Part shown: positions 1 to 33,627 of the stretch, piece by piece
How positions within the stretch are numbered: the first letter of the stretch is position 1
Layout: each line of letters opens with the position of its first letter
Source: a phage
DNA length: 33,627 bases
Assembly: GCA_012551655.1 (NCBI GenBank)
Contig: GCA_012551655.1_3034.1
Direction: 5' to 3' (one strand)
Made by a program: the position numbers and the translations under genes
Notes under the pieces: model-generated
What the model saw: only the letters and a program-made list of their open reading frames with translations
Told to the model about the DNA's origin: nothing
Databases searched by the model: none

Positions 1-152
1 TGATAAGCGGCATCAGACACCCGCATGCACCAATTATACTTAATAACATCATACTTTCCATTCATATGCTGTTTTATCATTAAATATAATTTATAAACTG
101 ATTTACCATCAATGTATCTTTCACCACCAGCAGGCATGCGGAGTTTAATCAT
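1..152 (-). CDS. 59: gp59 helicase-loading protein, N-terminal 50 codons only (gene runs off the window start)
   Basis: Reverse-strand translation from ATG at 152-150 gives MIKLRMPAGGERYIDGKSVYKLYLMIKQHMNGKYDVIKYNWCMRVSDAAY, which I recognise as the T4 gp59 N-terminus; start overlaps the gp33 stop (ATGA). Confidence 0.75.
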   Translation of the reverse strand, partial: MIKLRMPAGGERYIDGKSVYKLYLMIKQHMNGKYDVIKYNWCMRVSDAAY

Positions 153-487
153 AGCAGAAAATCTAATGTATTAGTTTTTTCACAACGAACAACAGAAGGA
201 CGTAAAAGATTTTCGTCAATAGCTTCTGACTGAATTTTTTCAATTATACCCGAAGGAATAAATTTAGCAAATTGAGTTTCAGGAATAGAATTTTCTTCTA
301 AGAATGCTGTTGTAGCTTCAAGATAACTCATTCCAAACTCTTCTACCATTTTTTCAATAATAAATCCGTTTTCTTGACGATCAAGAAGCTTTGCTATTTC
401 ATCCTTTTCTTTCTTGATTGAAAGTTCTTTTTCTGAAAGACCGGTCTCATCGACCGGACGAATATCATTTAGAGAAAACTGTGTCAT
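149..487 (-). CDS. 33: gp33 late-transcription accessory protein (112 aa)
   Basis: Track ORF 149..496 trimmed to ATG at 487-485 (MTQFSLNDIRP...); size and sequence match recalled T4 gp33; synteny 59-33-dsbA-rnh. Confidence 0.85.
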   Translation of the reverse strand: MTQFSLNDIRPVDETGLSEKELSIKKEKDEIAKLLDRQENGFIIEKMVEEFGMSYLEATTAFLEENSIPETQFAKFIPSGIIEKIQSEAIDENLLRPSVVRCEKTNTLDFLL

Positions 488-734
488 AAAGTTCAACTAC
501 CTCTTCGGTTTCAGCTTCAAACACATCACGGTTATCTTTATGATACAAAGCTAATAGACGATTAAACATCTTACCATCAACGCCAAGTTCATCTTTGGCA
601 CGAATTCGAATATCTTTAATCAGTTCATTATAACCGGAAATTTTCAGTTTATGATCAGATGCTTCTTTAATAAATTTAGCCAAGTCTTCGCCATGGATAG
701 CTTCATCAAATTCAACCATTTCTTTTTTAGCCAT
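465..734 (-). CDS. dsbA: DsbA double-stranded DNA-binding protein (89 aa)
   Basis: 89-aa ORF between rnh and 33, ATG at 734-732; size and position match T4 dsbA; overlaps 33 start by 23 nt. Confidence 0.75.
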   Translation of the reverse strand: MAKKEMVEFDEAIHGEDLAKFIKEASDHKLKISGYNELIKDIRIRAKDELGVDGKMFNRLLALYHKDNRDVFEAETEEVVELYDTVFSK

Positions 735-742
735 TATTCACC

Positions 743-1660
743 TCAAAATTCATTAATGCTATTAGTTAATTTAGAAAGACCCGCTTTTACAAAATATGAA
801 TAAATTTTGCCACGCGGTGGTAATTTATATGAATTATAGTAATTCACAATGTTTGAAGCAATATTATCAGGAATATAATCAAAATCAATTAGAACTAAAT
901 TTTCTTTATAACGATTATATTCAGATTCTGTGAGAAGCACCTTAGCTTGCTCACGGTCATTAGCAATAGCTTCAACGATTGAAGTTTTCATTGAAGGAGT
1001 TCGTTCACCTTCAACTCTAGTAAACCAAAAGTCAGATCGTACTTTAACTGAAGCAACGTTATCCTTTTTGTCGCCTTTAAGGATTTTAGTCATACAATCA
1101 ATTTCAGCAGAACCACTTTTAATTTTAACCCATTTCTTATGCATCGGTGACCATTGCTTAACATTTGGATATTTGTGAAGCTGAGTGAAGTCACCATCCG
1201 ATGAAATGATCAAAATCTTATGTCCTTCTAAAGAGAACTTTTTAACAAGAACAGCAATGTGGTCATCTGCTTCATACTTATCAATATCCATAACAATGTA
1301 TGGCATATAAGCTTTCAATTCATCTATAACTTTATGACTGGATTCAAAATAACCTTCCCAGTCCCAAGTAGATTCTTCTCGTGCTTTTCCACGGTTTTTC
1401 TTGTAATAATACGCGAAATCACGACGCCAGTATCCAGATTTCGCGTTATCAATACACAGTACAATTTTAGTGTATCCAAGCGTTTTTGCTTTTTTGACAT
1501 TAAACTTAATTGAGTTCAATATCAAATGACGAACCATTGATAAATTAATTTTTTCTTTATCTGGGAAGTTTACCAGAGCAGTTGAAAGCGCAATTTGACT
1601 AAAGTCAATAAAGCAAATTCCTTCTTTGTAATCTTCATCCAGCATCATTTCTAAATCCAT
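743..1660 (-). CDS. rnh: RNase H / 5'-3' exonuclease (305 aa)
   Basis: Track ORF 743..1675 begins with TTG; ATG at 1660-1658 gives MDLEMMLDEDYKEGICFIDFSQ..., the recalled T4 RNase H N-terminus and size. Confidence 0.9.
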   Translation of the reverse strand: MDLEMMLDEDYKEGICFIDFSQIALSTALVNFPDKEKINLSMVRHLILNSIKFNVKKAKTLGYTKIVLCIDNAKSGYWRRDFAYYYKKNRGKAREESTWDWEGYFESSHKVIDELKAYMPYIVMDIDKYEADDHIAVLVKKFSLEGHKILIISSDGDFTQLHKYPNVKQWSPMHKKWVKIKSGSAEIDCMTKILKGDKKDNVASVKVRSDFWFTRVEGERTPSMKTSIVEAIANDREQAKVLLTESEYNRYKENLVLIDFDYIPDNIASNIVNYYNSYKLPPRGKIYSYFVKAGLSKLTNSINEF

Positions 1661-1689
1661 ATGAACCTCGTTCAATTAGTGAGATTTCT

Positions 1690-1719
1690 ATTATATACCA
1701 TCCAAATCTTAAAGTAAAC
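1690..1719 (-). promoter_or_regulatory. T4-type early (sigma70) promoter for rnh
   Basis: Minus strand reads GTTTAC (1719-1714), 18-bp spacer, TATAAT (1695-1690), about 30 nt upstream of the rnh ATG. Confidence 0.5.
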
Positions 1720-1722
1720 AAG

Positions 1723-1730
1723 TATAAATA
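1723..1730 (+). promoter_or_regulatory. Late promoter for gene 34
   Basis: TATAAATA about 35 nt upstream of the gene 34 ATG. Confidence 0.7.
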
Positions 1731-1764
1731 CTTATTATTGAAAACACAATAGGAGCCCGGGAGA

Positions 1765-4700
1765 ATGGCCGAGATTAAAAGAAAGTTCAGAGCAGAAGAT
1801 GGTCTGGACGCAGGTGGCGATAAAATAATCAACGTAGCTTTAGCTGATCGTGCCGTAGGAACTGACGGTGTTAACGTTGATTACTTAATTCAAGAAAACA
1901 CAGTTCAACAATACGATCCAACTCGTGGATATTTAAAAGATTTTGTAATCATTTATGATAACCGCTTTTGGGCTGCTATAAATGATATTCCAAAACCAGC
2001 AGGAGCTTTTAATAGCGTACGCTGGAGAGCGTTACGTACTGATGCAAACTGGACAACTGTTTCATCAGGACCTTATCAATTAAAATCGGGCGAATCAATT
2101 TCAGTTGATACTGCAGCTGGTAATGACATTACATTTACTTTACCATCTTCTCCAATTGATGGTGATACCATCGTTCTCCAAGATATTGGAGGAAAACCTG
2201 GAGTTAATCAAGTTTTAATTACAGCTCCGGTACAAAGCATTGTAAATTTTAGAGGTCAGCAAGTACGTTCAGTACTAATGACTCATCCAAAATCACAGAT
2301 AGTTTTAATTTTTAGTAATCGTCTGTGGCAAATGTATGTTGCTGATTATAGTAGAGAAGCTGTAGTTGTAACTCCTGCGAGTCTCTATCAGGCACAATCA
2401 AACGATTTTATCGTACGTAGATTTACTTCTGCTTCAGCAATTAATATTAAACTTCCAAGATTTGCCAATCATGGCGATATTATTAATTTCGTTGATTTGG
2501 ATAAATTAAATCCTCTTTATCACACAATTGTTACTACATATGATGAAACAACTTCAGTACAAGAAGTTGGAACTCATTCCATTGAAGGTCGTACATCGAT
2601 TGACGGTTTCTTGATGTTTGATGATAATGAGAAATTGTGGAGATTGTTTGACGGGGATAGTAAAGCACGTTTACGCATTATAACAACTAATTCTAATATT
2701 CGTCCAAACGAAGAAGTCATGGTATTTGGCGCGAATAATGGAACAACCCAAACAATTGAACTTCAGCTTCCGACTGATATTTCTGTTGGTGATACTGTCA
2801 AAATTTCCATGAATTACATGAGAAAAGGACAAACAGTTAAAATCAAAGCTGCCGGTGAAGATAAAATTGCTTCTTCAGTTCAATTGCTGCAATTTCCAAA
2901 ACGTTCAGAATACCCACCTGAAACTAAATGGGTGACTGTTCAAGAATTAGTTTTTAATGGTGAAACCAATTATGTTCCAGTTTTACAGCTTGCTTATATC
3001 GAAGATTCCGATGGAAAATATTGGGTTGTACAGCAAAACGTTCCAACTGTAGAAAGAGTAGATTCTTTAAATGATTCTACTAGAGCAAGATTAGGCGTAA
3101 TTGCTTTAGCTACACAAGCTCAAGCTAACGTCGATTTAGAAAATTCTCCACAAAAAGAATTAGCAATTACTCCAGAAACATTAGCTAACCGTACTGCTAC
3201 AGAAACTCGTAGAGGTATCGCAAGAATAGCAACTACTGCTCAAGTTAACCAGGATACTACATTCTCTTTTGCTGATGATATTATCATCACTCCTAAAAAG
3301 CTGAATGAAAGAACTGCTACTGAAACTCGCAGAGGTGTTGCTGAAATTGCTACGCAGCAAGAAACTAATGCAGGAACCGATGACACTACAATCATCACTC
3401 CTAAAAAGCTTCAAGCTCGTCAAGGTTCTGAATCATTATCTGGTATTGTAACTTTTGTATCTACTGCAGGTGCTACTCCAGCTTCTAGCCGTGAATTAAA
3501 TGGTACAAATGTTTATAATAAAAACACTAATAACTTAGTTGTTTCACCTAAAGCCTTGGATCAGTATAAAGCTACTCCAACACAGCAAGGTGCAGTAATT
3601 TTAGCAGTTGAAAGTGAAGTAATTGCTGGACAGAGTCAAGAAGGATGGGCAAATGCAGTTGTAACTCCAGAAACGTTACATAAAAAGACATCAACTGATG
3701 GAAGAATTGGTTTAATTGAAATTGCTACGCAAAGTGAAGTTAATACAGGAACTGATTATACTCGTGCAGTCACTCCTAAAACTTTAAATGACCGTAGAGC
3801 AACTGAAAGTTTAAGTGGTATAGCTGAAATTGCTACACAAGTTGAATTCGACGCAGGCGTCGACGATACTCGTATCTCTACACCATTAAAAATTAAAACC
3901 AGATTTAATAGTACTGATCGTACTTCTGTTGTTGCTCTATCTGGATTAGTTGAATCAGGAACTCTCTGGGACCATTATACCCTTAATATTCTTGAAGCAA
4001 ATGAGACACAACGTGGTACACTTCGTGTAGCTACACAGGTCGAAGCTGCTGCAGGAACATTAGATAATGTTTTAATAACTCCTAAAAAGCTTTTAGGTAC
4101 TAAATCTACTGAAGCGCAAGAAGGTGTTATTAAAGTTGCAACTCAGTCTGAAACTGTGACTGGAACGTCAACAAATACTGCTGTATCTCCAAAAAATTTA
4201 AAATGGATTGTGCAGAGTGAACCTACTTGGGCAGCAACTACTCTGATAAGAGGTTTTGTTAAAACTTCATCTGGTTCAATTACGTTCGTTGGTAATGATA
4301 CAGTAGGTTCAACACAGCCATTAGAATCATATGAGAAAAATGGTTATGCAGTATCACCATATGAATTAAACCGTGTATTAGCAAATTATTTGCCGTTAAA
4401 AGCAAAAGCTGCTGATACAAATTTATTGGATGGTCTAGATTCATCTCAGTTCATTCGTAGGGATATTGCGCAGACAGTTAATGGTTCACTAACCTTAACC
4501 CAACAAACGAATCTGAGTGCCCCTCTTGTATCATCTAGTACTGCTACGTTCGGTGGATCAGTTTCAGCAAATAGTACATTAACTATTTCTAATACTGGAA
4601 CAGCAACTCGATTGATTTTTGAGAAAGGACCTCAAACTGGAACAAACCCAGCCCAAACGATGACTGTTAGAGTGTGGGGTAATCAATTTAGTGGGGAATC

Positions 4701-5634
4701 AGACACAACACGTTCTACTGTATTTGAAGTTGGTGATGAAACGTCTAATCATTTTTATTCTCAGCGCAATAAAGCTGGAAATATAACATTTAATATCAAC
4801 GGTACGGTAACACCTATAAATGTTAATGCTTCAGGAACATTGAATGCAAATGGCGTAGCAACATTTGGTAATTCAGTCACTGCAACTGGTGAAATTATTT
4901 CTCGAAGCGCAAATGCTTTCCGTGCTATTAGCGGAAATTATGGTTTCATTGTTCGCAATGATGGATCAGTAACGAATTTTATGCTTACTGCATCGGGTGA
5001 TCAGACTGGCGGATTTAATGGATTGCGTCCTTTAGCTATCAATAATGCATCTGGTCAAGTAACGATTGGCGAAAGCTTAATTATTGCCAAAGGTGCTACT
5101 ATAAATTCAGGCGGTTTGACTGTTAACTCGAGAATTCGTTCTCAGGGCACTAAAACATCTGATTTATACACCCGCGCGCCAACATCTGATACAGTAGGAT
5201 TCTGGTCAATTGATATTAACGATTCAGCCACTTATAATCAATTCCCTGGTTATTTTAAAATGGTTGAAAAAACTAATGAAGTGACTGGACTTCCATACTT
5301 AGAACGTGGTGAAGAGGTTAAATCTCCTGGTACATTGACTCAGTTTGGTAACACACTTGATTCGCTTTACCAAGATTGGATTACTTATCCAACAACACCA
5401 GAAGCGCGTACCACTCGTTGGACACGCACATGGCAGAAAACCAAAAACTCTTGGTCAAGTTTTGTTCAGGTATTTGACGGAGGTAACCCTCCTCAACCGT
5501 CTGATATTGGTGCTTTACCATCTGATAATGCTATAATGGGTAATCTTACTATTCGTGATTTCTTACGAATTGGTAATGTTCGCATTATTCCTGACCCAGT
5601 GAATAAAACTGTTAAATTTGAATGGGTTGAATAA
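1765..5634 (+). CDS. 34: Long tail fiber proximal subunit gp34 (1289 aa)
   Basis: 1289-aa ORF, same length as T4 gp34; late promoter upstream; followed by 35-36-37-38; internal ~38-aa repeats (ITPKKLNERTATETRRG...IATQ). Confidence 0.95.
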   Translation: MAEIKRKFRAEDGLDAGGDKIINVALADRAVGTDGVNVDYLIQENTVQQYDPTRGYLKDFVIIYDNRFWAAINDIPKPAGAFNSVRWRALRTDANWTTVSSGPYQLKSGESISVDTAAGNDITFTLPSSPIDGDTIVLQDIGGKPGVNQVLITAPVQSIVNFRGQQVRSVLMTHPKSQIVLIFSNRLWQMYVADYSREAVVVTPASLYQAQSNDFIVRRFTSASAINIKLPRFANHGDIINFVDLDKLNPLYHTIVTTYDETTSVQEVGTHSIEGRTSIDGFLMFDDNEKLWRLFDGDSKARLRIITTNSNIRPNEEVMVFGANNGTTQTIELQLPTDISVGDTVKISMNYMRKGQTVKIKAAGEDKIASSVQLLQFPKRSEYPPETKWVTVQELVFNGETNYVPVLQLAYIEDSDGKYWVVQQNVPTVERVDSLNDSTRARLGVIALATQAQANVDLENSPQKELAITPETLANRTATETRRGIARIATTAQVNQDTTFSFADDIIITPKKLNERTATETRRGVAEIATQQETNAGTDDTTIITPKKLQARQGSESLSGIVTFVSTAGATPASSRELNGTNVYNKNTNNLVVSPKALDQYKATPTQQGAVILAVESEVIAGQSQEGWANAVVTPETLHKKTSTDGRIGLIEIATQSEVNTGTDYTRAVTPKTLNDRRATESLSGIAEIATQVEFDAGVDDTRISTPLKIKTRFNSTDRTSVVALSGLVESGTLWDHYTLNILEANETQRGTLRVATQVEAAAGTLDNVLITPKKLLGTKSTEAQEGVIKVATQSETVTGTSTNTAVSPKNLKWIVQSEPTWAATTLIRGFVKTSSGSITFVGNDTVGSTQPLESYEKNGYAVSPYELNRVLANYLPLKAKAADTNLLDGLDSSQFIRRDIAQTVNGSLTLTQQTNLSAPLVSSSTATFGGSVSANSTLTISNTGTATRLIFEKGPQTGTNPAQTMTVRVWGNQFSGESDTTRSTVFEVGDETSNHFYSQRNKAGNITFNINGTVTPINVNASGTLNANGVATFGNSVTATGEIISRSANAFRAISGNYGFIVRNDGSVTNFMLTASGDQTGGFNGLRPLAINNASGQVTIGESLIIAKGATINSGGLTVNSRIRSQGTKTSDLYTRAPTSDTVGFWSIDINDSATYNQFPGYFKMVEKTNEVTGLPYLERGEEVKSPGTLTQFGNTLDSLYQDWITYPTTPEARTTRWTRTWQKTKNSWSSFVQVFDGGNPPQPSDIGALPSDNAIMGNLTIRDFLRIGNVRIIPDPVNKTVKFEWVE
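3150..4210 (+). repeat. Intragenic array of about 9 degenerate ~110-nt repeats inside gene 34
   Basis: Recurring nucleotide blocks (atcactcctaaaaagct..., actgaaactcg(c/t)agaggt...) encoding repeats of (I/V)TP(K/E)xLxxRxATE(T/S)xxG(I/V)AxIAT(Q/T). Confidence 0.7.
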
Positions 5635-5642
5635 GAGGTATT

Positions 5643-6761
5643 ATGGAAAAATTTATGGCAGAGTTTGGACAAGGATATGTCCAAACGCCATTTTTATCGG
5701 AAAGCAATTCAGTAAGATATAAAATAAGTATAGCGGGTTCTTGCTCGCTTTCTACTGCAGAAGGACCATACGTTAAATTTCAGGATAATCCTGTTGGAAG
5801 TCAAACATTTAGCGCAGGACTTCATTTAAGAGTTTTTGACCCTTCTACAGGAGCATTAGTTGATAGTAAGTCATATGCTTTTTCGACTTCAAATGATACT
5901 ACATCAGCTGCTTTTGTTAGTTTCATGAATTCTTTTTCAAACAACAGACTTGTTGCTATATTAACCAGTGGAAAGGTTAATTTTCCTCCTGAGGTAGTAT
6001 CTTGGCTAAGAGCCGCGGGAACGTCTGCTTTTCCATCTGATTCTATATTGTCAAGATTTGACGTATCATATGCTGCCTTTTATACTTCTTCTAAAAGAGC
6101 TATTGCATTAGAACATGTTAAACTAAGTAATAGAAAAAGCACAGATGACTATCAAACTATTTTAGATGTTGTATTTGATAGTTTAGAAGACGTTGGAGCT
6201 ACAGGATTTCCTAAAAGAACATACGAAAGCGTTGAGCAATTTATGTCAGCGGTTGGTGGAACTAATAACGAAATTGCACGTTTACCAACTTCATCCGCGA
6301 TAAGTAAACTCTCTGATTATAATTTAATTCCTGGCGATGTTCTTTATCTTAAAGCACAGCTATATGCTGATGCCGATTTACTTGCGCTTGGAACTACAAA
6401 TATATCTATCCGTTTTTATGATGAATCGAATGGATATATTTCTTCAACACATGCTGAGTTTACTGGACAAGCTGGGTCATGGGAATTAAAGGAAGATTAT
6501 GTAGTTATTCCAGAAAATGCAGTAGGATTTACGATATATGCACAAAGAACTGCCCAAGCAGGTCAAGGAGGCATGAGAAATTTAAGCTTTTCTGAAGTAT
6601 CAAGAAATGGCGGCATTTCAAAACCTGCTGAATTTGGCGTCAACGGTATTCGCGTTAATTATGTCTGTGAATCCGCTTCGCCTCCAGATATAATGGTACT
6701 TCCTACACAAGCATCGTCTAAAACTGGTAAAGTGTTTGGGCAAGAATTTAGAGAAGTTTAA
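5643..6761 (+). CDS. 35: Long tail fiber hinge connector gp35 (372 aa)
   Basis: 372-aa ORF as in T4 gp35; SD agagg before ATG; position between 34 and 36. Confidence 0.9.
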   Translation: MEKFMAEFGQGYVQTPFLSESNSVRYKISIAGSCSLSTAEGPYVKFQDNPVGSQTFSAGLHLRVFDPSTGALVDSKSYAFSTSNDTTSAAFVSFMNSFSNNRLVAILTSGKVNFPPEVVSWLRAAGTSAFPSDSILSRFDVSYAAFYTSSKRAIALEHVKLSNRKSTDDYQTILDVVFDSLEDVGATGFPKRTYESVEQFMSAVGGTNNEIARLPTSSAISKLSDYNLIPGDVLYLKAQLYADADLLALGTTNISIRFYDESNGYISSTHAEFTGQAGSWELKEDYVVIPENAVGFTIYAQRTAQAGQGGMRNLSFSEVSRNGGISKPAEFGVNGIRVNYVCESASPPDIMVLPTQASSKTGKVFGQEFREV

Positions 6762-6766
6762 ATTGA

Positions 6767-6793
6767 GGGAGCCTTCGGGTTCCCTTTTTCTTT
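6767..6793 (+). terminator. Rho-independent terminator after gene 35
   Basis: GGGAGCC-TTCG-GGTTCCC stem-loop followed by TTTTTCTTT. Confidence 0.6.
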
Positions 6794-6800
6794 ATAAATA
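6793..6800 (+). promoter_or_regulatory. Late promoter for gene 36
   Basis: TATAAATA 24 nt upstream of the gene 36 ATG, directly after the terminator. Confidence 0.7.
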
Positions 6801-6823
6801 CTATTAAAATAAAGGGGCATACA

Positions 6824-7480
6824 ATGGCTGATTTAAAAGTAGGTTCAACAACCGGAGGCTCTGTCATTTGGCATCAAGGAAATTTTCCATTGAATCCAGC
6901 CGGTGACGATGTACTCTATAAATCATTTAAAATATATTCAGAATATAATAAACCACAAGCTGCTGATAACGATTTCGTTTCTAAAGCTAATGGCGGTACT
7001 TATTTAAATAAAGTAATTTTTAATAAAGGAATGACTGTTCCTGGCGCAGGGTCAGGTGATAATGGTATTTTTGCTGGTCCTGGTGATAGTGCCACGTATG
7101 ATACTACAAATATGGATATTGTTTCGTGGTATGGTATTGGTTTTAAATCATCACAAGGAACAGCAGGTAGAACTGTAGTAATTAACACACGAAATGGAGA
7201 TATTAGCTCAAAGGGCGTAATTGAAGCATCACAAATCCGTGTAACTTCGTTATCACCAGTAAATAATTATGACCTTACGCGGAAAGATTATGTTGATGGA
7301 GCAATAAATATTGTTACAGCAAACGCAAACTCTAGGGTATTACGCTCTGGAGACACTATGACAGGAAATTTAACTGCGCCAAACCTTTTTTCACAGAATC
7401 CTGCATCTCAACCCTCGCATGTTCCACGATTTGACCAAATTGTTATTAAGGATTCTGTTCAAGATTTCGGCTATTATTAA
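6824..7480 (+). CDS. 36: Long tail fiber distal connector gp36 (218 aa)
   Basis: N-terminus MADLKVGSTTGGSVIWHQGNFPLNPAG matches recalled T4 gp36; position between 35 and 37. Confidence 0.9.
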   Translation: MADLKVGSTTGGSVIWHQGNFPLNPAGDDVLYKSFKIYSEYNKPQAADNDFVSKANGGTYLNKVIFNKGMTVPGAGSGDNGIFAGPGDSATYDTTNMDIVSWYGIGFKSSQGTAGRTVVINTRNGDISSKGVIEASQIRVTSLSPVNNYDLTRKDYVDGAINIVTANANSRVLRSGDTMTGNLTAPNLFSQNPASQPSHVPRFDQIVIKDSVQDFGYY

Positions 7481-7488
7481 GAGGACTT

Positions 7489-10400
7489 ATGGCTACTTTA
7501 AAACAAATACAATTTAAAAGAAGCAAAACTGCAGGAGCACGTCCTGCCGCTTCAGTATTAGCCGAAGGTGAATTGGCTATAAACTTAAAAGACCGTGTAC
7601 TTTTTACTAAAGATGACCAAGGAAATATTATTGATCTGGGTTTTGCTAAAGGCGGTAGTATTGACGGGAATGTTATTCATACAGGCAATTATAACCAAAC
7701 TGGCGATTATACTTTAAATGGCGTCTTCACTCAGACTGGTAATTTTAATTTAACTGGTATTGCTCGAGTAACTCGCGATATTATTGCCGCTGGGCAGATT
7801 ATGACTGAAGGCGGAGAACTTATTACAAAAAGTTCAGGTACAGCGCATGTTCGTTTTTTCGATAACAATAGTCGCGAACGCGGAATCATTTATGCCCCGG
7901 CTAATGATGGTTTAACTACACAAGTACTTAATATCAGGGTTCAAGACTACGCCGCTGGTAGCGAAAGCACTTATGCATTTTCAGGCAGTGGACTATTTAC
8001 TTCACCTGAAGTATCAGCATGGAAATCTATTTCGTCTCCACAAATTCTGACCAACAAAGTCATTACTAATAATAAATCTACGGGTGATTATGACATTTAT
8101 TCGATGGCAGACAATGTTCCACTGTCTGAAAGCACTACTGCTATTAATCATCTACGTGTCATGCGCAATGCAGTCGGTTCTGGTATTTTCCATGAAGTTA
8201 AAGATAATGATGGAATAACTTGGTATAGTGGAGATGGATTAGATGCTTATCTTTGGTCATTTACCTGGAGCGGCGGAATTAAATCAAGTCACTCAATTTC
8301 TATCGGTTTAACACCCGGTAATAAAGATTATTCAATATTAGGACCATCTAGCATTGCTTTAGGAGATAATGATACTGGATTTAAATGGCATCAAGACGGA
8401 TATTATTTCAGCGTTAATAATGGCACAAAAACGTTTTTATTTAGCCCTAGCGAAACAACTAGCCTAAGAAAATTTGTAGCTGGATATTCTACTAATGGAA
8501 CCGATTTAACTACTCCTCCAACTGAAAACTATGCTCTTGCTACTGTTGTGACATATCACGATAATAACGCGTTTGGAGATGGTCAGACTCTTTTGGGATA
8601 TTATCAAGGTGGTAATTATCATCATTATTTCCGCGGCAAGGGTACTACAAACATTAATACTCATGGCGGTTTGTTGGTTACTCCTGGTAATATTGACGTT
8701 ATTGGCGGTTCTGTAAATATAGATGGCCGTAATAATGCTTCTATACTGATGTTTAGAGGTAACACAACTGGTAGTAGCTCAGTTGATAATATGACAATTT
8801 CCGCGTGGGGTAATACTTTTACTAATCCTAGTGAAGGTACCCGTAAAAATGTCATGGAAATTTCTGATGCAACTAGCTGGATGAGCTATATTCAAAGACT
8901 TACTACTGGTGAAGTAGAAATGAACGTTAACGGTTCATTTGAATCATCTGGTGTTACTGCTGGAAATAGAGGAGTTCACACAACAGGCGAAATTTCATCT
9001 GGTGCAGTGAATGCTCTTCGTATTTGGAACGCAGATTATGGAGCCATTTTTAGACGTTCAGAAGGAAGTCTTCATATTATTCCAACTGCTTACGGTGAAG
9101 GTAAACACGGCGATATTGGTCCACTTCGCCCATTTAGTATGGCTTTAGATACTGGTAAAGTTACTATTCCAGATTTACAATCAAGTTACAATACGTTCGC
9201 TGCTAACGGTTATATTAAATTTGTTGGTCATGGAGCGGGTGCCGGCGGTTATGACATTCAATATGCTCAAGCGGCTCCTATTTTCCAGGAAATTGATGAT
9301 GATGCTGTAAGCAAATATTATCCTATTGTTAAACAGAAGTTTTTAAATGGTAAAGCCGTTTGGTCTTTAGGTACTGAAATTAATTCGGGTACATTCGTTA
9401 TTCATCATCTGAAAGAAGATGGATCACAGGGCCATACATCAAGATTTAATGCTGATGGTACAGTTAATTTCCCTGATAATGTTCTGGTCGGTGGTGGTGA
9501 AGCTGCTATTGCTCGTAATGGTAATATTTTCTCGGATATTTGGAAAACGTTTACTTCTGCAGGCGACGTAACTAATATTCGCGATGCAATAGCTACTCGT
9601 GTTGCCAAAGAAGGTGATACGATGACCGGCACTCTTTGGATTAATAAAGATGCTGCTGGAATAGTTCTTAATCCTCCTTTGGCCAGTGATTCATCATTTA
9701 TTCGTTCCGATACGGCCGGGGTCAATAATTGGTATATTGGTAAAGGCGGTGCCGACAATGGTCTAGGTTTTTACAGTTATGTTACACAAGGCGGTGTATA
9801 TATAACAAATAACGGAGAAATATCACTTTCTCCTCAAGGCCAAGGAACATTTAATTTTAATAGAGACCGCCTCCATATAAACGGTACACAATGGACCGCA
9901 CACCAGGGAGGTGGTTGGGGAAATCAATGGAATCAAGAAGCACCGGTATTTGTAGATTTTGGTAATGTTGGTAATGATAGTTATTATCCTATTATTAAAG
10001 GAAAATCCGGTATTACTAATGAAGGATACATATCTGGTGTAGATTTTGGTATGCGACGCATTACTAATACATGGGCACAAGGTATTATTCGTGTAGGTAA
10101 TCAGGAAAACGGTTACGACCCACAAGCTGTATATGAATTCCATCATAACGGTACTTTTTATGCTCCAAGCTTACTTAAGAGCAGTAGAGTATCAGCTGGT
10201 GGTGGTGACCCTGCATGGGGCGGGCCGTGTATTGTACTTGGAGATAACGATACCGGTTTGCTTTGGGAAAACGATGGTATTTTCAACGCATATGCAAACG
10301 GCCAAGGTGTGTTTAGTTTTAGACCTGGTTTAGCTCAGACATTCGGTGATGTTAACTTCCACTGTAATGCAGGTATGTATGTTCGTGATAACATTGATGT

Positions 10401-10740
10401 TAACGACGTTTATATTCGTTCTGATATTCGTTGTAAGTCGGAAATTAAGCTTATTAAGAACGCTCAAGAGAAATCTAAACTATTGGGCGGTTATACTTAT
10501 CTGCTTAAAAACTCTGTTACAGACGAAGTTAAACCGTCCGCAGGTTTAATTGCTCAGGAAGTTCAAGAAGTATTACCTGAACTTGTTTCTGAAGATAAAG
10601 AGACCGGACTGCTTCGTTTGAACTATAACGGTATTATTGGTTTAAATACAGCTGCAATAAACGAGCATACAGATGAAATCAAGGAATTGAAATCTGAAAT
10701 TGCCGAATTGAAAGCATTAATTAAATCATTGATAAAATAA
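7489..10740 (+). CDS. 37: Long tail fiber distal subunit gp37 (1083 aa) with C-terminal intramolecular-chaperone-like domain
   Basis: Large ORF after 36, N-terminus [39 protein letters not shown] typical of gp37; C-terminal ~120 aa ([10 protein letters not shown]...[15 protein letters not shown]...coiled coil) resembles auto-cleaved fiber chaperone domains. Confidence 0.95.
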   Translation: [1083 protein letters not shown]

Positions 10741-10745
10741 TAAAA

Positions 10746-10759
10746 GGGCCTTCGGGCCC
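10746..10759 (+). other. GGGCC-UUCG-GGCCC RNA hairpin at the 37-38 junction (no U-tract)
   Basis: Perfect 5-bp GC stem with UUCG tetraloop 6 nt after the 37 stop, followed by SD ggagg and the 38 ATG. Confidence 0.5.
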
Positions 10760-10770
10760 TGGAGGTTTAT

Positions 10771-11550
10771 ATGGCAGTAGTAGGAATCCCTGGTTGGATT
10801 GGGACTTCAGCCGTTGCTGAAACGGGACAAAGATGGATGACGGCTGCTTCAAGGGAACTTCGTTTAGGAAACCCTTCATGGATGTCCCAATTCGCGGGCC
10901 GTTCAAGAGAAATAATTCACACACTTGGAGCAGACCATAACTTCAATGGTCAATGGTTCCGAGATAGATGTTTTGAGGCAGGTAGTGCACCTATAGTGTT
11001 TAATATCACCGGAAATTTGGTATCATATAGTAAAGATGTTCCATTATTCTTTATGTATGGCGATACGCCAAATGAATATGTTACTTTGAATATTCATGGC
11101 GGAGTTCATATGTGGGGACGAGGTGGTAACGGTACTGTAAACGGAAACCCAGGCACTAATGGTGGCGATGTAATCCAAAATGATATCGGCGGAAGACTTC
11201 GTATTTGGAACTATGGCGTTATTGCATCAGGCGGTGGCGGTGGTGGTGCAGTGTCATTACAGAATAGCTGGGCACCAAATGCTACAGCAGGTGGCGGTGG
11301 TGGTAGACCGTTTGGCATCGGCGGAGGCGGCGTTAATTGGCCGGGTGGTAATGCTAGTTATGACGCGCCCGGCGGTGCCGGTTACACTTCCCAATTCGGC
11401 GGAGGCAATGGCGGTGATGCTGGAGGTCGGGGTGGAGATGGATGGGGTAATCACTTATCTAGATCCGGCGGTGGTGCTCCAGGTAGAGCGGTATTCGGTT
11501 CTTCACCATCATGGGGTGCAACAGGCACGATCTACGGTTCCTGGATTTAA
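10771..11550 (+). CDS. 38: gp38 receptor-binding adhesin of the T2/T6 type (259 aa, glycine-rich motifs)
   Basis: N-terminus [23 protein letters not shown]... and C-terminal half with poly-glycine blocks ([43 protein letters not shown]) as in T2-type gp38; the T4-type gp38 is a 183-aa chaperone. Confidence 0.9.
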
Positions 11551-11569
11551 ATGGTAATACCTCTCAGCA

Positions 11570-11577
11570 TATAAATA
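11570..11577 (+). promoter_or_regulatory. Late promoter for holin gene t
   Basis: TATAAATA 19 nt upstream of the t ATG; SD aaggagg. Confidence 0.7.
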
Positions 11578-11595
11578 TCCTTAAAAGGAGGGTCT

Positions 11596-12252
11596 ATGGC
11601 AGCACCTAGAATATCACTTTCGCCCTCTGATATTCTATTTGGTGTTCTAGATCGCTTGTTCAAAGATAACGCTACCGGGAAAGTTCTTGCTTCCCGGGTA
11701 GCTGTCGTAATTCTTTTGTTTATGATGGCGATTGTTTGGTATAGGGGAGATAGTTTCTTTGAGTACTATAAGCAATCAAAGTATGAAACATACAGTGAAA
11801 TTATTGAAAAGGAAAGAAATGCACGCTTTGAATCTGTCGCCCTGGAACAACTCCAGATAGTTCACATATCATCTGAGGCAGACTTTAGTGCGGTGTATTC
11901 TTTCCGCCCTAAAAACTTAAACTATTTTGTTGATATTATAGCATATGAAGGAAAATTACCTTCAACAATAAGTGAAAAATCACTTGGAGGATATCCTGTT
12001 GATAAAACTATGGATGAATATGCAGTTCATTTAAATGGACGTCATTATTATTCCAACTCAAAATTTGCTTTTTTACCAACTAAAAAGCCTACTCCCGAAA
12101 TAAACTACATGTACAGTTGTCCATATTTTAATTTGGATAATATCTATGCTGGAACGATAACCATGTACTGGTATAGAAATGATCATATAAGTAATGACCG
12201 CCTTGAATCAATATGTGCTCAGGCGGCCAGAATATTAGGAAGGGCTAAATAA
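11596..12252 (+). CDS. t: Holin T (218 aa)
   Basis: MAAPRISLSPSDILFGVLDRLFKDNATGK... with one N-terminal TMD and large periplasmic domain; size and sequence as recalled for T4 holin; follows 38. Confidence 0.9.
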   Translation: MAAPRISLSPSDILFGVLDRLFKDNATGKVLASRVAVVILLFMMAIVWYRGDSFFEYYKQSKYETYSEIIEKERNARFESVALEQLQIVHISSEADFSAVYSFRPKNLNYFVDIIAYEGKLPSTISEKSLGGYPVDKTMDEYAVHLNGRHYYSNSKFAFLPTKKPTPEINYMYSCPYFNLDNIYAGTITMYWYRNDHISNDRLESICAQAARILGRAK

Positions 12253-12525
12253 TTATTTGTTCGTATACATCTCTAGATATCGATATACACCCTCAAAACC
12301 CTCGTTGAATTCGTCGATGAGGGTTTTCTTATCTTCCTGAGTTAATTCAGAAACAATTTTACGGAATGAATTCTGATTTAATTTTCTACCTTCATGCGTT
12401 ACTCCAATCTCATTCAGAAATGCAATAAAATTAGCACGATTTTCAACAATATCTTCTCTGGAAAATTTAATCAAAATAGACGCAACAGTAATAATTTCAC
12501 GAACTGTATCAATATTTTTATTCAT
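12253..12525 (-). CDS. asiA: AsiA anti-sigma70 factor (90 aa)
   Basis: MNKNIDTVREIITVASILIKFSREDIVENRANFIAFLNEIGV... matches recalled T4 AsiA; 90 aa. Confidence 0.9.
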   Translation of the reverse strand: MNKNIDTVREIITVASILIKFSREDIVENRANFIAFLNEIGVTHEGRKLNQNSFRKIVSELTQEDKKTLIDEFNEGFEGVYRYLEMYTNK

Positions 12526-12537
12526 TAACTATACCAC

Positions 12538-12690
12538 TCAATTAGTTGACTTTGTTATAATATCATCAGACGCTTGATTTGTAAACTGGTCTGTGTTATT
12601 TTCTTCAAAAATTTTTTCTACGAATTCCTTGAACGACTCGCGTTCCTGAGCTGCATTATGCTCGATTACCTTTTCAAGATTATGACTCAT
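12538..12690 (-). CDS. Hypothetical acidic 50-aa protein between arn and asiA
   Basis: ATG at 12690-12688 overlaps the arn stop (ATGA); MSHNLEKVIEHNAAQERESFKEFVEKIFEENNTDQFTNQASDDIITKSTN; not in the ORF track (<60 aa). Confidence 0.35.
   Translation of the reverse strand: MSHNLEKVIEHNAAQERESFKEFVEKIFEENNTDQFTNQASDDIITKSTN
12557..12586 (-). promoter_or_regulatory. T4-type early promoter for asiA
   Basis: Minus strand GTTTAC (12586-12581), 18-bp spacer, TATTAT (12562-12557); lies inside the upstream small ORF. Confidence 0.55.
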
Positions 12691-12965
12691 TCGAAATAAT
12701 CTTCAATTTCGTAATCATGGACGTAAATCATTATAGTTTTTAATACATCATCAATACTTTTTCCTGGAGCTGGAATTACGTAAAAATATCCTGCTTTTGA
12801 GAGGTCTTTATAAGTTCCAACCAAGAAATCATTATTCTCGAGATGTAATTCTTCAACTAATTCATTAACAATTGAATGGTATAAATTTGGTAGAAACTTA
12901 TATAGCTTTTCTAGAATATCAATTTTGATTGTGTATTGAACCACAGACTGAGAATCAATAATCAT
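12687..12965 (-). CDS. arn: Arn anti-restriction protein (McrBC inhibitor), 92 aa
   Basis: 92-aa acidic ORF immediately upstream of asiA, size and position as T4 arn; sequence identity recalled only loosely. Confidence 0.75.
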   Translation of the reverse strand: MIIDSQSVVQYTIKIDILEKLYKFLPNLYHSIVNELVEELHLENNDFLVGTYKDLSKAGYFYVIPAPGKSIDDVLKTIMIYVHDYEIEDYFE

Positions 12966-13048
12966 AGACCTTCCCCTTGTGTTTCTGTTTGCGATTAGAT
13001 TCTTTAAACGCTTTCTTCTTATCTTTATGAACAGAAGCTTTATTAAAA

Positions 13049-13267
13049 TTATGCTTTGCGACTAAATTGTTCATAGTGCTGAATTACCTCTCTCAAACAT
13101 TTGCATGTGAATGAAAACTTTTTAGCTACACCACATTCAAATATGTGTTCTCTTAAATCACGTGTATCAGTATATCCCATCTCAACAATAAAATGCCGTA
13201 TTAGATTTTTATCTTTATCATTGAGAGAATTAAAATAATCAGATTTTGAATTAATTTCCCTGGCCAA
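13049..13267 (-). CDS. Hypothetical 72-aa protein (arn.x-like), probable TTG start
   Basis: ORF with SD aaggtga 5-6 nt before TTG at 13267; Cys-rich (ECGVAKKFSFTCKC); no ATG near the 5' end, so start uncertain. Confidence 0.4.
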   Translation of the reverse strand: MAREINSKSDYFNSLNDKDKNLIRHFIVEMGYTDTRDLREHIFECGVAKKFSFTCKCLREVIQHYEQFSRKA

Positions 13268-13547
13268 ATTGAATCACCTTCAGTTGACGTTTTAATTCTT
13301 TTATCATTTCTTCGTTCATCGCAATATAAAGATCGCGTAAAGCGGGTTTTAGCATTCCATTTACCGGAAAACTAAATGGGCATACATAATCTTTTCCTAC
13401 AAGCTTTTTAGTTAATTCCATATCACAGAACTGAAATGCCGGTTCATTGGCATAAATTCCCCAATTAGTTGACATCATTTTATTGGCATATTCCAACGCC
13501 TGGATTTGATTCATAATTCCATCAATTTGAAACTTTTTAATATTCAT
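13251..13547 (-). CDS. Hypothetical 98-aa protein
   Basis: ATG with GAGGA SD, start overlaps upstream stop by 1 nt; sits in the T4 arn.1-arn.4 position. Confidence 0.6.
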   Translation of the reverse strand: MNIKKFQIDGIMNQIQALEYANKMMSTNWGIYANEPAFQFCDMELTKKLVGKDYVCPFSFPVNGMLKPALRDLYIAMNEEMIKELKRQLKVIQFGQGN

Positions 13548-14008
13548 TAGTAAAGGTCCTCAGAGTAAAGTTCTTTTTCACTACCACCACGTTCAATACG
13601 TACTTGTCCAGCGTAAGTTGCAATAATCATTGCTTCTTCACGTGTCCAATAATTACTATATTGGTCAATAAATCCTTGGTCATCATCGCAAACTTGCTGA
13701 GTAACTAATTGAGGTTTAACTACATCTAAAACTTCTGCCATATCTTTAGAATAATGACGAGCACCTGGAATAATAAGAGTTCGTCCATCTTTTAATTTAA
13801 AACGATTGGCTGCGCAAACAATCCGTCGTTGATACTTTTGGTTTTCATCCCAATATGCAGTCTGCCAACAGATTTCAGGAACTTCTTTCAGAATATCTTC
13901 TTCTGTGCATTTATAACCATGCGCTTTAAATTTTTCAACAAGACTTTCTGGAGTCTCACGAGATAAAGGAACATTCAGCATTTTTAAACGATTAATAAAT
14001 GGGTTCAT
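13547..14008 (-). CDS. Hypothetical 153-aa protein
   Basis: ATG at 14008 overlaps upstream stop (ATGA); SD-like ggatgg; no motif I can name. Confidence 0.6.
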
Positions 14009-14334
14009 TTAAACCATCCTTTAATACGCTGCCACAAAGTTTTCTGTTGAGCTTTGTTAACACCAATTGAACGAATAACTGGTTGAGATTCCTGGAATTC
14101 TTTATAATCAGCAAGGTAAATTTCGTAAGCTGCATCCGTAAATGAACTTATCGCTGCCATAAAATTATTGCGAATACCTACTGGAGCATCTTTACTTTCA
14201 CGAATAATCATGTATTTACCAGTCTTAATCTTTACAATAGTTCCAAGATAAGCTCCATGGTACCAAATATCCCAACCCTCTTGAGTAGGTTCTGCACAAC
14301 GACGAAGTTCATTGACAATTTCTAACTTGTTCAT
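14005..14334 (-). CDS. Hypothetical 109-aa protein (motA.1 position)
   Basis: ATG with GAGGA SD, 10 nt downstream of the motA stop. Confidence 0.6.
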
Positions 14335-14344
14335 TATTTATTCC

Positions 14345-14980
14345 TCACAGTTCAGATGCTACAGTGATTACTGCTTCAATGTTTTCTACCGAGCGTTTAA
14401 TGTCAAGATACACATTACCGTTTTTAGCGATTTTACATGACATTCCGATGTCAGTAAATTTCTGAATATGATGTTCCATCATTTTATATCCAAAAATTCG
14501 CATATTTCCATTGTTGTTAATTTCAAAATTACGAATTCCGTGAGTGCGTTTTTCTAAAATAGCGAGATAGTTACTGCGATAAGTTTCAACCTTTTTAAGA
14601 ACAAATCCATTTTCATCTAAAAGTTTTAACATGAGGTCTTTATCTTCTTCCATATCGGAAGTAATCTCACGAGCTTTACGAGTTGCTCGTTTTTTCAGCA
14701 GTTCCGGAGCATTTTCCTGTGCGTATAAAGTTGCTGCATTTGAAATAATATCCTGAGCTTCACCTGTAATGATTAATCCATCACCAGATTTCTCCACCAG
14801 GCCTTTTTTAATCAATACCCCAATATTACTATTAACTACTGCGTTACCTAAATCTGGATGCACCTCACGAACTTCTGCAGCTGTAATGAAATCTTTCTTA
14901 GCAATGGTAATTAAAATCGCAGCAGTTTTTTCATTCAGAACATCGTTAGAAGCTTTGATGATGTAAGTTACTTTAGACAT
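14345..14980 (-). CDS. motA: MotA middle-transcription activator (211 aa)
   Basis: MSKVTYIIKASNDVLNEKTAAILITIAKKDFITAAEVREVHPDLG... matches recalled T4 MotA; 211 aa. Confidence 0.9.
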   Translation of the reverse strand: MSKVTYIIKASNDVLNEKTAAILITIAKKDFITAAEVREVHPDLGNAVVNSNIGVLIKKGLVEKSGDGLIITGEAQDIISNAATLYAQENAPELLKKRATRKAREITSDMEEDKDLMLKLLDENGFVLKKVETYRSNYLAILEKRTHGIRNFEINNNGNMRIFGYKMMEHHIQKFTDIGMSCKIAKNGNVYLDIKRSVENIEAVITVASEL

Positions 14981-15006
14981 TTTGTTTCTCCGTAGTTGAT
15001 AAGACT

Positions 15007-15036
15007 ATAATACCATAAGTTAAAGCAGAAGTAAAC
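15007..15036 (-). promoter_or_regulatory. T4-type early promoter for motA
   Basis: GTTTAC (15036-15031), 18-bp spacer, TATTAT (15012-15007), conserved leader tatcaactacggag, then ATG. Confidence 0.55.
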
Positions 15037-15044
15037 TTTATTTT

Positions 15045-15064
15045 GAGCTCTTTTTCAAGAGCTC
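15045..15064. other. Perfect 8-bp inverted repeat GAGCTCTT/AAGAGCTC (hairpin) between the 71-aa ORF and the motA promoter
   Basis: Seen directly; 4-nt loop; no flanking U-tract on either strand. Confidence 0.5.
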
Positions 15065-15077
15065 TGGTAAAAATTAC

Positions 15078-15293
15078 TTAGATTGATAGGTCTTTAATCT
15101 TAGCTATTAAAACAGCTTTTCCTTCACGAAGTTTTTCCAGTTTACGACCATTAGAGCCGCGAACTACTAAGGAATTTATCTCCACTTCCAACCAATTTAG
15201 TTTTTCAACTAGTTCTTTACGTTTAGCATTCATGCCGGGTTTAACTTTACCGAAACGGGTGGTAGCGTTTTGAGTATTTTTCATCTTATTCAT
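15078..15293 (-). CDS. Hypothetical basic 71-aa protein
   Basis: ATG at 15293 with GGAGA SD, downstream of an early promoter; K/R-rich. Confidence 0.55.
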   Translation of the reverse strand: MNKMKNTQNATTRFGKVKPGMNAKRKELVEKLNWLEVEINSLVVRGSNGRKLEKLREGKAVLIAKIKDLSI

Positions 15294-15335
15294 TTTAATC
15301 TCCAGTTATTTTTCTGTATCAGTAGTTGATAGTTG

Positions 15336-15365
15336 TATAGTACCATGGAATGCTTTGGTTGTAAA
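15336..15365 (-). promoter_or_regulatory. T4-type early promoter
   Basis: GTTTAC (15365-15360), 18-bp spacer, TACTAT (15341-15336), conserved leader tatcaactactga. Confidence 0.5.
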
Positions 15366-15374
15366 CCGTTTTGT

Positions 15375-15417
15375 GAAAAAAAAAATTTAAATAAAAAAGG
15401 GAGAGCCGAGGCTCTCC
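15375..15417 (-). terminator. Rho-independent terminator (minus strand) downstream of 52 and the 49-aa ORF
   Basis: Minus-strand GGGAGAGCC-(uc)-GGCUCUCCC stem followed by UUUUUUAUUUAAAUUUUUUUUUU. Confidence 0.7.
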
Positions 15418-15423
15418 CTAAAA

Positions 15424-15573
15424 TTACTGCATGACTGTGATAACTGTCATGATAACACGTTGAATTCCGAACGCAAGAAGACCTCCTGCTACGGCTGGAA
15501 CAACGCCTAAACCTGCCAGTAAAATGCTACCAGATACTAATGCAGCGCTTGTAATACCTATGAATGGACTCAT
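15424..15573 (-). CDS. Hypothetical 49-aa hydrophobic (Gly/Ala-rich) membrane peptide, 52.1-like position
   Basis: ATG at 15573 overlaps the gene 52 stop (ATGA); MSPFIGITSAALVSGSILLAGLGVVPAVAGGLLAFGIQRVIMTVITVMQ; not in the ORF track. Confidence 0.45.
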   Translation of the reverse strand: MSPFIGITSAALVSGSILLAGLGVVPAVAGGLLAFGIQRVIMTVITVMQ

Positions 15574-16898
15574 TTGATTTCCTCTAAATCTTTGGTGTAT
15601 TCTGTAACTACATCAGTAGTTTTCCAATATTCGTTTTCTTCTTTTTTAGCTTTAGCTTCTTCAGCAAGTTTCTTCGCTTCATCGGAAGTCATATGAAAAA
15701 TATTCATTCCAACTAGTTTATCAACATAAGAAGAATACATATCGATTTTCGAAAGTTCTTCGGTCAGTTCTTTACGAGTTTTACCCTGTACAACAATTTC
15801 ACCTGAAATTACTTTCTTAATGAAATGTGCCTTGGCAAAGGCTAAACGAAAAGCAGATTCAGTTTCTTTAATTTTGTTATCAATTCGTTTTTGGACATAA
15901 GTTTTACGAACTTCAACAAAGTCTTTAATTAAATCAACTACGTTATCGTAAACTTGTAGTTTTCCTTTCTCATTAATAACCGTAATATTCTGAGAACGAC
16001 GCTCAATCAACCCGAAGTCTTTCATAATTTTTGCATGACGTTCTTCTTCATTATCGCTCAAAGAATATTCTTTGCGGAATTTAACTTTGAATCCAAAACC
16101 ATGCTCACCACAAGCATCATCCCATGTAATGAAGCCTTTATCTTCAAGTGGGTCTAAGATTTTACTCACATAAGTTTCACGATCATACTTATACGGAATC
16201 TCAGTGATATGCATTTGAGTTCGTGAAGTAAACTTATATGTTCCACGAATTTCATATTGCCCATCAATTTCAACGACTTCACCGCGAAATTCTGGGAATT
16301 CTACCTTCGGTTTAGTTACTTTCTTTCCTTGAAGAGCTTGCAGTACAGCTTTCTTAACAGAAGAAACACTATGAGGAAGAATGTAAGTTGCATAACCAGT
16401 TGCAATACCGGAAACGCCATTAAGAAGAACAGTAGGAATAATAGGCAAATAGAAAGCAGGCGGAATGTGTTCTTTATCTTGATGTACCGGAGCATATTCA
16501 GTATCTTTATATACGTTATAGAAATTTTTACTTACACGAGCAAAAATATAACGACTTGCTGCTGCTTTTTGAACGGTACGAGAACCAAAGTTTCCTTGAC
16601 CATCTAACAGAGGAAAGTTATTATTCCAAGTATTAGCCATCAAAGCACCTGCATCTTGTGCAGAGTTTTCGCCATGGTGATATCCAAGGTCTGCTACACC
16701 ACCTGCAATAGAAGCGAGTTTGTGAAACTTATCTTTATTTCCTCGTGCCAAATCAAGAGCTCGAGCAATAACAAATCGTTGAACTGGCTTAAATCCATCA
16801 ATCATATTTGGAATGGCACGATTTTCAACCGTGTACATAGCATAAGCCAATGCTTCATTATCAATGATACTTTTTAAATCGCGATTATTCAGTTGCAT
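15570..16898 (-). CDS. 52: DNA topoisomerase II medium subunit gp52 (GyrA-like, 442 aa)
   Basis: 442 aa as T4 gp52; AAASRYIF active-site-Tyr-like motif; position downstream of ac/stp and upstream of motA. Confidence 0.9.
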   Translation of the reverse strand: MQLNNRDLKSIIDNEALAYAMYTVENRAIPNMIDGFKPVQRFVIARALDLARGNKDKFHKLASIAGGVADLGYHHGENSAQDAGALMANTWNNNFPLLDGQGNFGSRTVQKAAASRYIFARVSKNFYNVYKDTEYAPVHQDKEHIPPAFYLPIIPTVLLNGVSGIATGYATYILPHSVSSVKKAVLQALQGKKVTKPKVEFPEFRGEVVEIDGQYEIRGTYKFTSRTQMHITEIPYKYDRETYVSKILDPLEDKGFITWDDACGEHGFGFKVKFRKEYSLSDNEEERHAKIMKDFGLIERRSQNITVINEKGKLQVYDNVVDLIKDFVEVRKTYVQKRIDNKIKETESAFRLAFAKAHFIKKVISGEIVVQGKTRKELTEELSKIDMYSSYVDKLVGMNIFHMTSDEAKKLAEEAKAKKEENEYWKTTDVVTEYTKDLEEIK

Positions 16899-16902
16899 AA
16901 AT

Positions 16903-17043
16903 TTACCATACTAGTGAATGTAGTGCCATAATAACATCAGAAATGAAAAGCACGACTTGAATTAATCCGAACATTATTCCGTGATATAACGCTACCAATA
17001 AAGTAGCAAGGGCTAGTGAATAGCCCAAGATTTTCTTAATCAT
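16903..17043 (-). CDS. Hypothetical 46-aa hydrophobic membrane peptide immediately upstream of 52
   Basis: MIKKILGYSLALATLLVALYHGIMFGLIQVVLFISDVIMALHSLVW; stop 4 nt before the 52 ATG (52 has no good SD, so coupling is plausible); own SD weak. Confidence 0.4.
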   Translation of the reverse strand: MIKKILGYSLALATLLVALYHGIMFGLIQVVLFISDVIMALHSLVW

Positions 17044-17194
17044 TAGTAGATAACAACACAAATGTTAAATATGCACACATACCCTGGGCTAAAGCTTGTG
17101 AAAACACACTGCTAGCATCGATACAGATAGTTAAAACACATGCTACTATCCAACAAATAAATGAAATAACTCCTAATAATTTTGCGATATTCAT
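17036..17194 (-). CDS. Ac-like small membrane protein, copy 1 (52 aa)
   Basis: Track ORF 17036..17224 trimmed to ATG at 17194 with GAGGAG SD; MNIAKLLGVISFICWIVACVLTICIDASSVFSQALAQGMCAYLTFVLLSTND; size and position of T4 ac. Confidence 0.55.
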   Translation of the reverse strand: MNIAKLLGVISFICWIVACVLTICIDASSVFSQALAQGMCAYLTFVLLSTND

Positions 17195-17204
17195 AATATT
17201 CTCC

Positions 17205-17360
17205 TCAACTATTTTTAGAACCAATGTACGCGAATAATGATAAAATCGCTAATACGCCCTGAGCAGATGCTTGCAAAAATACTGAAGTTTCTCCAGTTAT
17301 TACTGTTCCGATGCATAAAAAGAACCAACAGAAAAAGGCTATACCGTGAACAAGTTTCAT
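17205..17360 (-). CDS. Ac-like small membrane protein, copy 2 (51 aa), paralog of copy 1
   Basis: ATG at 17360 with GAGGA SD; MKLVHGIAFFCWFFLCIGTVITGETSVFLQASAQGVLAILSLFAYIGSKNS; shares F-x-CW...SVF-Q-A-AQG pattern with copy 1; not in the ORF track. Confidence 0.55.
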   Translation of the reverse strand: MKLVHGIAFFCWFFLCIGTVITGETSVFLQASAQGVLAILSLFAYIGSKNS

Positions 17361-17367
17361 ATTTTCC

Positions 17368-17448
17368 TCACTGGCGTCCGAAGACGCCTTTAGTTTTAAG
17401 ATTGTTACGATAGAACTGCATCACATGTTCGTTATGGAAATTACTCAT
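17368..17448 (-). CDS. stp: Stp peptide (26 aa)
   Basis: Reverse translation gives [26 protein letters not shown], which I recognise as T4 Stp; ATG overlaps the ndd stop by 1 nt; 3' end contains a GGCGUC-UUCG-GACGCC hairpin. Confidence 0.8.
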
Positions 17449-17906
17449 TAATATGCCTGCAAAACAAATTTAAAGTTATCAGCCAACATACGGTTCATTT
17501 CTTCAAGTGTTTGATACTCAGAATGATGATTACGAGTAAACGCCAAAGCTAACTGACCTTTACCAAATCCCGTCGTCAGAGGTTTCATCTTAGAAGCAGG
17601 CAGATAAAATACTGTGTATGGAACATTGTTATTTGCAATAGTACGCGCAAGCTGAGACCGACGCTGACGAATATGACTTAGAACCGCACTGAATCCTTGC
17701 TTAGAACGCTGATTACCTACATAAAATCGTGCAGACACGCACGGATTACTAAATGGACGACCATCTAATTTACACACTAAAAAGTAAAATCCAGGTTTAG
17801 ATAAAATATCTTTGTGTGGAGTTCCCAAAAACCACTCACCGTTCTTGATTGTACCAATAACGGTAGCGCCTGCATTATTCAGATCAGTAACAGTCATATA
17901 TTTCAT
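17448..17906 (-). CDS. ndd: Ndd nucleoid disruption protein (151 aa)
   Basis: Track ORF 17448..17954 trimmed to ATG at 17906 (GAGGA SD): [21 protein letters not shown]... matches recalled T4 Ndd. Confidence 0.85.
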
Positions 17907-17938
17907 ATTAATTTCCTCTAAATTATTTTCTACTCCAA

Positions 17939-17960
17939 GGCCGCATGAATACACGCGGCC
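17939..17960 (-). other. Intergenic hairpin GGCCGC...GCGGCC upstream of ndd
   Basis: 6-bp GC stem with 10-nt loop; no U-tract. Confidence 0.4.
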
Positions 17961-17966
17961 ATTAAA

Positions 17967-18182
17967 TTAATCGTCGCAGTCGACGCTCAATTCCCAAAAC
18001 TCTTCTACGGTATAAGTTTCAGTATCATTTTCAATACAGAAACGTTCATTACTATTGTTTGCTAAAGTAGCATTAACTGTCATTTTCTCGCTAGTGCTCT
18101 TAAGTGGTGAAATACGAATTAACTGATCACCATTATCTAAACAAAAAATTTCACCAACTTTTACATCTTTAAAGCTTTTCAT
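17967..18182 (-). CDS. Hypothetical acidic 71-aa protein
   Basis: ATG with GAGGTGA SD; MKSFKDVKVGEIFCLDNGDQLIRISPLK... Confidence 0.55.
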   Translation of the reverse strand: MKSFKDVKVGEIFCLDNGDQLIRISPLKSTSEKMTVNATLANNSNERFCIENDTETYTVEEFWELSVDCDD

Positions 18183-18190
18183 AATTCACC

Positions 18191-18301
18191 TCAAGGAGTA
18201 TAAAATCCAAATGCAGTTGTTGACCATCCCATCCAATATGGGAAATTTGCACCAATGTAAAACATAAGAATATAAAACCAACCGCTCAGCAAATTCATCA
18301 T
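18191..18301 (-). CDS. Hypothetical 36-aa hydrophobic peptide
   Basis: MMNLLSGWFYILMFYIGANFPYWMGWSTTAFGFYTP; ATG overlaps the upstream stop (ATGA). Confidence 0.3.
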   Translation of the reverse strand: MMNLLSGWFYILMFYIGANFPYWMGWSTTAFGFYTP

Positions 18302-18495
18302 TTTACACCGTTCCAAATTGTTTCAACCACAGATTTTAAACCATTTTGATGAATATCCATTCCGACTACTGCCATCAAATAGATTCCAACTACAACTGAA
18401 CCTAAGGCAAAAATCAGCATGAAAATGAATAAAGCCGGAAAAATATTATCGAAAAACCATTCAATAAATGTAAAAGCACTGCGTTTACGCTTCAT
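18298..18495 (-). CDS. Hypothetical 65-aa membrane protein
   Basis: Track ORF 18298..18516 starts at TTG; ATG at 18495 with GAGGA SD gives MKRKRSAFTFIEWFFDNIFPALFIFMLIFALGSVVVGIYLMAVVG... Confidence 0.5.
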   Translation of the reverse strand: MKRKRSAFTFIEWFFDNIFPALFIFMLIFALGSVVVGIYLMAVVGMDIHQNGLKSVVETIWNGVK

Positions 18496-18502
18496 ATTTT
18501 CC

Positions 18503-18616
18503 TCACATAAATCCAAAGTAAACGTTTAATACATCAATCATTAAAACGATTGGGAATATACTCAAAACTATTAGTATTATAACTACATTCCATATAGCTT
18601 TAATAATCTTTTTCAT
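18503..18616 (-). CDS. Hypothetical 37-aa membrane peptide
   Basis: ATG at 18616 directly after promoter leader and SD GGAGGA: MKKIIKAIWNVVIILIVLSIFPIVLMIDVLNVYFGFM; the 82-aa track ORF is an N-terminal over-extension across the promoter. Confidence 0.45.
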   Translation of the reverse strand: MKKIIKAIWNVVIILIVLSIFPIVLMIDVLNVYFGFM

Positions 18617-18644
18617 TTTCTGTTCCTCCGTAGTTGATAGGGTA

Positions 18645-18674
18645 ATAGTACCACGGAAGAACAGTCTTGTAAAC
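18645..18674 (-). promoter_or_regulatory. T4-type early promoter
   Basis: GTTTAC (18674-18669), 18 bp, TACTAT (18650-18645), leader tatcaactacggagga. Confidence 0.5.
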
Positions 18675-18681
18675 AACTTTT

Positions 18682-18780
18682 TTAAAAATATTCGTAATAA
18701 ATGTGAATACCAACTACTACCGCTGAAACCTGTGCAACCCACCACGCACAAGCAATAAGTACAGAATTCAAAATTTTCAT
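18682..18780 (-). CDS. Hypothetical 32-aa hydrophobic peptide
   Basis: MKILNSVLIACAWWVAQVSAVVVGIHIYYEYF; ATG overlaps stop of the upstream 28-aa ORF (ATGA). Confidence 0.3.
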   Translation of the reverse strand: MKILNSVLIACAWWVAQVSAVVVGIHIYYEYF

Positions 18781-18863
18781 AATAACCTCATCACAAAAGT
18801 AAATGTTAAACAAATTACTGGAATACTAATTAACCAAACGAAACACCACCATAATGAACTCAT
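18777..18863 (-). CDS. Hypothetical 28-aa hydrophobic peptide
   Basis: MSSLWWCFVWLISIPVICLTFTFVMRLL; ATG overlaps stop of the upstream 87-aa ORF (ATGA). Confidence 0.3.
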   Translation of the reverse strand: MSSLWWCFVWLISIPVICLTFTFVMRLL

Positions 18864-19123
18864 AGTTCAATCTCAGCGATTTTCATTTCATTACTATTAA
18901 TAGCCTCTTTAAGACTATCTGAAAGAATTACATTCCAGTGGTCATTCATATGACCATTAACTAAGCGTGTAATTTCTTCAGGAGTTGAAAAATAAGGCTG
19001 ATCAGACTCCCAATGCGATAATTCTAAGCGAGTATAAATCATGCCTTCATCATCGCTAGAATATTCAACTGACACAAACTCATCAGTTATTTTATGTTTA
19101 GCGTAATAAAATTTAAATTTCAT
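18860..19123 (-). CDS. Hypothetical 87-aa protein
   Basis: Track ORF 18860..19216 trimmed to ATG at 19123 after SD GGAGGAG: MKFKFYYAKHKITDEFVSVEYSSDDEGMIYTRLELSHWESDQPYF... Confidence 0.55.
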   Translation of the reverse strand: MKFKFYYAKHKITDEFVSVEYSSDDEGMIYTRLELSHWESDQPYFSTPEEITRLVNGHMNDHWNVILSDSLKEAINSNEMKIAEIEL

Positions 19124-19149
19124 TTTTACTCCTCCGTAGCTGATAGTTG

Positions 19150-19179
19150 TATAGTACCACGGTCCTTGTGGTATGTAAA
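19150..19179 (-). promoter_or_regulatory. T4-type early promoter
   Basis: GTTTAC (19179-19174), 18 bp, TACTAT (19155-19150), leader tatcagctacggaggag. Confidence 0.5.
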
Positions 19180-19197
19180 CCATTTTGTGAAATTTTT

Positions 19198-19755
19198 TTA
19201 AATGGAAAGATACCATCCGTTGTAGTTGCTTTTTCTTACAACCTTACGAAGGTCTTCTCTGTCACCGATGAACTTCGGAGTGTACTGGATGACACCTGGA
19301 TGAATTTCTTTAGTGTTGAATATAATTATACAGTCAGCGACTTGATGATTTAGAATGGGCCCTAGATTTATTCCAGAACCATATGGATACTCTCCGCTGC
19401 ATCCTGTTGTTACCGAAATCCAACGTGAGTCAGTTTGATGTGTCTTAACTTCTACACGAAGCCCGCAGTATCTTGGATGCGCCAATACATCCCATGCGTA
19501 TGTATACGGGTCATTAACATCCTCTTGGCCTTTATTGACATATCCGCTTAGCCAATCTGCTACAAAAAATTCTGCGTACACAGCAATACGGCATCTTTCG
19601 ATAACTTCTGCCTTATCCTGATTTGGGTTTTGTTTTAAAGAGTATCTTGCAGTATTAGCAATTTTGACCTTCATTTCACTAGTCAAGTCACTGTTCGATA
19701 GGGTAAATGTCGGAATCTGAAATAGTCTCTGTAGCCCCGGATTCGTTTTCTGCAT
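19198..19755 (-). CDS. denB: Endonuclease IV DenB (185 aa)
   Basis: 185 aa as T4 DenB; AGGAAAG SD before ATG at 19755; position between ndd cluster and rIIB. Confidence 0.75.
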   Translation of the reverse strand: MQKTNPGLQRLFQIPTFTLSNSDLTSEMKVKIANTARYSLKQNPNQDKAEVIERCRIAVYAEFFVADWLSGYVNKGQEDVNDPYTYAWDVLAHPRYCGLRVEVKTHQTDSRWISVTTGCSGEYPYGSGINLGPILNHQVADCIIIFNTKEIHPGVIQYTPKFIGDREDLRKVVRKSNYNGWYLSI

Positions 19756-20017
19756 TTAAACTTTCCTTTTTACCGCTGAGATAAGCGTTATACACTTTAA
19801 GAGTACCGTAGTAAATTCGGTCATTTTCATCTAAAGACACACGGTCAAGTTCATCAAGTTCCTTTTTATCCATGACTATAACATCATTGCAATAAAGAAA
19901 CCCAAGTTTTTCGTGACCAAACTCAAATTTATTACAGTACACAATATTAGCGTGATGATTTCCATGCAGTTTAATCTCTTTTATGTCGGAATCACCGATA
20001 TTCATACAATAAATCAT
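19688..20017 (-). CDS. Hypothetical 109-aa protein; 3' end overlaps denB by 68 nt
   Basis: ATG at 20017 with aaggaaaa SD directly after a terminator-like hairpin; acidic low-complexity C-terminal tail. Confidence 0.5.
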   Translation of the reverse strand: MIYCMNIGDSDIKEIKLHGNHHANIVYCNKFEFGHEKLGFLYCNDVIVMDKKELDELDRVSLDENDRIYYGTLKVYNAYLSGKKESLNAENESGATETISDSDIYPIEQ

Positions 20018-20033
20018 AATTTTTCCTTAAAAC

Positions 20034-20052
20034 AAAAGGGCCGAAGCCCTTT
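20034..20052 (-). terminator. UUCG-loop hairpin with flanking T-tracts (partial terminator)
   Basis: AAAGGGC-CGAA-GCCCTTT on plus (UUCG loop on minus); T-rich both sides; between the 64-aa and 109-aa ORFs. Confidence 0.5.
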
Positions 20053-20055
20053 ATT

Positions 20056-20250
20056 TTACTTGAATTGTGCAATTCTTTTCTCTAGACATTCAGCATAAGA
20101 TTTCATTGAGATGAACTGTGAAAGCAGCAGTTCTTGCTCAACTGCACTAACCGTTAGAAACTTTGTGCTTTCTAAAAATTTGCTCAGTGCATTAATTTTG
20201 AGCATTAATTGATCGTATTCTTCTTTTACTCGTGCTTGATAACCTAACAT
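20056..20250 (-). CDS. Hypothetical 64-aa protein between rIIB and denB
   Basis: ATG at 20250 with AAGGAAAA SD directly after the rIIB 3' hairpin; predicted helical (MLGYQARVKEEYDQLMLKINALSKFLEST...). Confidence 0.5.
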   Translation of the reverse strand: MLGYQARVKEEYDQLMLKINALSKFLESTKFLTVSAVEQELLLSQFISMKSYAECLEKRIAQFK

Positions 20251-20267
20251 AATTTTCCTTAATATGA

Positions 20268-20285
20268 TAAGGGCCGAAGCCCTTA
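20268..20285 (-). other. UUCG-loop hairpin spanning the rIIB stop codon
   Basis: TAAGGGC-CGAA-GCCCTTA on plus; minus-strand RNA GGGC-UUCG-GCCC. Confidence 0.5.
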
Positions 20286-21221
20286 TTTAAATTGTTCAGT
20301 AACGTCTTCAACTACTTCGTATTGGCAGGTACGCATTTTAGCATCGTTGTAATCAATCGGAATTGATACTACATCACGTGGATGTACTTTAACTTTTACA
20401 ACTCGGCTGGTTGAACTGCCAAAGTGACGAATATAAGATTTAGAACACACATGCAGACCACGAGAACAAGTTTGTGTATCATCGTCATTCACACGAGTAC
20501 GCGGCATTTTAACTACTTTACCAGGACTGTTATCAAAGGTGTTTGAGTGACAGTCAAAGTAGTTGTCACGAACTACTTTCCAAGCATAGAAGTAACCATC
20601 TTCTGTAATTTCAATATCGTTTGCTACCAAGAAATCAAAGAGTCGAGATACCGCTTTCTGGCTTGGGTTTTCCAGCAGATTTTCCAAGAACGGAAAATAA
20701 AATTCAAAGTTTTCACCTTTTTCCATCGAATCGAGAATACGATCAACTAAACCAGACCGTAATTCGATATTTTGATAGAACAAGCTTCCGCCTTCAATTC
20801 GAACATCGCCGGAAATATATTTTTCAACAGCGCGACGAACATTAATTTTTTGTGCCGCTTCTTCCAACTTATCTGCTACAAGCAGATTAAGAATTTCCTG
20901 GAAGTTTGAATGAGTATTAGGAGTTGCGTTATAAGTTACACCGTCAACAGTAATTGAAATGAATTTTTTAGATGCATTCCAAATAATGTCAGATTTAGCA
21001 ACTGGAGCAATAACTGCATCGCTATTAACTTTAATTGTAATATCACCGCTAATAGTAACTTTAGAGCGTTTAGCTTCTTCAGCATTTTTCAAAACACGAC
21101 GAATTGTGTCAACCGATACACCTTGCCAATCAGCCAATTCCTGTTGGGTGTAATTACCGCTTGAATACAATTTAACAATTTCAGCTTGTTCGTTTTTGGT
21201 CAGGCATTTAATATTGTACAT
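20283..21221 (-). CDS. rIIB: rIIB protein (312 aa)
   Basis: 312 aa as T4 rIIB, immediately downstream of the 725-aa rIIA; MYNIKCLTKNEQAEIVKLYSSGNYTQQELADWQG... Confidence 0.9.
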   Translation of the reverse strand: MYNIKCLTKNEQAEIVKLYSSGNYTQQELADWQGVSVDTIRRVLKNAEEAKRSKVTISGDITIKVNSDAVIAPVAKSDIIWNASKKFISITVDGVTYNATPNTHSNFQEILNLLVADKLEEAAQKINVRRAVEKYISGDVRIEGGSLFYQNIELRSGLVDRILDSMEKGENFEFYFPFLENLLENPSQKAVSRLFDFLVANDIEITEDGYFYAWKVVRDNYFDCHSNTFDNSPGKVVKMPRTRVNDDDTQTCSRGLHVCSKSYIRHFGSSTSRVVKVKVHPRDVVSIPIDYNDAKMRTCQYEVVEDVTEQFK

Positions 21222-21232
21222 AATTTTCCTTA

Positions 21233-23410
21233 TTAGGCCGCAAGGGCCTTCATAGTTTTAGCGATTTGGGAAACTTCATCATCACTCAAAGAGTTACGAT
21301 AACCGATGAAGTCGGAAACAATACGGAATTTCTTGGTAAACTCAGCAACCATTTTATCACTATTTTTTGAAGCATTACGTGATAATTCATCAAAGAGATT
21401 AGTTACTGTCCAGATATCATGACCGATGGTATCTTTTCCACCATTGAAATATACACCGCGTAATGAACTAACCATATTACCAAGTCGTGTATATTCTTCA
21501 GAAACTTCATCTGTACTGAAGTACTTCATCATAAAATCTAGTTCAGGATACTTGATAATTTTATCAATATATCGTTGAGCTGAACTTGAATAACCTACAT
21601 ACTTATCATAATCTACATCATCAAAAGCATCTACATATAAATCACGCAAAGCTTCAAAAATACATTGGCACTGACCAAGCTCTTTTACCTTTTTCTGCAA
21701 AAGCGGACGAATAACATAAAATTCATTAATGCCAATAAGATTAGCCATACGAATCAAAATATTCATAGATGGATGACAAAGCGATGTAGTACCATCCATA
21801 GAGAAAATATCAGAACGATGCATATACGCTACATAACCAGTAATTTCATCTGCTTCTGACGTAAGTGTAAATAGTTCCTCTTTTTCCCATCGTCCATCTT
21901 TAATTTCAAATTTAAATGCTGTAGCAGCTTTAGGACGAGGAGCTTTACTTTTAACTACCTTTGGAATATAGCTTTTAACTAAAGCTTCAATTTCTGACAA
22001 ATAATGAATGTTAACTTCATCACTTTCAAACATTGCCATAATATCAGGTAGTAAATCAATCTGCGATTCTACTTCCGGATTAATAAACAGAAGACGCTCA
22101 TTGTGATGAATATTTAAAGTGTTATTAAATTCACTATCATCTAACGCATGCGCTAATCCACGGACAATATTAACACGATTTTTAATATTATCAATAACGA
22201 TATTAATTTTTGTTGTATTAATACCAAACAGACGATAACTTGATGCAACGGCTGAAGTTTCATGGCTTTGCTTAATACGCTTCAGTCGAGGGTCAAGATT
22301 TACTTCATACACAACCCCTGCATTGCATAGCTTACTGTCAGGTTCAAACATGCTCTGCATTTTCTTATATGACAGATTTTTAGTCGTGAATTTGACTGAA
22401 TTACTAATCATATAATCTCGAGCAGAATACCCCATCTTCATTAATTCACGATATGTGTGACGAGGAGATGTAGATTCTTTAAATCGTTTTACATCTTCAT
22501 TAAATGCTTTCTCACTGAGTTCTTTAACTCGTTCAATGATATTTTTACGAGTACGATCATCCAGTGAAAGAGCCTCACGAGATGGAGCAATATCAAGTGA
22601 ACCCATTGGAAACTTAATGTAATTCACTTCATTGCGAATGCTTAGCCAGTTACGGTCTCTAATAACACCATCGATAGGATAAACAATACCGCCGTAGATA
22701 GCATATAATCCACCACGATCAGGCCAGTATCTTTCTGGATTTACACCGTAATAGTCATCAAAATCTGGAAAATAATCAATTTCGCGGTCAAGACCATTAA
22801 TGATAGCCAAATCTTTGAATGGTCGCATGATATAAGAAACTTCATAAGCAAAGTTTCTAAAGTCTTTTTCTTCAACTGGAACTACAATTTCAATACCAGT
22901 TTTATCATCTGGACCCATTTCTTTTACGAATGTAGGTTTAATCTGTGGACCATCACCATCCATATAAGCTACATAACCACGAATTTCACCTTTATGATAC
23001 GAAGTAATACTAAATGTATCAGTATAACTAAACGGAGATTTAGAACCTAAACCAAATCCGCCAATGAAATCGTTAGATTCAGCCTTAGATGAACTGAAGT
23101 ATGAATTATACAACCCAGGAGAATTATCATCACCTTGAATATCAAAATCACTCATACCCGGACCAAAATCTCGACAAACAAATCGTGGGTCTAAACGTCC
23201 AGGAATTTGTATGATAAATTTTTCAGGATTTCCATTAAGTGCATGAGCATCAATCATGTTAGTAATCAATTCACGGACTACTGCGCGAATCTTGTTTGTA
23301 TACAAATCAGATGATAGAATTTTAAATACTTTAGGATTTGCTGCGATGCTAAATGCTTTTGATTTAGAACCATTACCAAGAATTGTTTCTTTTTCAGTGG
23401 TGATAATCAT
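21233..23410 (-). CDS. rIIA: rIIA protein (725 aa)
   Basis: 725 aa as T4 rIIA; GHKL-like N-terminal region (IDAHALNG...DFGPGM); followed by rIIB with 11-nt gap. Confidence 0.9.
21236..21250 (-). other. GGCC-loop-GGCC hairpin encoded within the last codons of rIIA
   Basis: GGCCGCAAGGGCC palindrome overlapping the ...MKALAA* coding end. Confidence 0.4.
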
Positions 23411-23420
23411 AATTTCCTCA

Positions 23421-23624
23421 TTAATTCATATTACGTTTAATAACTTCGGCAACTTCTAGTAGTTCATCTTTAGTTGCAGTGTCGGATTGAATTTTATCTC
23501 TAATATCTTTAAAGCGGTTTTTAAATTCTTCGGCTTCTCCCATATCGAAAAAGCGTTGAATGATTCTATATTCTCGATGAACTGCTTTATCAAAAAGTTC
23601 TAAATTTACTTTATATGATTTCAT
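23421..23624 (-). CDS. rIIA.1-like hypothetical 67-aa protein
   Basis: ATG with GAGGA SD downstream of an early promoter, upstream of rIIA. Confidence 0.6.
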
Positions 23625-23649
23625 TTCAATATCCTCATTTGCCCAATTA

Positions 23650-23679
23650 ATTATACCACATCCTTGTGGTAAAGTAAAC
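23650..23679 (-). promoter_or_regulatory. T4-type early promoter for rIIA.1-rIIA, overlapping the 3' end of gene 39
   Basis: GTTTAC (23679-23674), 18 bp, TATAAT (23655-23650). Confidence 0.55.
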
Positions 23680-25496
23680 TACTGGCTCATCCATTCTTTA
23701 CGAAGGTCAGCATTATCTCCCATGAGCATTTCAAAAAGCTCTTTCCAGTTCTCAGGAAGTTTAACAACATCATATACTGGATTTTGAATCATCTCACGAT
23801 ATTCAGATTTTTCCAAAGAGCCAAGTCCTTTAATATAACGGATGCTATGTTTAGGTAGAGCATCTTTGGCACTCTCATATTCAGCGACTGTATAAAACCA
23901 TTCTTGTTTTTTACCGACCTGAGCGATGATTACAGGAGTTTTGACAAAGCGAATTCGTCCTTGCTCAAACAATTCTGGCCAATTACTAAAAAATCCAAGC
24001 AGAGAAGGATAAATGCTTCCTAGACCATCATGGTCAGCATCAGTCATAATAGCAATATTATGATAATTCAAGTTTTCAGCTTTTTCACCGAGAACTAATC
24101 CAGTGATTGCGCAAATATCAAATAGTTCTTTGTTTTTAAGCATATCAGCATATGACATACCCCAACTATTAAGAACTTTACCACGCAATGGATAACCACC
24201 ATGAAGTTCTTTATCACGAACATCAATAAGATATCCGATAGCCGAATCACCCTCAGTCAAGAAAAGAGTCGTGTCAGCATCTTTACCACAAAGATTCGCT
24301 TTAATATGTTTATGAACCTTAGCTTTAGAAGCCTTTTTAGCTGCTTTTGTTTCTGCTGCTTTTTCTGCTGCCAATTTACGAGCCAAAGCAGCTTCAATAA
24401 TCGGCATTAGAATTGCTTCATTATTTAGAATAGCACGTGAAATCTTTTTAGCATCAAGCTGAATATGACTACGGATTTCACCAAATGGAGAAGTCAAACG
24501 CTCTTTAGTTTGAGAATCAAATCGCATGTTTTTCATATCACGAACAAACATAACGATAGTCAAACATTCTTTAACACGTGCTTTAGTTACATCAATTTTG
24601 AATTTACGTTTGATTTGTGGAATAAGGTCTTCACAAATATCATCCATAACACAGTCAATGTGATGGCCACCATTCTTAGTGTGAATGTTATTCACATAAG
24701 TTAATTGACGAAATCCATCCGGTGAACGACCAACCGCAATAGAACAATTTTCTTGTTCTTGAACAATAGCATGTTCATCATACTGTCGTGCATATTTCTT
24801 AAAATTACCCTGAACCTTTTTACCATTAAAGGTAAATTGAATATCAGGATAAACAACAGCAAGTGTCTGGAGACGATCTAGTGTAATGTCAAGATAAACT
24901 TGGGACAGCTCATTAGTTTCAAATGACATAAAATCAGGAATGAAAGTAACACGAGTTCCTTTCCATTTTCCTGGAATAGTTTCCCATGATTTATTTTCCA
25001 TGCCATTTGAACAACGAACTACAATATTATTTTGACCATCGCCAGTTTCACCAACAAACATCACAGAAAAAATGTTAGTTAAACTAGAACCAACACCGTT
25101 CATACCGCCGGTGACGCGTTCTTTATCATCACCGAAGTTACCACCTGCTTTTGGAATAGTCCATGCAGCAACAGGACCAGGAATTTCTTCACCGGTAGGT
25201 GTTTTAACCATCGCTTGTGGAATACCGCGACCGTTATCTTCAACTGTTACTTGATTGTTTTTAATAGTAACGTTAATTTTATTTGCGAATTTAAACTTAG
25301 TACGAATACCTTCATCTACTGAGTTATCGATAATTTCATCAATAAGCTTAACAAGACCAGGTACATACTGAACACTTTCCCATTTACCAAACAGAAAGCG
25401 CTCATGCATTTCATTAGCAGAAGAACCAATGTACATGCCGCTACGCTTTTTGATATGTTCAATATCGCTCAGAATTTTAATTTCATTCTTAATCAT
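23679..25496 (-). CDS. 39: DNA topoisomerase II large subunit gp39, unsplit (605 aa; GyrB-like ATPase plus Toprim)
   Basis: Track ORF begins at GTG; ATG at 25496 with GAGGA SD. Motifs EIIDNSVDE and DNGRGIP (GHKL ATPase), EGDSA and DADHDG (Toprim). Single continuous ORF. Confidence 0.9.
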   Translation of the reverse strand: MIKNEIKILSDIEHIKKRSGMYIGSSANEMHERFLFGKWESVQYVPGLVKLIDEIIDNSVDEGIRTKFKFANKINVTIKNNQVTVEDNGRGIPQAMVKTPTGEEIPGPVAAWTIPKAGGNFGDDKERVTGGMNGVGSSLTNIFSVMFVGETGDGQNNIVVRCSNGMENKSWETIPGKWKGTRVTFIPDFMSFETNELSQVYLDITLDRLQTLAVVYPDIQFTFNGKKVQGNFKKYARQYDEHAIVQEQENCSIAVGRSPDGFRQLTYVNNIHTKNGGHHIDCVMDDICEDLIPQIKRKFKIDVTKARVKECLTIVMFVRDMKNMRFDSQTKERLTSPFGEIRSHIQLDAKKISRAILNNEAILMPIIEAALARKLAAEKAAETKAAKKASKAKVHKHIKANLCGKDADTTLFLTEGDSAIGYLIDVRDKELHGGYPLRGKVLNSWGMSYADMLKNKELFDICAITGLVLGEKAENLNYHNIAIMTDADHDGLGSIYPSLLGFFSNWPELFEQGRIRFVKTPVIIAQVGKKQEWFYTVAEYESAKDALPKHSIRYIKGLGSLEKSEYREMIQNPVYDVVKLPENWKELFEMLMGDNADLRKEWMSQ

Positions 25497-25523
25497 CACT
25501 TATCCTCGTTTGGTTTCGGGAAT

Positions 25524-25547
25524 ATTATACTCCGGTAATCATAAAGC
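25524..25547 (-). promoter_or_regulatory. Candidate MotA-dependent middle promoter for gene 39
   Basis: Minus strand aGCTTTA (MotA-box-like, one mismatch to TGCTTtA), 12 bp, TATAAT (25529-25524); no GTTTAC -35. Confidence 0.4.
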
Positions 25548-25548
25548 T

Positions 25549-25566
25549 AAAGGCCCGAAGGCCTTT
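25549..25566 (-). other. AAAGGCC-UUCG-GGCCUUU hairpin between the lipoprotein gene and the gene 39 promoter
   Basis: 7-bp stem, UUCG loop on the minus-strand RNA; short U-run only. Confidence 0.45.
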
Positions 25567-25826
25567 TATTTAAAACGGATAGTCGAATCCTTGAAGAATA
25601 GACCAGAACATACGGTTCCTTCTACTTTCTGCCCGGTAGGTCCAATAGCGCGAAATCCAGTATGTTGGAAATCATTTTCAGAGCAACCGAACCAATTGTA
25701 TCCAGTGATTTCAATATTAGTAAAACCGCTTGATGACAAAATTTTGGTTGCATTATCAGCATCAGTACATCCTGCTAAAGACACTGCTAATACTAATGCT
25801 GCGATAGAACGATTAATATATTTCAT
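25566..25826 (-). CDS. Hypothetical small lipoprotein (86 aa)
   Basis: ATG at 25826 gives MKYINRSIAALVLAVSLAGCTDADN...: signal peptide with lipobox LAGC; the track start at 25838 is TTG. Confidence 0.55.
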   Translation of the reverse strand: MKYINRSIAALVLAVSLAGCTDADNATKILSSSGFTNIEITGYNWFGCSENDFQHTGFRAIGPTGQKVEGTVCSGLFFKDSTIRFK

Positions 25827-25830
25827 AATT

Positions 25831-26202
25831 TCACTCAAATTTAATGGCTTGAAGAAGACTAATAATTCTCAAGCGACTTCTTTCATCTTTAACTGTAAAA
25901 GAAAGAGGGTCACCAGATTTCATAGTGATGGTGCATCCAAAATCAAAATCTTCTGTAACTTCTTCGAAGAAGTCAAATTCTTCATCATAAATTAGAACAT
26001 TACTCTGAAAGCTGTGAAGAATTTTTCCATCATTTCCAGATGCTGTACTAATCATTGTAACATTATGACCTTTCATATCTTCAACGATAAATTCGCTTGT
26101 AGATATTACTGCATTAATAGAACCGTTCCTATGAATAGCAGAAAATAGATATTTCTTTTCTTCACCTTCGCGAACACGATATTTCTTACCGATTTTAAAC
26201 AT
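25831..26202 (-). CDS. Hypothetical 123-aa protein
   Basis: ATG at 26202, 2 nt after the upstream stop. Confidence 0.55.
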   Translation of the reverse strand: MFKIGKKYRVREGEEKKYLFSAIHRNGSINAVISTSEFIVEDMKGHNVTMISTASGNDGKILHSFQSNVLIYDEEFDFFEEVTEDFDFGCTITMKSGDPLSFTVKDERSRLRIISLLQAIKFE

Positions 26203-26204
26203 AA

Positions 26205-26381
26205 TTACCCTTTAAGTAAGTCGTAAAATCCACCATTCACATGCTTAGGAGCAGAAGGCCGACGAGTAGACAAACGATGACATTTAGGGCAAACATCATT
26301 TTCTCGTTCAGAAATCTTTTTAATTTTTTCATATTCATGCCCGCAATCTTCGGATTGGCATTTATAATCATACATTGGCAT
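26205..26381 (-). CDS. Hypothetical 58-aa zinc-ribbon protein (two CxxC pairs)
   Basis: MPMYDYKCQSEDCGHEYEKIKKISERENDVCPKCHRLSTRRPSAPKHVNGGFYDLLKG; AAGGAA SD; tightly packed between neighbours; not in the ORF track. Confidence 0.5.
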   Translation of the reverse strand: MPMYDYKCQSEDCGHEYEKIKKISERENDVCPKCHRLSTRRPSAPKHVNGGFYDLLKG

Positions 26382-26383
26382 AA

Positions 26384-26809
26384 TTATTCCTTAAAGTGTG
26401 CTTTCAACATCTGATACAAGGACCATGCCTGTTCATTATTTTCAATAGTAACTTTCATGACCGGGAATTCTGTGAAATCTTCTATTTGTTCTTGCTCTTT
26501 CTCTTCCTGCTCTTGCTCTTCAGCTGCCTGGTATGGATTTTCAACTTCATCAAAGAACCCAGCTTCGCTAGTAGAAAGCCAGATAAAGTTTTCGTCAAGG
26601 ATATCACCATGTGTTGCATATCCAACTGTGCCAGTAGATGTCACAATTTTAGTAGGACGACCAAGATGGTCAACATCTAAAATTTTAAAAGGATGCATAC
26701 CTAAACGGCGCGCATAGATTCCGTTATCAGTATGATCTTTAATAAAATTTTCTTGAGCTTGTTTATTTTTAAATTGATACCATTTATTAACTTCAAATTT
26801 AATAGCCAT
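26384..26809 (-). CDS. Hypothetical 141-aa protein (size and position of T4 goF)
   Basis: 141 aa, acidic [12 protein letters not shown] tract; assignment by size and synteny only. Confidence 0.55.
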
Positions 26810-27024
26810 TAATAAGTTTCCTTCCAGTAAGTTGTGCCATCTTCAGTAATTTCACGAAATACACCGTAAATTGGTTGTTTATCACCAACCTTTTCATACA
26901 CATAAACCGAAGTCAAGTGAGTAAACTTAACGGTATGTTCTTTTTGAACTACTACCAAATCTGGATCGAATAGTACATCTTCAAATTCGTCATTAGTGCA
27001 ATTCTGAACAATTTTACGTTTCAT
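26809..27024 (-). CDS. Hypothetical 71-aa protein (size and position of T4 cef)
   Basis: 71 aa; stop overlaps downstream ATG by 1 nt; assignment by size and synteny only. Confidence 0.5.
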
Positions 27025-27037
27025 TACAATTTCCTCA

Positions 27038-27307
27038 TTAATTGAACAGTGGAGCGATGCGTTTCAGAAGAGTAGCAGCACCTTTAGCGAATTTTACATC
27101 ATGAAAAACAGTTTCTTCTTCCGTTACAACACGAGCTTTAATGTTTTCACAATCCCAATTTTTGCGAACAATCTTCAAAAGCTGCAGTAAATCTTTACAT
27201 TCAGCAATATCGATAACACATCCACGAGAATCTTCCATTATCGCACGATAACCGTAAGCCATACCATAATCATTGAAAGATTGCTCGATGATAATTAAAT
27301 TTTCCAT
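27038..27307 (-). CDS. Hypothetical 89-aa protein
   Basis: Track ORF starts at TTG; ATG at 27307 with GGAGA SD after promoter leader. Confidence 0.55.
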   Translation of the reverse strand: MENLIIIEQSFNDYGMAYGYRAIMEDSRGCVIDIAECKDLLQLLKIVRKNWDCENIKARVVTEEETVFHDVKFAKGAATLLKRIAPLFN

Positions 27308-27331
27308 TTTATTCTCCAAGTTGTTTTCTGT

Positions 27332-27374
27332 ATCAGTAGTTGATATTGATATAGTACCATAATCAACTACTGAT
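27332..27374 (-). promoter_or_regulatory. Early-promoter-like element: -10 TACTAT flanked by a perfect 13-bp inverted repeat (no GTTTAC -35)
   Basis: atcagtagttgat (27332-27344) and atcaactactgat (27362-27374) flank the -10 at 27351-27356; conserved leader present. Confidence 0.4.
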
Positions 27375-27404
27375 GTATATAGTTTTATGAAAAAATTTTA
27401 AACT

Positions 27405-27896
27405 TTATGCATAGCGAGCTTTGCTATAGTGTTTAATCCAACTTTCAGGAATGACTTTGTATGTTCCTAAAAATACCGCGTTGTATAACTTAACGCCATC
27501 TTCTACCCATTGATCAGTAATGTATGCACACATAGCGCGAGTACGGTTAACAACACCTTCCTCACCTTCAGTAAATTCAAACTCATAAGGAGCAACGAAC
27601 TTAATAGCCTGACCGAGTTTCCACTTAAAGTCTACACCTACATGCGAAGTATCAATCGTTTCAATTCCTTTAGCGGGAACAGCTTTCAAAAACGCAGGCT
27701 CAAGAAATTTCCATCGAACATAACCAAACTGAGGTTTAGACATTCCATCTTTAGGAATGATACGCACTTTTACTTCAGAATCTTCATCTTTAACACCATG
27801 TTTAAGCTGAATGCTTACGACTTCAACCAATTTTCCTGCTGCTTTAGAACGGGATTTATCAGATACACGAGCAATTTCACCGATATTAATATTCAT
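27405..27896 (-). CDS. MotB-like protein (163 aa; assignment by size and position)
   Basis: 163 aa vs 162 for T4 MotB, preceded by an early promoter; C-terminal ~40 aa paralogous to the next ORF. Confidence 0.55.
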   Translation of the reverse strand: MNINIGEIARVSDKSRSKAAGKLVEVVSIQLKHGVKDEDSEVKVRIIPKDGMSKPQFGYVRWKFLEPAFLKAVPAKGIETIDTSHVGVDFKWKLGQAIKFVAPYEFEFTEGEEGVVNRTRAMCAYITDQWVEDGVKLYNAVFLGTYKVIPESWIKHYSKARYA

Positions 27897-27940
27897 AATT
27901 ATCTCTCACTTGTTAAAAAGATTTTATACTCCGCAGGACC

Positions 27941-27970
27941 ATTATACTCTGGTCCCAAGAGTTTGTAAAC
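27941..27970 (-). promoter_or_regulatory. T4-type early promoter for the MotB-like gene
   Basis: GTTTAC (27970-27965), 18 bp, TATAAT (27946-27941). Confidence 0.55.
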
Positions 27971-28470
27971 TAGCTTACACGAACATTAATCACTGCGCTG
28001 CGAGGAACTACAGAGTACTCTCCAGCATGAACTACGTTCAGAAGTTCAACACCATCTTCAATCCACTGATCAGTTACCCAACCGCCAATCGGATTCGCGA
28101 ATGGACGACGAATATAAACTGCCTTACACAACAAATCAGTCGGGTCTTCAATTTTTTCAACTGGTGTTACATACATAGAAACTAAATCCATATCAATATG
28201 GGATTTTTCTTGTTCTTCTTTTTCAATTTCTGTCAATAAATTGAAATCTTCTTCATAGATGATGAATGATGATACCCTTCCATAATAGTTTCTAATTTCC
28301 ATGTACACTGTACCAATGAGAATTCCGCTATTAACACTAATAACAGTAAAAGGATATCCGCCAGTTGTACCAAGAAGTTCCCAAAACTTGCTATCAGTCG
28401 TATTCGACATTGTCTGGAAATCAATTTCAGATGGTTTTTTCATTTGATACGTAGTATTAATTTTAATCAT
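27970..28470 (-). CDS. Hypothetical 166-aa protein, C-terminal domain paralogous to the MotB-like ORF
   Basis: ATG with AAAGGAAA SD; C-terminus GWVTDQWIEDGVELLNVVHAGEYSVVP vs YITDQWVEDGVKLYNAVFLGTYKVIP in the neighbour. Confidence 0.55.
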   Translation of the reverse strand: MIKINTTYQMKKPSEIDFQTMSNTTDSKFWELLGTTGGYPFTVISVNSGILIGTVYMEIRNYYGRVSSFIIYEEDFNLLTEIEKEEQEKSHIDMDLVSMYVTPVEKIEDPTDLLCKAVYIRRPFANPIGGWVTDQWIEDGVELLNVVHAGEYSVVPRSAVINVRVS

Positions 28471-28479
28471 AATTTTCCT

Positions 28480-28992
28480 TTAATCTAAGGTAATAAAGCC
28501 TTTTAATTCGGCATGCGATTTGCGAAACATTACTTGATGCCCACCAATGATAACTTGATCATCTGGCACTTCATAAATCGCAATGTACATTCCACGATCT
28601 TTTAAGTCTTCACGCTCTTCTCGAGTAAACCATCTCATTATATCATATTCACTAGCGAAAGCAAAATGATATAATGCAATAAACCACAATGGAATATAAT
28701 TTTCAATTCGTGAATAATCTTTATTCCATTTAGTTTTAATAGCATCATTAGCATTTTCAACTAATAACTTATCATCGTGCGGAATAGGAATACTTTCATG
28801 ACTTTCATAATTATCGCTATGATGATGAAATGACGATGAATTAATACCGCAAAATTTTAGCCAAGTTCGAGTTTTCATAGAATCAAATCCACGATAAGGA
28901 GTTGATTGAACACATAACTCTTGCCTAATTTTCATTATACCACTATCATCATTTAATGCGCTAAACGATGATTCAACACGATAAATTTTCAT
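28480..28992 (-). CDS. Hypothetical 170-aa protein
   Basis: Track ORF 28480..29031 trimmed to ATG at 28992 after SD GAGGA and promoter leader: MKIYRVESSFSALNDDSG... Confidence 0.55.
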   Translation of the reverse strand: MKIYRVESSFSALNDDSGIMKIRQELCVQSTPYRGFDSMKTRTWLKFCGINSSSFHHHSDNYESHESIPIPHDDKLLVENANDAIKTKWNKDYSRIENYIPLWFIALYHFAFASEYDIMRWFTREEREDLKDRGMYIAIYEVPDDQVIIGGHQVMFRKSHAELKGFITLD

Positions 28993-29019
28993 TTTATTAT
29001 CCTCAGTAGCTATGGTGTT

Positions 29020-29049
29020 ATAATACCACAACTGACCGAGGAAGTAAAC
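29020..29049 (-). promoter_or_regulatory. T4-type early promoter
   Basis: GTTTAC (29049-29044), 18 bp, TATTAT (29025-29020). Confidence 0.55.
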
Positions 29050-29055
29050 AACTTT

Positions 29056-29739
29056 TTATCGTTTAGTTGGAAGAGATAGAGGATCGCATTCTTCCTCTGA
29101 TGGAGCGTCTTCTAGACCCATAGCGTATCGCAAAGCATACTTCATCATCAGGATGTCTTTCGCACAGTCATGAATAGAATCATGTGCAACGAATCCATCT
29201 AAAGTTCCCTTTGGAAGAGGACATGTGGTCATATCACGAACAAGCAGAAGTGCTTCAATTCTGGTACGAATATCACGCTGATTCCAGAATTTACACGGTT
29301 CTAACTTAAATGTGTCAAGCTCATTCTCAGAAACACCATTAAGACGTTGAATATCACGAATGAGATCGACTAAAATTGGAAAATCAAACGACATTCCACG
29401 GCACCAGCCTTGAGATTTCCAAGGATCGATATTATGCGCATTGATGTAATCATTAAATTTTGCAATACCATCGATAGTGCTTACATCTTCATCGGATGGT
29501 GCAATATTTTTTCGAGCTTCAGGAGATTGATTCTTCCACCATTCGATAGTGCTTTTAGTAAAAAGACGATGTCCTTTTTGGCTTTTTAAATCAAATTTGA
29601 TTTTAATGCCACGTGAAACTAATTCATCAAACGTTTCAACTACTTCTGGGTTAGGGTCAAAAGCAATTACAGCCAAATCAATAACAGCTGCTTTTTCACC
29701 GCTTCCCATTGTTTCAAAATCTATAATAAAATCAAACAT
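29056..29739 (-). CDS. dexA: Exonuclease A DexA (227 aa), DEDDh 3'-5' exonuclease
   Basis: 227 aa as T4 DexA; DFETMG (Exo I) and H-x4-D in FVAHDSIHDCAKD (Exo III) motifs. Confidence 0.85.
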   Translation of the reverse strand: MFDFIIDFETMGSGEKAAVIDLAVIAFDPNPEVVETFDELVSRGIKIKFDLKSQKGHRLFTKSTIEWWKNQSPEARKNIAPSDEDVSTIDGIAKFNDYINAHNIDPWKSQGWCRGMSFDFPILVDLIRDIQRLNGVSENELDTFKLEPCKFWNQRDIRTRIEALLLVRDMTTCPLPKGTLDGFVAHDSIHDCAKDILMMKYALRYAMGLEDAPSEEECDPLSLPTKR

Positions 29740-29981
29740 TAAATTTTCCTCGCTAAATCACGAATTTGACCTACAGTATAGTCTTGAATATAAACTTTAT
29801 TGATAGGCTCATCAATAAATTTTGCCATAGATTCAATGTCTTTTTGTATTTCTTCAAGACTGTATACTATCTTTAAAGCTTTTTCGCGAATAGTAATATT
29901 TTCAGGACCCTGATTTTCTTCAATGACAGCTTTAACATTTGTCATAAGAGATTTAAATTGGTACCAACTTAATTCAATCAT
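29739..29981 (-). CDS. Hypothetical ~80-aa protein, tandem paralog 1
   Basis: Track ORF 29739..29996; second ATG (29981) has GAGG SD and avoids overlap; MIELSWYQFKSLMTNVKAVIEE...LEEIQKDI...YIQDYTVGQI. Confidence 0.5.
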   Translation of the reverse strand: MIELSWYQFKSLMTNVKAVIEENQGPENITIREKALKIVYSLEEIQKDIESMAKFIDEPINKVYIQDYTVGQIRDLARKI

Positions 29982-30219
29982 TAATAATCGCCTCATAAAG
30001 ATAGCTAATTTCGCCTAAAACATAATCATTAATTGTAACAGTTTTCACTTCACCGCAAAAGAATTCTAACGCAATTAAATCTCGTTCAATTTCTTCTAAT
30101 TGAAGCATCAACTTACTAGATTCAATTTTTACAGTTTCACGATTTTTACCATGAGCAATTTCATAAATTTCGCTAACTTTATCCTGAAGAAGATAAAACT
30201 GATCTTTAGTTATTTCCAC
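29974..30219 (-). CDS. Hypothetical ~81-aa protein, tandem paralog 2 (probable GTG start)
   Basis: No ATG near the 5' end; GTG at 30219 preceded by GAGGAAG; VEITKDQFYLLQDKVSEIYE...LEEIERDL...TINDYVLGEI aligns with paralog 1. Confidence 0.45.
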   Translation of the reverse strand: MEITKDQFYLLQDKVSEIYEIAHGKNRETVKIESSKLMLQLEEIERDLIALEFFCGEVKTVTINDYVLGEISYLYEAIIND

Positions 30220-30466
30220 GAATAGCTTCCTCAAATTTAATCAATAATTTACAGACACTTTCATCTAGTGTAATTACCGTATCTGTATTACTGTGATATG
30301 ATTGTTTTTCAATTCGTTTAATTGCTAATATAGTATCACTTATAAGATAAAGCTTATGAAGGAGCTCAGCTCCTGTTACCATAACATTAAGATTATCTTG
30401 CTTATTAGTATGCTTCCTTATACCATCTATTAGACGATTTAAATATTTTGAATTGATGTTAATCAT
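30206..30466 (-). CDS. Hypothetical 86-aa protein (possibly a distant third paralog)
   Basis: ATG with GAGGA SD, 6 nt after the dda stop. Confidence 0.55.
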   Translation of the reverse strand: MININSKYLNRLIDGIRKHTNKQDNLNVMVTGAELLHKLYLISDTILAIKRIEKQSYHSNTDTVITLDESVCKLLIKFEEAIRGNN

Positions 30467-30472
30467 ATATCC

Positions 30473-31792
30473 TCACACATAAAACACATCATAACGACCA
30501 CGAGTGACACCAACATAAAGAAGCTGCTGAGCTAATTCAGCATCTGCATAATGAATACAAGGCGTATAAATGAAAGCACGGTCTACAGACATACCCTGCG
30601 CTTTATGGAATGTTGATGCAGGAAGTGCTTTCACTTTACTAAACTGTGATTTAGCATCCCAAAAATCGCTCCACGGAGCTTTTCCGCCTTTGTTCCAATT
30701 TTTATAAGTTTCTGCTGTTTTACCTAAAAATAGGTTAAACTTATACAATTCTTCATCAGATGAAATTATTTTAATCTTTTCACGATAATATTCATCATCG
30801 CCATAAGTTTCTACTGTTAAATCCCAATGACGAATTAAGTATTCCCCAGAAACACCACGAGCTTTAACAAACGTTGATGTATACTCTGCTTCTATAATAC
30901 GAACTAATTGTCCGTTATTAAAAATAATTTCTGACACAGGCTTTCCATCAATTTTATATGTTTTAATTAATGGTTCCTGCATTACAATAATTTCACCGAC
31001 AATAAAATCTTTATCAGTTTCAAAAATCTTTTTACGAATGATGTTATTTAACTTGTCAACAGATTTATTCGTAAATGCCATTACGCGATTTTCAAACAAA
31101 TCATCTAGTGATTTTACGATTGAAAAATAATTTACCATAAAATCGCGTAAAGCAGTATCACCAGTAAATCCACGTACTCCATGCCCGTCAACAACTTTGT
31201 CATAAATCCACTTACCGTTGCGAACGTCAGTAGCTACATCAATAATAGGAGCATTACTGCGTTTAACTTCAGTGAGTTCACACTGATAAAAATCTTTATG
31301 TGTAAAGAATGGACTGATATAAGCAGTATTTTCTCCTGGGTCAACAGGTCTAATTTGCTTATTATCACCTATTCCAATTATAGTACACCACGGCGGGATA
31401 GTTGAAAGCAGAATTTTAAATAGCTTTCTATCATACATTGACACTTCATCGCAGATTAATACCCTGCATTTAGCTAAATCTGGTACTTCCTTCTGCTCAA
31501 AAAGAACGTTTTCTTCATATGTTACTGGGTTAATTTTAAGAATACTATGAATAGTACTTGCTTCTTTCCCTGATAGTTTTGAAAGAATCTTTTTAGCTGC
31601 ATGAGTAGGAGCTGCTAAAATAATACCAGTTTCACCCGTAGATATTAAAGCTTCAATGATGAATTTGGTAAGAGTAGTCTTACCGGTGCCAGCAGGTCCA
31701 TTAATAGTTACATGATGTTTCTTTTCTTTAATAGCCTTCATAACAATGTTAAAGGCATTTTTCTGGCCTTCGGTCAAATCATCAAATGTCAT
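30473..31792 (-). CDS. dda: Dda DNA helicase (439 aa, SF1)
   Basis: 439 aa as T4 Dda; Walker A GPAGTGKTT; MTFDDLTEGQKNAFNIVMKAIKEKKHHVTINGPAGTGKT... Confidence 0.9.
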   Translation of the reverse strand: MTFDDLTEGQKNAFNIVMKAIKEKKHHVTINGPAGTGKTTLTKFIIEALISTGETGIILAAPTHAAKKILSKLSGKEASTIHSILKINPVTYEENVLFEQKEVPDLAKCRVLICDEVSMYDRKLFKILLSTIPPWCTIIGIGDNKQIRPVDPGENTAYISPFFTHKDFYQCELTEVKRSNAPIIDVATDVRNGKWIYDKVVDGHGVRGFTGDTALRDFMVNYFSIVKSLDDLFENRVMAFTNKSVDKLNNIIRKKIFETDKDFIVGEIIVMQEPLIKTYKIDGKPVSEIIFNNGQLVRIIEAEYTSTFVKARGVSGEYLIRHWDLTVETYGDDEYYREKIKIISSDEELYKFNLFLGKTAETYKNWNKGGKAPWSDFWDAKSQFSKVKALPASTFHKAQGMSVDRAFIYTPCIHYADAELAQQLLYVGVTRGRYDVFYV

Positions 31793-32100
31793 CGTAAATT
31801 CCCTGCAATTGGTATACTAACAATACGCCCAGTATCTAAAATTCGCTGATATAATCTTTGTGTGTCTACGTCAGGCTTAACATGTTTAACTTCTATTTTA
31901 TTAAACCAAAACTTACGTGGAGTCTCAACTAATCTTGGAATTCCCTTACCTAAAGCTAGTCGATACTGTTCTTTAAGAGTAGTAAATACTTTATCAGCAA
32001 TCTTCCATTCAAAAAATACAGCAGGACGATGTTCATCAAGCGGAACTGGCGCCGTAAATCCGTCTTTGTCTCGGTAAACTATCGCATATACATAAACCAT
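31789..32100 (-). CDS. Hypothetical 103-aa protein between srd and dda
   Basis: ATG 1 nt after the srd stop; 3' end overlaps the dda start by 4 nt. Confidence 0.55.
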   Translation of the reverse strand: MVYVYAIVYRDKDGFTAPVPLDEHRPAVFFEWKIADKVFTTLKEQYRLALGKGIPRLVETPRKFWFNKIEVKHVKPDVDTQRLYQRILDTGRIVSIPIAGNLR

Positions 32101-32101
32101 A

Positions 32102-32848
32102 TTATCCTCGGATAAGTTTAAAAATTGAACAATTTAGCGGGTATCCTCTTTTCAGTTTAAGTTTATCAATAAAAGACAAGTTTTGATACCGCTCTACACC
32201 TTGAATAATTTTATCACACATATCATATTGCATTTCTGCTTCTGACAACTTTTTCACAATTTTCCAATCCGAGCCTTTAAGAAGAACGTTCAGTTTAACA
32301 ACTTCAGCGCCTTCTGCTATGCGAGAACCATCAATACGAGCTTTAAGTGCTATAATCCTTAGCTTAATGTCAGAGGTCTGTTTTGATTTAGAAAGCTGAG
32401 AAATGTGTTCAATTCGATTTTCACGTTTTTTCTGTATAGCTTTAATTTGATTATAAGTCTTTTTGATTTTAGCCCATTTCTTTTCATCTAAATTTAGTTT
32501 ATGAACTTTTTTCGCAGATGAACGACCAATTCGCAAAGCAAATAAATCCCGTTTTTCAATTAACTCCTCTAAAGTATAATCAGAACGAAATGTATTATAC
32601 TTTTTCTTTACTGCAATAACATTCCCTTTAATGTATCCAACGTTATTATCAAAACGTTCTAATGATAATTTCTCTCCTTCAATACGATTATCAAAAGGTT
32701 CTCCCGAGTAAGCACAAACTTTTTGATCTAAAATGTTCTTAATGTAATTGAAGTCTAAGTTAAAATCTTTAGAACGTCTTTTTGCAGATGCCTGAGTATG
32801 CTCTAAACGACGTTTAATTTTACGAATTTGGTTATTAGACAGCTTCAT
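32102..32848 (-). CDS. Srd-like protein (248 aa; assignment by size and position)
   Basis: Basic 248-aa ORF upstream of dda with its own early promoter, as for T4 srd; sequence not independently recognised. Confidence 0.5.
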   Translation of the reverse strand: MKLSNNQIRKIKRRLEHTQASAKRRSKDFNLDFNYIKNILDQKVCAYSGEPFDNRIEGEKLSLERFDNNVGYIKGNVIAVKKKYNTFRSDYTLEELIEKRDLFALRIGRSSAKKVHKLNLDEKKWAKIKKTYNQIKAIQKKRENRIEHISQLSKSKQTSDIKLRIIALKARIDGSRIAEGAEVVKLNVLLKGSDWKIVKKLSEAEMQYDMCDKIIQGVERYQNLSFIDKLKLKRGYPLNCSIFKLIRG

Positions 32849-32884
32849 ATTTTTCTCACATCTTACGGACGGTTAACTACTTAT

Positions 32885-32914
32885 ACTATAACATTTTTAC
32901 TTCAGCTTGTAAAC
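32885..32914 (-). promoter_or_regulatory. T4-type early promoter for the srd-dda-dexA transcription unit
   Basis: GTTTAC (32914-32909), 18 bp, TATAGT (32890-32885). Confidence 0.5.
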
Positions 32915-32971
32915 AACTTTATGTAAAAATGCTTTAAAAATTTCATGGTATAATGAATCTAAGTCCTTCCA

Positions 32972-33574
32972 TTATAGATTAAATCCTTCAAAATCAAGAG
33001 TATAGATAGTGTATGTTGAATACTTTTTGTACTCATATCTATCTGCAATTCTAAATACACTTCCAGCTGGTATCATTACTTCTTGTTCATCTGAAACTAA
33101 TTCCATATTACGATAACGATGGCTATCCGGAAACTTAAAGTTTGGATTGTATTCTTTACAGCGCAGAGCTTTTATAGCATACTCCTGGAAATTGAATACC
33201 ATAGGAGCTTTGAATTCAAAAATAACTTGTGTGTTATACTCTAAACCAGAAGCAAAATGTAGAGCTATATTTTTATCATATGAAGCTGATACGACTTTAT
33301 CAAATGTAATAATATCAATTCCTTGATTTAACACCTGCTTAGTCTCAGCTGGAACACCTCTCCAAAGAGGTTTATCGTTTGGAACCAAACGAGATTTGAT
33401 TATTTCATTTAACCAAGTATGGTCATCTGGCTTATTAGTAATACAATGAATTAAAAGTTCAATTTCAGATAAATTAAACCCTTCAGAAAGTAATTCTTCA
33501 CGAATAGAAGCACGCACCGATGCATCCATTGATTTTATTTTAAAATCTTTTAGTTGCATTACTGAGTATTTCAT
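32972..33574 (-). CDS. ADP-ribosyltransferase of the ModA/ModB family (200 aa)
   Basis: 200 aa; candidate R (LWRGV), S-x-S (VSASY) and E-x-E-like (DEQEV) residues in the expected order; position next to srd as T4 modB/modA. Which of the two it is cannot be decided. Confidence 0.55.
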   Translation of the reverse strand: MKYSVMQLKDFKIKSMDASVRASIREELLSEGFNLSEIELLIHCITNKPDDHTWLNEIIKSRLVPNDKPLWRGVPAETKQVLNQGIDIITFDKVVSASYDKNIALHFASGLEYNTQVIFEFKAPMVFNFQEYAIKALRCKEYNPNFKFPDSHRYRNMELVSDEQEVMIPAGSVFRIADRYEYKKYSTYTIYTLDFEGFNL

Positions 33575-33627
33575 TCAACTACCTCAATATCATAAACTTT
33601 AAATGTTCCAAATGAATCGTGTAATTT
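33571..33627 (-). CDS. 3' end (18 codons) of an upstream minus-strand gene, probably the second mod-family gene
   Basis: Open frame ...KLHDSFGTFKVYDIEVVE* whose TGA overlaps the ATG at 33574 (ATGA). Confidence 0.4.
   Translation of the reverse strand, partial: KLHDSFGTFKVYDIEVVE

Follow-up and report, generated by a model that had tools for sequence, protein, structure and literature searches.

The 43-bp quasi-palindrome at positions 27332-27374 of the window (the whole 33,627-nt stretch of phage DNA analysed here) surrounds the -10 element of what is, judging from its sequence, a family-typical T4-type early promoter on the minus strand downstream of motB, and comparison with other phages provides sequence evidence that the stem-loop at this motB-to-cef promoter is maintained by selection. 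The site matches the PeSL (promoter-early stem-loop) kind of element published for T4-like phages. On balance, we consider it probable that the promoter is read by host sigma-70, that it is built into a stem-loop of the PeSL type, and that the hairpin delimits the motB message at its 3' end.

Over the 1.1 kb surrounding the site, the sequence matches Escherichia phage AR1 (Tequatrovirus, a close relative of T4) with 100% identity, and the list of open reading frames together with the AR1 annotation gives the T4 gene order on the minus strand: dexA, motB.2, motB.1, motB, ar1_010, cef, and goF. The palindrome lies within the 97 nt that separate the stop codon of motB from the start codon of ar1_010, and the coding (minus) strand reads aagtttaaaattttttcataaaacTATACA-TCAGTAGTTGATTATGG-TACTAT-atcaat-ATCAACTACTGAT-acagaaaacaactt-GGAG-aataaa-ATG. 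The product of ar1_010 has no Pfam match. T4 has lost this gene by an out-of-frame deletion of 208 bp between two AAAATT repeats, which left an 11-codon remnant (T4 locus L003, ~2040-2060) and whose endpoints are inside ar1_010, not between two promoter cassettes; because of this deletion, the T4 promoter directly precedes cef. A replication origin at the site was also considered and rejected, the ‘ori type 2 repeat’ of phage Kha5h being inside motB and T4 oriA being at 16763. The features of the region, from motB to cef in the direction of transcription, are the following:

27405-27896, minus strand: motB, the upstream gene (open reading frame list and AR1 annotation)
27405..27407, minus strand: motB stop codon, the entry point of putative read-through transcripts (open reading frame list and AR1 annotation)
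27380..27402, minus strand: A/T-rich, UP-element-like upstream region aagtttaaaattttttcataaaacta (from the sequence; 8.2 bits versus a training mean of 11.6)
27374..27379, minus strand: -35 hexamer TATACA, 17 bp from the -10 (4.4 bits versus a family mean of 9.1)
27332..27374, not stranded: whole 43-bp quasi-palindrome, centred at 27353 (promoter position -9), equivalent to 6582-6624 of T4 NC_000866
27362..27374, minus strand: upstream arm ATCAGTAGTTGAT (minus-strand reading), -30 to -18, in the spacer
27357..27359, minus strand: TGG, an extended -10 (TGn) common to the family promoters
27347..27359, minus strand: inner stem-loop TGGTA-CTA-TATCA, with five pairs including one G.U and a 3-nt loop (RNA and DNA folds)
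27351..27356, minus strand: -10 hexamer TACTAT, in the apical part of the hairpin, fitting the PST/T4 consensus TAYWAT
27332..27344, minus strand: downstream arm ATCAACTACTGAT, at +1 to +13, which is the conserved start-of-transcript sequence
27314..27317, minus strand: GGAG, the Shine-Dalgarno sequence of ar1_010, +28 to +31
27305-27307, minus strand: ATG of ar1_010
27038..27307, minus strand: ar1_010, an 89-aa open reading frame (phrog_3720), the first gene served by the predicted promoter
26809-27024, minus strand: cef, followed by goF, downstream of ar1_010

A pattern search of the window retrieved ten promoter-like sites before genes, all on the minus strand (29048, 27969, 27379, 23678, 19179, 18673, 15365, 15035, 12585, and 1718). 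When the nine others were used to train a weight matrix, the held-out site at 27379 scored 41.5 bits and ranked 8 of 67,118 positions, the best non-promoter position having 6.3 bits, which bears out the initial annotation of this site as a promoter variant. Its -10, TACTAT, is on the minus strand (27356..27351), inside the gap and flanked by the two arms as that annotation had it. The downstream part of the site scores 13.9 bits (family mean 13.3) and carries the conserved start region ATCAACTAC(T/G)GA common to the promoters at 15365, 15035, 18673, and 19179. From the geometry of the promoter, transcription is predicted to start at the A at 27344, 7 nt past the -10. The initial annotation also proposed that the -35 had been replaced by an inverted copy of this conserved leader. 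It is true that the downstream arm coincides with the conserved start region and that the upstream arm is an inverted copy of it, but this copy takes up the spacer (-30 to -18) and shares with the -35 hexamer only the last base of the latter; the hexamer TATACA itself is present at the correct 17-bp distance (27379..27374) and matches the family TTTACA at five of six positions, with loss of the flanking G (aTATACA versus GTTTACA). The -35 is thus weakened, not replaced. Weak -35 hexamers recur in the orthologues, with TATACA in Dhakavirus and TGTACA in Mosigvirus and Muldoon.

The T4 msp1 cassette is homologous to the site over the whole stretch that begins with the A/T-rich upstream region and runs to the ATG, its upstream part being nearly identical, and differs from it in the -35 (the site has ATATACA versus GTTTACA), the spacer, and the six bases after the -10. 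The T4 ndd-region cassette is homologous over the part from the -10 to the ATG, and the GenBank records of both cassettes annotate -35 and -10 signals. All the elements described for T4 early promoters, Pe (Hinton 2010, PMC2988021), are recognizable here, namely the UP element, the -35, the TGn motif, the -10, and the conserved start-site region; the predicted promoter departs from that type by its weakened -35 (aTATACA versus GTTTACA). Because our literature search yielded neither start-site nor RNA 3'-end data for the site, nor a T4 early-promoter list covering motB-cef, we infer its activity in infected cells. A full-text literature search for the arm sequences retrieved only unrelated papers, and no promoter is annotated in M89919, the original record of T4.

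The arms of the palindrome (on the plus strand, ATCAGTAGTTGAT at 27332-27344 and ATCAACTACTGAT at 27362-27374) are perfect reverse complements of 13 bp separated by a 17-nt gap, exactly as initially annotated, and a repeat search extends them to 20 nt with 85% complementarity around a 3-nt centre. For gaps of up to 40 nt, no perfect inverted repeat in the window is longer. The second longest, of 11 bp with a 19-nt gap (CATTATATCAT/ATGATATAATG, 28636-28676), is within the coding region of motB.2. In 100 first-order Markov versions of the window, repeats of at least 13 bp occurred at a mean of 0.04 per window and only four simulations had any. The minus-strand RNA is predicted to fold into 18 pairs (13 bp and, past a 2x2 internal loop, another 5 bp closed by a 3-nt loop) with an energy of -20.2 kcal/mol, a z-score of -5.7 against shuffled sequences, and a position in the lowest 0.2% of the 56-nt segments of the window. 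Given this energy and the rarity of such repeats in the simulations, chance alone is an unlikely explanation, and the comparative data presented below rule it out. The stem is A/U-rich, with G-C in only four of the 13 outer-arm pairs. Both DNA strands can also fold (-11.5 and -10.9 kcal/mol, z about -5), with good pairing in the 13-bp arms alone and a large central loop. No Rfam family matched anywhere in the window, and there is no other full copy of the palindrome in the genome.

Absence from relatives, which the initial annotation named among the observations that would refute it, is not what we find: all 43 nt of the palindrome recur unchanged in 480 of 498 records of related phages, T4 included, whereas exact conservation of the flanking 43 nt is limited to 92 of 526 records on the downstream side and 218 of 498 on the upstream side. 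The upstream arm is invariant in all the Tequatrovirus sequences examined, which is noteworthy for a promoter spacer since the other family promoters have no spacer sequence in common. We inspected two variants, and in both the changes are confined to the central 17 nt, with the 13-bp arms intact: in one, the -10 becomes TATTAT, and in the other (phage ECO07P2, locus L022), ‘acaact’, as in the canonical cassette, replaces ‘atcaat’ after the -10. The latter change resembles the outcome of short-patch conversion by a paralogous promoter. As Tequatrovirus genomes are 95-100% identical at the site and closely related, they are not independent samples, so that this invariance is supportive rather than decisive.

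We located orthologous loci across the Straboviridae by Cef protein alignment (40 loci), and a MotB search of viral contigs gave five near-identical loci. The motB-to-cef promoter is embedded in a stem-loop with the -10 at its centre in Mosig-, Dhaka-, Kanagawa-, Winkler-, Karam-, and Gelderlandvirus, in Muldoon, and in others, although the arm sequences are unrelated between genera; most stems have 8-13 pairs, many of them 8, and some include G.T. Because all these promoters have 17-bp spacers, 27 distinct sequences could be aligned without gaps. When a symmetric 15-pair structure was applied to them, 72.6% of the cells were paired, versus 63.1 +/- 1.2 in shuffles, and changes on both sides of a pair were found in 56 cells, distributed over 8 of the 15 pairs, versus 19.7 +/- 4.7 in shuffles (none of 500 shuffles reached the observed value). 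Sliding the 3' partners by 1-3 columns as a control left 37-46% paired. The pairing register of AR1 and T4 is different, with the outer arms further apart, so that the covariation speaks for this class of structure and not for the exact 13 pairs seen here. Upstream of cef in Gaprivervirus (loci L020 = P479 and L062-L064), no family-type promoter was detectable, and a 9-pair stem-loop, TGATAGGG...CCCTATCA, stands right before the cef ribosome-binding site, which indicates that the stem-loop can persist without the promoter. A T4 promoter at ~146114 (locus L068) has a hairpin, GGGTAGTAGTGTGATACTATTACCC, that is the same as that of the cef promoter of Dhakavirus QL01 (locus L013, ~1245-1275); such sequence identity suggests that whole cassettes may move between loci and genera.

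The organization of the intergenic region closely follows that of PeSLs, with a stop codon, an A/T-rich stretch, an early promoter, a stem-loop, a Shine-Dalgarno sequence, and an ATG in succession. In the account that Arbiol et al. 2010 (PMC2839356) give of their positions, PeSL stem-loops are most commonly found between the -35 and -10 elements or overlapping the -10, and the stem-loop studied here has the second of these layouts. PeSLs were extended to the PST/T4 pair, with the consensus TTTACW-N17-TAYWAT given by Comeau et al. 2014 (PMC4122927), which the site fits with one mismatch, and phage PST has the identical 43-nt palindrome. PeSLs have also been linked to small open reading frames gained or lost among close relatives; just downstream of the site, ar1_010 occurs in AR1 and is deleted in T4, but the endpoints of this deletion are within that gene and not in two cassettes. 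Two differences are nonetheless apparent. The RB49/phi1 PeSL stems, as published, are G/C-rich, whereas this one is A/T-rich and unusually long (13 perfect plus 5 pairs), and, according to a figure legend (PMC4122927), the PST PeSL stems are placed just upstream of the promoter, whereas here the 3' arm corresponds to the first 13 bases of the transcript.

The arms occupy the sequence-free parts of the promoter, that is, the spacer and the first transcribed bases, so that a hairpin embedded in this way would automatically be centred on the -10. Transcripts for ar1_010, cef, and goF would start at about 27344 and, containing the downstream arm only, would stay unfolded. By contrast, read-through RNA coming from the motB promoter would contain both arms and would form the 18-pair hairpin 31 nt past the motB stop codon, where it would mark the end of the motB message. 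What the hairpin does in this RNA is presumably one of a few things, with attenuation of read-through, a processing site, and an exonuclease barrier as candidate roles, and the downstream genes would thereby depend mainly on their own promoter. Phage T7 early mRNA has intergenic RNase III processing hairpins between cistrons, of ~20 pairs, with an internal loop and no U-tract. The structure described here resembles them in its intergenic position, its internal loop, the absence of a U-tract, and its probable location in early polycistronic RNA, although, with 8-13 pairs, most of the orthologous stems fall short of the length typical for substrates of this nuclease.

The hairpin is not alone in its position. 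Significant hairpins across the -10 occur at 4 of the 10 promoters of the window (z -3.4 to -5.9) and, in a scan of T4 covering the genome outside 100-118.9 kb, at 8 of 23 matrix-defined promoters, the site studied here being the most extreme (z = -7.3). The promoter of motB itself (TTTACA-17-TATAAT) is also included in a stem-loop across the -10 (27928-27962, minus strand, z = -3.4), and phage SA20RB annotates this spot as promoter and terminator both. As read from the sequences, the 3' arm is the ribosome-binding site in six of nine other T4 hairpin promoters, including one before regB. Two promoters of the window illustrate the predicted consequence: the unpaired probability of the ribosome-binding site is 0.02 in read-through RNA versus 0.77 in the local RNA for the motB.2 promoter at 29048 (hairpin 29000-29042, minus strand), and 0.00 versus 0.79 for the promoter at 18673 (hairpin 18620-18664, minus strand). 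Hairpins that hide the ribosome-binding site, with an internal promoter, are found in T4 at soc, 49, and I-TevI. Gene e is of the same type, its ribosome-binding site being hidden by a hairpin in read-through RNA and its internal promoter giving an open RNA (Uzan and Miller 2010, PMC3014915). The likeness to these genes resides in the promoter placed inside the hairpin, such that foldable RNA comes from upstream only, and the promoters at 29048 and 18673 match this type. The classic cases, however, use late or middle promoters, and at our site the ribosome-binding site is outside the hairpin. Masking of the ribosome-binding site can accordingly be discarded there: the GGAG of ar1_010 lies 15 nt past the hairpin and is as accessible in one RNA as in the other, with unpaired probabilities of 0.27 in the read-through and 0.30 in the promoter-initiated RNA. 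Hairpins spanning the -10 hence appear, in these folding models, to be of two kinds, one hiding the ribosome-binding site in read-through RNA and the other, like the hairpin downstream of motB, leaving it free. As the latter leaves its ribosome-binding site unmasked, unlike its neighbours, its function in RNA is the least obvious of the set.

A broader proposal is that -10-centred stem-loops constitute a general device at about one-third of T4-type early promoters, by which the phage could handle two RNAs of one gene differently depending on their origin: read-through RNA folds, with its ribosome-binding site hidden or its conserved leader locked in a duplex, and local RNA stays open; at the site downstream of motB, the leader AUCAACUACUGAU would then be a recognition element for a nuclease, ribosomal protein S1, or another early-mRNA factor, hidden in the read-through duplex. 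We offer this idea tentatively and regard it as rather unlikely in this complete form.

Among the alternatives to a stem-loop kept for its function, a neutral by-product would have arisen by a strand switch that copied the start region, inverted, into the spacer, or by patchy conversion between cassettes, and would have persisted through close kinship. Templated correction of quasi-palindromes is a classic mutational mechanism of T4, the upstream arm reproduces exactly, in inverted form, a sequence that several other promoters also have, the patch in ECO07P2 was apparently exchanged with a paralogous cassette, and the high identity of Tequatrovirus genomes in this region also agrees with such a history. 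However, a copying accident explains the origin of the arm and not the maintenance of the structure, the palindrome is far less variable than its flanks (480/498 versus 92/526 and 218/498), and in distant genera the same promoter still has a stem-loop, with arms that differ and co-vary. These co-varying arms argue against a neutral scar, including the recombination scar between two promoter cassettes suggested in the initial annotation, and we hold an explanation of this kind to be distinctly improbable.

A rho-independent terminator for motB transcripts is clearly improbable too. It is what phage SA20RB annotates for the orthologous hairpin (‘rho-independent terminator; WebGeSTer’), and PeSL stem-loops are called terminators or attenuators in the papers that describe them, although a lowering of transcription from upstream is documented for a single RB49/phi1 stem-loop, which in the assay reported there matched the rrnB T1 terminator in its effect on downstream lacZ (PMC2839356). 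But what SA20RB gives is a prediction by software, which finds no support in the sequence: the stem is followed by ACAGAAAACAAC (ACAGAAAAC) and not by a U-tract, the sequence at this place is A-rich in every orthologue, and just 4 of the 13 pairs are G-C. The window contains a textbook terminator at 15398-15419 (minus strand), directly upstream of the early promoter at 15337-15365, and this is of a quite distinct build, with a G/C-rich stem, AGGGAGAGCC-TC-GGCTCTCCC, and then six T's. A terminator scan of 26900-28100 found no terminator-like sites. With an A/U-rich hairpin, no U-tract, and this empty scan, classical intrinsic termination is unlikely.

The palindrome might instead act as DNA, as a cruciform, as a strand hairpin tuning the opening of the -10 or promoter strength, or as a nuclease or recombination target. 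In all genera the centre of symmetry is on the -10, both DNA strands are foldable, with the energies given above, and a role in recombination is among the proposals made for PeSLs (PMC2839356). Nevertheless, the placement of the arms in sequence-free parts already centres the hairpin on the -10, Gaprivervirus keeps its stem-loop without a promoter, many orthologous stems have only eight pairs, some with G.T, and the identity of the 3' arm with the ribosome-binding site in most other hairpin promoters makes sense at the RNA level only. The cruciform-prone site mentioned in the initial annotation is unlikely, since pairing in DNA is restricted to the outer arms and the large loop that remains in the centre disfavours extrusion. 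Altogether, we consider a function in DNA very unlikely. The strand on which these hairpins fold best is compatible with the opposite, that is, an RNA function: G.U pairs favour the sense strand in the hairpins compared and, over all 23 T4 promoters, the mean difference between strands is -2.8 kcal/mol versus -1.2 kcal/mol in the genomic background (one-sided P = 0.05), an asymmetry that looked significant on hand-picked hairpins and is marginal against this genomic control. That the hairpin acts as RNA rather than DNA is, on these data, suggestive only. Finally, an operator, with a dimeric phage or host protein bound to two half-sites of 13 bp whose centres are 30 bp from each other and repressing the promoter, can draw on the perfect symmetry, the overlap with the promoter core, a half-site spacing of three helical turns, and the presence of one half-site at other early promoters, but is extremely doubtful, given that there is no other full copy of the palindrome in the genome and that other genera, with the same gene neighbours, have different arms and no conserved half-site, which makes a shared operator unlikely; MotB and H-NS, the ligands suggested in the initial annotation, are likewise not favoured, since arm sequences are not conserved across genera and MotB was reported to bind DNA without detectable sequence specificity (PMC6070864).

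Taken singly, the site matters little, as it adds one more example, from the phage lineage that has been studied best, to a type of cassette already published. Our analysis adds evidence of selection on such a cassette, near-invariant within Tequatrovirus and covarying across genera. If hairpins of the kind that does not mask the ribosome-binding site have a function in RNA, they would help to explain how the dozens of packed, very strong early promoters of T4 do not add up.

Follow-up and report, generated by a model that had tools for sequence, protein, structure and literature searches.

A homologous C-terminal beta domain behind different N-terminal barrels in the adjacent MotB and MotB.1 proteins of a T4-like phage

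On its sequence, the window (the whole stretch of 33,627 nucleotides of phage DNA that was analyzed) belongs to a Tequatrovirus, i.e., a T4-like phage. Positions 27000 to 29100 are 99.7% identical to Escherichia phage AR1 (Tequatrovirus), and 587 phage records were matched. The whole gene set at the locus lies on the minus strand and consists of goF, cef, a small open reading frame (ORF), motB, motB.1, motB.2, and dexA; the order motB.2, motB.1, motB is the same in AR1, wV7, and T4. A first-pass annotation of this DNA had drawn attention to two adjacent genes, for a MotB-like protein and its neighbor, whose products end in related sequences. Both ORFs (27405-27896 and 27970-28470, minus strand) had been placed correctly, and both peptides quoted at the time were found in the respective proteins. 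The genes and promoters of the locus are listed below.

26384-26809, minus strand: goF (phrog_622, E = 8.6e-42), with the N-terminal domain family to which the MotB.1 head is most closely related (PMC12152347)
26809-27024, minus strand: cef
27038-27319, minus strand: small ORF of PHROG 3720, between cef and motB
27405-27896, minus strand: motB, 163 aa (Pfam PF17613 over the full length, E = 1e-96; annotated as motB in AR1)
27969-27941, minus strand: early-type sigma-70 promoter of motB, TTTACA-17-TATAAT, 11/12 (promoter scan)
27970-28470, minus strand: motB.1, 166 aa (PHROG 2333, E = 1.8e-83; annotated as motB.1 in AR1 and wV7)
28480-28992, minus strand: motB.2, 170 aa counted from the AR1 and T4 start codon (ATG)
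29048-29020, minus strand: early-type promoter upstream of motB.2, TTTACT-17-TATTAT, TG-extended (promoter scan and reading of the sequence)
29056-29739, minus strand: dexA

The small ORF at 27038-27319 (minus strand) encodes 89 aa if read from the same ATG as in AR1 and 93 aa if read from a TTG. It is present in AR1, wV7, and T2 and absent from T4, and the function of PHROG 3720 is unknown. The stretch between this ORF and motB (27305-27395) is repeated with 77% identity about 12 kb away, at 15291-15381, upstream of another small minus-strand ORF. The repeat looks like a shared early promoter and 5' leader (GGTACTATA...ATCAACTACTGATACAGAAAA...GGAG), and its motB-proximal copy contains an inverted repeat (hairpin 27332-27374). 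It probably explains the second matching place per phage record in the DNA search.

Early promoters were recognized by a GTTTAC(A/T) -35 element, a 17-nt spacer, and TATAAT directly upstream of a gene. The first-pass annotation had assigned an early promoter to each of the two genes, which is right for motB alone. The -35 region of the motB promoter lies immediately next to the stop codon of motB.1. In wV7 this promoter is also annotated, and the site is conserved in T4. For motB.1, no minus-strand promoter was found between 28471 and 29019 at the 9-of-12 threshold of the scan. The motB.2 stop codon and the motB.1 start are 9 nt apart, and the intervening sequence includes a Shine-Dalgarno element. 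Because this gap is so short, motB.2 and motB.1 are probably cotranscribed from the motB.2 promoter. The sole candidate for an internal motB.1 promoter is an element within motB.2 (28637-28665, minus strand; about 167 nt upstream of the motB.1 start), which combines an extended -10-like TGaTATAAT with a poor -35 (TTTGCT, 3/6) and falls below the scan threshold.

Both proteins could be divided into domains, which map to the DNA as follows.

27426-27620, minus strand: shared module in MotB, residues 93-157 (hhalign, E = 4.4e-14; AlphaFold2 strands)
27693-27896, minus strand: N-terminal domain of MotB, residues 1-68, KOW-like, not common to MotB.1
27979-28134, minus strand: shared module in MotB.1, residues 113-164 (hhalign; family alignment; AlphaFold2)
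28059-28060: site equivalent to that of a +1 G in the T4 reference (NC_000866; motB.1 at locus positions 3292-3651)
28161-28226, minus strand: in-frame 66-nt segment without a T4 counterpart, encoding a 22-residue linker insert, ...HIDMDLVSMYVTPVEK... (DNA alignment with T4)
28222-28470, minus strand: N-terminal domain of MotB.1, residues 1-83, an acidic GoF/LSm-like small barrel

The C termini of MotB and MotB.1 are related, as had been proposed from the letters alone, and the shared segment aligned significantly in both domain-level alignments and HMM searches. With composition adjustment, BLASTP aligned MotB residues 124-152 to MotB.1 residues 130-158 at 55% identity (E = 9e-10). The Smith-Waterman score of the two proteins was 98, compared with a mean of 29.5 (sd, 5.0; maximum, 56) over 2000 shuffles (z = 13.8). 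Pfam PF17613, with a gathering cutoff of 25 bits, scored MotB at 321.5 bits over its full length and MotB.1 at 33.4 bits over residues 121-160, the latter matching model positions 114-153 only; the isolated C-terminal domain of MotB.1 gave 35.5 bits. Both proteins thus score above the cutoff. The PHROG of MotB (1671) also matched MotB.1, with an E value of 1.6e-15.

Family alignments were built from 73 relatives of MotB.1 and 72 relatives of MotB. Aligned to each other by hhalign, they paired MotB residues 93-157 with MotB.1 residues 113-164 (probability, 98.2; E = 4.4e-14). The module is therefore larger than the ~40 aa given at first, spanning ~52 aa in MotB.1 and ~65 aa in MotB, and the MotB copy carries a 13-residue hairpin insertion relative to that of MotB.1. 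When the domains were excised and compared by hhalign, the two C-terminal domains matched at an E value of 1.1e-17, and all other pairs of MotB and MotB.1 domains remained below 10% probability. In particular, the MotB head resembled neither the MotB.1 head nor either C-terminal domain at the profile level, in agreement with the first-pass description of the N-terminal parts as different. The same probabilities led us to reject the shared domain as a diverged copy of either N-terminal barrel.

Within the 73-sequence MotB.1 alignment, nearly all invariant columns fall in residues 109-160, and the conserved block starts at DPTDLL (residue 109). All invariant columns of the family motif DPTDLLC...GWVTDQWIEDGVELLNVVH...PRS, encoded between motB.2 and motB, are present in the window, and its sequence places the window gene in the MotB.1 family (PHROG 2333; categories 2 to 4 of PMC7827196). 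No third copy of the module was found in the window by tblastn. Searches of PDB sequences with MotB and with a profile of the shared domain returned nothing meaningful.

AlphaFold2, run on the family alignments, predicted both proteins to consist of two domains, with five C-terminal beta strands whose order is identical. For MotB (mean pLDDT, 81.6), an N-terminal domain (residues 1-67) is followed by a low-confidence linker (residues 70-83; pLDDT <50) and strands at residues 97-110, 115-132, 135-142, 145-150, and 154-157. For MotB.1 (mean pLDDT, 80.4), the N-terminal domain (residues 1-82; pLDDT about 87) and the linker (residues 86-106; pLDDT <50) precede strands at residues 117-122, 125-138, 141-148, 151-156, and 160-162 (pLDDT about 90). 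The structure prediction called for in the first-pass annotation thus gave matching strand orders, with high confidence in both C-terminal domains.

Against this background, we regard it as practically negligible that the resemblance reflects chance, composition, or a DNA or RNA element rather than a protein domain. The region is AT-rich and the match originally quoted was short, which might have favored such an account. However, the BLASTP and Smith-Waterman results hold after composition adjustment and shuffling, respectively, and profile-profile E values reach 1e-17, with the other domain pairs serving as nonsignificant controls. Conservation lies at the amino acid rather than the nucleotide level, and AlphaFold2 models both stretches as beta domains with high confidence.

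The two heads have distinct characters. The MotB head is basic (net charge, +4; pI 9.6), and its SxxSRSKxAG loop is invariant in the alignment of 72 relatives. MotB.1 matched the GoF family (phrog_622) weakly, with E values of 2.2e-4 for the whole protein and 5.3e-3 for the N-terminal domain alone. This match accords with the published assignment by Kim et al. (2025; PMC12152347), in which the MotB.1 head is LSm-like and grouped with GoF and Frd.2. The head of the window protein falls within this LSm-like GoF/Frd.2/MotB.1 N-terminal domain family, and its residues 1 to ~82 correspond to the published barrel. Other family members contain a D-x-D-x-x-S/A-x-Y...P motif like that of the linker insert (...HIDMDLVSMYVTPVEK...), located before LSm-like units or between a KOW-like head and the C-terminal domain. 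Given the predicted disorder of the linker (pLDDT <50), this sequence may be a short linear motif.

The shared domain is already known, from a 2021 publication on T4 and from its coverage by Pfam. Patterson-West et al. (Viruses 13:84; PMC7827196) described T4 MotB and MotB.1 as having a conserved common C-terminal domain and different N-terminal regions, distinguished several N-terminal categories (2 to 4), and proposed that one of the two genes arose by duplication of the other. The relationship in the window is the same. That study labels the shared domain an OB-fold, a label that is unconfirmed for the window proteins. PF17613 models the whole of MotB, so it matches the window MotB over its full length and MotB.1 over the C-terminal third only; for this reason, MotB.1 proteins receive a partial match and are often mislabeled "transcriptional regulator." Precomputed PF17613 matches exist for nearly all of the MotB.1 relatives listed, the exceptions being the truncated T4 allele (P0023) and a fragment (P0030). 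Related database families alongside PF17613 are PHROGs 1671, 2333, and 7007. Tandem small-barrel readers and adaptors, such as the KOW repeats of Spt5/NusG, the tandem Tudor domains of 53BP1, and EF-P domain I, offer a resemblance only (4 to 24% sequence identity, in matches not assigned to a domain), and no relationship to the shared domain was found at the sequence level.

The arrangement was compared in T4, T2, and T6, as the first-pass annotation had suggested; the gene order is kept in T4, motB.1 is lost in T2, and T6 has another head class. T2 (AP018813) encodes a MotB identical to that of the window. At its locus (2166-2348), motB.1 is deleted and motB.2 is reduced to its first codons, which precede the motB promoter. 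In T6 (AP018814; locus 2023-2562), the motB.1 position is occupied by a different head class (MKFNYNPEY...), split into ORFs of 55 and 101 aa.

In the T4 reference (NC_000866/AF158101), motB.1 encodes only 119 aa (13.8 kDa) and ends inside the shared domain, whereas the window MotB.1 has 166 aa, with an intact domain and the 22-residue linker insert. The T4 sequence carries a +1 G (ATT-GAA to ATTGGAA) within the shared domain, and the ORF ends four codons on; the DNA past the frameshift can still be read as the remainder of the domain. The extra G is absent from 13 other T4-type records (T4T, KJ477684-6, MT984581, OL964735/45, OZ209023/57, OZ035787, MZ375356, RB55, and RB59), and the annotated MotB.1 of T4T and MT984581 has 143 aa and a complete domain. 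Absence from 13 records would be compatible with a sequencing error, an explanation that was rejected because the same G and the same 119-aa ORF occur in an independent read assembly (Logan SRR33189851). The +1 G of the T4 reference is thus a rare real allele. Among the contigs, 3 have the G allele and 256 have the 143-aa form. Neither PMC7827196 nor PMC12152347 mentions a frameshift or truncation of motB.1. For the experiments in PMC12152347, the gene was synthesized from NC_000866.4, i.e., as the 119-aa allele, which lacks most of the shared C-terminal domain that is complete in the window protein.

The module could be the product of a recent partial duplication, or of ongoing gene conversion, between motB and motB.1. 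Such an origin would fit two neighboring genes of the same orientation whose most similar stretch is compact. At the DNA level, however, blastn found no match between them. In a codon alignment of the ungapped 37-codon core, 52% of the nucleotides are identical (35% of those at third positions), with the longest identical stretch measuring 8 nt, and both lineages are separately conserved in many T-even phages. We consider a recent event very improbable. With such low identity overall and at third codon positions, the duplication is ancient, and it bears no sign of gene conversion. The initial suggestion of domain shuffling or partial duplication therefore stands insofar as a homologous module lies behind different heads; it does not stand for a recent partial duplication.

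When 1.84 billion representative proteins were searched with a shared-domain profile, only 34 clusters were retrieved, of which about 28 are real. Matches to long proteins (600 to 860 aa; 4 to 7 stretches matched in each) were rejected as chance motif matches; the only one inspected, P0243, has Ig-like GYQWQKNGVSLTN repeats. The distant relatives inspected mostly have a KOW-like N terminus followed by the shared domain, and in two of them (P0242 and P0251) Pfam KOW (PF00467) scores above its cutoff. Several distant relatives combine a MotB.1-type domain start (DPTDLLC) with the long hairpin of the MotB type. Because nearly all distant relatives pair a KOW-type head with the domain, this architecture is most probably ancestral and the MotB.1 head a replacement. 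Shuffling can accordingly be narrowed down to an exchange of the N-terminal motB.1 head. In its makeup, MotB.1 resembles a chimera of the goF and motB families, both of which are encoded beside motB.1.

The MotB.1 relatives range from 143 to 252 aa and carry one to three different N-terminal barrel units in front of a near-invariant C-terminal domain. Together with the different head class in T6, this variety argues for repeated head swapping at the motB.1 locus. Three proteins of the Klebsiella-phage type (P0054, P0088, and P0230; 126-147 aa) join a MotB-like KOW head (SxxSRSRLAGK) to a MotB.1-type C-terminal domain (DPTDLLC...GWVTDQWIEDG), an architecture intermediate between those of the window motB and motB.1. 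Another protein, P0244 (43 aa), begins with 13 residues of the MotB.2 N terminus (MKIYRVESSFSIL) and continues with the end of the C-terminal domain of MotB.1. It reads as a deletion fusion of motB.2 and motB.1 and recalls the 29-aa RB69 peptide mentioned in PMC7827196.

Taken together, MotB and MotB.1 are two-domain early proteins. Each has a small beta barrel at its N terminus, then a disordered linker, and at its C terminus a five-stranded beta domain that is homologous in the two proteins and corresponds to the C-terminal part of PF17613. In the most probable history, an ancient tandem duplication of a gene with a KOW-type head and the shared domain gave rise to motB and motB.1. The head of the motB.1 copy was later replaced by a GoF/LSm-like barrel, from a family also encoded by the nearby goF. 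Heads in the MotB.1 lineage have since been swapped and multiplied repeatedly, with the C-terminal domain staying almost invariant. The shared domain may serve as a common partner-binding or self-association module rather than as a non-specific DNA-binding surface, and the variable heads may supply the contact with nucleic acid: DNA for the basic KOW-like head of MotB and possibly RNA for the LSm-like head of MotB.1. For this explanation as a whole, i.e., the ancient duplication, the replaced head, and the proposed roles of domain and heads, we estimate a probability of roughly 85%.

The functional part of this proposal is drawn from charge and conservation. MotB is a tight, non-specific DNA binder that copurifies with H-NS (PMC7827196). 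The shared module has a net charge of -2 to 0 in the window proteins and of -6 to +2 across both families, and conservation within it is highest in an acidic TDQW(V/I)EDG turn. The MotB.1 head and linker together have a net charge of -8, and the whole protein is strongly acidic. Since the domain is net neutral to acidic, its best-conserved turn is acidic, and MotB.1 is very acidic, partner binding or self-association is the more likely role, as opposed to a non-specific DNA-binding surface. The OB-fold label of 2021 would lead to a different reading, in which the shared domain itself binds nucleic acid and the heads of MotB and MotB.1, two DNA- or RNA-binding paralogues, do no more than modulate specificity. 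We regard that reading as unlikely on balance, if worth keeping in mind, and favor the shared domain as a partner-binding or self-association module.

A bolder extension of the partner-binding proposal is that the functional core of MotB.1 is its C-terminal domain and not the LSm-like head. The domain would then be an acidic partner-binding or heterodimerizing barrel that ties KOW-type and LSm-type heads to a common target, possibly the MotB/H-NS-DNA complex, and it would have been missed because of the frameshift in the T4 reference. We put this forward as a speculative idea that is probably wrong in its full form. If it is true, the negative results published for MotB.1 apply to a truncated protein.

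The shared domain alone adds nothing new to the field; it is a documented case of how the dispensable early region of T-even phages evolves by modules. What is of some practical use is the truncated T4 reference allele, along with how plastic the locus is. In most T4-like phages, most sequenced T4 stocks among them, the C-terminal domain of MotB.1 is complete and of the MotB type. The T4 reference allele, on which the published structure predictions and functional assays were based, ends within the domain. For work on the function of MotB.1, or on the interplay of MotB and MotB.1 in H-NS counter-silencing, the 143-aa or 166-aa form is the one to use.

Follow-up and report, generated by a model that had tools for sequence, protein, structure and literature searches.

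What are the two overlapping genes at the very end of this phage DNA, and has the phage lost the small genes that in T4 accompany them? The window, i.e. the whole stretch of 33,627 nucleotides that was analysed (GenBank assembly GCA_012551655.1), closes on its minus strand with an ATG-started open reading frame of 200 amino acids (32972-33574) and with the tail of a second frame that runs past the window edge. A preliminary description had taken both for ADP-ribosyltransferase genes, pointing to residues of the type R / S-x-S / E-x-E in the longer frame. From sequence comparison we arrive, with a probability of about 97%, at the reading that the 200-aa frame represents modA, an early gene of Tequatrovirus, that the overlapping truncated gene is modB, and that both encode paralogous, putatively Arg-specific mono-ADP-ribosyltransferases of the R-S-E type.

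Indeed, the residues R72, S96-A97-S98 and E163-Q164-E165 stand in the expected order and correspond to the catalytic motif. The protein is identical to T4 ModA (NP_049635; gene at T4 11908-12510) at 198 of 200 positions, and the only two changes, S53T and C186Y, are common to natural Tequatroviruses such as phage TB37, whose ModA carries both; the proposed ADP-ribosyltransferase can accordingly be named as T4 ModA at 99% identity. In a megablast search, the segment 32000-33627 matched 503 phage records, almost all of them Tequatrovirus, with an identity of 98.5% to T4 (10937-12563) and 99.0% to TB37. The T4 identity and the number of matching records together argue that the gene assignment is not due to chance. 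The exact ModA sequence is indexed in 362 blocks of a public assembly collection, GenBank MK327928.1 among them; RB18 and vB_EcoM_112 encode a 100% identical protein. The exact protein was present in 4 of 4 contigs inspected, and tblastn returned 256 phage records with a copy at at least 99% identity. A scan for related loci with the single ModA protein yielded just six, all near-identical. Judged by these comparisons, the modA/modB find is already known, the copy being essentially identical to that of hundreds of sequenced Tequatroviruses.

The second gene is visible only as its 3' end (33571-33627, minus strand), which comprises the last 18 codons and a TGA stop, with the rest past the window edge. 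Its translation, KLHDSFGTFKVYDIEVVE*, is identical in 18 of 18 residues and the stop to the C-terminus of T4 ModB (NP_049636, 207 aa), and all 57 nucleotides are identical to the modB 3' ends in four relatives (L006-L009), where modB encodes 207 aa. We named the gene modB because of these nucleotide and peptide matches. Of the two adjacent transferase genes that had been proposed, one, modA, is read directly, while the other is present as 18 codons and owes its name to identity with modB. The R73, S and ExE residues of ModB and its full 207-aa frame lie past the window end here and were seen in all close relatives inspected. The ATGA overlap of the modB stop with the modA start, noticed earlier, is confirmed at 33571-33574 on the minus strand ('tcat' on the plus strand; TGA at 33573-33571, ATG at 33574-33572), and the T4 annotation has an equal overlap (modB 12507-13130, modA 11908-12510). 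A GAGG Shine-Dalgarno element of modA (33582-33585, minus strand) is located 7 nt 5' of the ATG within the modB coding sequence, where the DNA reads ...ATTGAGGTAGTTGA-ATG. The overlap and this internal GAGG suggest a translational coupling of modB and modA. In the T2 record AP018813.1 (L017), modB is annotated at 883-1504 as two reading frames of 142 aa and 42 aa instead of one 207-aa gene, which would reflect either a frameshift or stop in the gene or an error of sequencing or annotation.

Does the gene order support the loss of modA.2, modA.3 and modA.4? The last 3.2 kb of the window contain four minus-strand reading frames of 439 aa (30473-31792), 103 aa (31789-32100), 248 aa (32102-32848) and 200 aa (32972-33574), and the T4 annotation places dda, dda.1, srd, modA and modB at the corresponding places. 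The 248-aa frame was assigned to srd by this annotation and by its match to PHROG 1400, 'Srd anti-sigma factor' (E 3.3e-108). Here, as in Dhakavirus IME08, the order modB, modA, spacer, srd, dda.1, dda is found on one strand, so that the T4-like location ascribed to the 200-aa frame stands, with modA adjoining modB, and the spacer between srd and modA, estimated before at ~120 bp, measures 123 bp (32849-32971) compared to 122 bp in T4. The preliminary description had taken this short spacer as a sign that the modA.2-4 genes, said to lie between srd and mod in T4, are absent from this phage. The only observation in favour is that the spacer holds no open reading frame; the premise itself is false, since in T4 the order in the direction of transcription is modA.4, modA.3, modA.2, modB, modA, the 122-bp spacer and srd, with modA.2-4 at 13198-14016 upstream of modB. 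The same order from modA.4 to srd is repeated in TB37, UFV10, T2 and IME08. Among the contigs with an identical ModA that were inspected, modB, modA.3 and modA.4 were found upstream in 4 of 4 and the 60-aa modA.2 was called in 3 of 4, with L009 as the one in which it is not among the called genes. Because the T4 modA.2-4 genes sit upstream of modB, i.e. past the point at which this window ends, nothing is deleted here, and we give the loss of these genes practically no chance. As an observation apart from the gene order, the N-terminal 90-160 residues of Srd match phage HNH-endonuclease and endonuclease VII PHROGs (E 1e-18 to 1e-8), a result suggestive of an HNH-like domain in Srd or in its ancestry.

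How firmly can the 200-aa protein be placed among ADP-ribosyltransferases (ARTs)? ModA matched PHROG 832, 'RNA polymerase ADP-ribosylase' (E 1.4e-33). Neither Pfam-A nor NCBIfam returned a match for ModA, and the Pfam label PF26816, Mod_ADP_RT, which is carried by both modA and modB, stems from the precomputed annotation only. T4 ModB, a paralogue of ModA, shares 27% identity with it (E 2e-16) as well as the motif columns. When 1.84 billion cluster representatives were searched exhaustively with HMMER, only 20 clusters were retrieved, which indicates that the Mod family is narrow. In an alignment of 16 members with identities down to 22%, R72, G73, S96, E163 and E165 were invariant, and five family members weakly match the Pfam family DRAT. 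We know of no solved structure for the Mod family, and a search of the PDB sequences with the single ModA protein gave no match. With the family profile, the matches in the PDB were weak (E 0.08-0.18), yet those at the top of the ranking were all ARTs, and the YRG, TSxS and ExE motifs fell on those of the Vis toxin and EQE on that of XopAI. The AlphaFold2 model based on the 16-member alignment (pLDDT 95.1, pTM 0.88) has an ART fold, in which R72 is part of strand 70-73, S96-S98 belong to strand 95-98, which leads into a helix, and E165 starts strand 165-168. In a Foldseek comparison of this model with the PDB, the named matches were all ARTs, i.e. iota toxin Ia, C3, Certhrax, CDTa, HopU1, XopAI and VIP2. 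The structure prediction that had been called for thus returned the predicted fold with the motif on its canonical elements, and the catalytic triad, whose failure to align with known ARTs would have spoken against the assignment, does align. In full-length similarity, in its R-S-ExE motif and in a predicted ART fold with an NAD-binding cleft, ModA agrees with the T4 ModA / Mod_ADP_RT family.

The relation to other R-S-E enzymes is more distant. The bacterial R-S-E toxins, i.e. the C3 exoenzymes, iota toxin Ia, CDTa and VIP2, Certhrax, Vis, HopU1, XopAI and Tre1, share only 11-17% sequence identity with ModA, and, unlike these toxins, ModA has an N-terminal helical region of its own (residues 5-60) and no secretion or translocation partner. 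They also differ in target, which is the alpha subunit of RNA polymerase for ModA and actin, Rho or other eukaryotic or bacterial proteins for the toxins. The virion-packaged ART of T4, Alt (682 aa), also ADP-ribosylates Arg265 of RNA polymerase alpha (PMC2988021), and previous work placed both Alt and the Mod family in the RSE clade (PMC9503650). However, Alt is a far larger protein that is injected along with the DNA and acts on just one of the alpha subunits, and its gene (T4 123454-125502) lies ~110 kb from modA. A pairwise BLASTP of ModA against T4 Alt reached a best E of 11, which places ModA outside the Alt family; what Alt and Mod have in common is limited to the R-S-E clade at the level of the fold. 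Of the alignments to T4 ModA, ModB and Alt that had been suggested as a check, those to ModA and ModB therefore confirmed the assignment (99% and 27% identity), whereas that to Alt yielded no significant pairwise similarity.

Could the reading frame still be a decayed or catalytically inactive copy? The two substitutions relative to T4 are all that would speak for it, and both fall outside the invariant family columns and are common to TB37. The frame is intact and preceded by a good Shine-Dalgarno element, every invariant residue of the family is kept, and a protein that recurs unchanged in each contig inspected and nearly unchanged in the 256 phage records is hardly one in decay; we give this explanation almost no weight. 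Equally improbable to us is that the 200-aa protein is ModB-type in its function, i.e. directed at translation factors and active in RNAylation. The shared family and the common R-S-ExE motif would allow such a function, but the protein is 99% identical to T4 ModA and only 27% to T4 ModB, and its gene sits at the modA position, preceded by a gene with a tail identical to that of ModB.

With modA and modB as the preferred assignment, what would the two enzymes do? We infer the substrates, the timing and the physiological effect of this ModA from the T4 literature and the 99% identity. In T4, ModA ADP-ribosylates Arg265 of both alpha subunits of RNA polymerase, by which contacts to the UP element and to CRP are lost; the enzyme is highly toxic, and a deletion of modA leaves the shut-off of early transcription unchanged (PMC2988021). 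An E165A exchange renders T4 ModA catalytically inactive, i.e. E165 is needed for activity (PMC11404850). T4 ModB acts on translation-associated targets and joins NAD-capped RNAs to the ribosomal proteins S1 and L2, a reaction termed RNAylation, and both ModA and ModB have the R-S-EXE motif (PMC10468400); the T4 record annotation lists ribosomal protein S1, EF-Tu and trigger factor as ModB substrates. By analogy, modB, modA and then srd would be co-transcribed early from the minus strand. Using NAD+, ModA would modify Arg265 of both alpha subunits of the E. coli RNA polymerase, and the loss of UP-element and CRP contacts would lower transcription from host promoters and from T4-type early promoters. 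ModB would in turn modify translation-associated proteins and RNAylate S1 and L2, as in T4.

The spacer between srd and modA had been described as a promoter region, and a promoter-like candidate facing srd is present in its sequence. This T4 early-type site (32885-32913, minus strand) consists of TTTACA, 17 bp and TG-n-TATAGT, and scored 10 of 12 matches plus the TG in a promoter scan. Both hexamers are kept in the Tequatrovirus loci, four of which (L009, L011, L012 and L016) have a small deletion directly 3' of the -10 hexamer, and a comparable -35/-10 pair is found in IME08 and S143_2. A structured element or terminator in the spacer was considered and dismissed, the RNA fold z-score of -1.9 being unconvincing, and an Rfam scan of 31000-33627 matched no family.

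On the opposite strand, a pattern search returned a putative T4 middle-promoter-like site (32930-32954, plus strand) that points antisense into modA and modB. It reads AAATGCTTTA-AAAATTTCATGG-TATAAT, i.e. a MotA box TGCTTTA, a 12-bp spacer and an extended -10 element TGG-TATAAT, with a predicted start near 32961 and a T4 counterpart at ~11866-11890. Its -10 element is outside modA and upstream of the -35 hexamer of the srd promoter, in the A/T-rich stretch that precedes that promoter. The published consensus of T4 middle promoters is a MotA box (a/t)(a/t)(a/t)TGCTTtA at 12 +/- 1 bp from the -10 element TAtaaT (PMC2988021), and the antisense site agrees with it in both box and spacing. The window contains 9 occurrences of the pattern TGCTTNA-N11-13-TANNNT, with 2.1 expected, and by coordinate conversion four minus-strand matches correspond to the mapped T4 promoters PdsbA, P34i (oriG), PrIIB2 and Pdex.2. 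The list of 58 mapped T4 middle promoters in PMC2988021 (Table 1) does not contain the antisense site, which is also unannotated in the T4 records and was not found in the literature covered, a scope that falls short of the primary promoter-mapping papers and of Miller et al. 2003.

Is the site a conserved feature of the locus? It is kept in the window and in 15 of 15 other Tequatrovirus loci examined, and it is also found in one genome each of Dhakavirus, Mosigvirus, Gelderlandvirus, Karamvirus and Jiaodavirus, which gives six genera of Tevenvirinae in total. In all six, TGCTTT[A/T/C], 12-13 bp and TATAAT is the sole match on the antisense strand per locus of 3.2-7.6 kb, while the genera differ in the bases between the boxes and in where the site lies with respect to the srd early promoter. 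In Gelderlandvirus, Karamvirus and Jiaodavirus the site is located downstream, not upstream, of the srd early-type promoter, and this placement argues against the site being a mere part of the UP element of the srd promoter. It is possible, if on balance unlikely, that this site in the spacer is an active middle promoter which depends on MotA/AsiA and drives antisense transcription through modA and modB. If so, its role may lie in a middle-phase antisense RNA or in transcriptional interference, which would stop these toxic early enzymes from being made and, in some genera, occlude the srd early promoter.

Two further ideas about the site were discarded. A conserved antisense terminator was sought, and the two plus-strand hairpins in modA (33356-33392) had no consistent counterpart in IME08 or S143_2. 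A review of T4 places oriA near soc, ~3.4 kb from the antisense site, and leaves the oriA promoter unnamed. No link to oriA was seen, and the site was rejected as an oriA-linked, MotA-dependent promoter. That promoter of oriA we take to be P56/69, listed with its start at 16813 in Table 1 of PMC2988021.

Elsewhere, too, the window and T4 are collinear, from rnh and genes 34-38 via rIIB, rIIA, 39 and dexA to dda, with several local differences. The large subunit of topoisomerase II is a single 606-aa frame (23679-25499, minus strand) that matches PHROG 543 and, on residues 453-606, the gp60-type PHROG 7229; the T4-specific insertion by which genes 39 and 60 are separated (gene 60 bypass segment, 60.1 and mobA) is absent (24014-24079 versus T4 2793-3911). 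The distal tail-fibre region at 7655-11570, comprising distal gene 37 and gene 38, has no alignment to T4, and its gp38 frame (10771-11550, plus strand) encodes 259 aa compared to 183 aa in T4 and matches 'tail fiber protein; host specificity' and adhesin PHROGs. By sequence, this arrangement is suggestive of a T2-type adhesin and not of an assembly chaperone of the T4 type. An extra 86-aa frame between dexA.2 and dda (30206-30466, minus strand; PHROG 4967, E 9e-59) is absent from T4 and present in TB37 and other relatives. Further stretches without a blastn alignment to T4 are 14997-15293, between motA and gene 52, and the smaller gaps 17207-17356, 18892-19133, 19769-19965 and 25828-26200 in the ac/ndd/denB and 39.1/39.2 regions; these short stretches are probably swaps of small accessory reading frames. 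The extended -10 motif TGNTATAAT occurs 12 times in the window versus 3.4 expected from shuffles, an excess in keeping with the density of early and middle promoters in this part of T4.

In summary, modA and modB are textbook host-takeover genes of T4, and finding them here matters little beyond the correction of a falsely assumed modA.2-4 deletion. For the Mod family, the predicted structure supports an ART fold of the R-S-E type in which the motif occupies its canonical elements. The sole item with a potential onward lead is the conserved antisense middle-promoter-like site beside modA: if active, it would offer T4-like phages a simple mechanism for the timed shut-off of toxic early enzymes.
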